Shown: piece after piece, positions 1 to 38,192 of the stretch | How positions within the stretch are numbered: position 1 is the stretch's first letter | How the letters are laid out: the number at the start of each line of letters is the position of its first letter | NCBI GenBank assembly: GCA_018238545.1 | Contig: JABCTC010000034.1 | Location: 1-38,192, forward strand | Source: Candidatus Heimdallarchaeota archaeon | GTDB lineage: Archaea > Asgardarchaeota > Heimdallarchaeia > Heimdallarchaeales > Heimdallarchaeaceae | Length of the DNA: 38,192 nucleotides | Direction: 5' to 3' | The notes under the pieces: generated by a model | Database searches by the model: none | What the model was told of the DNA's origin: nothing | The model's input: the letters and a program-made list of their open reading frames with translations, nothing else | Translations under genes and position numbers: made by a program

Positions 1-90
1 TGAGTGAGATTGCTTTGAATACATCAGTTAATCAAGGTTCACAGATTGAGGGTAATACAGATATGATTGAGAGCTTGGATGATAAGGTCA
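1..90. repeat. Terminal direct repeat (copy 1); circularisation overlap
   Basis: nt 1-55 are identical to 38103-38157. nt 56-90 match 38158-38192 with 5 mismatches. Confidence 0.95.
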
Positions 91-251
91 AGCATATAGA
101 GGGCGGAACTGCTACTGGAAGTGCAACGGTCACATTTGATACAGCTTTTGCAATAGCACCAGCAGTAATGCCATCAGATGTAACTTCAATAACAACAACA
201 GGATTCACTATGAACGGTTCAGGAGGTGATTGGATTGCTACGGAGAAATAG
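1..251 (+). CDS. C-terminal end of the tail fibre/receptor-binding protein that starts at 35033 (wraps the origin)
   Basis: ORF 15..251 is in frame with the ORF from 35033 across the terminal overlap. It ends in a ..VTFDTAFAIAPAV..TTTGFT.. segment resembling gp53/H-lectin-like fibre tips. Confidence 0.8.
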   Translation, partial: SEIALNTSVNQGSQIEGNTDMIESLDDKVKHIEGGTATGSATVTFDTAFAIAPAVMPSDVTSITTTGFTMNGSGGDWIATEK

Positions 252-594
252 AATAAAAGGAAGTAAGGCGACAACATATCACAATTTTGAATTTGGATTC
301 AACGAAGAAACGAATATCCTCTCTATAAGTGGGGGGGAATATTGGCAAAACGGAGAATTAATGTTTGAAGATGTACCATTATTTGATATAGACACTAATG
401 AACCTTTGCTAAATGAAACAGGGGTAGATATTCAACTCGAAGTAGGCAAGGAGTACAGAATATATCTAGTGCAAAATGGGGCAGAGGTCTATATCGCAGA
501 CACTATTCAAAACCTAGACAGTCCAACTACGCCATTGATGTTGTTGGCATGTGGAAACATTGACGAACTCTTTGTGAACGAGGTGATGAAATGA
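226..594 (+). CDS. Hypothetical protein, probably tail-fibre associated
   Basis: 122-aa ORF with GGAGG upstream, directly after the fibre gene; acidic and beta-rich. Confidence 0.5.
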   Translation: MIGLLRRNRIKGSKATTYHNFEFGFNEETNILSISGGEYWQNGELMFEDVPLFDIDTNEPLLNETGVDIQLEVGKEYRIYLVQNGAEVYIADTIQNLDSPTTPLMLLACGNIDELFVNEVMK

Positions 595-725
595 ATGTAA
601 TAATCAAACCTCAAAAGGTGTTGACAGAGAAAGAACTCAAATTAAAAGAGTTTAAAGAAGCAGACAAAACTAAAATGACAGTGAAAGAACTGGCAGAAGT
701 AGTCGCTTTGTTAGTGGGTGATTAG
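591..725 (+). CDS. Small hypothetical protein (44 aa, MNVIIKPQKVLTEKELKL...VVALLVGD), possible fibre chaperone
   Basis: Not in the ORF track. GAGGTG RBS, ATGA overlap with the upstream stop, and stop immediately before the next ATG. Confidence 0.6.
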   Translation: MNVIIKPQKVLTEKELKLKEFKEADKTKMTVKELAEVVALLVGD

Positions 726-1124
726 ATGGAAAATTTATTAATGTGGTCGATTTTTCTAGGTATATTAATATCGCTGGTCATACTGGCAAAATACTTGAAA
801 GAGTTTTATGACTACTATGAGAACTGCAAAGATAAGAAGCAACAAGCGATATACAATGCTTGTCCTATCGGAATAAGTGTTGAAGAAAAGATGGATGATT
901 TAATATATAAACAAGATAGGTCTTGGGAACGTGGAACTAAAAGAATAGAGAGACAAAAGATTGATGATGAAATCAAAGATGTTCAATCAGATGCCATATC
1001 AATTCTTTTGAGATTTGCAGATGCAGACGATACTTTAAATGGCGAGGTTAAATCCACAATCAAGAAATTCTCAAAGTTGAAAGAGAAGAAAGCAGAGTTC
1101 GTTAGAAATGAGTTGATAGAATGA
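726..1124 (+). CDS. Membrane protein with one N-terminal TM helix, holin-like/lysis accessory
   Basis: Hydrophobic LLMWSIFLGILISLVILA segment; lies immediately upstream of two cell-wall enzymes. Confidence 0.5.
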   Translation: MENLLMWSIFLGILISLVILAKYLKEFYDYYENCKDKKQQAIYNACPIGISVEEKMDDLIYKQDRSWERGTKRIERQKIDDEIKDVQSDAISILLRFADADDTLNGEVKSTIKKFSKLKEKKAEFVRNELIE

Positions 1125-1936
1125 AATACTGGCAAACTAGAATATCCAGAGCATATACAAGAGAACTTCAAGAGAAACTGAATTTTGTAATGAGATTGAA
1201 ACTGATCACAGATGGGATTTATGGTAGAAATACTCGTAACGCAGTTAAACTGTTTCAAACCGAATTCCACTTAATTTCAGATGGTAAATGCGGAACTAAC
1301 ACTTGGAGAAAACTAAATCACTTGTTCTATCAAACATATGAGGGTTACATTGAACTAAGGCGAAACAAGGCTAACGTTCATATCTATTTCAATAAAAATG
1401 CCCCCACGCTCGAATATGGAGTTGTGGGGAAACGTGAGAAACTTTCGCAAATGGCTAAAAAATACGAATGGATAACTAATTGTGGATACTTCAACTTTGG
1501 AGATAGCAAAAGCGAGAACATTCAAAGTGAACACTATCTTTATTATGATGGTGAAACTATTAAAAAAGGTATTCAAGAAGATTATATCTGCAATGGTTCG
1601 TTTGCTGTTACGATTGACGAAATAATGTATAATGGAAATATAGTATTTAACGTTTATAATTTCCCTAATCTTTTACCTTTTAGCAGGCAACCTAGAACGT
1701 TGATAGGAAACAATAAAAGAAGATTCGTTTCGATCGTGATTGATGGCAGAAGCCGATTAAGTAAAGGTTTTGGAATGACAGAACTTATAGAACTATCTAA
1801 AGAATTAAAATGTACCAATCTACTTAATCTTGATGGCGGTGGTTCTTCTGAATGTATTTACAACGGAAAGATAACAAATAAGCCATCAGATGGGCGAGAG
1901 AGAGCGATAGGCACAGGAGTGGGGTGGAAAATATGA
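1121..1936 (+). CDS. Peptidoglycan-binding domain + phosphodiester glycosidase (NAGPA-family) protein
   Basis: N-terminal ELQEKLN..DGIYGRNTRNAVKLFQ..DGKCGTNTW (PG_binding_1 pattern). C-terminal PRTLIG, IDGR and NLDGGGSS NAGPA motifs. No signal peptide. Confidence 0.85.
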   Translation: MKYWQTRISRAYTRELQEKLNFVMRLKLITDGIYGRNTRNAVKLFQTEFHLISDGKCGTNTWRKLNHLFYQTYEGYIELRRNKANVHIYFNKNAPTLEYGVVGKREKLSQMAKKYEWITNCGYFNFGDSKSENIQSEHYLYYDGETIKKGIQEDYICNGSFAVTIDEIMYNGNIVFNVYNFPNLLPFSRQPRTLIGNNKRRFVSIVIDGRSRLSKGFGMTELIELSKELKCTNLLNLDGGGSSECIYNGKITNKPSDGRERAIGTGVGWKI

Positions 1937-2304
1937 CAAATGTATTATTTGATTTAGAATACGATATTATAAAAAATGGTAACTTTAAATGGAAAGAGTT
2001 TGTTTGTAAAGATGGTTCTTTGAAAATTAATAAAGGCACATATCTGTTATTCGAAAGACTTCAAATCTTGCGGAATATAATAGGTGTTATAACAATTGAA
2101 TCGGGTTATAGAAGTCCTGAATATAACTCAAATTTAAAAGATGCAAGTCCGATATCTAGGCATATGGACGCACATGCTGTAGATGTAAATTGGAACACAA
2201 AGGTATGGAGTATTAACATGGTGTCTCTAATTGCCGAAGGGTTGGGATTGTATGTTATCAAATATCCATGGGGGTTACATCTTGATGTAAGGGAGTTGAT
2301 CTAA
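1933..2304 (+). CDS. Peptidase M15 (Zn D-Ala-D-Ala peptidase-like) endolysin
   Basis: SGYRSPEYN, SRHMDAHAVD (SxH..D) and LHLDVR motifs. Start at ATG 1933 overlaps the upstream stop. Confidence 0.85.
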   Translation: MTNVLFDLEYDIIKNGNFKWKEFVCKDGSLKINKGTYLLFERLQILRNIIGVITIESGYRSPEYNSNLKDASPISRHMDAHAVDVNWNTKVWSINMVSLIAEGLGLYVIKYPWGLHLDVRELI

Positions 2305-3737
2305 TGTTAGTCAAATTACCTTTTCCCGAAGAGGGGAGAAGCGACAAAGAAACAATACAAAACCTATATGATGTAGTTCTAAGACTCAGGAAAGAACTTG
2401 AATACCAGATGGCTCATTTAGATTCTGAAAATGTAACATCTTTAGATGCGGATATAACAGAAATTAAAAATCTCAAAGCAGAACAGATTTTTACAAATAT
2501 AATAACTTCCATTACCGCTATAACTGATGTATTGTATGCACAAGAGGGTAGAATCGCAAGATTGACGGTTGACCATCTTTTAACTGAAGATGTTTTAGAT
2601 GGTAATGCAACGATGTATTACATTGATATAGAGGACCAATACATTAAGTTTATAACAGCTGTTAGAAACGATGCGTTACCACAAATTCAATACACAACGG
2701 AAAATGATGAACTTCTTTATTGGGATTCGGCGGCACATGAATATTTGACAACGCTTGTTACAGATTACCCAACTATGGTTTATCAGTATGACAGGTACGA
2801 CAAAATGAAACTTTTCTTTGATGAAACCAGACACATGGGTGTTCCTTATATTGGAATGGGGATAGGAGACGGAGTAACTGAAATGTCCGGCAAGTTTGAA
2901 ATGGTTAAAGATATTGACGGTCTGATGACGAATTATTATGAACGAACTACAGGAGAACTGCGACAAATAAAAATAGGTGATTATGGTATTGAAATTAGCG
3001 CAGCCGCCGAAACAGGCGATACCACAAACTTAACTATAGGTTTATTTGCTTTATATCAATGGCAGGATAAAGATTTTCTCCACGAATATAATGTTGTTCT
3101 TGGTTCCAGTGCTATGTATAGTCCAGATGCTAACACTTATTCAAATGTAGCTGTAGGCGAATATGCTTTTTATTCGTTTGGGCATACATATCTTACATGG
3201 ATATCGGGTAATATTGCTATTGGTTTATCTGCTGGGGAAAATGCTTATGGGGACATATATGTTGGTTTAGAGATGTTTAATAATATATTTATGGGTGTTA
3301 GAGCTGGGCGTTCTTCTCAATGTAATAGTTCTATTGCAATTGGTAAAGAAGCATTGGATTCTTGTGGAATTTTATCACAATCAGAACCCACTCTTGATGT
3401 AATCGCCATTGGTAATTATGCTGGGGATACTCAAAAAGGATCTAAAAATATATTTATAGGGCATACAGCTGGTAAATATGTAAATTCTAACGATAATTTG
3501 GTAATTGGAAATCAAATAGGGAATGATATCACAACAGCTCTAATTAATGGGGAAATGGGTAGTGTCAAAGCGGATCAAAGATTTCAAATAAACGGTCAAT
3601 TAAGACTATCTCTCAACAAAACCCCAGCGAGTGCAACAGCTACAGGAACAAAGGGTGATGTTGCTTGGGATTCCGATTATATATATATTTGCGTTGCTAC
3701 TGATACATGGAAGAGAACGGCTCTTTCCACTTGGTAA
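2304..3737 (+). CDS. Tail spike/fibre protein with YadA-like beta-roll repeats
   Basis: Repeats NVAVG/NIAIG/NIFMG/SIAIG/VIAIG/NIFIG/NLVIG. C-terminal TPASATATGTKGDVAWDSDYIYICVATDTWKR motif typical of phage fibres. Confidence 0.7.
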   Translation: MLVKLPFPEEGRSDKETIQNLYDVVLRLRKELEYQMAHLDSENVTSLDADITEIKNLKAEQIFTNIITSITAITDVLYAQEGRIARLTVDHLLTEDVLDGNATMYYIDIEDQYIKFITAVRNDALPQIQYTTENDELLYWDSAAHEYLTTLVTDYPTMVYQYDRYDKMKLFFDETRHMGVPYIGMGIGDGVTEMSGKFEMVKDIDGLMTNYYERTTGELRQIKIGDYGIEISAAAETGDTTNLTIGLFALYQWQDKDFLHEYNVVLGSSAMYSPDANTYSNVAVGEYAFYSFGHTYLTWISGNIAIGLSAGENAYGDIYVGLEMFNNIFMGVRAGRSSQCNSSIAIGKEALDSCGILSQSEPTLDVIAIGNYAGDTQKGSKNIFIGHTAGKYVNSNDNLVIGNQIGNDITTALINGEMGSVKADQRFQINGQLRLSLNKTPASATATGTKGDVAWDSDYIYICVATDTWKRTALSTW

Positions 3738-3751
3738 AAGGGGGATTTGAA

Positions 3752-3994
3752 ATGTCTAAAAAAATCAATACAATAGAATCAATTATCGTAATCGATAAGA
3801 ATTCTTATAAAATCGTAAAAACTATTGAAGAGATTTATGATATCTCGACATTAGAAAGAGAAAAAATGCAATTCAATAGACATAAAGAAGCGTTTCTTTC
3901 ACGTATAAAAAGAGAACAAGAAGGACTTAACGATGCGCAAAAAAACATCGATGAAATAGATTTGAAAATCAAAAAAATCAAGGAAGCGAAGTAG
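3752..3994 (+). CDS. Hypothetical coiled-coil protein
   Basis: AAGGGGG RBS before ATG 3752; charged helical C-terminus. Confidence 0.55.
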   Translation: MSKKINTIESIIVIDKNSYKIVKTIEEIYDISTLEREKMQFNRHKEAFLSRIKREQEGLNDAQKNIDEIDLKIKKIKEAK

Positions 3995-4018
3995 AAGTAT
4001 TAAAAAGGTGGTGACTAA

Positions 4019-4378
4019 ATGAAAACAGTATCAGAAGTTTTAGAAGAAATAAATAAATTTAAACCGAACGCACTTTCGCAAAATGAATTAGTTGGTTTTA
4101 TTGATGATTTAGAGTCTGAAATTGTGTTGAATGTTTTTCTTGAAGATGAATATGTGAACATAACAAGTATGGATAGAGAACTTGTAACTCCGAATCCTTA
4201 CTACAGAATATACAAAGAATATTTAATCGCTATGATAGACAATTACAACGAGGACACCGAGAGTTATTCACTTTCTAGCAGAGTTTTCAATGAAACTATG
4301 AAAGAATTTAACGCATTTGTAAGAAGAAATGATTTAGATGCAGTTTCTTCTACAAGTCAGTTTACAAATTACTTTTAA
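4019..4378 (+). CDS. Putative head-tail adaptor protein
   Basis: 119-aa helical protein (KPNALS..LV.FI.DLE; PY.RIY.EYL.AMID) upstream of the nozzle-like gene, the typical podovirus arrangement. Confidence 0.6.
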   Translation: MKTVSEVLEEINKFKPNALSQNELVGFIDDLESEIVLNVFLEDEYVNITSMDRELVTPNPYYRIYKEYLIAMIDNYNEDTESYSLSSRVFNETMKEFNAFVRRNDLDAVSSTSQFTNYF

Positions 4379-4390
4379 AGGGGTGAGAAT

Positions 4391-5683
4391 ATGAATTTAG
4401 TTTCACCGATTTACACAAAACAAACCAAAAAACAGACAATCGAAACATTTTATGGGCTTAATAAGTCAGAAACTATCAAAGATGGGGAGTTTTCTGAAAT
4501 GGAGAACCTTTGTAGTGATCTTTTTCCTTACACTTATCCTAGAAACCCTAGAAATGTTGTAAGGGAACTGACAAAAGCCAACGGGTATTACATCTATGAA
4601 GGGGTTCATTACTATGTAGATGGTGTTTCATTCTATGTAGACGGTGTTTTAAAAGGAACTGTAACAGATAGCGAGAAACAAATCATAGATTTCAATGATT
4701 ATATTCTCATATTTCCTGATAAAAAAGTATACGATATAGTTGCTGACACTTTTGGAGACATGGCAACAGGAACTTATCCTGATGATACAGACTCCGTACC
4801 TGACATAGACTATGTATCGACTCATATGAATCGTATGTTCGGTATTAAAGATAGAGAAATCTATTCATCAAAACAAGGGCAATATGGAATATGGGCAGAT
4901 TTTAGCGGTCTTTTGACAGATTCATACGCAACAGACATAGAGTCGGGAACTTTCAAAGGTATGGCCACTTATCAAAATCACGTTGTTATGTTTACCGAAA
5001 AGGATATGTACGAATTATATGGCTATAATCCTTCGAATTACCAAGTGCAAAAAACAACTATGCAAGGGCTTGTTAACAATAAGTCGATTGTAGAACTCGA
5101 TTCAAGATTATATTTTGCAAATAAAGAAGGTGTTTATGTATTTGGTGGTGGAATGCCTAGACTTATAAGCAAGAAACTCAACATAGATGAATATTCAGAT
5201 GTGGTCAGTGGTACTGATGGTAAAAAACTATATTGTAGCATCTATGATGGCAACGTGTGGGGATTGTATGTATATGACCCCGAGAAAGACTTGTGGCACT
5301 ACGAAGATGCTTTACAGGTTAATTACTTCGTTAGAGATATAAATATTCTCTATGGGGTGTCTAATAACGATGTGATACAATTCGATTCAGGAACAGAAAC
5401 AATAGAGTGGAGTTTAACTACAAACATTTTATTGGACGAAACTTTGAGAAATAAGAAAATAAATAAAATTAATCTTTTGATGGATATGGATTTCGGTTCT
5501 TCAGTACATGTTTATGCAATTGCTGAAGAAAACGAAACTCTGATAGCAAGTTTTGAATCCAAAATAAACAAGGTTGTGAAACTGCCGGTTTCTTTGAAAT
5601 CGTTTGAAGAATATAAACTTAAAATCAAAGGTATTGGTAATGTTAAAATAAGGGCGATTCAAAGAGTTGTCATTATAAAATAG
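4391..5683 (+). CDS. Putative tail nozzle/stabilisation protein (beta-propeller, P22 gp10-like)
   Basis: FYGLN..DGEFSEMENL N-terminus, repeated beta-strand blades, position between adaptor and ejection proteins. Confidence 0.65.
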   Translation: MNLVSPIYTKQTKKQTIETFYGLNKSETIKDGEFSEMENLCSDLFPYTYPRNPRNVVRELTKANGYYIYEGVHYYVDGVSFYVDGVLKGTVTDSEKQIIDFNDYILIFPDKKVYDIVADTFGDMATGTYPDDTDSVPDIDYVSTHMNRMFGIKDREIYSSKQGQYGIWADFSGLLTDSYATDIESGTFKGMATYQNHVVMFTEKDMYELYGYNPSNYQVQKTTMQGLVNNKSIVELDSRLYFANKEGVYVFGGGMPRLISKKLNIDEYSDVVSGTDGKKLYCSIYDGNVWGLYVYDPEKDLWHYEDALQVNYFVRDINILYGVSNNDVIQFDSGTETIEWSLTTNILLDETLRNKKINKINLLMDMDFGSSVHVYAIAEENETLIASFESKINKVVKLPVSLKSFEEYKLKIKGIGNVKIRAIQRVVIIK

Positions 5684-5697
5684 AAAGGGGAATTATT

Positions 5698-5895
5698 ATG
5701 AAGATTGATTGGAAAGCAAGGTTTAGGAGTTATCCGTTTTATATGGCTGTAATCAGTTTTATTCCATTAACTATGGAAACTTGGGGGATAGGAATATTGC
5801 CTGAAGGATTCAGAGAATGGGCAATGGCATTGTTGGGATTGTTTGTTTTGATTGGAATCGTGGTAAACCCAGCAACTAAAGGTACAAGCGATTAA
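5698..5895 (+). CDS. Phage holin (phiLC3-like)
   Basis: 65 aa; MKIDWKARFRS start, two TM segments, C-terminal GIVVNPATKGTSD. Confidence 0.8.
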   Translation: MKIDWKARFRSYPFYMAVISFIPLTMETWGIGILPEGFREWAMALLGLFVLIGIVVNPATKGTSD

Positions 5896-5900
5896 TAAAT

Positions 5901-5909
5901 GGTATAATA
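5901..5909 (+). promoter_or_regulatory. Extended -10 promoter (TGGTATAAT) for the ejection-protein operon
   Basis: TGn-TATAAT in the intergenic gap upstream of the AGAGAGGTG RBS. Confidence 0.6.
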
Positions 5910-5915
5910 CTAATA

Positions 5916-5941
5916 TAGGCTATCGAAAGGTAGCCTAATTT
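5916..5941 (+). terminator. GAAA-tetraloop hairpin (terminator or 5' stabiliser)
   Basis: TAGGCTATC-GAAA-GGTAGCCTA followed by only a weak U tract. Confidence 0.5.
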
Positions 5942-5957
5942 AGAAAAGAGAGGTGAT

Positions 5958-7040
5958 ATGATGGTTTATGATCCTAATAAGAAAGAGGAAGAGGACCTTT
6001 GGACTAGAAAATTTATTCAAGATTACGGTAGTAAATACGGAATCACAAATACAGACATAGGTTGGGACGATCCCAGTAAATCTGTAATGCTTGGTGGAGA
6101 ATCGGTAATCACACCTACTAGAGTTGAAGAAGGCAAATCTTATGCAAGTGCCGACGCTATGCGACAAGCTATTGACGATTACGCAGTTAGACAAGGGTTA
6201 AGCGAAAAGAAAGACATAGTCAACCCTTACGACCCCAAAAATGATTATTCAACAAAGATAGATGAACTTCTAGGTTCTGTCATGGACGCTAAGAAATTCG
6301 AGTACAATCCCGAAACCGATCCTTTATTCAAAGCGTACCAAAAACAATATGGAATAGCTGGGGATAGGTCTTTAGCGAATACTATGAGCCAAGCTACAGG
6401 AATCACAGGTGGTAGACTTAGTTCGTGGGCAACAAGCGCTGGGCAACAGGCTAAAAGTCTTTATGACCAACAATTAATGAGCAGAGTACCTGAATTAGCC
6501 GGTGCCGCTTACAGCAGAGAACAACAAGAGCTTGCTAATAAAATGGGGCTTATAGGAACTTTAGGTGGACTTGATGAACGTGCATATGGTCGTGGTCGTG
6601 ATGTCATGGCTGATGAAAGATATGCGGATGAAGTCGCTAGAGAATTAGACAGGCAACGCGCTGGCGATGTTAGATATGCAGAAGAAACAGCTTATGGTAG
6701 AGAAAGAGATACAGCTGCCGATTTAAGATATTCAAAAGAATTTGATTATAATAAAACTAGAGATGCCATAAACGACGCAAGATATAAAAAAGAATTCGAC
6801 TACAAAGTTGAACAAGATAAAATTTCAAAAATCTCAAAAGAAACAGAGATTGACGAAGAAACTTTAGGTGCTATGTATTTTGATATGATGAACAGCGAAG
6901 ATCCAACCCAATGGTTGGTGAATGAATCTAAATATATGACAAACGATGAATTGAAAGCGCTTGAAAAATTATTGCCTAAAGAAGCTAGTGATTTGATTGG
7001 TCAAATAATCGCTGGTGCTTATGCAGCTGGATCTGAATAA
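5958..7040 (+). CDS. Putative internal virion (ejection) protein
   Basis: FEYNPETDPLFKAY and Ala/Gly/Gln-rich helical region, ~18-aa R-D..D.RY..E repeats; precedes the giant protein. Confidence 0.6.
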   Translation: MMVYDPNKKEEEDLWTRKFIQDYGSKYGITNTDIGWDDPSKSVMLGGESVITPTRVEEGKSYASADAMRQAIDDYAVRQGLSEKKDIVNPYDPKNDYSTKIDELLGSVMDAKKFEYNPETDPLFKAYQKQYGIAGDRSLANTMSQATGITGGRLSSWATSAGQQAKSLYDQQLMSRVPELAGAAYSREQQELANKMGLIGTLGGLDERAYGRGRDVMADERYADEVARELDRQRAGDVRYAEETAYGRERDTAADLRYSKEFDYNKTRDAINDARYKKEFDYKVEQDKISKISKETEIDEETLGAMYFDMMNSEDPTQWLVNESKYMTNDELKALEKLLPKEASDLIGQIIAGAYAAGSE

Positions 7041-7051
7041 GGAGGTAGGTT

Positions 7052-10000
7052 ATGAAAACTTGGGAAGAAATAAAAAAAGAACGCGAAAAAGAAAATAGAA
7101 GAATTGTAGACCCTACCAAATCAGTGGTTGAAAAGGGTAATGTTTTAACTTCGCCCAAAACTTGGCAACAAATAAAAGAGGGTCGATTAGGTTCTAGTGA
7201 AACTATCGAAGGCATCAGTAGATTCAAAAGAGAATATACAGGTGAAGATACTGCGGCTAGTGTAATGGCAGATAGAATAAAACCTTATGAAGAAAGAATA
7301 AAAGATATTCCGAAAGCTGATTACAAAATTATAGAAGAAGCTATAAAACAAGGCGATAGAACGAGCGATTATTATATGGGTGGAACTTATGATAGACCTA
7401 CTAGCACTCCAACAATCACACCAAGAGAACCAAGAGAGCCTGAACCGTCAATTATAGGTTCTTTTGATAAGCCTATAACTACTCCTACAATTACAGAAGC
7501 TAAACCTCAAAAACCTGTGGAGAGTTGGAAACTTAGTTTATTGGCAAACAAAAGATTTGAAGAAGGCAGAAAAGCGAGATTAGGTCAACCTAACGAATAC
7601 GATAAAATCAATGAAGAATATCAAATAATGGCACAAGAAGTTGGAGAAGTGGGGATTCTAGGGCAAACGGTCGCTATGCTTCCTTATATGGGTGCTACTA
7701 TAGGTGCTGGGGTAAAGGGAGGTCTTGAAGCTTCCATTGCCGCTGGTGGTATGACTGTGTTAGCTGGTCAATTAGGACCGCAAGCGTTAATACCCGAAGA
7801 AGGAATAACCGTTCCTGTTGCTATGGCTACTGGTTACCACGCTGGTTCTATAACCGCTACCGCTCTTAAATCTTTCGAACTCATGTCAGGTCAATCGTAT
7901 GGTGATCTTATCGATATGGGAGTAGACCACGAAACCGCTGCTTCTATATCCGATGTAGTCGGCGCTTTGAATGCTGGAATTGAACTTGTTCAGTTAAACC
8001 AAATTATGAAGCCTTTTATGAAGGGTTTTAATGCGAACGCAGCAACTTTGGTTAGAAGCCAATTAAACAACAAAGGCAAAAGTGCTTTGATGGGATATGT
8101 AAAATCTTTAGGCGCTGAAACTCTTGAAGAGGTTATGCAAGAAGTAGTTAGTATCTACGGCGAGAAAAAAGGTTTAGAAAGTATGGGACAAGATGCTAGA
8201 TGGACTAAAGCGGACACAGGGAGAGTTTTTGAAACTGGTAAAGCTTCAGTGGGACCATTAGGAATTATTCAAGGGATAACCGGATTGGGTGGTAAAGTCA
8301 TCACTCCTAAATCTTATGTTGGTAAACCTACACCTAGTGAAATTGTGTCGCCAAAAGTTGAACCTATCATTAAAAAAGAGGAAAAATTAGAACCTGAGGT
8401 TATTAAAGACCTTGTTGTAGACGAAATTATTCCAGAAAAAGTTGAAACTATAATCAAAAAAATAAAAGACACCAAAGTAGTCGATGATGAAAACAAACCA
8501 AAAATCGTTTACAGAGGCACAATTAGCGAAACGATCGAAGGGGAACAATTAGGAACATATTTTAGTGATAGTCCTGAAATCGCTGAAATGTATGCTGAAG
8601 AAGTAGATTGGCTTGAAAAAGAAGAAGCAACCGTTCACGAAGTAATGTTGGATATAAAAAAACCTTTTGAATTAGATGCTAAAGGGTCGTTGTGGAATGA
8701 ACTATCGTTATCTGATATTTTGGATAAAGGTGTCGATATTGAAAATCTAGAAAAAAAACAAATAAGTGATATGATGGGGAGTCTTAATTATAGTAAAGAA
8801 GAAGCTATAGCAAAAATTAAAATTAATAATAACACTTCTATCCAGAGTATTGCTGAATATGCAAAAGCGAATGGTTTTGACGGTCTAATTATAAACAATG
8901 TTCGTGATGGGAATAACGAAAAAAGCCTTAAAACCCCAAGTACAACATATGCAGTTTTTGAGCAAGAACAAATTTCGTCTGTTAAGACTACGCCTAAAAT
9001 TAGTTTAATGGAAGAAAAAACAAAAGTCGATCAGGAACCTAAAGTAGAACCCACTAAACCAAGTGTTGTAGAAACTAAAGAAGTTAAGCCTGTAGTTAGC
9101 GTGGTAGAGGAAGAAAAAGTTATCACTGCCGAACCATCAATTAAGAAAGATATCAAACAAAATTCATTCACCAAACTAGCCGACAAATATATCGGTGCAA
9201 CGGCACAAATAGAAGCTGACGAACAAGCACTTAGGGGTGAAGAATTTGCAATCGATTATTTAGAACCTGTTTATGATGAAATAGATCGCAGAGTAAACAA
9301 AGCTGATATATCATCTGAAGATGCTAATTCGTTCTATAATAAACTTGTTGATAGATTAGGTAAAACAGAAGCGGATAACGTTATGTTTGAAACCGGACTT
9401 TATGAATTTACAAAAGTAGAAAAGTCCATTGTTAAAGAAGCAGAAAAACCAACCCTAGTAAATAACCGAGATAATATGTCTTTTGTCAGAGACGAAGAAC
9501 CCTTTACAATCACAAGAGGTAAAGAATACAACTATAAAGGCACAACAGTTAAAGAAAACGTCGTTAAAATAATTGGTATTTCACACGCCAAGAATCAAGT
9601 TAAATATATTGTTAGAGGTAAAAAAGGCGAGTTCTGGGTTGATAAAGGGTTTATCTATCCACAAGTTGTTGATAAAGTTGTGGAGAAACCAAAAGATGCC
9701 ACTAAATTGTCAAGTGTTGTAGAAGCAGAAAATAAGAAACAAGAAGCAAAGATGAAGAAGGATTTAGAAAAGAAAAAAGTAAAATTTGAAAAAGGTTTAG
9801 ATTTGAGATTAAAATTCAGAACCGACAAGTTATCTTTAACAGATGGTGAATATAAACAATACAAAGAATTTGTAAAGTCTGAGTTGAACAGGTCTGATGA
9901 ATTAATATCAAGAGATGTCGTAGCATATAAAGACGAATTAAAATACAAAATAGACCAAGCAATGGAATCTAAAAAGTCTAGAGAAGAATCATTTTCTAAG

Positions 10001-13000
10001 CAAAAGAAAGAAAGAGAACAAAAATCAGATGATGAAGTATATAAAAATATTTCTCTAATAGATAAAATTAAATCATTTGGTTATAAACTTGATGAAACCA
10101 AAAAAGAGTTTGTTTATACTAAAGGTGAAAATGTAATTAGTGTGTCGCTTCCAGGTAGAGGAAATCTATCTTCAATGAACAAACATATAGAAGAAGTTGT
10201 TATCCCTATGATTGAAAAGTTTGAAAAAACAAAAGATAAAACTCTTACCGCTAAATGGGGAGAAACTTATACTGTAAAAGCTATAAAATACAACGGAATT
10301 AAAACTATTGATAGCGATGGAGAAATAGCAAGTTTCAGTTACAAAGATTTTAACGAAACATTGAATGAAGCTAAAAAAGAAACTAAACCTAAAGTCGAGA
10401 AAAAAGCTGAAACAAAACCAAAAACCTATGCGAATGAATATAAAGAAAAAGTCAACAATATCCAAGAACTAAGCGCATGGAGTTCTAAAGATGTTAAAAA
10501 CAAGTATAAAGTAAATGGTACAGGTAAAATCAAATCAGTAAACGAAATAATGATGGATATTAGAAAGTCTTTCAAAGTAGGCATTTCAAGCACTAGATAC
10601 CGTTCAAAGAAAGCATATGCACATTATAAAGTTTTCCCTGGCGTTATTGAATCAAAGATAGTAAACACTATAGAACCTCTTATGCACGAACTAGGTCATC
10701 ATTTGGATCACAGATACAACTTTAGCAAAAATAACGAGGTATTGGTTGATGCTATGGTGGATAATATGCCTGAAGATTTTAAAACAATGTATAAGAAAAA
10801 TGAATTAAGAGGAGAAGCTATTGCAGAGTTTTTAAGAATATATATGACAAGTCCTTTAGATGTCGATGACTTTGCCGGAGAATTTGTAAATGTATTTGAG
10901 TCAACTTTAGAAGATGCCAAAGAACTTAAAAAACTGTTGGCAATCAAAAATGATATTCTAGGTTGGCTAGACGCTTCGTTTGAAGAACAGTTCAATTCAA
11001 CTCTAGTCACTAGACTTGACAACGCTTTTCTAAAGAGTATCAAAAGAGATTTCAAAGGTAATGTTGATATGGCTATCAAAAAAGACTATATGTTCTTGTT
11101 CAATGAACTTCAACCGCTTCAAGATTTAGCGAAATATTCAGAGGAGTTGTCAGGCAAGCCGTTAACCGTTGCAGAGAACCCTTATTTCTTAGCTGACGCA
11201 TCGTTGAATTCTCCAATGGTGGCACAAGCTATAACTGTGGACCAAATGGTAAACCCTAAAGGTGATGTGATAGGCAATTCTTTCAAGTCGGTAGTAGGTA
11301 AGATAGATGTTAAAGAGTATGACGCTTTCTCTAATTACCTAGTTGCAAAAAGAGCAATAGATTATTATGCGAGGGGTAAAAGAGCGTTTTCTGATGACTT
11401 ACCTATATCGTATGTCCAAAAAATGATAGAGAAATACGAATCAGAGAAACCACATTTTGAAACTACTGCAAACGAGTTATATGATTGGTGGCAAACTTTT
11501 ACTAAAGCATGGGTAGTTGACACAGGGTTGATGACAAACGAACTCTATAACAAGATGAAAGAGTTAGAACCTCATTATGTACCGTTCTTCAGACAAAAGG
11601 ACGAAAGTGTTTTGTTGGGTGATGTGGTTAGAGATTTAGCCAAGAAAGGTTATACAGATTTAAGGAATCCAATTAAAAGGTCAAGCGGAGAAGGTTCAGC
11701 AGACCCTATATTTTATCCTATCGAATCAATGATAATAGAAATAGAAAGGTATGTAACAACGGTTAAACGTAGAGAAGTAATGCTTTCAATCCATGAAATC
11801 TATAACAATCTACTTAAAACTGGAACTGAAGCAACTATGGAACAAGGGATAGGAACAATCATAAATAGGGTTAGTCCTAAGATGATGCCTGAAAGTGTAA
11901 CTATGAAAGATAAGAAAATGAATTTAATTTTCAATCTTTATGACGAATTTACAAACACTCTAAACAAAGAAGATAAAGCAGAATATGAATCACTTAAAAA
12001 AGATGTTAAAAAAGGTGATGCTTTAATTGAAGAATTGTATGATTTTTTCCACGAAAGAGGGTTTGATGCATCAGAAGTTGTAAACGCTTCAATCGACGAT
12101 GTTGAAATGGAATTCAAACCTTTGGAGTTCGATAAAGAATCAAATATAATAACCGTTAAAGGCAAAGATGGAAAGACTTATCACTATGAAATATTCGATA
12201 GGTTTTTACTTGAAGCGTTGGTCAAGATGGATAACTCGAATATGGATTCAGCAACTAAACATGTTATAGCTTTTAGAAGAGTAGTTCAATCACTTATAAC
12301 AACATTTAATCCAGTCTTTGTAGCGTTTAATGTTTCACGTGATGCTTTTCATGGTTTTGTAGCGTCTAATATACCTATGCATAAATATCATGCCGAGTTG
12401 TTTAAGGCTCTTTATCAAGAAGTTACAAATGGTGAATGGTCTAAATCATATAGAAGAAGTGGCGGTGGATATGCTTCCCCAACCGGAGCTGATAGAAACG
12501 CACTCAAAGAAAGTATGTCTAAAGTTATTCCGGGCTGGAAAAGAAAACACAAACTGGAAGCGGTTCTTCAATCGATAGAAAAAATATCAGACGCTTTAGA
12601 ACAAGGACCTAGGATTGCAGAATACACTTATATAGTTAAAATGAAAGGCGACACTTTTGAGGGTAGATTAGAAGCTCTTTACGGTGGGAAAGATGTAACT
12701 GTAAACTTCCAAAGAAAAGGTCAAATAATGCGTAGATGGTATGGCAACTTTGTGCCATTCTTGAACCCGGCTTTACAAGGGGTAGACAAAATCGCTCGTA
12801 TGCACACTAAAGAACAAATAGCGAAAACAGCAATCAGAGGTATAGTAAATTTAACCACGTTATCACTTATTCTGTATGGAGTTCATAGAGATGATGACGA
12901 ATACAAAAAAGTTTCAACTTATATTAAAGACAATTATTATCTTTTACCTACCGATACTCCTGGAGTTTATCACAAAATACCGAAACCAAGAGAACTTGGT

Positions 13001-13738
13001 TATATATATAGTTCCACATTTGAAAGAGCGTTGGATTCGTTTATAGACAAGAACCCTGGCGCATGGGACGATTATTTCACTAATTTAGTAAATGTATTCA
13101 TGCCACCGAAAGAAAGTATCTTCAAAGGGTTTACAGATGCACTCAACAATAGAACGTGGTACGGTGGGAACATAGTGCCTTATGCTTATCAGGCTTTACA
13201 AGTGGACCAACAATATACAAACACTACTTCTAAGTTTTCAAGAATGATAGCGAAGATAATTCCCGACAATACTAATTTAAGTAGTCCTATGATCATAGAT
13301 TATATACTGAAGCAATATACCGGAGTTATCGGCAAGTTGGCAATTCCTATGACAGATGATATAAAAGGAAATGCACTAGGATATGTCAAACAAGCGTTCA
13401 CTACAGATGTGGCATACTCAAACAACGATGTTAGAAAGTTTTATGATAGACTCGATAGCATGAAATCAATTGTGGCAACTGCTAAGTTTGGTAGAGAATT
13501 CAAGGGTATAAATGAAATGAAGGCATATGAACTATATCAAATAGCGTACGACTCTATAAAAGAACTATCTGCAATATATGAACAGATAGATAAAATGAGC
13601 GATAAAGACTACGCCAAAGTTACTAAGGACCTAGAAGTTATAGGTATGAGCCGTGATGATGTTAAAAGACTTATCAAACTCGAGATATTAAATGTTGCAG
13701 AATTTTCAAATAAACAGTATGATGAATATATAAAATAG
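7052..13738 (+). CDS. Large polyvalent protein (ART-like domain, zincin metallopeptidase, LPD38-like C-terminus); probable ejected virion protein
   Basis: KVVDDENKPKIVYRGT..GTYFSD..KKPF..GFDGLII..YAVFEQEQI (ART-PolyVal-like); HELGH..EAIAEF (zincin); YHKIPKPRELG..WYGGNIVP..SP.IIDYILKQYTGVIG (LPD38-like). Confidence 0.8.
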   Translation: MKTWEEIKKEREKENRRIVDPTKSVVEKGNVLTSPKTWQQIKEGRLGSSETIEGISRFKREYTGEDTAASVMADRIKPYEERIKDIPKADYKIIEEAIKQGDRTSDYYMGGTYDRPTSTPTITPREPREPEPSIIGSFDKPITTPTITEAKPQKPVESWKLSLLANKRFEEGRKARLGQPNEYDKINEEYQIMAQEVGEVGILGQTVAMLPYMGATIGAGVKGGLEASIAAGGMTVLAGQLGPQALIPEEGITVPVAMATGYHAGSITATALKSFELMSGQSYGDLIDMGVDHETAASISDVVGALNAGIELVQLNQIMKPFMKGFNANAATLVRSQLNNKGKSALMGYVKSLGAETLEEVMQEVVSIYGEKKGLESMGQDARWTKADTGRVFETGKASVGPLGIIQGITGLGGKVITPKSYVGKPTPSEIVSPKVEPIIKKEEKLEPEVIKDLVVDEIIPEKVETIIKKIKDTKVVDDENKPKIVYRGTISETIEGEQLGTYFSDSPEIAEMYAEEVDWLEKEEATVHEVMLDIKKPFELDAKGSLWNELSLSDILDKGVDIENLEKKQISDMMGSLNYSKEEAIAKIKINNNTSIQSIAEYAKANGFDGLIINNVRDGNNEKSLKTPSTTYAVFEQEQISSVKTTPKISLMEEKTKVDQEPKVEPTKPSVVETKEVKPVVSVVEEEKVITAEPSIKKDIKQNSFTKLADKYIGATAQIEADEQALRGEEFAIDYLEPVYDEIDRRVNKADISSEDANSFYNKLVDRLGKTEADNVMFETGLYEFTKVEKSIVKEAEKPTLVNNRDNMSFVRDEEPFTITRGKEYNYKGTTVKENVVKIIGISHAKNQVKYIVRGKKGEFWVDKGFIYPQVVDKVVEKPKDATKLSSVVEAENKKQEAKMKKDLEKKKVKFEKGLDLRLKFRTDKLSLTDGEYKQYKEFVKSELNRSDELISRDVVAYKDELKYKIDQAMESKKSREESFSKQKKEREQKSDDEVYKNISLIDKIKSFGYKLDETKKEFVYTKGENVISVSLPGRGNLSSMNKHIEEVVIPMIEKFEKTKDKTLTAKWGETYTVKAIKYNGIKTIDSDGEIASFSYKDFNETLNEAKKETKPKVEKKAETKPKTYANEYKEKVNNIQELSAWSSKDVKNKYKVNGTGKIKSVNEIMMDIRKSFKVGISSTRYRSKKAYAHYKVFPGVIESKIVNTIEPLMHELGHHLDHRYNFSKNNEVLVDAMVDNMPEDFKTMYKKNELRGEAIAEFLRIYMTSPLDVDDFAGEFVNVFESTLEDAKELKKLLAIKNDILGWLDASFEEQFNSTLVTRLDNAFLKSIKRDFKGNVDMAIKKDYMFLFNELQPLQDLAKYSEELSGKPLTVAENPYFLADASLNSPMVAQAITVDQMVNPKGDVIGNSFKSVVGKIDVKEYDAFSNYLVAKRAIDYYARGKRAFSDDLPISYVQKMIEKYESEKPHFETTANELYDWWQTFTKAWVVDTGLMTNELYNKMKELEPHYVPFFRQKDESVLLGDVVRDLAKKGYTDLRNPIKRSSGEGSADPIFYPIESMIIEIERYVTTVKRREVMLSIHEIYNNLLKTGTEATMEQGIGTIINRVSPKMMPESVTMKDKKMNLIFNLYDEFTNTLNKEDKAEYESLKKDVKKGDALIEELYDFFHERGFDASEVVNASIDDVEMEFKPLEFDKESNIITVKGKDGKTYHYEIFDRFLLEALVKMDNSNMDSATKHVIAFRRVVQSLITTFNPVFVAFNVSRDAFHGFVASNIPMHKYHAELFKALYQEVTNGEWSKSYRRSGGGYASPTGADRNALKESMSKVIPGWKRKHKLEAVLQSIEKISDALEQGPRIAEYTYIVKMKGDTFEGRLEALYGGKDVTVNFQRKGQIMRRWYGNFVPFLNPALQGVDKIARMHTKEQIAKTAIRGIVNLTTLSLILYGVHRDDDEYKKVSTYIKDNYYLLPTDTPGVYHKIPKPRELGYIYSSTFERALDSFIDKNPGAWDDYFTNLVNVFMPPKESIFKGFTDALNNRTWYGGNIVPYAYQALQVDQQYTNTTSKFSRMIAKIIPDNTNLSSPMIIDYILKQYTGVIGKLAIPMTDDIKGNALGYVKQAFTTDVAYSNNDVRKFYDRLDSMKSIVATAKFGREFKGINEMKAYELYQIAYDSIKELSAIYEQIDKMSDKDYAKVTKDLEVIGMSRDDVKRLIKLEILNVAEFSNKQYDEYIK

Positions 13739-13753
13739 TTTGCCCTCCTTTAG

Positions 13754-13787
13754 AGGTCCACTTAGAAATAGGTGGGCTTCGTTTTCG
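13754..13787 (+). terminator. Rho-independent terminator after the giant gene
   Basis: GAGGTCCACTTA-GAAA-TAGGTGGGCTTC then GTTTT. Confidence 0.65.
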
Positions 13788-13791
13788 CATT

Positions 13792-13818
13792 AAAAAAAGA
13801 CTCTAATTAAAGAGTCTT
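13792..13818 (-). terminator. Rho-independent terminator of the leftward operon
   Basis: AAAGACTCT-AATTAA-AGAGTCTTT inverted repeat with a 7-A tract (U tract on the - strand) at the stop of the MBL gene. Confidence 0.8.
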
Positions 13819-14546
13819 TAAATTTCATTCCTCCATTCATATCCATTACTCACAATATCAGTTTCGATATTAAACTCGTTCTGTATCTCTCGCTTATACA
13901 TTTCGCCATTAGAATTATTTGCCGATAAATGTAATAACATTATCACACTTGTTTTTTCAATGTCTGTACTTCTTAGAAACTCTTGAACATCATCAAAACC
14001 GAAATGCGTTCTCATAATTCTTTTAGCTAAGGTTATATTTATTCTCTCGCTTTCGATATTCTTAGTCATCGTATCAAGATCATAGTTGCATTCGATCATA
14101 TAAACATCAATATTTTTAAATACATTCTTCAAATAATAAGTATCGGTAGCGAATACAATCTTTTCTCCTGATGGTGCCATAATCAGATAACCATAAGGAT
14201 TGTCACAATCATGTCTAACTTCAAAAGGGATAACTTTAAAGTTGCCTATTTTAACACTCTCATTTGGCTCTAGTGCGATTTTATGATGTGATGGTGTGTT
14301 TATATGCTCTAGGGTTTCTTTGCTACTGTATACATCTATTCCTAGCTTAATTAAGTCACTTGCCGATTTGGAGTGGTCTAAGTGTTCGTGAGTTAACAAA
14401 CAACCTTTAACCCTCGATACATCAAATCCAACTCCCTTCTTAATATCTTTGATATTGATACCACACTCGAGAAACAGGGTTTCTCCCGAATCTTCAAGTG
14501 TGTAAAAGTTACCTTTCGATGATGAACCGAAACATTTAATAATCAT
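13818..14546 (-). CDS. MBL-fold metallo-hydrolase (YycJ/WalJ-like exonuclease)
   Basis: GSSSKGN, THEHLDH (HxHxDH), HD, ATDT, IECNY and LLHLS motifs. Confidence 0.9.
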   Translation of the reverse strand: MIIKCFGSSSKGNFYTLEDSGETLFLECGINIKDIKKGVGFDVSRVKGCLLTHEHLDHSKSASDLIKLGIDVYSSKETLEHINTPSHHKIALEPNESVKIGNFKVIPFEVRHDCDNPYGYLIMAPSGEKIVFATDTYYLKNVFKNIDVYMIECNYDLDTMTKNIESERINITLAKRIMRTHFGFDDVQEFLRSTDIEKTSVIMLLHLSANNSNGEMYKREIQNEFNIETDIVSNGYEWRNEI

Positions 14547-15079
14547 TAGACTTCTACAACTCTAGATGCCCACATATCAGCAAAGTGTAGAATCATCATA
14601 AGTCTCGTTTCTTTTCCGTTTATAGTTCTTCCATCAGGTGTATAAAGTCCGTTATGAAACTTTATAGCGATTGCTGTTTCTCTAGTCAAATCAATAAATT
14701 TAGATGCAATCATAAGCGATAAATCTTGATGTTCGATTACTATATTTTTGTTGACTACATAAGGTTTAGCATCTGAAATCTTACCGCTTTTTAAAATGTT
14801 ATCTTGATACATAATTTCGCCGAATGCTCCCATTTTACCTATATCGTGTAATAAACAACTGACAATCAGATCGTTTTTATCAACCAACCCAGCCATCGGC
14901 ATTACCGATGCGATTGCATATACATTTAGAGAATGTTCCAACAAACCTTTTTCTCTGCATAAATGGTTTTGTGAACTTGCCGGTGCTGTGTAGAACCCCA
15001 TTTGTACAAGATGGTCAATCAATTTTCCCATTCCTTTAATCTCTGTTGATAATAATAATTCGTTAAACTTAATATCCAC
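14546..15079 (-). CDS. HD-domain phosphohydrolase (YhaM/Cbf1-like)
   Basis: APASSQNH..GLLEHSLNV, LLHDIGK, FHNG and HFAD motifs. Confidence 0.88.
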   Translation of the reverse strand: MDIKFNELLLSTEIKGMGKLIDHLVQMGFYTAPASSQNHLCREKGLLEHSLNVYAIASVMPMAGLVDKNDLIVSCLLHDIGKMGAFGEIMYQDNILKSGKISDAKPYVVNKNIVIEHQDLSLMIASKFIDLTRETAIAIKFHNGLYTPDGRTINGKETRLMMILHFADMWASRVVEV

Positions 15080-15094
15080 TATGTTTCCTCCTTT

Positions 15095-15994
15095 TTATTT
15101 CGTCCAATCAGGCGCTTCGTCATCATCTTCTAAATTTGCGAATGGTGTTTCTTGTTCAACTTCTTCAACTTCTATTTCAACCACATCTTCTTTTTTAAAG
15201 TCTAATGGTTTTGAATTGGCTTGTTCTTTCTTTTCTTCTTTTGGATCATCAACGATTTCATATTCATCATCATTACTTCTGTTAAACGATTCAACAACAA
15301 GAGAATTAGCATCGCTCGAAGAATTAAGAAACATTTTAACTGCTCTGTTTATTACTGTTTTCTTAGCCATTTCACTAGCGAAGTTTCTATGAGCCTTGCT
15401 ATCACCTTTCATAGCGCCCATATTCCAGGCTGACTTAATTTGTTTCATTGTCATTATCTCGATATAATTAGGTTTTCCTTCTCTAACCACGATTGCGTAA
15501 GCTGCAATTATGTCATTATCTAAATTTTCTAGCGAAGTTTCGTGAACTGTAATTTTGGTAAGTCCCGTTTCAAGACTTTTTTCAAACTTAAAAGTATCAC
15601 CTTTATTTATTGTATTTGCAAACACATCTACTATGTTAGGAACTGCCGCTTTAGTTGCTGCAACTGCACCGAAATAACTTTTGTCACAACAAAGTTTCTT
15701 GCCTCTAACTATGAAATAACATTGCTTCTTAGCCGGACTAAGGTTCTGAAAAATCATATCTAGTAGCGCATTATATACAGAGTCTTTCGTACAAACCTCT
15801 AGTGCGTTCTTACCTGCCTTATCCTCTGTTTCTTGAAGTATAAGCCATGCTGATTTTAGAGCGTTACTCATTGAATAATTTGGGTTTATATCGAATTTCT
15901 TTTCTTCAATCATACTCATCAATTTGTTTTCAACCGCTTCAACGGTGTTCTCGGTAGCATCTAACAATGCTAGCGACTTAGTTTTTTTAGCCAT
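15095..15994 (-). CDS. recT: RecT-family single-strand annealing recombinase
   Basis: LSPAKKQCYFI, SYFG, IIAAYA and EMAKKTVINRA motifs; acidic C-terminal tail. Confidence 0.9.
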   Translation of the reverse strand: MAKKTKSLALLDATENTVEAVENKLMSMIEEKKFDINPNYSMSNALKSAWLILQETEDKAGKNALEVCTKDSVYNALLDMIFQNLSPAKKQCYFIVRGKKLCCDKSYFGAVAATKAAVPNIVDVFANTINKGDTFKFEKSLETGLTKITVHETSLENLDNDIIAAYAIVVREGKPNYIEIMTMKQIKSAWNMGAMKGDSKAHRNFASEMAKKTVINRAVKMFLNSSSDANSLVVESFNRSNDDEYEIVDDPKEEKKEQANSKPLDFKKEDVVEIEVEEVEQETPFANLEDDDEAPDWTK

Positions 15995-16155
15995 TTGTTA
16001 CCCTCCTTCGATTTTTTGATAATGATTCGATCTTTCTTCAAATCATATTCCACTTGTACTTTCTGCCCTTCGTTCCACCCCATAAATCCTATGAAAGATT
16101 TAGGTAGTGTGATTCCTATACTGTTTCCTATCCTCATTAGTTTTCTCTCGTCCAT
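15970..16155 (-). CDS. AbrB/MazE/SpoVT-family DNA-binding protein
   Basis: RKLMRIGNSIGITLPK..MGWNEGQKV swapped-hairpin motif; AAAGGAGG RBS. Confidence 0.85.
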   Translation of the reverse strand: MDERKLMRIGNSIGITLPKSFIGFMGWNEGQKVQVEYDLKKDRIIIKKSKEGNKWLKKLSR

Positions 16156-16175
16156 ATATGCCTCCTTTACATATA

Positions 16176-16184
16176 TTATAACAT
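16176..16184 (-). promoter_or_regulatory. Extended -10 promoter (TGTTATAAT) upstream of the abrB-like gene
   Basis: Reverse complement of ATTATAACA in the ssb-abrB intergenic gap. Confidence 0.55.
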
Positions 16185-16229
16185 ATATAATAACGCACGG
16201 AAAGAAAAACCGAACTTAATCGGTTAATC

Positions 16230-16628
16230 TTAAAACGGGGTTTCGCTTCCGTCCACTGTTTCAAACTTGCTAAAATCATATTCATCATTTGATTTACTAG
16301 TTGGTTCGTTACCCGTTTCTGATTTCTTAGATAAAAACTCAACTCTTTCAGCTACGATCTTGGTTCCGTAAACAGTTTTGCCATCTTTCTCGTAGTTGCT
16401 ATTTTGCACGCTTCCCCTAATTGCTACTCGGCTACCTTTCACTAGATAATTAGCCACATTCTCGGCTGTTTTTCCCCAACATTCAATATTGAAGAAATCT
16501 GTTTTCTTTTCCTTTGAAAATTCTCTGTCAACAGCTATAGAAAATTTTGCTACAGCTTTACCGCTTCCAGCTACAAATTTAAGTTCAGGATCTTTTGTTA
16601 ATCTTGCGATCAAAATTATACTATTCAT
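16230..16628 (-). CDS. ssb: Single-stranded DNA-binding protein
   Basis: MNSIILIARLTKDPEL, TDFFNIECWGKTAE, acidic tail ending in PF. Confidence 0.95.
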   Translation of the reverse strand: MNSIILIARLTKDPELKFVAGSGKAVAKFSIAVDREFSKEKKTDFFNIECWGKTAENVANYLVKGSRVAIRGSVQNSNYEKDGKTVYGTKIVAERVEFLSKKSETGNEPTSKSNDEYDFSKFETVDGSETPF

Positions 16629-16668
16629 ATTTACCTCCTAAAGTAATATCCATTTCTCTGAATTTCAT

Positions 16669-18594
16669 CTACTCCACCCTCAATTCTTTGTCATCTTCGC
16701 TTACGAAGAGACTTATTATTTGACTCTTAGTGTCAATGAGCTTTGTTACGCTCTCGTTGTTATCGATAAATATCGGTGCATTAAATCCGTAAAAATCTAT
16801 TAGAGTATTGATTATATCTAGTCCGGCATTAATTCTTGCACCATTGTTTAGATTAGTTCTATAAGGGACACCTTCAACTAATGCTTCACAAGTAGGTTCT
16901 AGCGCTCCATTCACTAATTTATTGAACAGCTTAAATGATACAAGTTCAAATTTGCTATTGAGTTTCTTCTCGAGTAAATCAATTGATTTATTATTGTAAT
17001 TGTCAATCATAAACTCGTCTTTCTCGATAGATAAAAGTTCTTCGTTTAAATCTTTCTCAATCTCCAGGAGTTCAGATCGTCTACTGTTTGATTTTTCAAT
17101 CACTTCATATTTATATAGCAGGTCTTTGAAAAAGTCTTTCTTTTGACTAATATCGCTTAATTTTCCAACTAATAAAGAAGTGTCTGCTGATTGGTCTACT
17201 GCTTTTTCCATCGCTTTGATTTCTAATTCGATTTCTTTATATTCGTCGGTAGGTGTAAACTTAGTAACCACTACATCAGGAGTGTTCATAATGCGTACTC
17301 TTCTATCGTCAATACCATCTCGCTCGATTTCATTTTTCTTAGTCAACCCATCGTTTACAGCTTCATTTCCCTTAATTGATTTATGAAGTCTAGTACCTTT
17401 GTTAGAAATAGTTTCTAATTCAACACTGCAATCACCCATGAATTTCGTTCTTGCTTTGTTAATTAATTCTTCTTTTTGGTCTATTGGCAACTCTTGACCG
17501 CAAGTGTGGCAAACTAAATCCGTCGGTGGTTTGAAGCTTCTAGATTTCATTTCTTTGTATTCTTCTCTAGCAATAGATAACTTTTCTTTTACTTTTTCAA
17601 TCTCCATTGTTACCGCTTCTTTTGACTTGGTATTTCTTTTGATTCTTTCTTCGCTTTCTTCAATGTCCGTTTTATAATTAGCAATCATTCTTTTAACTTC
17701 GCTATTTTTATACTCGACATTTCGCTCGTGATCCGATTCAATACTAACTAACTTTTGCTTCTTCCTAGCGACCTCTCTAATAAGATGTTCATTGTTCTCA
17801 TTACGTGTAGAAACGTCACTGAGCGACTTTTTAACCTCGTCATACTCTTTATCCATTCTAACGAGTTCTTTCTCTGCATCTGATTTTGACACCTCCGGGG
17901 TACTATTTATCACTCTGTCTGTTTCATCGACTCTAGAAGGTATTTCTTCTAAGTCTTTTTTAATTTTTTTCTTTTTCTCGGAGATCATTTTTCCATAATC
18001 TTCGATTGTTTTCCCTTGATTTAAAATAGCTGCAATAAACGATTCAAGTTTCTTATCACCCTCAACTATTTCATCGTTATCAATTCCGCCGACTAATTCA
18101 ATTAGAATCTCTCTTTGCTTAGTCCAATGAAGCGAAGTAAAGTAATTCAAATTTGAAACCATCTTGAAAACTTCTTCGTCGATAATCTCGCCTATCATAG
18201 ATTGATATTCTTTTTGTGATACTGGAACACCATCAATATGATAAACAGTTGTATGACCGGTTAAAACCTTTTCAATAGTACCGGTTTTCTTAACCCATTT
18301 CTCTGTATAGGTTCTTTTTAATTGTTTTAGCTTTCCATCAACTAACAAATCAGCACCGACTTCGTGTTCAAGAAAATGAATTGGATCACCATTGCTATCA
18401 AGTGTTTTGATTTCAAAATCTTTTTTATCCTCTGAATTCTTACCAAACAAAAGCCATAAATAAGCATCGAAGATCGTTGTTTTTCCTGTTGCATTATCAC
18501 CATAGATTTTTAAATCTTTACCATTTGGCAATACTTTTAATTCTTTTATGCCTTTAAAATTTCTGATTTGCAGTTCTTTTAATGTAATCTTCAT
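16669..18594 (-). CDS. Rad50/SbcC-like SMC ATPase
   Basis: NFKG, Walker A GDNATGKT, long coiled coils with CHTC zinc hook, LNNG signature, Walker B IFIDN. Start set at ATG 18594 after GGGAGGG. Confidence 0.9.
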   Translation of the reverse strand: MKITLKELQIRNFKGIKELKVLPNGKDLKIYGDNATGKTTIFDAYLWLLFGKNSEDKKDFEIKTLDSNGDPIHFLEHEVGADLLVDGKLKQLKRTYTEKWVKKTGTIEKVLTGHTTVYHIDGVPVSQKEYQSMIGEIIDEEVFKMVSNLNYFTSLHWTKQREILIELVGGIDNDEIVEGDKKLESFIAAILNQGKTIEDYGKMISEKKKKIKKDLEEIPSRVDETDRVINSTPEVSKSDAEKELVRMDKEYDEVKKSLSDVSTRNENNEHLIREVARKKQKLVSIESDHERNVEYKNSEVKRMIANYKTDIEESEERIKRNTKSKEAVTMEIEKVKEKLSIAREEYKEMKSRSFKPPTDLVCHTCGQELPIDQKEELINKARTKFMGDCSVELETISNKGTRLHKSIKGNEAVNDGLTKKNEIERDGIDDRRVRIMNTPDVVVTKFTPTDEYKEIELEIKAMEKAVDQSADTSLLVGKLSDISQKKDFFKDLLYKYEVIEKSNSRRSELLEIEKDLNEELLSIEKDEFMIDNYNNKSIDLLEKKLNSKFELVSFKLFNKLVNGALEPTCEALVEGVPYRTNLNNGARINAGLDIINTLIDFYGFNAPIFIDNNESVTKLIDTKSQIISLFVSEDDKELRVE

Positions 18595-18612
18595 AATTAA
18601 CCCTCCCAAGTT

Positions 18613-18774
18613 TTATTTCTCTTCTAGCCATTTTTCAACTTCTTTAATTTCTCCGTACCATTTGCTTCCTAGTTTCTTACAAGGCATATCTTTTTTTTCA
18701 CCTTTGCCGATCCAGTTATAAATCGTTCTTTCTGTCACTTTAAAATGCGCAGCTATTTCTTTTACTGTATTCAT
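18613..18774 (-). CDS. Small HTH (excisionase/HTH_17-like) DNA-binding protein
   Basis: MNTVKEIAAHFKVTERTIYNWI..PCKKLGSKW..EVEKWL; AGGAGGTG RBS before ATG 18774, so the real start is downstream of the tracked one. Confidence 0.85.
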   Translation of the reverse strand: MNTVKEIAAHFKVTERTIYNWIGKGEKKDMPCKKLGSKWYGEIKEVEKWLEEK

Positions 18775-18793
18775 TATCTCACCTCCTGGTTCT

Positions 18794-18822
18794 ATTATAA
18801 ATGAAAGAATATGAAATTGCAA
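18794..18822 (-). promoter_or_regulatory. Leftward sigmaA-type promoter
   Basis: TTGCAA-17 nt-TATAAT on the - strand. Confidence 0.7.
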
Positions 18823-18853
18823 GAAGTAATTTGAAAATAAATTAAAATAATTG

Positions 18854-18882
18854 TTGACAACTATACCACAAAGGAATATATT
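18854..18882 (+). promoter_or_regulatory. Rightward sigmaA-type early promoter
   Basis: TTGACA-17 nt-TATATT, back-to-back with the leftward promoter. Confidence 0.8.
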
Positions 18883-18899
18883 AAGAGCAAGAAAAGGAG

Positions 18900-19172
18900 A
18901 TGTTGAGAATGAACAGAACAACAACAAAATCATATGGAATGGTAGAAGAAATAAAAATCGAATGTTGCAAAGAAGAATTACAAGAAGTCGTAAATGAATT
19001 TGGATCTGTAGTTGTAAGGAGAACAAAAGAATCTGAATATTTATTCGATGGCGAAAGTTATTTAATTGAAGATGCGAAATTTATTCTTTTAAGTGTAGAA
19101 AAAATATATTTGCATTCTTTAGATGTTAACGATCGGATTTATCCAAAAGTTACAATAAGGGAGAGTGTTTAA
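18900..19172 (+). CDS. Hypothetical early protein
   Basis: First ORF after the early promoter; AAAGGAG RBS (start may be ATG 18909). Confidence 0.6.
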   Translation: MLRMNRTTTKSYGMVEEIKIECCKEELQEVVNEFGSVVVRRTKESEYLFDGESYLIEDAKFILLSVEKIYLHSLDVNDRIYPKVTIRESV

Positions 19173-19383
19173 AATGTTTAAAGACTATTTAAAGAATCTA
19201 CGATTAGAAAAAGGGTTAACTCAAAGAAAACTGGCAAAAGAATTGTTTGTTAATCAAAAAACCATTTCGCTTTGGGAAAGCGGACTTAGAGTTCCTGAAT
19301 ATTACAACGCTAAAACAATCGCCGAATTCTACGGAATAGACAAAGTGAAATTGATTGAAAAGATAATGGAGGAAATAAAATGA
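19165..19383 (+). CDS. XRE/Cro-like HTH transcriptional regulator
   Basis: LKNLRLEKGLTQRKLAKELFVNQKTISLWESGLRVP. Confidence 0.92.
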   Translation: MFKMFKDYLKNLRLEKGLTQRKLAKELFVNQKTISLWESGLRVPEYYNAKTIAEFYGIDKVKLIEKIMEEIK

Positions 19384-19838
19384 AGAAACTAGGTATAACG
19401 TTATGGATTCTTTTGTTAATCATAATCATAGTAGGTAACGACTCATATGCCCTAGACAACACAAAATACGACTTTTGGTTCACCATATGGAGTAATGAGT
19501 TCGATCTTCCTAACGGGTTATTAAAAGCTGTAGCGATACACGAATCGGGGCTTGATGAAAATATAATCGGGTGTAGTGGTGATCTTGGACTTATGCAACT
19601 TAACCCAAGATATATTGAAAGTTATCTGAGTGATATGGGCTGGGAATGGGAATTTGAGTGGAGCCAGCCGAGGGATAATATTATGCTAGGTGCTTTCATA
19701 CTCTCTCAAAATTTAAAATATTATGATGGTGATGTTGATAAGGCATTAAGTGCATACAACACAGGAATAGGCAGAACAAACTCGAAGGGTGTTTATTGGA
19801 AATATGTTAATAAAATAGAGTGGGGTGAAAAGAATTGA
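19380..19838 (+). CDS. Lytic transglycosylase (SLT domain) with N-terminal signal peptide/anchor
   Basis: MKK + hydrophobic stretch; catalytic HES, GLMQL and AYN motifs. Confidence 0.9.
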   Translation: MKKLGITLWILLLIIIIVGNDSYALDNTKYDFWFTIWSNEFDLPNGLLKAVAIHESGLDENIIGCSGDLGLMQLNPRYIESYLSDMGWEWEFEWSQPRDNIMLGAFILSQNLKYYDGDVDKALSAYNTGIGRTNSKGVYWKYVNKIEWGEKN

Positions 19839-21181
19839 ATCTACTAGAAATGATATTAGACAAAACAGGACTAGATTATATAAGAACAGGAGAGGGACTT
19901 GCCGGCATTGGAGCATGGGGTAGAAGTTTGAAATATTTAGATATCCCTCATAAATTACAATGGTATTACGAAATAGATAAATATGCTTCTAACGCTTTCG
20001 CAGCTATACATGATGTTTCGGAAGATTTGAACAGATGGGATATATTTGGCAACAAAGAAAATCTAGAAGATATTGATGTATTCTATTATTCCCCACCTTG
20101 CCAATCATTCAGTTTAGCCGGTAAAAGAGAAGGAACCGATGTTGCGAAAGGTACGATATTTTGGGAGTGTTTAGAAATAATCAAACTCAAGAAACCTTTC
20201 TATTCAATCATGGAAAACGTAGAAGGACTGACTCATGAAGCGTTCAAGTATGAATGGGCAGAAATGCAGAGGGATATTAGAAATGCCGGGTATGTTAATT
20301 ATCCAATGGTGTTGAACACCCAAAACTATGGGATTCCACAAAACCGATCGAGAATATTCTTAATTAGCATCAGAGAAGATATAGATAAAGAAATGAAAGA
20401 ACAAGGAATCTATTTCACTGAACCTAAAACGGTTAAACTTGAATTGAGATTGAAAGATTTACTTGAAGATGCAGTTGATAAAAAATATTATTTGAGCGAT
20501 AAGATGGTTGATTTCTTTTATTCAAACGAACAAAAAAACAAAGAAAAAGGTAACGGATTCAGATTTGGTGTTTCCGATGGAAATATTGTCGCAAGTGCGA
20601 TAACCACTAGAAATGGTTCGAGAATGGACGATAATTTCATCAAAGTACCTTGCGACACTAAAAAAGGTTATATGGAAGCATACGACGGCGATGGAATCTA
20701 TTTAGATAGACCGGAGCAAAAAAGAGGAACGGTGCAAAGTGGAATGATTCCAACTCTGAAAACAAGTGGTGAGGATATTGGAGTAGTTGTTACAGATAAA
20801 ATCATCAAATTAGGTAATCTTTCTACAAATGATAGATTTGGTGGTGATCCTCAAGATTGGAGATTGTATTCGCCAGAAGGTATTTGCCCGACTATTAAGG
20901 CAGCTGCAAGTAATGGATATATTAAAGAACGTTTGAGAATACGCAAACTAACTCCACTCGAAACTTTCAGACTTCAACACTTCTCTGATGATGATTATTA
21001 TAAGGCAGTAGAGTCATACGAAAAAAAATGGGGTAAAGATAAATCTGATACTCAAATGTATATCAGAACCGGGAACTCAATCAGTGTAAATGTCATCAAC
21101 GAGATTCATAAGAATTTATTGTTGGGTAGGCAACAAGTGGCTTACCAAAGTACAATGTTTGATTATATGGGAGGGATTTAA
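19835..21181 (+). CDS. DNA (cytosine-5)-methyltransferase (orphan)
   Basis: Motifs I (LAGIG), IV (SPPCQSFS), VI (ENV), VIII (PQNRSR), IX (RKLTPLETFRLQ) and X (GNSI). No restriction enzyme adjacent. Confidence 0.93.
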   Translation: MNLLEMILDKTGLDYIRTGEGLAGIGAWGRSLKYLDIPHKLQWYYEIDKYASNAFAAIHDVSEDLNRWDIFGNKENLEDIDVFYYSPPCQSFSLAGKREGTDVAKGTIFWECLEIIKLKKPFYSIMENVEGLTHEAFKYEWAEMQRDIRNAGYVNYPMVLNTQNYGIPQNRSRIFLISIREDIDKEMKEQGIYFTEPKTVKLELRLKDLLEDAVDKKYYLSDKMVDFFYSNEQKNKEKGNGFRFGVSDGNIVASAITTRNGSRMDDNFIKVPCDTKKGYMEAYDGDGIYLDRPEQKRGTVQSGMIPTLKTSGEDIGVVVTDKIIKLGNLSTNDRFGGDPQDWRLYSPEGICPTIKAAASNGYIKERLRIRKLTPLETFRLQHFSDDDYYKAVESYEKKWGKDKSDTQMYIRTGNSISVNVINEIHKNLLLGRQQVAYQSTMFDYMGGI

Positions 21182-21453
21182 TGAAAACTTATAAAAATTT
21201 TATAAACGAATTTGGTTTTATGTATATCGGTAAAGAAAACGCGATCACTAGCAAAAGTTTAAGCCATATTAAAAAAATCACACCGAGAAATTTAAGAAGA
21301 TTAGCACACGAATTTAGAGTAGAGGGTTTTCCAATCCTTTCATCATCAGAAAAAGGTTACTACATTCCTAAAAATCTCGAAGAAATCACAAGGTATAAAA
21401 AGGAAACACGAAGTAGAATAATGAATCTGAATGAAACAGTGAGGTTTATATGA
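21181..21453 (+). CDS. Winged-HTH-like phage protein
   Basis: GKENAITSK.L..R.LR..G.PI.SS..GYY pattern. Confidence 0.6.
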   Translation: MKTYKNFINEFGFMYIGKENAITSKSLSHIKKITPRNLRRLAHEFRVEGFPILSSSEKGYYIPKNLEEITRYKKETRSRIMNLNETVRFI

Positions 21454-21701
21454 GAGATATAAAGGAATATACACGAACAGAAATATGGCTTGAAACAGGA
21501 ATTTTAAAAGCTGACTTTGTACCTGGCAGATATAAAATAAGTGTCATATATGAAATAGAGGACGAGGGGAAGAAAGACTATACAGAACTCTTAAAGGTTG
21601 ATACTCCAACGGAATGTATTAGATTTGATATGTACAGTAAGGTAAACGCTAAGAGATATGAGGATCTATGGATACATAAATCAACAATAGAATTACTTTA
21701 A
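21450..21701 (+). CDS. Hypothetical protein
   Basis: ATGA-coupled ORF with GAGG RBS, followed by a terminator. Confidence 0.6.
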   Translation: MRDIKEYTRTEIWLETGILKADFVPGRYKISVIYEIEDEGKKDYTELLKVDTPTECIRFDMYSKVNAKRYEDLWIHKSTIELL

Positions 21702-21724
21702 ACACTCGAAAGGGTGTTTTTTTT
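21701..21724 (+). terminator. Rho-independent terminator
   Basis: AAACACTC-GAAA-GGGTGTTT followed by a T tract. Confidence 0.85.
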
Positions 21725-21757
21725 GTGAAATATTTTATTGTATTTTATAATATTTTG

Positions 21758-21786
21758 TTGCATTATATAAAATATAGTTATACAAT
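21758..21786 (+). promoter_or_regulatory. sigmaA-type promoter of the replication operon
   Basis: TTGCAT-17 nt-TACAAT, with AT-rich TATTTT repeats upstream. Confidence 0.7.
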
Positions 21787-21806
21787 GTATTTAGGAGGTG
21801 ATATTA

Positions 21807-21971
21807 ATGAGTGAAAACTTAATTACCAAGAAGCAATTAGCAGAGAAATTGGGAGTTACAGAACAATCTATCAACAATTATTTAAGAGATGGTTTACCAA
21901 AAGTTAAATTTAGAACAGGCGCTATAAGATTTGAATACAGTAAATGTTTAGATTGGCTAAAAGGGGAATAA
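21807..21971 (+). CDS. Small HTH (excisionase-like) protein, 54 aa
   Basis: Not in the ORF track. MSENLITKKQLAEKLGVTEQSINNYLRDGLP..IRFEYSKCLDWL; AGGAGGTG RBS. Confidence 0.85.
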   Translation: MSENLITKKQLAEKLGVTEQSINNYLRDGLPKVKFRTGAIRFEYSKCLDWLKGE

Positions 21972-22001
21972 AAAAGGAGGTAGTTGAGAGTAGGTGATTA
22001 A

Positions 22002-22706
22002 ATGGGATTAAAAAACTTTCTACCGTTGAACCGAGAAATAATGGATCATTGGATATATAAAGATAGTGATTATCTTAAAATTTGGGTAGAAATGTTATTT
22101 GTTGCAAGATACTCTAAAGAACCAAAAAAAGAACTTTATAGAAGCAGTTTATATATTTTGAATCAGGGTGAATTTTTATTTAGTAGAGTAACTTGGGGTA
22201 AAAGATTACACATTAAAGATTATAAATTAAAAAAATTAATTAACTTATTAAAAGATGATAATATGATTATTAAAGTAGGTCAAGTAGGTTCTAGTGGTGC
22301 AACAATTTTTAAAATAGTTAACTATAAAAGGTACAACGAAGTGAATGCAAACACACCAGCGATAAACATTGATACAACTGCGATAGAGGGTGGTGTAAGA
22401 CAGCCACAAGACAGCCATACACCAGCCATTGGACAGCCACTCGCCACTAAAGAAGAAAGAAAGAAAGAAAAAAAGAAAGAAGAAAAAGATATATATAGCA
22501 AATTTGTAGAACTTACAAAAAGTGAATATGAAAAACTTATAGAAAAATTTGGGGAAATAGAAACGTTAAATTTTATAGAAAGGCTTAATAATTACATTGG
22601 TAGTACAGGTAAAAAATATAAATCTCATTATTACACTATTTTAAGTTGGAGTAGAAAAAATGTTAAAGAAAAGCCAAAATCAAATTCATGGGAGGAATTT
22701 AAATGA
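22002..22706 (+). CDS. Phage replication initiator protein
   Basis: L.REIMDHWIY N-terminal HTH region, KEEK linker, C-terminal KKYKSHYYTILSW; internal iterons; precedes loader and DnaB. Confidence 0.85.
   Translation: MGLKNFLPLNREIMDHWIYKDSDYLKIWVEMLFVARYSKEPKKELYRSSLYILNQGEFLFSRVTWGKRLHIKDYKLKKLINLLKDDNMIIKVGQVGSSGATIFKIVNYKRYNEVNANTPAINIDTTAIEGGVRQPQDSHTPAIGQPLATKEERKKEKKKEEKDIYSKFVELTKSEYEKLIEKFGEIETLNFIERLNNYIGSTGKKYKSHYYTILSWSRKNVKEKPKSNSWEEFK
22399..22490 (+). repeat. Putative replication origin: iterons plus purine-rich tract
   Basis: GACAGCCA/GACAGCCA/ACCAGCCA/GACAGCCA at 22399, 22410, 22421 and 22432 (11-bp period), then an A/G-only tract. Confidence 0.7.
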
Positions 22707-23011
22707 AAACGGATCAAGAAATAATTAACAATTCATTGTTAAGAATTAAAAAAGAGCCAAAAATGACGAGGGAAGATTTAATTGAAGCGTTAGGTGAATT
22801 AGAAGCAATTTATCCCGAATGGAAAGTTAATAACTATACAAAAGAAAAAAAGATGATGTTTTTAAATGTTTGGGAAAGGCATTTTAAAAATGTAAGGAAA
22901 GATTATTTTCTTTTAGCTTTAGATAACATAATGGATACATCTGAATTTTCACCAACAATAACTAAAATTAAAGAAGAAATCTATAGAATTACAAGTAACA
23001 CAAAATGTTAG
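22703..23011 (+). CDS. Replicative helicase loader/inhibitor (G39P-like)
   Basis: MTREDLIEAL..L.AIYP..W...F..SEFSPTI..IK pattern; lies between initiator and helicase. Confidence 0.7.
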   Translation: MKTDQEIINNSLLRIKKEPKMTREDLIEALGELEAIYPEWKVNNYTKEKKMMFLNVWERHFKNVRKDYFLLALDNIMDTSEFSPTITKIKEEIYRITSNTKC

Positions 23012-24234
23012 AAAAAAGTATAATCGCATCAGCAATGTTTGACAGCGAGATAATTGAACATATAAACCCTAAATGGTTTACAGATCAAAAATTAAAAATA
23101 ATCGCTGAAGCATTAATCGAAATTGGGATAAATGATATTGTTGCGGTTCACAAAAAAACAAATATAGAAATAGATGAATTAACTAATATTTCAGAACATT
23201 TTGAAACGTATTCAATCGCATTAAACAGAATAAATAATTTAAAAAAAGAATATAAAAATAGAGAAGTATCGAAAATATTAGACAATGCTAAAAATGATTT
23301 AGATAATGTTTCTTTGTCTGAAATAAGTAACCGAATTGATAAAATAAATTTTGAAGACGAAGAAAACGATAGTGATGAGGGTTTTAAATCGATAATATTA
23401 AATCTAGCTGAAGAACTCAACCAACCACCAAGAGAGAAAGAAAACGAATTATATAATTTTCCGATACCTAAATTAAATTATTATCTTTATCAGTTAGAAA
23501 AAAAATGGTTAGTTACAATTGCAGCTAAATCATCAAAAGGTAAAACGGCATTTAGTATGCAACTTGCTCTTGAATACATGAAAAAAGGTTTAAAAGTATT
23601 AATAATATCAAGAGAAATGTCAAAATCAGCTTTAGTTAAACGAATGATCCAAAATGATTTAGAGTTACAGACAAATGTTTTAAAAAGCAGAAGATTCACA
23701 AAAGGCGAACTTGATAGAGTTACAGATTTATTATTCAAAAGATATTCCAAATTTAAAAGTTGGATAGACACAAGTAGTATGACTGTTAATCAAATTGAAA
23801 CAAAGATAAAAAAATATAATCCTGATATTATATTCATAGATTATATTCAACTCTTAAAAACACCAGGAGGAAACAGCAACAGAGAAAGAGAAGTTGCATC
23901 GGTTTCGAGAGATTTAAAAAACCTAAGTATGATATATGATATTCCGGTTGTTGTAATGGCTCAACTTAATGACAATATGGGTTATCATAGACCAAAAGGT
24001 GATACACCAATGAGAGAATCAAAAGCAATCTATCACGATAGTAATGTTGTAATATATATACACGAACCTATTAAAGAAGAATTGAATGAATATGACGATG
24101 ACGTTGCTGTAAATACAGATAAAATAAAATTAATGGAAGTGATCGTAGATAAAAATAGAGATGGAAGCACAGGTAAAATTCCAGTTTATTTCATAAAACA
24201 GAGATTGAAATTTATAGAAATAAAAGAGGATTAG
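23005..24234 (+). CDS. dnaB: Replicative DNA helicase, DnaB family
   Basis: Walker A variant AAKSSKGKT, SREMS, IFIDYIQL, AQLN and KNRDGSTG motifs. Confidence 0.92.
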   Translation: MLEKSIIASAMFDSEIIEHINPKWFTDQKLKIIAEALIEIGINDIVAVHKKTNIEIDELTNISEHFETYSIALNRINNLKKEYKNREVSKILDNAKNDLDNVSLSEISNRIDKINFEDEENDSDEGFKSIILNLAEELNQPPREKENELYNFPIPKLNYYLYQLEKKWLVTIAAKSSKGKTAFSMQLALEYMKKGLKVLIISREMSKSALVKRMIQNDLELQTNVLKSRRFTKGELDRVTDLLFKRYSKFKSWIDTSSMTVNQIETKIKKYNPDIIFIDYIQLLKTPGGNSNREREVASVSRDLKNLSMIYDIPVVVMAQLNDNMGYHRPKGDTPMRESKAIYHDSNVVIYIHEPIKEELNEYDDDVAVNTDKIKLMEVIVDKNRDGSTGKIPVYFIKQRLKFIEIKED

Positions 24235-24243
24235 GAGGCAACT

Positions 24244-24372
24244 ATGGAAATAACAATTAGAGACAACGAAGGAGTAGACGAGGTTAAAAGTGCAATTAAA
24301 GTATTGGTTAAAAAATACTTTGAAACAGATGATATTGAAGAACTAATAAACGAATTGGAGGAAATGATATGA
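24244..24372 (+). CDS. Small hypothetical protein (42 aa)
   Basis: AGGAGG RBS; ATGA overlap with the next gene. Not in the ORF track. Confidence 0.6.
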   Translation: MEITIRDNEGVDEVKSAIKVLVKKYFETDDIEELINELEEMI

Positions 24373-24716
24373 AGAAAGCACAACTTGAAATAGAATTAAC
24401 GAAAGCTGTCAGAAGATACGAGAGGGCAGAGAATATTATAGAAAAACAAATGGCTGAAAATGAGGGTTTAAAATTATCTTTAGCAAGTGCAAGAATGTTC
24501 GTCGTTGGACTAATGAAAGGTAAAAAAGCAGTAGTTGATAACAAAAAGATGTTTAAGACGTTTTCTGAAACTAATCTGATATTTTTAAAAGACGAGGGGA
24601 ACGACGAGGTAACGATCTTAAAATTGGAGGATAAAGATGTTGAAATTCACGATTCAAACAGCGCCGAGGACGAAAAAAAACAGCAGCAGAATATTAATCA
24701 ACAGAAAAACAGGTAA
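24369..24716 (+). CDS. Hypothetical coiled-coil protein
   Basis: GGAGG RBS; 3' end overlaps rusA. Confidence 0.6.
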   Translation: MKKAQLEIELTKAVRRYERAENIIEKQMAENEGLKLSLASARMFVVGLMKGKKAVVDNKKMFKTFSETNLIFLKDEGNDEVTILKLEDKDVEIHDSNSAEDEKKQQQNINQQKNR

Positions 24717-25020
24717 AAGATTCATAGCGCCGAGCCAAGCTTTTGTAGATTATCAAAATAAATGTGGGTGGTTGTTAACTGGGGTTAAGAACTCGAATAT
24801 AGACAAAGAAATAAACATCAAAGCGGTTTACTACATGGACACCAAGAGGAAAGTAGATTTAACCAATCTAAATGGGGCACTACACGATATTTTAGTAAAG
24901 TATAGAGTAATTGCCGATGACGACTCAAAAATCGTTGTAGGTACAGATGGAAGCCGAGTAAAGTATGATAAGAAAAATCCCCGAACGGAGATAGAAATTG
25001 CGGAGGTAGAAGATGTGTGA
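24637..25020 (+). CDS. rusA: RusA-family Holliday junction resolvase
   Basis: PRTKKNS, DLTNL..LHDILV..VIADDD, KNPRTEIEI. Confidence 0.88.
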   Translation: MLKFTIQTAPRTKKNSSRILINRKTGKRFIAPSQAFVDYQNKCGWLLTGVKNSNIDKEINIKAVYYMDTKRKVDLTNLNGALHDILVKYRVIADDDSKIVVGTDGSRVKYDKKNPRTEIEIAEVEDV

Positions 25021-25366
25021 TGTATGCGGAGGTAACTTCATGGTTCAAAGCCATCATCCAATCGGAGGAAACCCAGGACGAAAGTTAAGCGATAAATATC
25101 CATTGATGAAATTCAGCCTTTGTCACAATTGTCATCATGCATTTAGAACAGGAATTCATGGTGGTAATATAAAACTTGATTTATTATTGAAGAGGATAGT
25201 ACAAGAAAACTTTGAAAAGAACTACGGAACTCACGAAGAATTTATGAGGTTGTTTAAAAGGGATTACATTGAGTATTACAAAGCTAAGATTGGCGATGAA
25301 TTTTATTATAATTCAAATGTTGAGTTTATAAAAATAAATCAAAGGGAGAGGTTAGAATGGAAATAA
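25013..25366 (+). CDS. HNH-like zinc-binding phage protein
   Basis: CDVC..HH..LCHNCHH..GIH. Confidence 0.7.
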   Translation: MCDVCGGNFMVQSHHPIGGNPGRKLSDKYPLMKFSLCHNCHHAFRTGIHGGNIKLDLLLKRIVQENFEKNYGTHEEFMRLFKRDYIEYYKAKIGDEFYYNSNVEFIKINQRERLEWK

Positions 25367-25518
25367 TAGCTGCTGTCATAATAGTGATAGTTTTGGTAAA
25401 AGTGCAAAATTTATACGACAAATTAAATCAAAAAGATATAGAAATATTGCATCAAGAATATCAAATACAAAATTTAAAATTGCAAGTGGCGAGATTAAAA
25501 AGTTTGATGAAGGGATAG
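25357..25518 (+). CDS. Small membrane-anchored coiled-coil protein (53 aa)
   Basis: MEIIAAVIIVIVLVKV then heptad-like region; GGAGAGG RBS. Not in the ORF track. Confidence 0.55.
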   Translation: MEIIAAVIIVIVLVKVQNLYDKLNQKDIEILHQEYQIQNLKLQVARLKSLMKG

Positions 25519-25519
25519 C

Positions 25520-25594
25520 ATGATGATCGCAATAATGATATTAATACTAATAGGACTATGGATCGTCATAGTATTTGGGGAGGAAACCAAATGA
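25520..25594 (+). CDS. 24-aa hydrophobic peptide
   Basis: MMIAIMILILIGLWIVIVFGEETK; AAGGGA RBS; ATGA-coupled to the next ORF. Confidence 0.45.
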   Translation: MMIAIMILILIGLWIVIVFGEETK

Positions 25595-25733
25595 CTAACG
25601 AACAATATTTAAAAATCGAATTAACAGACTATGATATAAGAATAAGAGAAAAAGAAATACAAAATATATGCTTGATGAAATGAAAAAACAACGAGATAGT
25701 ATTGAAAGGCAATTAGAGGGGGAAGTTGAATGA
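25591..25733 (+). pseudogene. Small coiled-coil gene apparently split by a 1-nt frameshift
   Basis: MTNEQYLKIELTDYDIRIREKEIQ continues in another frame as YMLDEMKKQRDSIERQLEGEVE, whose stop overlaps ATG 25730. Confidence 0.4.
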
Positions 25734-26053
25734 GATTAGAAGTTAACATATGGAGAAAAGGTAGGAACGTAATGGCTGAAATAGTTCATCAAGACGAGGG
25801 GTTGAGAACTTATAAAATAATTGTGAGTTCGTATGACGAAAAATATCACATTGAAAGTTGTGACTGTCCCGAAATTGATAAAAACGTATTATTTATAAGA
25901 GGTCGCAACAGCGATAGAGATATTAAAATTTCAACTCGTTACTTCAACACCGAACAACTAGCAATTGACTGGTGTAAAAACATCAATGAACTAATCGACG
26001 AAATTAACAAAGAACCAACCGAGGAATTAAGTGGTTGGGTGAGGGAGAGATAG
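25730..26053 (+). CDS. Hypothetical protein
   Basis: GAGGGGG RBS; co-oriented within the small-gene cluster. Confidence 0.6.
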   Translation: MRLEVNIWRKGRNVMAEIVHQDEGLRTYKIIVSSYDEKYHIESCDCPEIDKNVLFIRGRNSDRDIKISTRYFNTEQLAIDWCKNINELIDEINKEPTEELSGWVRER

Positions 26054-26056
26054 TAT

Positions 26057-26248
26057 ATGGCAAATTACAGAAGAGAAATAGAGGACATGGGTGATAGTAG
26101 AGAAATTAGATTAAACACCCTCAACGACATTGAATCAGACGTGAATGAAATTAGTTCGCTTATCCAAAGAGGAATAGATGGTGTGGAATGGGGTCATATA
26201 GAAGATGCTCTTGAAAAAATATTTACATTGTCAGAAGAGTTGTATTAA
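26057..26248 (+). CDS. Hypothetical protein
   Basis: GGGAG RBS; acidic helical 63 aa. Confidence 0.6.
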   Translation: MANYRREIEDMGDSREIRLNTLNDIESDVNEISSLIQRGIDGVEWGHIEDALEKIFTLSEELY

Positions 26249-26267
26249 TAATAAAGGAGAGATAGAT

Positions 26268-26648
26268 ATGATTAACAACAAATATATAAAATTACTGATG
26301 GAAAATAACGATATAGTTGAGGGTGAGAAGTTTGAGGTCATACTTGAAGATGGTAGAATGGACAATGACAATCCTTATGTTTTCGAGAATGATATGTTGT
26401 ATGACAAATATAATAATGAATACGAGGAAGGTTTAGGAGATTTATTTCTTGGAAATTTTAAAATAGAAAAACTACCATTTGTGCCGAAAGGAAACGAAGG
26501 ATTTTGGTTCATATATTTATATGTAAAAGAAGGGTACGATTTTGATTATGCAGATAGCGAAGATGGTAAAATGTTACTATCCCGAGGAGTAACACCATAT
26601 CGCACCAAAGCAGAAGTTATCGCTAAAGTCAAAGAGTTGGGGTGGTAG
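26268..26648 (+). CDS. Hypothetical phage protein
   Basis: AAAGGAG RBS before ATG 26268; KLPFVPK..YRTKAE pattern seen in Bacillota phage proteins. Confidence 0.6.
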   Translation: MINNKYIKLLMENNDIVEGEKFEVILEDGRMDNDNPYVFENDMLYDKYNNEYEEGLGDLFLGNFKIEKLPFVPKGNEGFWFIYLYVKEGYDFDYADSEDGKMLLSRGVTPYRTKAEVIAKVKELGW

Positions 26649-26649
26649 A

Positions 26650-27201
26650 ATGTCTAAATCAGTATTAAAACGTGAAGCAATCCAAAGAAATACTTTCGAC
26701 TATAAATACAAAGAATTTCAAGTCCTTGTAGCAACATCAAAGGACAAGAAGTTAATCATTGAACAATCGGTAGAGTTAAACAAATTGTGGTTAGAATATG
26801 TTGAAGGTAGTGGGGGAGATGGAATGAAACAATATATAAGTGTTGAACAATTAAAACAATTTGATATGGCGAAACTAGACAAAACTATGAACAACACAAT
26901 ATTTTCAACTAACTTAGAACGAATAAGTATGGCTGAAAATAATGGTGAAATAGAATTTTTACAAAGGTCTTTAGTAAGACAAGTTACTATAGGGAAATTG
27001 ATTGAGATATTAAATAATACTAATTATCATATTTGGGTTCAGCAATCATTCGATACAATCGCAGAATATAGAATAGGTTGGATGGTAGAATTACAAATTC
27101 TTGAAGTTGACCATATGAGAGAATATCAATTTGAATCAGTAGAATTAATAGATGCACTTTGGAAAACTGTGTTATATGTGATGGAGGAGGAATCTAAATG
27201 A
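26650..27201 (+). CDS. Hypothetical protein (possible fusion; internal start at 26824)
   Basis: 183-aa ORF with an internal GGGGGAG RBS before MKQYISVEQL..TIGKLIEIL..ELIDALW. Confidence 0.55.
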   Translation: MSKSVLKREAIQRNTFDYKYKEFQVLVATSKDKKLIIEQSVELNKLWLEYVEGSGGDGMKQYISVEQLKQFDMAKLDKTMNNTIFSTNLERISMAENNGEIEFLQRSLVRQVTIGKLIEILNNTNYHIWVQQSFDTIAEYRIGWMVELQILEVDHMREYQFESVELIDALWKTVLYVMEEESK

Positions 27202-27446
27202 TTATAATAGAATCGCAAGATAGAGATTTTGTGGGTGAGGTTGAAGGGATACAAATCAGAGGTAACAAGATAGTAGGGTTTATTGCCAATAGTGTTACTG
27301 CTGTCGGGATATACGATTCAGAAGAACGAGCAAGAAAGGTTTATAGAGATATTAATAATCATGTAGAGCTTGCACTTGACGAACAGCAAAAAACCAATGA
27401 ACATACATCGAGTATCAGATGGATATTCATCATGCCGGAGGAATAA
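27198..27446 (+). CDS. Hypothetical phage protein
   Basis: MIIIESQD..GIYDSEERARKV..FIMPEE; GGAGG RBS. Confidence 0.65.
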   Translation: MIIIESQDRDFVGEVEGIQIRGNKIVGFIANSVTAVGIYDSEERARKVYRDINNHVELALDEQQKTNEHTSSIRWIFIMPEE

Positions 27447-27450
27447 AGAA

Positions 27451-27476
27451 GAACGATCTTAAATGGTCGTTTTTTT
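27451..27476 (+). terminator. Rho-independent terminator ending the early/middle region
   Basis: AACGATC-TTAAAT-GGTCGTT followed by a T tract. Confidence 0.75.
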
Positions 27477-27531
27477 CATGTAAAGAATTATTTTAGGATA
27501 TGTGGTAGAATATAGGAAAGAAGGTGAGAAT

Positions 27532-27996
27532 GTGAATAATTCAGTTAGATTAAAGCCGATAGAAGAAAAACTATCGTTAAAACAGAGTAGGTTTATAGAC
27601 AACTACCTAAAATATGGAAATGCCACGCAAGCTGCTAAAGAGTCGGGATATTCGCATCATACAGCCACGAGGATAGGTAGTGAGAATGTTTTGAAACTTG
27701 ACAAACATATTACACAAAGGTTAAAACAGTTTGAATGCGATCAAATTGCAGATGCTGATGAGGTGCTTAGATTCCTTACAAGTGTTGTGAGGGGTGAGAT
27801 TGTAGACGAAAACTTATCGTTTGGTTTGGAAGGAAAAGAGTTTCGCGGTGATACAGTTTCTCTAACAAAAGACCGTAACAAAGCCGCTGAACTGTTGGGT
27901 AAGAGATACAGACTTTTTGTAGATAGAATAGAAGCAGAAGTTGATTCGGAAATCACTGTTAAGATGGACAAAGAATTACAAGACTGGTCAAAGTAA
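27532..27996 (+). CDS. terS: Terminase small subunit
   Basis: LSLKQSRFIDNYLKYGNATQAAKESGYS..IADADEVLRFLTSVVRGE..KAAELLGKRY. Start at GTG 27532 after AAGGTGA. Confidence 0.92.
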   Translation: MNNSVRLKPIEEKLSLKQSRFIDNYLKYGNATQAAKESGYSHHTATRIGSENVLKLDKHITQRLKQFECDQIADADEVLRFLTSVVRGEIVDENLSFGLEGKEFRGDTVSLTKDRNKAAELLGKRYRLFVDRIEAEVDSEITVKMDKELQDWSK

Positions 27997-28008
27997 GGGG
28001 GTAAATAA

Positions 28009-28506
28009 ATGTCAACACTAACACTTAAAGGTACACCCTATCCGAAACAAATAGATTTTTTTATGAAGCGTAACAAGTTTGTAGCTTACGGGGGTTCCAG
28101 GGGTGGAGGTAAGAGTTGGGCAGGTAGAAGAAAAGGGTTGTTACTGGCCCTTAATCAAGATTATGCCGGTATGCAGATACTGTTATTGCGTAGAAGATAC
28201 AATGATGTATACGAGAATCATATCTTCCCACTGTCTTTAGAACTCAACAGATTTGTAAGTTACAATCAAAAAACCAAATCTTTCGACTTTCCATGGGGAT
28301 CACGAATAATATTCGGATATTGCGACCATGAGAAAGATGTGCTCCAGTATCAAGGTAAGGCTTATGACTGCATAATTTTAGAAGAAGCTACACAATTTAC
28401 GCAGTTTATGATAGAGTCGCTGATGATGTGTTTACGACCATCAGGACTTATGAAAAGTTATCTAAACTGGAGTCCTAGAATGTATTTCACGATGAACCCC
28501 GGGGGT
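28009..28506 (+). CDS. terL: Terminase large subunit, exon 1 (ATPase part)
   Basis: Walker A YGGSRGGGKS, Walker B ILEEAT; ends ..TMNPGG at the intron 5' splice site. Confidence 0.92.
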
Positions 28507-28524
28507 GAATAAGTATAGATATTG

Positions 28525-28533
28525 TGGTATAAT
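28525..28533 (+). promoter_or_regulatory. Intron-internal extended -10 promoter for the endonuclease gene
   Basis: TGGTATAAT followed by a GAGGTG RBS and ATG 28551. Confidence 0.6.
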
Positions 28534-28550
28534 ATAGTTGAGGTGATATT

Positions 28551-29147
28551 ATGAAAGGCTCAATTTATATTATAAGAAATACGATTAACGATAAAATTTA
28601 TTATGGTCAAACAAAGCGAAAATTAAAAATAAGGTTGAGGGAACACAAAAGCAGAGCAAATACTAAATCTAAAGATTATCTATTATATGAGGAAATGAAT
28701 AAAATAGGAATTAATAACTTTTATATAGAATTAGTCGAAGAAGTAGATCATGGCGAATTAGAAAAAATCGAAAGTAAATATATTAGAAGTTACATTGATA
28801 AAACTAAATTGTTAAATGTTAGATACGGGTTATCATATGAGTTGATAAGCAGAATAATTGTTCTCTATAAAAAAGGCAATACAATAAAAAATATATCGGC
28901 TAAATATCATATGTGTAAAAAAACAGTGTCAAAACTATTAAAAGAAAACAACGTCGTGATTACCGATTGGAACGAAAAACAAAAGATAAAATTCGATTTA
29001 GAAGAAGTAAAAAATATGTATTATCAGAAAAATATGACAGCAGATGAAATAGCTAAAAAATATAATACATCTGATGTTACTGTTGCTAAATATATGAGAA
29101 AAAACAACCTTGAATTAAGGCCAGCGATTAATCGTAAGTATCTATAA
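28551..29147 (+). CDS. Intron-encoded GIY-YIG homing endonuclease with C-terminal HTH repeats
   Basis: GSIYIIRNTINDKIYYGQT..RLREH..E..N GIY-YIG pattern; two HTH-like segments. Confidence 0.9.
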   Translation: MKGSIYIIRNTINDKIYYGQTKRKLKIRLREHKSRANTKSKDYLLYEEMNKIGINNFYIELVEEVDHGELEKIESKYIRSYIDKTKLLNVRYGLSYELISRIIVLYKKGNTIKNISAKYHMCKKTVSKLLKENNVVITDWNEKQKIKFDLEEVKNMYYQKNMTADEIAKKYNTSDVTVAKYMRKNNLELRPAINRKYL

Positions 29148-29384
29148 CGCCCTCTCTTATGGAAACATAAGAGTAATCAAATTGCGGAATTAAGCGGGAA
29201 GGCTAAGGGAAACTAAGCTAATCCGAACCGAAGGTTACACTAAGTGTAGTCAGGGGCAGAGCATAGACGATGAAAAGATATAATTCGTCCAAGAGTCCGC
29301 AACACCGTATAGGTGAAAAGATATGCCGAACTTATAGGAAACTATAAGAAGTAGAGGATAAAAAGCCTTTACGATAACAATTTG

Positions 29385-30293
29385 GTGGGTCACGCATACA
29401 TGAAAAGACTCTTTATAGATAAAGATTATCAAAGAAAAGAGAAACCTGAGAACTATTCATTTGTACCATCAACGGTGTTTGAAAACGATTTCATTATGGA
29501 GAACGATCCTACTTATGTCGAAGTGCTTGAGAACCTTCCTGAAAATAGAAGGAAAGCAATGCTTTACGGTGATTGGGACGTTTACGAAGGGCAATTCTTC
29601 ACAGATTGGCGAAATAATTCAGAGGGTTACATCGATAGAAGATATACCCACGTTGTAACACCATTCACAATTCCCGATAGTTGGACTAGATATAGAGTGA
29701 TGGATTGGGGTTACGCTAAACCATTCAGTGTTGGGTGGTATGCAGTTAACGAAGATGACCAAGCATTTCGTTATGCTAGGTGGTATGGTTGCACTGGTGA
29801 ACCTGATGTGGGACTTAGAATGACACCTGAACAAGTGGCGATGGGGATCAAAGAATATGAGGACGAGTACGAGAAAGGTCGCTATATCCACGGAGTGGCT
29901 GATCCAGCTGTATTTGCAACGGACACAGGAAAGTCGGTAGCAGAAACATTTCAGGAATGTGGGATATACTTCGAGCCAGCAGATAATTCGAGACTCACTG
30001 GGTGGAACCAAATGCGAGAAAGAATGAAGTTTGATAGCGAAGGTAGGGCTATGCTATATACATTTAGTGATGATAAGCATTTTATCAGGACTATACCAAG
30101 TTTATTACATGATGAAACTAAGGTAGAGGACCTAGACACTACACAAGAGGACCATATAGCCGATGAATGTCGCTATTTTTGTATGGCTAGACCAATTAAA
30201 GCAAGAATAGTTAGACCAACTAAACCAAAGATATACAATCCTTTGGAAACCGAACAAAAGATTAAACCGGGATTGGGATTTTTAAGACTATAG
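29385..30293 (+). CDS. terL: Terminase large subunit, exon 2 (nuclease part)
   Basis: VGHAYMKRLF, LYGDWD, MDWGYAKPFS, VADPA and EDHIADECRY motifs; spliced product would be 468 aa. Confidence 0.92.
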   Translation: MGHAYMKRLFIDKDYQRKEKPENYSFVPSTVFENDFIMENDPTYVEVLENLPENRRKAMLYGDWDVYEGQFFTDWRNNSEGYIDRRYTHVVTPFTIPDSWTRYRVMDWGYAKPFSVGWYAVNEDDQAFRYARWYGCTGEPDVGLRMTPEQVAMGIKEYEDEYEKGRYIHGVADPAVFATDTGKSVAETFQECGIYFEPADNSRLTGWNQMRERMKFDSEGRAMLYTFSDDKHFIRTIPSLLHDETKVEDLDTTQEDHIADECRYFCMARPIKARIVRPTKPKIYNPLETEQKIKPGLGFLRL

Positions 30294-30308
30294 ATAGGAG
30301 GTGTTTTT

Positions 30309-32093
30309 ATGAAATTCAATGCTTTAGGAAAGAAGGTGAATATCACGATGGAGAACAACACAGAATCATTGTTTGGAGAATCGTCCGAACAAAAGAAAAT
30401 CATTTTAGAATCAGTGACTTTACTGAACAAGTATAAAGCTGGGAAAAAGAACCTAGAGGACAAACTTGTTGAGAACGAACAATGGTATAAGTCGCTACAC
30501 TGGGACTACATAAGAAATACCAAGTACGAGAACGACCCTGAACCAGTTACAGCTTATCTTTTCAGTACATTGGCAAACAAACACGCCGATGCAATGGACG
30601 TGTACCCAGGGGCAAACATACTCCCTAGAGAACAAGACGATGTAGAACTTGCTGATGTGTTATCCAAGATCATACCGTTAGAACTCGAATACAACGACTT
30701 CCACGATGTATGGAATCATCACTGGTGGGAAAAATTAAAGCATGGTTGTAGTATTGTAGGGGTCCACTATGATGCTGACGGTGGTAACGAGTTAGGTAGT
30801 GCTGTTATTAAAAATGTTGATGCTATGAGTATCTATTGGGAACCAGGGATAACAGATATTCAAGAGTCGGCAAATGTTTTTGTTGTTAAACTCGTCAGCA
30901 GAGATAGATTCGCTATGGAATATCCCGAAGCGGACCTAAAGAAAGCCGATAAATTGTTTGAACCTAAGAAATACATCACCGACGATACAGTAGATACAGC
31001 AGATTCGGTTTTAATAGTTGATAGATATAAAAAGATAGATGGCAAACTCCACCTATTAACATTTTGTGGAGAGAATTATTTAGAGAATACAGAGGACGAT
31101 GAAGAAAGTAACGGACTGTATGACCACGGTCAATACCCTTTCGTGTTTGATACTTTATTCCCTGAAAAAGATAGTCTTCATGGATTTGGTTATATCGATA
31201 TATTAAAGAATCCTCAAATATATGTCGATAAATTGGATCAAATCATATCTGTTAATGCTTTTACTACTGGTAGAAACAGATATTTAACTAAAGCCGATGG
31301 TTCTCTCAATGAAGAAGAACTACTTGATGTATCTAAAACATTAATTCATACAAAGGGTGGACTTGACGAAAGTAATGTCAGAGAATTCAAACAACAAGCT
31401 ATCGATCCTAGTGTATTCAAGCATAGAGATTCTAAGATTCAGGAACTGAAAGAGATTTCAGGGGCGAACGAATTTTCACGTGGTGAAGCCGGTGGTGGAG
31501 TTACAGCTGCAAGTGCTATTGCTATGATGCAACAGGCGTCAAATAAAATGTCTAGAGATATGATTTCCACAACTTATTCAAAGTTTAGCCAAGTAATTTA
31601 CTTGCAAATGGAGATAATTGCACAGTTTTATGATGTTGCTAGACCTTATAGAGTGGGCGAAGGAAATAAAAAAGAGTTTGTTACATTCAGCAACGAAGGA
31701 ATGGGCAATCAAGAGTTACCTCTTATAGAGGGCGTTGAACAGCAATATAGAAAACCTATATTTGATATTAAGGTAGTGCCTGAAAAACTATCACCGTTCA
31801 ATCAGATAGCTCATAACGAGTTGGCGAAAGAACTGTATAAACTAGGTATGTTTAACCCTGAACAAGCTATGGCATCTCTCACAGCTCTTAATATGATGAC
31901 GTTCGAGGGTAAAGAAGCAATCATCAAGAAGATAGAAGAAAATGCGCAGTTTATGCAACAACTTCAGATGATACCCCAACTTATGCAAGAGAACGAAAAA
32001 CTCAAAACAATCATACAAGGAACTACAGGACAAGACATGGGAATAGACATGGAGGCGATTGTTAATGGTCAAGGTGGAAATACACAAGGGTAA
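30309..32093 (+). CDS. Portal protein
   Basis: 594 aa directly after terL; YPFV, GVTAASAI and C-terminal Gln-rich helix typical of podovirus-like portals. Confidence 0.85.
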   Translation: MKFNALGKKVNITMENNTESLFGESSEQKKIILESVTLLNKYKAGKKNLEDKLVENEQWYKSLHWDYIRNTKYENDPEPVTAYLFSTLANKHADAMDVYPGANILPREQDDVELADVLSKIIPLELEYNDFHDVWNHHWWEKLKHGCSIVGVHYDADGGNELGSAVIKNVDAMSIYWEPGITDIQESANVFVVKLVSRDRFAMEYPEADLKKADKLFEPKKYITDDTVDTADSVLIVDRYKKIDGKLHLLTFCGENYLENTEDDEESNGLYDHGQYPFVFDTLFPEKDSLHGFGYIDILKNPQIYVDKLDQIISVNAFTTGRNRYLTKADGSLNEEELLDVSKTLIHTKGGLDESNVREFKQQAIDPSVFKHRDSKIQELKEISGANEFSRGEAGGGVTAASAIAMMQQASNKMSRDMISTTYSKFSQVIYLQMEIIAQFYDVARPYRVGEGNKKEFVTFSNEGMGNQELPLIEGVEQQYRKPIFDIKVVPEKLSPFNQIAHNELAKELYKLGMFNPEQAMASLTALNMMTFEGKEAIIKKIEENAQFMQQLQMIPQLMQENEKLKTIIQGTTGQDMGIDMEAIVNGQGGNTQG

Positions 32094-32379
32094 CTATGGA
32101 TATATAGAGATAACAGCTAAAAATCATGCAACAGACCCTATAGTATGTGCTTCAGTTAGCGCAATAATGTGGGGGTTAGCTGGAACGCTCTTGAACTTAG
32201 AACCAAAACCTGACATCAAAGAAATGATTTTGAATGATGGCAATTTTAAAATCGAAGTAAATCCGTTTGTTAATGGAGGTGATCAAAAATCTATCGATAC
32301 ATCATTCCTTTTCGCAGATGTATCCCTTAGCCAAATAGCGAAAAAGTACCCACAAGATATAGAGGTTGGATTCAAATAA
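32059..32379 (+). CDS. Prp-family (ribosomal-processing) cysteine protease, phage-encoded prohead maturation protease
   Basis: NHA..IVCASVSA His/Cys dyad pattern; C-terminal LSQIAKKYP; located between portal and scaffold. Confidence 0.8.
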   Translation: MLMVKVEIHKGNYGYIEITAKNHATDPIVCASVSAIMWGLAGTLLNLEPKPDIKEMILNDGNFKIEVNPFVNGGDQKSIDTSFLFADVSLSQIAKKYPQDIEVGFK

Positions 32380-32389
32380 CGCACATATG

Positions 32390-32418
32390 TTGTGTATATT
32401 GTAAAAGTTTAGTATAAT
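32390..32418 (+). promoter_or_regulatory. Promoter for scaffold/capsid operon
   Basis: TTGTGT-17 nt-TATAAT in a ~150-nt intergenic region. Confidence 0.6.
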
Positions 32419-32432
32419 ATTAATATAAAAAC

Positions 32433-32514
32433 AGATACATAAAGTATCTCGAAATAACTCGTAGGAGTTGACTCATAGGAAAGACTATAGAATGACTCGT
32501 AGGAAAGACTACAG
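32433..32514 (+). promoter_or_regulatory. Structured 5' leader with tandem hairpin repeats
   Basis: TGACTC-ATAG-GAAAGA-CTAT-AG and TGACTC-GTAG-GAAAGA-CTAC-AG, plus two upstream hairpins, abutting the RBS. Confidence 0.65.
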
Positions 32515-32530
32515 GTAAGGAGGTAAAATT

Positions 32531-33403
32531 ATGAATAAATATGTACTGCTTGATATAAACCTAGCATCTTTTGAAGGCGAAGGTGAAGAATCAGGAACAG
32601 CTGAAAACAGTAGTGTCGCTACTACAAGTACAGAAGAAGTGGTGTATGGCAAAGTTGATGAAACCAAAGTAGAGACTGGTGAAGAAACTACAGAGACTAC
32701 CAAAGGTGCAGAAACAGACCCCAACACTAAATTTGAAGAACTTATCAAAGGCGAGTACAAAGATGCTTTTGATAAACGTATGCAAGGAATCTTAGATAAG
32801 CGATTTAAGAACTCGAAGCAAACCGAAAGCGAACTCGGGGAAATTAAACCCGTTATCGAAATGCTCATGGAACGTTACGATGTAAAATCAGCTAAGGACC
32901 TATTCGAGAAAGTCGAGAAAGAAAGTATCGAAGAACTTGCTTATAAAAAGAATTTGACACCGGAACAATACAAAGAAAATAGAGAACTAGAAAGAAAAGC
33001 TAATCTGTATGACAAAAACATAACCCAACAAGAAGAGAAAGACATTCTTCAACAAAAGGTTGCCACTTGGTATAAACAAGCAGATGAAATGAAGGAAACT
33101 TATCCCGATTTCAATTTGCAAGATTGGTCTGATAATAAAGAGTTTTTAAATCTTCTTCATGCTAATGTTCCTGTTAAACAAGCGTACGAACTGTTGGACT
33201 TGGATAAAATCAAAGCCAATCTAGCGAGTAGCGTTAAGGAAAACACCGTGAAGGATATTCAAGCTAACAAAAACAGACCATCTGAAGTAGCTACCAAACA
33301 AGGCAAGGGTGTAGTTGTTAAATCAGATGTAAAATCACTTACTAAAGCAGATCGTGAGGAAATAGCGAAAAGATCGCTTAGGGGTGAGAAGATTTCTTTC
33401 TAG
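32531..33403 (+). CDS. Capsid scaffolding protein
   Basis: Acidic N-terminus, FEELIKGEYKDAF, YPDFNL, RPSE, and LRGEKISF C-terminus; directly upstream of the capsid gene. Confidence 0.85.
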   Translation: MNKYVLLDINLASFEGEGEESGTAENSSVATTSTEEVVYGKVDETKVETGEETTETTKGAETDPNTKFEELIKGEYKDAFDKRMQGILDKRFKNSKQTESELGEIKPVIEMLMERYDVKSAKDLFEKVEKESIEELAYKKNLTPEQYKENRELERKANLYDKNITQQEEKDILQQKVATWYKQADEMKETYPDFNLQDWSDNKEFLNLLHANVPVKQAYELLDLDKIKANLASSVKENTVKDIQANKNRPSEVATKQGKGVVVKSDVKSLTKADREEIAKRSLRGEKISF

Positions 33404-33424
33404 TCAATTAGAGAGGAGAAACAT

Positions 33425-34663
33425 ATGAGAGATTATTTTAAGAAATTATTAGATATTAGTTTAAGTTCGTTCGTAGTAACTCAAACAACTCTTTTAGGAG
33501 ATTTGTCCGATGAAATGAAAACGTATTACTCAGATTACATGATAGATGCTGCAGTTCCACTTTTAGTGCATGACCAATGGGCGCAGAAACACCCAATCCC
33601 TAAAAATGGTGGTAAAATCATAGAGTTTAGAAAGTATTCACCACTTGCTAAGGCTTTGACAGCTTTAACAGAGGGAGTTACACCAGCTGGTAACAGTTTA
33701 TCAATGAGTGTAATCAATGCAACCATCAAACAATACGGTGATTTCATTGAGTTATCTGACTTACTTTTATTAACTGCAATCGACAACAACTTGGTAATGG
33801 CTTCTAAACTATTGGGGAATCAATCAGGTGAAACATTAGATACAGTTTCTAGAGAAGTTATGAATGGCGGAACAAACGTTCAATATGGTGATGCAGATGT
33901 AGTTTCAAGATATTTATTAGTTGGCGGAGAGTCAACAGGTAATCATTATCTTGATGTAAACACTATCAGACGCGCTGTAAGAACTATGAAGAAGAATAAA
34001 GCTAAGAAAATCAATGGTGACTATGTTGCGATTATCAATCAAGATGCCGCATACGATCTTATGGGAGATTCTAAGTGGGAAGATTTCCACAAATACGCTG
34101 AACCTAGCGAATTGTATTCAGGTGAAATTGGTAGAATTCATGGTGTTAGATTTGTTGAAACAACTGAAGCTAAAATCTTTTATGCTGAAGATTTAGTTGA
34201 TGCCGCTAGGACTCTTACAGTTGCATCGTGTACTGCTAAAGTAGTTACTGTTGATGAAACTTTAACAGCTGCCGACCAACTTGCAATAGTAGGAAGATAT
34301 GTAATTATCGATGGCGAGAAACACTTAATTGCTTCTGCTGCTGCAAATACTATTACAGTAACAGATACTCCAACAGAAGTCCCAGTTGATGGCGATATTG
34401 TTTATCCTGGAGAAGCTGGTGCGAAAGGTAGAACTGTTTATTCAACACTTATCTTAGGTGCTGATGCTTACGGTACTACAGAAGTTGCAGGTGGAGGACT
34501 AGAGTTTATTGTTAAACAATTAGGTTCTGCCGGCAGTTCAGATGCCTTGAATCAAAGAGCAACATCGGGGTGGAAAGCTACGAAAGTTACTGAATTGTTA
34601 GTAGATACTTATCTGTTGAGAATTGAGAACACTACTACTTTCAACGACGAAGAAGCTAACTAG
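33425..34663 (+). CDS. Major capsid protein (N4-gp56 family)
   Basis: LS.EMKTYY, PIPKNGGKIIEFRKY, LTEGVTP, QYGDF, GEIGRIHGVRFVET, DALNQRATSGWK. Confidence 0.93.
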   Translation: MRDYFKKLLDISLSSFVVTQTTLLGDLSDEMKTYYSDYMIDAAVPLLVHDQWAQKHPIPKNGGKIIEFRKYSPLAKALTALTEGVTPAGNSLSMSVINATIKQYGDFIELSDLLLLTAIDNNLVMASKLLGNQSGETLDTVSREVMNGGTNVQYGDADVVSRYLLVGGESTGNHYLDVNTIRRAVRTMKKNKAKKINGDYVAIINQDAAYDLMGDSKWEDFHKYAEPSELYSGEIGRIHGVRFVETTEAKIFYAEDLVDAARTLTVASCTAKVVTVDETLTAADQLAIVGRYVIIDGEKHLIASAAANTITVTDTPTEVPVDGDIVYPGEAGAKGRTVYSTLILGADAYGTTEVAGGGLEFIVKQLGSAGSSDALNQRATSGWKATKVTELLVDTYLLRIENTTTFNDEEAN

Positions 34664-34687
34664 AATTTAAAAAAAGGAGGGTAAATA

Positions 34688-34975
34688 ATGGCTGAAGCCA
34701 AAACTAAACCTAAAAACAAGAAAGTTAATCAAGAAAAGTTTTTAAACGAAAGAATATCTTTTATAGCTATGAAAGACAACGACAAATATAAAGACGACAT
34801 AATCGTGACTATAAACGGTACTAATTGGCAGATACAAAGAGGTAAGAAAGTTATGATACCTCGATTCGTGTACTTCGCCATAGAAGATGCGGAAAGGCAA
34901 AAAATGCATGCCGCTGATGTTTCAGAGGGATTCGAGAAGCAATACAGAGGTCATGTAAGTTCAAACATGATGTAA
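34688..34975 (+). CDS. Small conserved virion-associated protein
   Basis: VTINGTNWQIQRGKKVMIP motif; typical of genes following N4-gp56 capsids. Confidence 0.6.
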   Translation: MAEAKTKPKNKKVNQEKFLNERISFIAMKDNDKYKDDIIVTINGTNWQIQRGKKVMIPRFVYFAIEDAERQKMHAADVSEGFEKQYRGHVSSNMM

Positions 34976-34979
34976 AACA

Positions 34980-35012
34980 AGAGGGTAGTAGCTTAGGCTT
35001 CTATCCTTTTTT
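34980..35012 (+). terminator. Rho-independent terminator after the capsid operon
   Basis: AGAGGGTAG..CTATCCTTT stem with a T tract. Confidence 0.7.
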
Positions 35013-35032
35013 ACTAGAAAGAAGGTGAATAG

Positions 35033-38000
35033 ATGGTTATAAATAAAAATGAATGGCGAGTTGCTATAGATGTTAAAAAAAGAGATAGTAAACCTTCGCT
35101 TGTTTTTGTGCAACAAGACATCAACGCAAACCAACTAAATATACAACTATTCGACAACGGTAAAGTTTTAGATATATCAACAGCCAACAGTGCGACTATA
35201 ACAATCCTGAAATCAGATAGTTTAGTAGTTCAAGCGGCGGCAACAATAGAAGATGCAACGAATGGTAAGTTGTCTTATATACTATCAGCTCAAGCATTGG
35301 GTGCTTTAGGCAACACGAGAGCGACAATAGAGTTGTACGGTGATGATTCAGTTAGGATCACAAGCGCTATATTTAACTATGTAGTGATTGCAGCACTTGA
35401 TGATTTAGGTTCTAGCGAAATAATATCAGAAGCTGAATACGCTATTCTAACTACTTTAATAACAGAAATTAATAACTTTAACCATAAGGGTGAATATGTT
35501 GCGGAAACACAATACTACGAAAAGAATGTAGTAAGCTATCTAGGTTCGTCTTATATGGCTACACAAGACACTTTAGGTAATCTACCTACTAATGTGACCT
35601 ATTGGCAACTGACGGCTTCTAAGGGTGATCCGAGTGATATGACAAAAGCTGTATACGACCCTACAAATGTTAGTTCCGATGCTTTCGACATGGGCAATAT
35701 GGTAGAGTCATCAACTAAAAAAGTACTAACAGATGTAGAACGAGACAAAATAGGGAAATACTTGTCATCAGGAGTGGTTGTAGAACCTTCTAAAACAGAC
35801 CTCGGAACCGGTAGTGTCACTATAGGTGCAGGTACTTACAGATTCTTTCCATCAACAGATTTCACAGGTTCAATAGTTCAACGTGAAATAACCGGTGATA
35901 CATTCATTTTAACTGATGGTGATATTAATTATGTAGTGGCTAAATATAATTCAGGTATACCTACTGTAGAGGTTACTTTAGATGTGAACGATATTAACAC
36001 AAGTGATGTTTTACCTGTTTTGACTATAGCAAGAGATGGAAACGATTTAGTTATCTTAGACTGGAACACGGCAGCAAACGGACTATCAAATAAACTACAA
36101 GACAGACTTGTTAAAATACACAGATTTGAAATAGAATCAGGATTATCAATAAGTGCTTCACTTTTAAAACTATTGTCGACAACTGGTGTTGTATGGTATG
36201 GTTCTAAAAAAATAACTTTAGATGCGGTTAACACAGCATTAGCAGAAAATGATATATATTTGTTCGAGAACACAAATGGAACATGGACTAAAACTGTAGT
36301 AGATGATATAGATAATTTACAATACAATGATCCAGTTACCGGTTTTCAAACGCTCACATCAAACAGATATAGCGTTAGTTGGGTATTTAGAACTGTAGAC
36401 GATTCTAAAAAAAGATTCGGTATCATTTTAGGCAATGGGGATTATACACTAAGTCAGGCTCAAAGTTCTTACATGCCTGTAATTCCTAATAAAATGGCTG
36501 CTATGGGTGTATTTGTTGGTAGAATTATAATCAAGAAGGGCGCTACGAGTCCATACAGTGTTGAACAAGTTCAATCCGTTTCATTAGCCTACACACAAGT
36601 TTCGGATCATAATAATTTGACAGGACTACAAGGTGGACAAGCAGACCAATATTATCATTTAACCAGTGCAGAAAAGACTAAGGTTGAACAAATATCAGTT
36701 ACACAACCAGTAGACCTCGACGATATGGAAACAGATATAGACAGTATTAAAAACGCATCACGCTCCTCAATCCAAACATCACAAAAACCAGTTGACACAT
36801 TCCCTACTGGAACACTTGATGGCAAGGTGCTTAGTGTGATTGGTGGGCAGAGTATTGCTAATAGTGTTGCGAATAATGGGTTTACATTAGATTCAAATGT
36901 TGATGGTTTAGCTGATAACTTAACTGTTGGTGCAAACATAACAGTTTATTCGTGGGTGAGCGGTGCGCAGACTATATCACTTGACTACGCTAATGCGTCA
37001 ATAGATAATCATGTCGCTTTTGACAATGCGATTTTTGACGATACCGAAATTGACGATACAGGTGAGTGGTTCTTTGTAATTGATGTTAAAAATAATGAAA
37101 TTGATGCACAACAATTCACATTAAACAGAGGGTATTATATATTCAAGACAGAAACTATTCAGCCATCTGAAAGAAAGTATGTATTGTATAAAGGGACTAT
37201 GCCAAATGCGGGGGGGGGTGGAAGTCGAACTAAATTAGTAATCGGCACAATCATATCATCTCAAAAATCATTTACAATATATAATGTCCACGCAATCAAT
37301 ATGACTCAATACGGTTTAACCTCTAAAACAGAAGCAGAAATGCTAGACATAGTCAGACAACTTGATGCAGGAACAGACCTACAACACTCCACTCTTGATG
37401 TGGAAACGGTGACTAAGAATTTGTTTGATAAAACTGTAAGAACATTAAATAAATATATTGATAAAGATGATGGAACGTTAAAGCCTAGTACAATAGCTGA
37501 TGTTTCTGATTGGATAAAAGTATCGGCAGGCTCAACTATATTCATCAACAATTCAATAGGGTATTGTACTTTTAATAACGATAAGCAATATCTTAATGGG
37601 GTGTATTCATTAGGGGCGGTCAGCATAGTTGAAAATGGTTACGTGAGATATGCAGTGAATAAAACTAATGTAGATAGTTCACAACTTGAGAATGGTTCGT
37701 CATTTACATTCTACAAACCATTCAACAACAATCTATTCCAACCACAGATAACATTAAGAAGTCTACCTAACTTAGTTAGAGACTACCTAAAGAACGCAAC
37801 ACTTGATGGTGGAGTTTACAAACCATTGAAAAGTTGGGAACACGAGCAGAATGTTAGCACTCCAGAAGCGGTGGTCGGAGTTGTAGCAATAAATGTTACT
37901 AATTATCCTCTTGCTAAAACTGGTGGAACGTGGATAAATGATATAACTGGTGGTGGAGTAGAAAATGGAATAATCGGAACAGACTCAACAAGTGCAAGTG

Positions 38001-38192
38001 GTACTTTACAATATGAACTAGCAACACCAGTAATAACACCATTAACTCTTGACGAGATAATGTCATTTTCATCAGGTACAATCTATCAACATCAAACTGT
38101 AATGAGTGAGATTGCTTTGAATACATCAGTTAATCAAGGTTCACAGATTGAGGGTAACACAGATATGATTGAGAGTCTTGATGATAAGGTTA
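35033..38192 (+). CDS. Tail fibre/receptor-binding protein with BppU-like N-terminus (~1106 aa when joined to 1-251)
   Basis: Missing from the track because it has no stop before the window end. ATG 35033 after GAAGGTG; FVQQDINANQL.IQLFDNG..DATNGK.SY (BppU_N-like); CBM5/12-like KGEY..VSYLGSSY..YWQL; DMTKAVYDP; HNNLTGLQGG..YYHLT. Confidence 0.8.
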   Translation, partial: MVINKNEWRVAIDVKKRDSKPSLVFVQQDINANQLNIQLFDNGKVLDISTANSATITILKSDSLVVQAAATIEDATNGKLSYILSAQALGALGNTRATIELYGDDSVRITSAIFNYVVIAALDDLGSSEIISEAEYAILTTLITEINNFNHKGEYVAETQYYEKNVVSYLGSSYMATQDTLGNLPTNVTYWQLTASKGDPSDMTKAVYDPTNVSSDAFDMGNMVESSTKKVLTDVERDKIGKYLSSGVVVEPSKTDLGTGSVTIGAGTYRFFPSTDFTGSIVQREITGDTFILTDGDINYVVAKYNSGIPTVEVTLDVNDINTSDVLPVLTIARDGNDLVILDWNTAANGLSNKLQDRLVKIHRFEIESGLSISASLLKLLSTTGVVWYGSKKITLDAVNTALAENDIYLFENTNGTWTKTVVDDIDNLQYNDPVTGFQTLTSNRYSVSWVFRTVDDSKKRFGIILGNGDYTLSQAQSSYMPVIPNKMAAMGVFVGRIIIKKGATSPYSVEQVQSVSLAYTQVSDHNNLTGLQGGQADQYYHLTSAEKTKVEQISVTQPVDLDDMETDIDSIKNASRSSIQTSQKPVDTFPTGTLDGKVLSVIGGQSIANSVANNGFTLDSNVDGLADNLTVGANITVYSWVSGAQTISLDYANASIDNHVAFDNAIFDDTEIDDTGEWFFVIDVKNNEIDAQQFTLNRGYYIFKTETIQPSERKYVLYKGTMPNAGGGGSRTKLVIGTIISSQKSFTIYNVHAINMTQYGLTSKTEAEMLDIVRQLDAGTDLQHSTLDVETVTKNLFDKTVRTLNKYIDKDDGTLKPSTIADVSDWIKVSAGSTIFINNSIGYCTFNNDKQYLNGVYSLGAVSIVENGYVRYAVNKTNVDSSQLENGSSFTFYKPFNNNLFQPQITLRSLPNLVRDYLKNATLDGGVYKPLKSWEHEQNVSTPEAVVGVVAINVTNYPLAKTGGTWINDITGGGVENGIIGTDSTSASGTLQYELATPVITPLTLDEIMSFSSGTIYQHQTVMSEIALNTSVNQGSQIEGNTDMIESLDDKV
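38103..38192. repeat. Terminal direct repeat (copy 2)
   Basis: Matches 1-90; first 55 nt identical. Confidence 0.95.

Follow-up and report, generated by a model that had tools for sequence, protein, structure and literature searches.

A short-L2-loop Prp-family protease encoded beside scaffold and capsid genes with a common N-terminal leader in a misbinned bacteriophage genome

The window, i.e. the whole stretch of 38 192 nucleotides analysed here, is a circular bacteriophage genome that was misbinned into the metagenome-assembled genome (MAG) of an Asgard archaeon. Its head module encodes a portal protein, a Prp-family cysteine protease, a scaffolding protein and the major capsid protein (Table 1), and the same order recurs throughout the related loci whose full context is available. 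The initial annotation had placed a phage Prp beside scaffold and capsid proteins with a common leader; all three ORFs are as it described, and the PF04327 and phrog matches bear it out. The Prp gene lies between phage portal and scaffold, not between rplU (L21) and rpmA (L27) as does that of an L27-processing Prp, and its start is overlapped by the 3′ end of the portal gene. The Prp ORF (32059–32379) offers an alternative TTG start at 32059, but the ATG at 32065, which is preceded by GGAGG at 9 nt and gives a product of 104 aa, is the likelier one. Shine-Dalgarno sequences are present in the window; that of the scaffold gene, read directly, is strong (AAGGAGGT). No alternative start was found upstream of the scaffold or capsid leader.

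Table 1. Head-module features of the phage genome (positions in the window).
Feature	Position	Strand	Evidence
Portal protein (P22-like)	30309..32093	+	PF16510, E 1e-11; phrog_156, E 1.3e-54
Phage Prp-family cysteine protease, 104 aa, short-L2-loop class	32065..32379	+	PF04327, AF2, Foldseek
Scaffold leader Met1–Phe14 (end ...LLDINLASF)	32531..32572	+	Read directly; homologous scaffolds
Scaffolding protein, 290 aa	32531..33403	+	phrog_13908, E 1.8e-51; every relative has it between Prp and capsid
Capsid leader Met1–Phe16 (end ...LLDISLSSF)	33425..33472	+	Read directly; aligned relatives
Major capsid protein (HK97-fold family), 412 aa	33425..34663	+	phrog_1357, E 1.5e-79; PF13252

The phage is probably podovirus-like, at roughly 38 kb, and its host probably a low-GC bacterium of the Clostridia. 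Three peptidoglycan hydrolases (PG_binding_1+NAGPA, M15 and SLT), DnaB, a bacterial SSB and RecT are encoded in the window. Because of these genes, the Shine-Dalgarno sequences and a sister prophage, which lies among the cellular genes of a Eubacteriales MAG, the host is bacterial, and the archaeon whose MAG contains the window is not the host. More than 570 capsid relatives occur in bacterial genomes, Clostridia nearly throughout, and all relatives of the window are found in Clostridia genomes or gut viromes; IMG/VR, metagenome and genome collections held no capsid relative above 67% identity. We give practically no credence to the idea that the host of this virus is the Asgard archaeon of the bin (G000), which has neither L27 nor Prp. 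The archaeal bin does contain eS1, L21 and L27 genes are absent from it as they are from the window, no other Prp was found there, and the GC contents are alike (contig 34.6%, bin 34.0%). Set against this, the contig's tetranucleotide correlation is the lowest among all contigs of at least 15 kb, no spacer-like match to it was found in the bin, and gene content, Shine-Dalgarno sequences and relatives led us to reject an archaeal virus. A single 26-nt match in the bin, considered as a CRISPR spacer, proved to be low-complexity coding DNA with no array. A sigma-70 promoter scan of the contig gave fewer matches than shuffled sequence.

The protease matches PF04327 (MEROPS C108) with 34.5 bits (cut-off 27) over positions 1–89 of 90, and with 33.5 bits in the genome search. 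Its AF2 model (pLDDT 95.8) has the elements E-E-H-E-E-H-E and thus the Prp fold (ββαββαβ). With this model, Foldseek retrieved all solved Prps (7KLD, 7JVS, 2IDL, 4PEO, 1S12 and 2G0J) at probability 1.0 with TM values of 0.66–0.80; the next matches had TM < 0.45. Only two close relatives were found among 5.8 billion proteins, and tblastn gave no match in 50 697 phage records. The residues of interest are the catalytic His21 and Cys28, Asp24, Ser32 and Trp36, which occupies the position of Phe42 in SaPrp. H21 and C28 are invariant in an alignment of 28 Prps, A22 and S32 nearly so, and the equivalents of SaPrp H22, C34 and S38 (the His–Cys dyad and the Ser at C+4) are all present.

Two peculiarities pointed out in the initial annotation are real: Asn20 precedes the catalytic His in place of the usual Gly (NHA versus GHA), and the His-to-Cys spacing is 7 versus 11–13 in relatives with the usual loop. 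The long L2 loop whose Gly and Asp bind the P3 Gln, characteristic of the L27-processing Firmicutes type, is missing from the phage enzyme. A loop this short has precedents, however, in TM1457 of Thermotoga maritima, with the same spacing, and among the nearest 150 clusters at 50% identity, about 96 of which have loops of 6–8. The four Prps of the window's subclade (47–79% identical) keep the His, the Asp at H+3, the Cys, the Ser at C+4 and the Trp at C+8, and have N, Q, D or G before the His; a residue other than Gly (D, N, E, H or Q) is also found there in about 40 of the roughly 96 short-loop clusters. Since this position varies so freely, the short-loop class is not defined by a Gly before the His.

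The leader common to scaffold and capsid reads LLDI(N/S)L(A/S)SF. The two copies agree in 7 of 9 residues, whereas at the nucleotide level the agreement drops to 14 of 27, so their likeness reflects conservation of the peptide and not duplication of DNA; this is the sole N-terminal pair to reach 7/9 among 496 pairs from the proteins of this genome. Both leaders keep P5, P4 and P1 of the motif (N/D)LQ(F/L)F↓A(S/H)KK and depart from it at P3 (A/S), P2 (S) and P1′ (E/V). Homologous scaffolds have, at the equivalent place, a leader ending in xLxxF followed by a Gly/Glu/Asp/Ala-rich stretch; that of the sister prophage, whose capsid leader is removed by a contig break, reads ...NIDLKSF↓EGEG. In the capsid relatives the leader ends at an aligned Phe and the mature end is aligned as well (...LNLRLF↓DTQTT in L003), leaders occur at this site in dozens of lineages, and the leaderless relatives L050, L051 and L054 start just past the predicted cut position. 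The two leaders are likely substrates of the phage Prp; cleavage after Phe14 of the scaffold and Phe16 of the capsid is predicted to expose EGEGEE... and VVTQTT... respectively. The P1′ Glu and Val conflict with the P1′ size limit of SaPrp, an observation that counts against the predicted cut. A third candidate substrate, VSLKSF↓EE near the C-terminus of a 430-aa internal virion protein (4391–5683), is not conserved in the sister prophage and was dismissed as a chance match.

The explanation that we consider likely is that the gene at 32065–32379 encodes a head-maturation protease of the short-L2-loop Prp type, which together with its altered tags forms a pair on a co-evolving continuum in Clostridia phages. 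The protease would recognize the leader common to scaffold and capsid and cut after the invariant P1 Phe, with P4 Leu and P5 Asn/Ser retained, Ala/Ser at P3 replacing Gln, Ser at P2 replacing Phe/Leu and Glu/Val at P1′ replacing Ala. The P3 Gln of SaPrp substrates makes hydrogen bonds to Gly29 and Asp31 of the L2 loop, and Phe42 packs on P1–P2 (PMC9405229). Since the L2 segment that this Gln orders in SaPrp is absent from the phage Prp, the Gln would be dispensable, and Trp36 probably compensates for the small Ser at P2. The specificity of the phage pair is probably unlike that of the Prp and L27 of the host. A host Prp of the canonical type would probably leave the window's leaders uncut, because SaPrp fails to cleave a substrate with a P3 Gln-to-Ala substitution (PMC9261936). 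This also makes it highly improbable that the leaders are processed by the host Prp, as in phage 80alpha, with the phage enzyme superfluous. The leaders do remain L27-like at P1 (Phe), P4 (Leu) and P5 (Asn/Ser), and two relatives (L067 and L113) have canonical leaders with no Prp of their own found, but P3, P2 and P1′ have all changed and 24 of the 25 non-Gln lineages examined possess a phage Prp (no call was made for L081).

The SaPrp G21A mutant is inactive (PMC9405229), and the phage enzyme has Asn at this position, which counts against its being an active protease. The same observation would fit a common leader that acts as an uncleaved assembly or chaperone signal, with a Prp homologue that is inactive or otherwise employed, and the N-terminus of the 80alpha scaffold is indeed required for assembly whether cut or uncut (PMC5744158). 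We nevertheless regard this as quite improbable. The His, the Cys, the Ser at C+4 and the Asp at H+3 are kept, the residue before the His is free across the short-loop clusters described above, and a short loop of the TM1457 type keeps the His in an active pose without the Gly hinge (PMC9405229). In addition, leader and Prp are present together and absent together across the relatives, those with leaderless capsids being also without Prp.

On the favoured reading, Prp/leader pairs co-evolve along a continuum across a large family of Clostridia phages, and the pair described here occupies one extreme of it. Within one phage, the two leaders agree at 3.81 of 6 positions versus 2.42 after shuffling (0 of 20 000 shuffles as high), and the C+8 residue, equivalent to SaPrp Phe42, follows P2: Glu/Asp goes with Arg in nine lineages, Tyr/Phe with Leu/His and, in the single lineage of the window, Trp with Ser. 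Because the leaders of one phage match each other and the Phe42-equivalent residue tracks P2, the co-evolution of protease and tag suggested by the initial annotation is supported by these comparisons. Its further proposal, that NHA short-loop Prps co-occur with non-Gln leaders, stands as a raw count (14 of 14 short-loop lineages) but not as a formal link, since only 3–5 independent contrasts are left when kinship is allowed for (sign test, p at least 0.5) and non-Gln leaders also accompany long-loop GHA Prps (L003, L005, L025, L027, L079, L084, L111 and L118). The losses of Gln and of the P1′ Ala are real but not peculiar to this phage; non-Gln leaders with an acidic P1′ are widespread in the family, long-loop Prps included.

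Whether the divergence serves to insulate head maturation from the host enzyme is a separate question. Orthogonality of the phage pair to the host system is plausible. In the candidate host MAGs every long L27 leader (26 in total) reads Q-(F/L)-F↓A, unlike the window's leaders. In the MAG of the sister prophage, both the L27 leader (NLQLF↓A) and the long-loop host Prp are of the ordinary kind, and the C. difficile Prp leaves the S. aureus substrate uncut (PMC9261936). These data are in line with protease and tags having been selected as orthogonal, so that the host Prp spares the phage proteins early and the phage Prp spares L27, but we think such selection, put forward in the initial annotation, unlikely. 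Non-Gln leaders are present as well in all eight members of the family in whose hosts L27 is short and no Prp was found, where there is nothing to be insulated from, and because many relatives with their own Prp retain L27-like leaders, insulation is no general need. Moreover, 80alpha tolerates cutting by the host Prp (PMC5744158), L27 must be cut anyway, so that its cleavage by a phage Prp would not necessarily be harmful, and loop length shows no significant association with Gln after relatedness is taken into account. Relaxed constraint would explain the divergence of the leaders at least as well. Isolates from the same capsid lineage with known hosts (Bacillus Pagevirus and Paenibacillus API480) have neither Prp nor leaders and so provide no host comparison.

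The arrangement has close counterparts. In phage 80alpha the leaders of scaffold (gp46) and capsid (gp47) are cut by the host Prp (PMC5744158). As predicted for the window, two unrelated head proteins there lose an equal short N-terminal leader ending in Phe to a Prp-family protease, but 80alpha itself encodes no protease and carries leaders that imitate L27 (NLQFF↓A and NLQHF↓A), whereas the window encodes a Prp and its leaders are without the P3 Gln, the aromatic residue or Leu at P2 and the P1′ Ala. TM1457 (PDB 1S12) resembles the phage enzyme in fold, in His-to-Cys spacing and in the Asp at H+3; it is, however, a cellular GHA protein with no known substrate (FlhB has been proposed) and is described as ‘non-L27-cleaving’ (PMC9405229), whereas the window's Prp is phage-borne, has NHA and adjoins evident putative substrates. 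The Rrp protease (bioRxiv 2026.08.10.744006) is an unrelated Ntn hydrolase. SaPrp (MEROPS C108; PDB 4PEO, 7KLD, 7JVS) has the same fold, His/Cys dyad and Ser at C+4 and a substrate with P1 Phe, as predicted here, but differs in its 12-residue flexible loop ordered by the P3 Gln, its Gly21 hinge and Phe42, in place of which the phage enzyme has a spacing of 7, Asn20 and Trp36. Other Firmicutes phages likewise carry a Prp gene in the head module and matching leaders on structural proteins, although their Prps are long-loop GHA enzymes and the leaders contain Gln; the Oenococcus phages phiS13 and phiS11 have a ‘peptidase’ between portal and head genes, and the related capsid protease of Cp-1 (clan CR) is a further example.

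Prp is being studied as a target for narrow-spectrum antibiotics; to our knowledge the rules of its specificity derive from one enzyme, SaPrp. The window represents a variation on a common scheme of phage maturation and one further instance of a common arrangement. The family as a whole offers dozens of natural pairs of protease and tag whose P3, P2 and P1′ residues vary in step with the L2 loop and the residue equivalent to Phe42, and thus a map of what determines specificity. Should the pairs prove orthogonal, they would serve as compact tools, about 100 aa in size, for removing tags. We suggest, with less than even confidence, that the short-loop phage Prps (spacing 6–8, often D, N or E before the His) and their Gln-less leaders, often with an acidic P1′, make up a large uncharacterised subfamily of self-contained pairs that do not cross-react with host Prp/L27. 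Were this so, head maturation would be possible in Clostridia without a long L27 or a Prp, and the subfamily would be a series of mutually orthogonal small protease/tag pairs that owe their specificity mostly to the L2 loop and the Phe42-equivalent residue. The host data suggest that several Clostridia lineages are without the L27 extension and Prp, which runs counter to the usual statement about Firmicutes; the phages of these lineages bring the complete maturation module themselves.

The Prp, scaffold and capsid reading frames are present as described in the initial annotation and follow a P22-type portal gene. The scaffold begins MNKYVLLDINLASF↓EG and the capsid begins MRDYFKKLLDISLSSF↓VV, where the arrow marks the predicted cut. 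The 9-mer common to these leaders is identical at 7/9 residues with only 14/27 identical nucleotides, and no other pair among the 496 N-terminus pairs of the window genome reaches 7/9, so the likeness is the product of selection at the peptide level.

Features of the window, in window positions
Feature	Position	Assignment	Remarks
Internal virion protein gene	4391-5683	phrog_511	430 aa
Large terminase gene	28009-30293		split by an insert
ORF in terminase insert	28551-29147	GIY-YIG + HTH	
Portal gene	30309-32093	P22-type	upstream neighbour of Prp
Prp ORF	32059-32379	Peptidase_Prp (34.5 bits; Pfam cut-off 27)	106 codons; likelier start ATG at 32065, GGAGG 9 nt upstream
Tandem repeats	32433-32524		repeat unit ~22 nt
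Scaffold gene	32531-33403	phrog_13908	downstream neighbour of Prp
Major capsid gene	33425-34663	phrog_1357	next after scaffold gene

The window is an entire contig (C113) of a 3.6-Mb MAG that is archaeal (eS1 is present) and that holds no bL27, bL21 or further Prp; bL27 was found in 0/20 relatives. The window nevertheless carries wall-hydrolase genes (a PG_binding_1+NAGPA enzyme, an M15 peptidase and an SLT transglycosylase), DnaB, a bacterial SSB, RecT and a C5 methylase, with strong Shine-Dalgarno sequences preceding the genes. The two ends overlap by 90 nt (85 identical), so the genome is complete and circular or circularly permuted. Its tetranucleotide correlation to the MAG is the lowest among all contigs ≥ 15 kb, and the MAG contains no spacer matching it. 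Relatives of the capsid are gut 'Bacteriophage sp.' records and Bacillus/Paenibacillus podoviruses, together with > 570 loci in bacterial genomes, the best 80 of which come nearly all from Clostridia MAGs; several lie inside contigs of 100–400 kb and are so prophages. The nearest relative is a prophage spread across two contigs of an Eubacteriales MAG (G020; capsid 67%, portal 52% and Prp 48% identical) and flanked by cellular genes, among them ThiF, CobW, DsbA-like and PIG-L. The window is a bacteriophage that contaminates an Asgard archaeal MAG through a binning artefact. It infects a low-GC bacterium with a peptidoglycan wall, most likely a member of the Clostridia.

Profile, fold and catalytic residues place the window Prp in PF04327. 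With 28 homologues as input, AlphaFold gave a model (pLDDT 95.8) that matches every solved Prp in Foldseek (probability 1.0, TM 0.66–0.80) and nothing else comparably. In an alignment of 28 Prps, His21 and Cys28 are invariant and Ala22 and Ser32, the latter the counterpart of Ser38 in the L27-processing S. aureus enzyme (SaPrp), are nearly so. The His-to-Cys spacing is 7, compared with 11–13 in canonical enzymes. This short loop and the NHA motif, which the initial annotation had singled out as special, are both real, but neither is unique. Thermotoga maritima TM1457 (PDB 1S12) has the same spacing of 7 and the same Asp at H+3; a review reports that its His is already in an active pose and describes short L2 loops as characteristic of Prps that leave L27 unprocessed (PMC9405229). 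When 1.84 billion representative proteins were searched with a profile, 168 clusters were returned, and in about 96 of the top 150, for which spacings were read, the spacing is 6–8. The residue before the His in these short-loop clusters is Gly (56), Asp (22), Asn (9, a low count, as a few further Asn rows were wrongly classed as long), Glu (5), His (2), Gln (1) or Ala (1); in the long-loop clusters among the top 150 it is almost always Gly. Within the subclade of the window Prp (the window, the G020 prophage and two database proteins, P0006 and P0007) it is N, Q, D or G, with His, Asp24, Cys, Ser32 and Trp36 all fixed. Mutation of this Gly hinge in SaPrp (G21A) gives a dead enzyme; the residue varies in short-loop Prps, and the hinge is thus dispensable when the loop is short. 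NHA is a recurrent state and does not mark an inactive enzyme. Loop, hinge residue, substrate motif and gene context all place the window Prp outside the L27-processing type.

We tabulated 73 distinct Prp/leader combinations. The gene order portal-Prp-scaffold-capsid holds in every related locus with complete context. In the basal lineages, which include the window, scaffold and capsid are both tagged with leaders of the form (N/D)L(R/H/S/N/T)(L/M/F)F↓(D/E), and the Prps are long- or short-loop. A large derived clade (L053–L124) has long-loop GHA Prps and L27-like leaders (e.g. NLQLF↓G, FLQHF↓A and DLQRF↓A) on the capsid only, the scaffold being untagged. The loss of the P3 Gln and the P1' Ala noted in the initial annotation is genuine, but Gln-less leaders with an acidic P1' run throughout the basal lineages and the loss is therefore family-wide, not peculiar to the window phage. 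Ser at P2 is what sets the window and its sister prophage apart (window leaders NLASF↓E and SLSSF↓V; scaffold leader of the sister DLKSF↓E). L003, the closest fully sampled relative of the window (99% SH-aLRT), combines a loop length of 11 with LRLF↓D leaders. In the L104/L114 phages (loci L216, G041:C9, and L217, G040:C113) Prp immediately precedes the gene for the large terminase, outside the portal-scaffold interval, and the leaders on the capsid terminate in NLSKF↓G and NLAKF↓G.

Leader and protease occur together. Of the 25 non-Gln lineages examined, a phage Prp was found in 24 (all but L081), that of L120 being beside a portal gene on a separate contig from its bin, and none was found in the leaderless capsid relatives L050, L051 and L054; L067 and L113 have canonical leaders without a phage Prp. 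The association of short-loop Prps with non-Gln leaders expected in the initial annotation is seen in 14/14 short-loop lineages, but non-Gln leaders also occur in at least nine long-loop lineages, and the capsid tree offers only 3–5 independent contrasts (sign test p ≥ 0.5). The trend agrees with that expectation but falls short of a demonstration. Within one phage, the scaffold and capsid leaders match at 3.81 of six variable positions, compared with 2.42 for shuffled pairings; 0/20,000 shuffles, which ignore phage kinship, reach the observed agreement. Even so, the leaders of two unrelated proteins follow one another, which is what a single co-inherited enzyme acting on both would be expected to produce. 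The Prp residue at C+8, equivalent to SaPrp Phe42, which packs against P1–P2 (PMC9405229), co-varies with leader P2. Trp accompanies P2 Ser in the window subclade, and Glu or Asp accompanies P2 Arg in 9/9 lineages of the DLQRF↓A/NLQRF↓A clade (L053, L057, L058, L060, L061, L064, L066, L069 and L074), each of these two pairings tracing to a single evolutionary event; elsewhere Tyr/Phe at C+8 accompanies Leu/His at P2. The acidic C+8 residue may well form a salt bridge with the P2 Arg.

L27 N-termini were read in the MAGs holding 33 of the related loci. All 26 long L27 leaders end Q-(F/L)-F↓A and none resembles the window leader; the MAG of the sister prophage has the leader NLQLF↓ASKK and a long-loop host Prp adjoining rpmA. 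Eight MAGs have a short L27 starting MA(H/S)KKG with no adjacent Prp gene, and in four of them a search of the whole genome turned up either the phage Prp alone or no Prp. Their phages have non-Gln leaders in 8/8 cases; in long-L27 MAGs the split is 12 Gln to 11 non-Gln. Firmicutes are usually stated to combine a long L27 with Prp. Seven Clostridia-labelled MAGs (G021, G024, G028, G030, G032, G033 and G042) contradict this: their L27 starts MAHKKG or MASKKG with no N-terminal extension, rpmA has no adjoining Prp, and each hosts a phage of the family (L129, L130, L151, L160, L144, L145 and L159). Host assignment from bins can mislead, as the window itself illustrates. One of the eight MAGs is labelled Terriglobales, an order of Acidobacteria, and its contig may itself be in the wrong bin. 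A large chromosomal contig (225 kb) carries at least one of the eight phage loci, L052. These data suggest that a Prp of their own frees the family phages from dependence on the host, and that the tag drifts once a fit to a host enzyme is no longer required.

In SaPrp the P3 Gln side-chain hydrogen bonds to Gly29 and Asp31 of L2 and thereby positions His22; Gln-to-Ala or Gln-to-Glu at P3 abolishes cleavage, P1' is limited in size, and the S. aureus substrate is not cut by C. difficile Prp (PMC9261936, PMC9405229). The window Prp has no Gln-binding L2 segment, and in its tags P3 is Ala or Ser and P1' is Glu or Val. These tags would probably escape cleavage by a canonical host Prp; that the phage enzyme in turn spares L27 is an evenly balanced proposition. 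The initial annotation went further, proposing a co-evolved private specificity that shields head maturation from host Prp and L27 from the phage enzyme. Selection for insulation as the driver of the divergence is the weakest step, because tags of the same kind occur where the host system is absent, other phages with their own Prp have kept L27-like tags, and cleavage by host Prp is tolerated in phage 80alpha (PMC5744158).

The arrangement resembles leader processing in 80alpha, with the difference that the enzyme is phage-borne. Phage-borne Prps with leaders are already common in Firmicutes phages, and one such enzyme is annotated as a 'peptidase' in Oenococcus phages. No match to the window Prp was found in 50,697 phage records, nor did we find a published description of such variant tags. 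The main interest lies in the protease/tag pairs that co-vary across the whole family and in Clostridia hosts that lack Prp.

Other features of the window deserve brief mention. The phrog_511 protein contains a leader-like VSLKSF↓EE about 25 residues before its C-terminus; it is not conserved in the sister prophage and so is probably a chance match. Tandem repeats lie in the 150-nt spacer between Prp and scaffold genes, just 5' of a perfect AAGGAGGT Shine-Dalgarno sequence. The insert in the large terminase gene measures ∼ 870 nt; the sister prophage has no such break between the two terminase parts (L141, 15131-16525).
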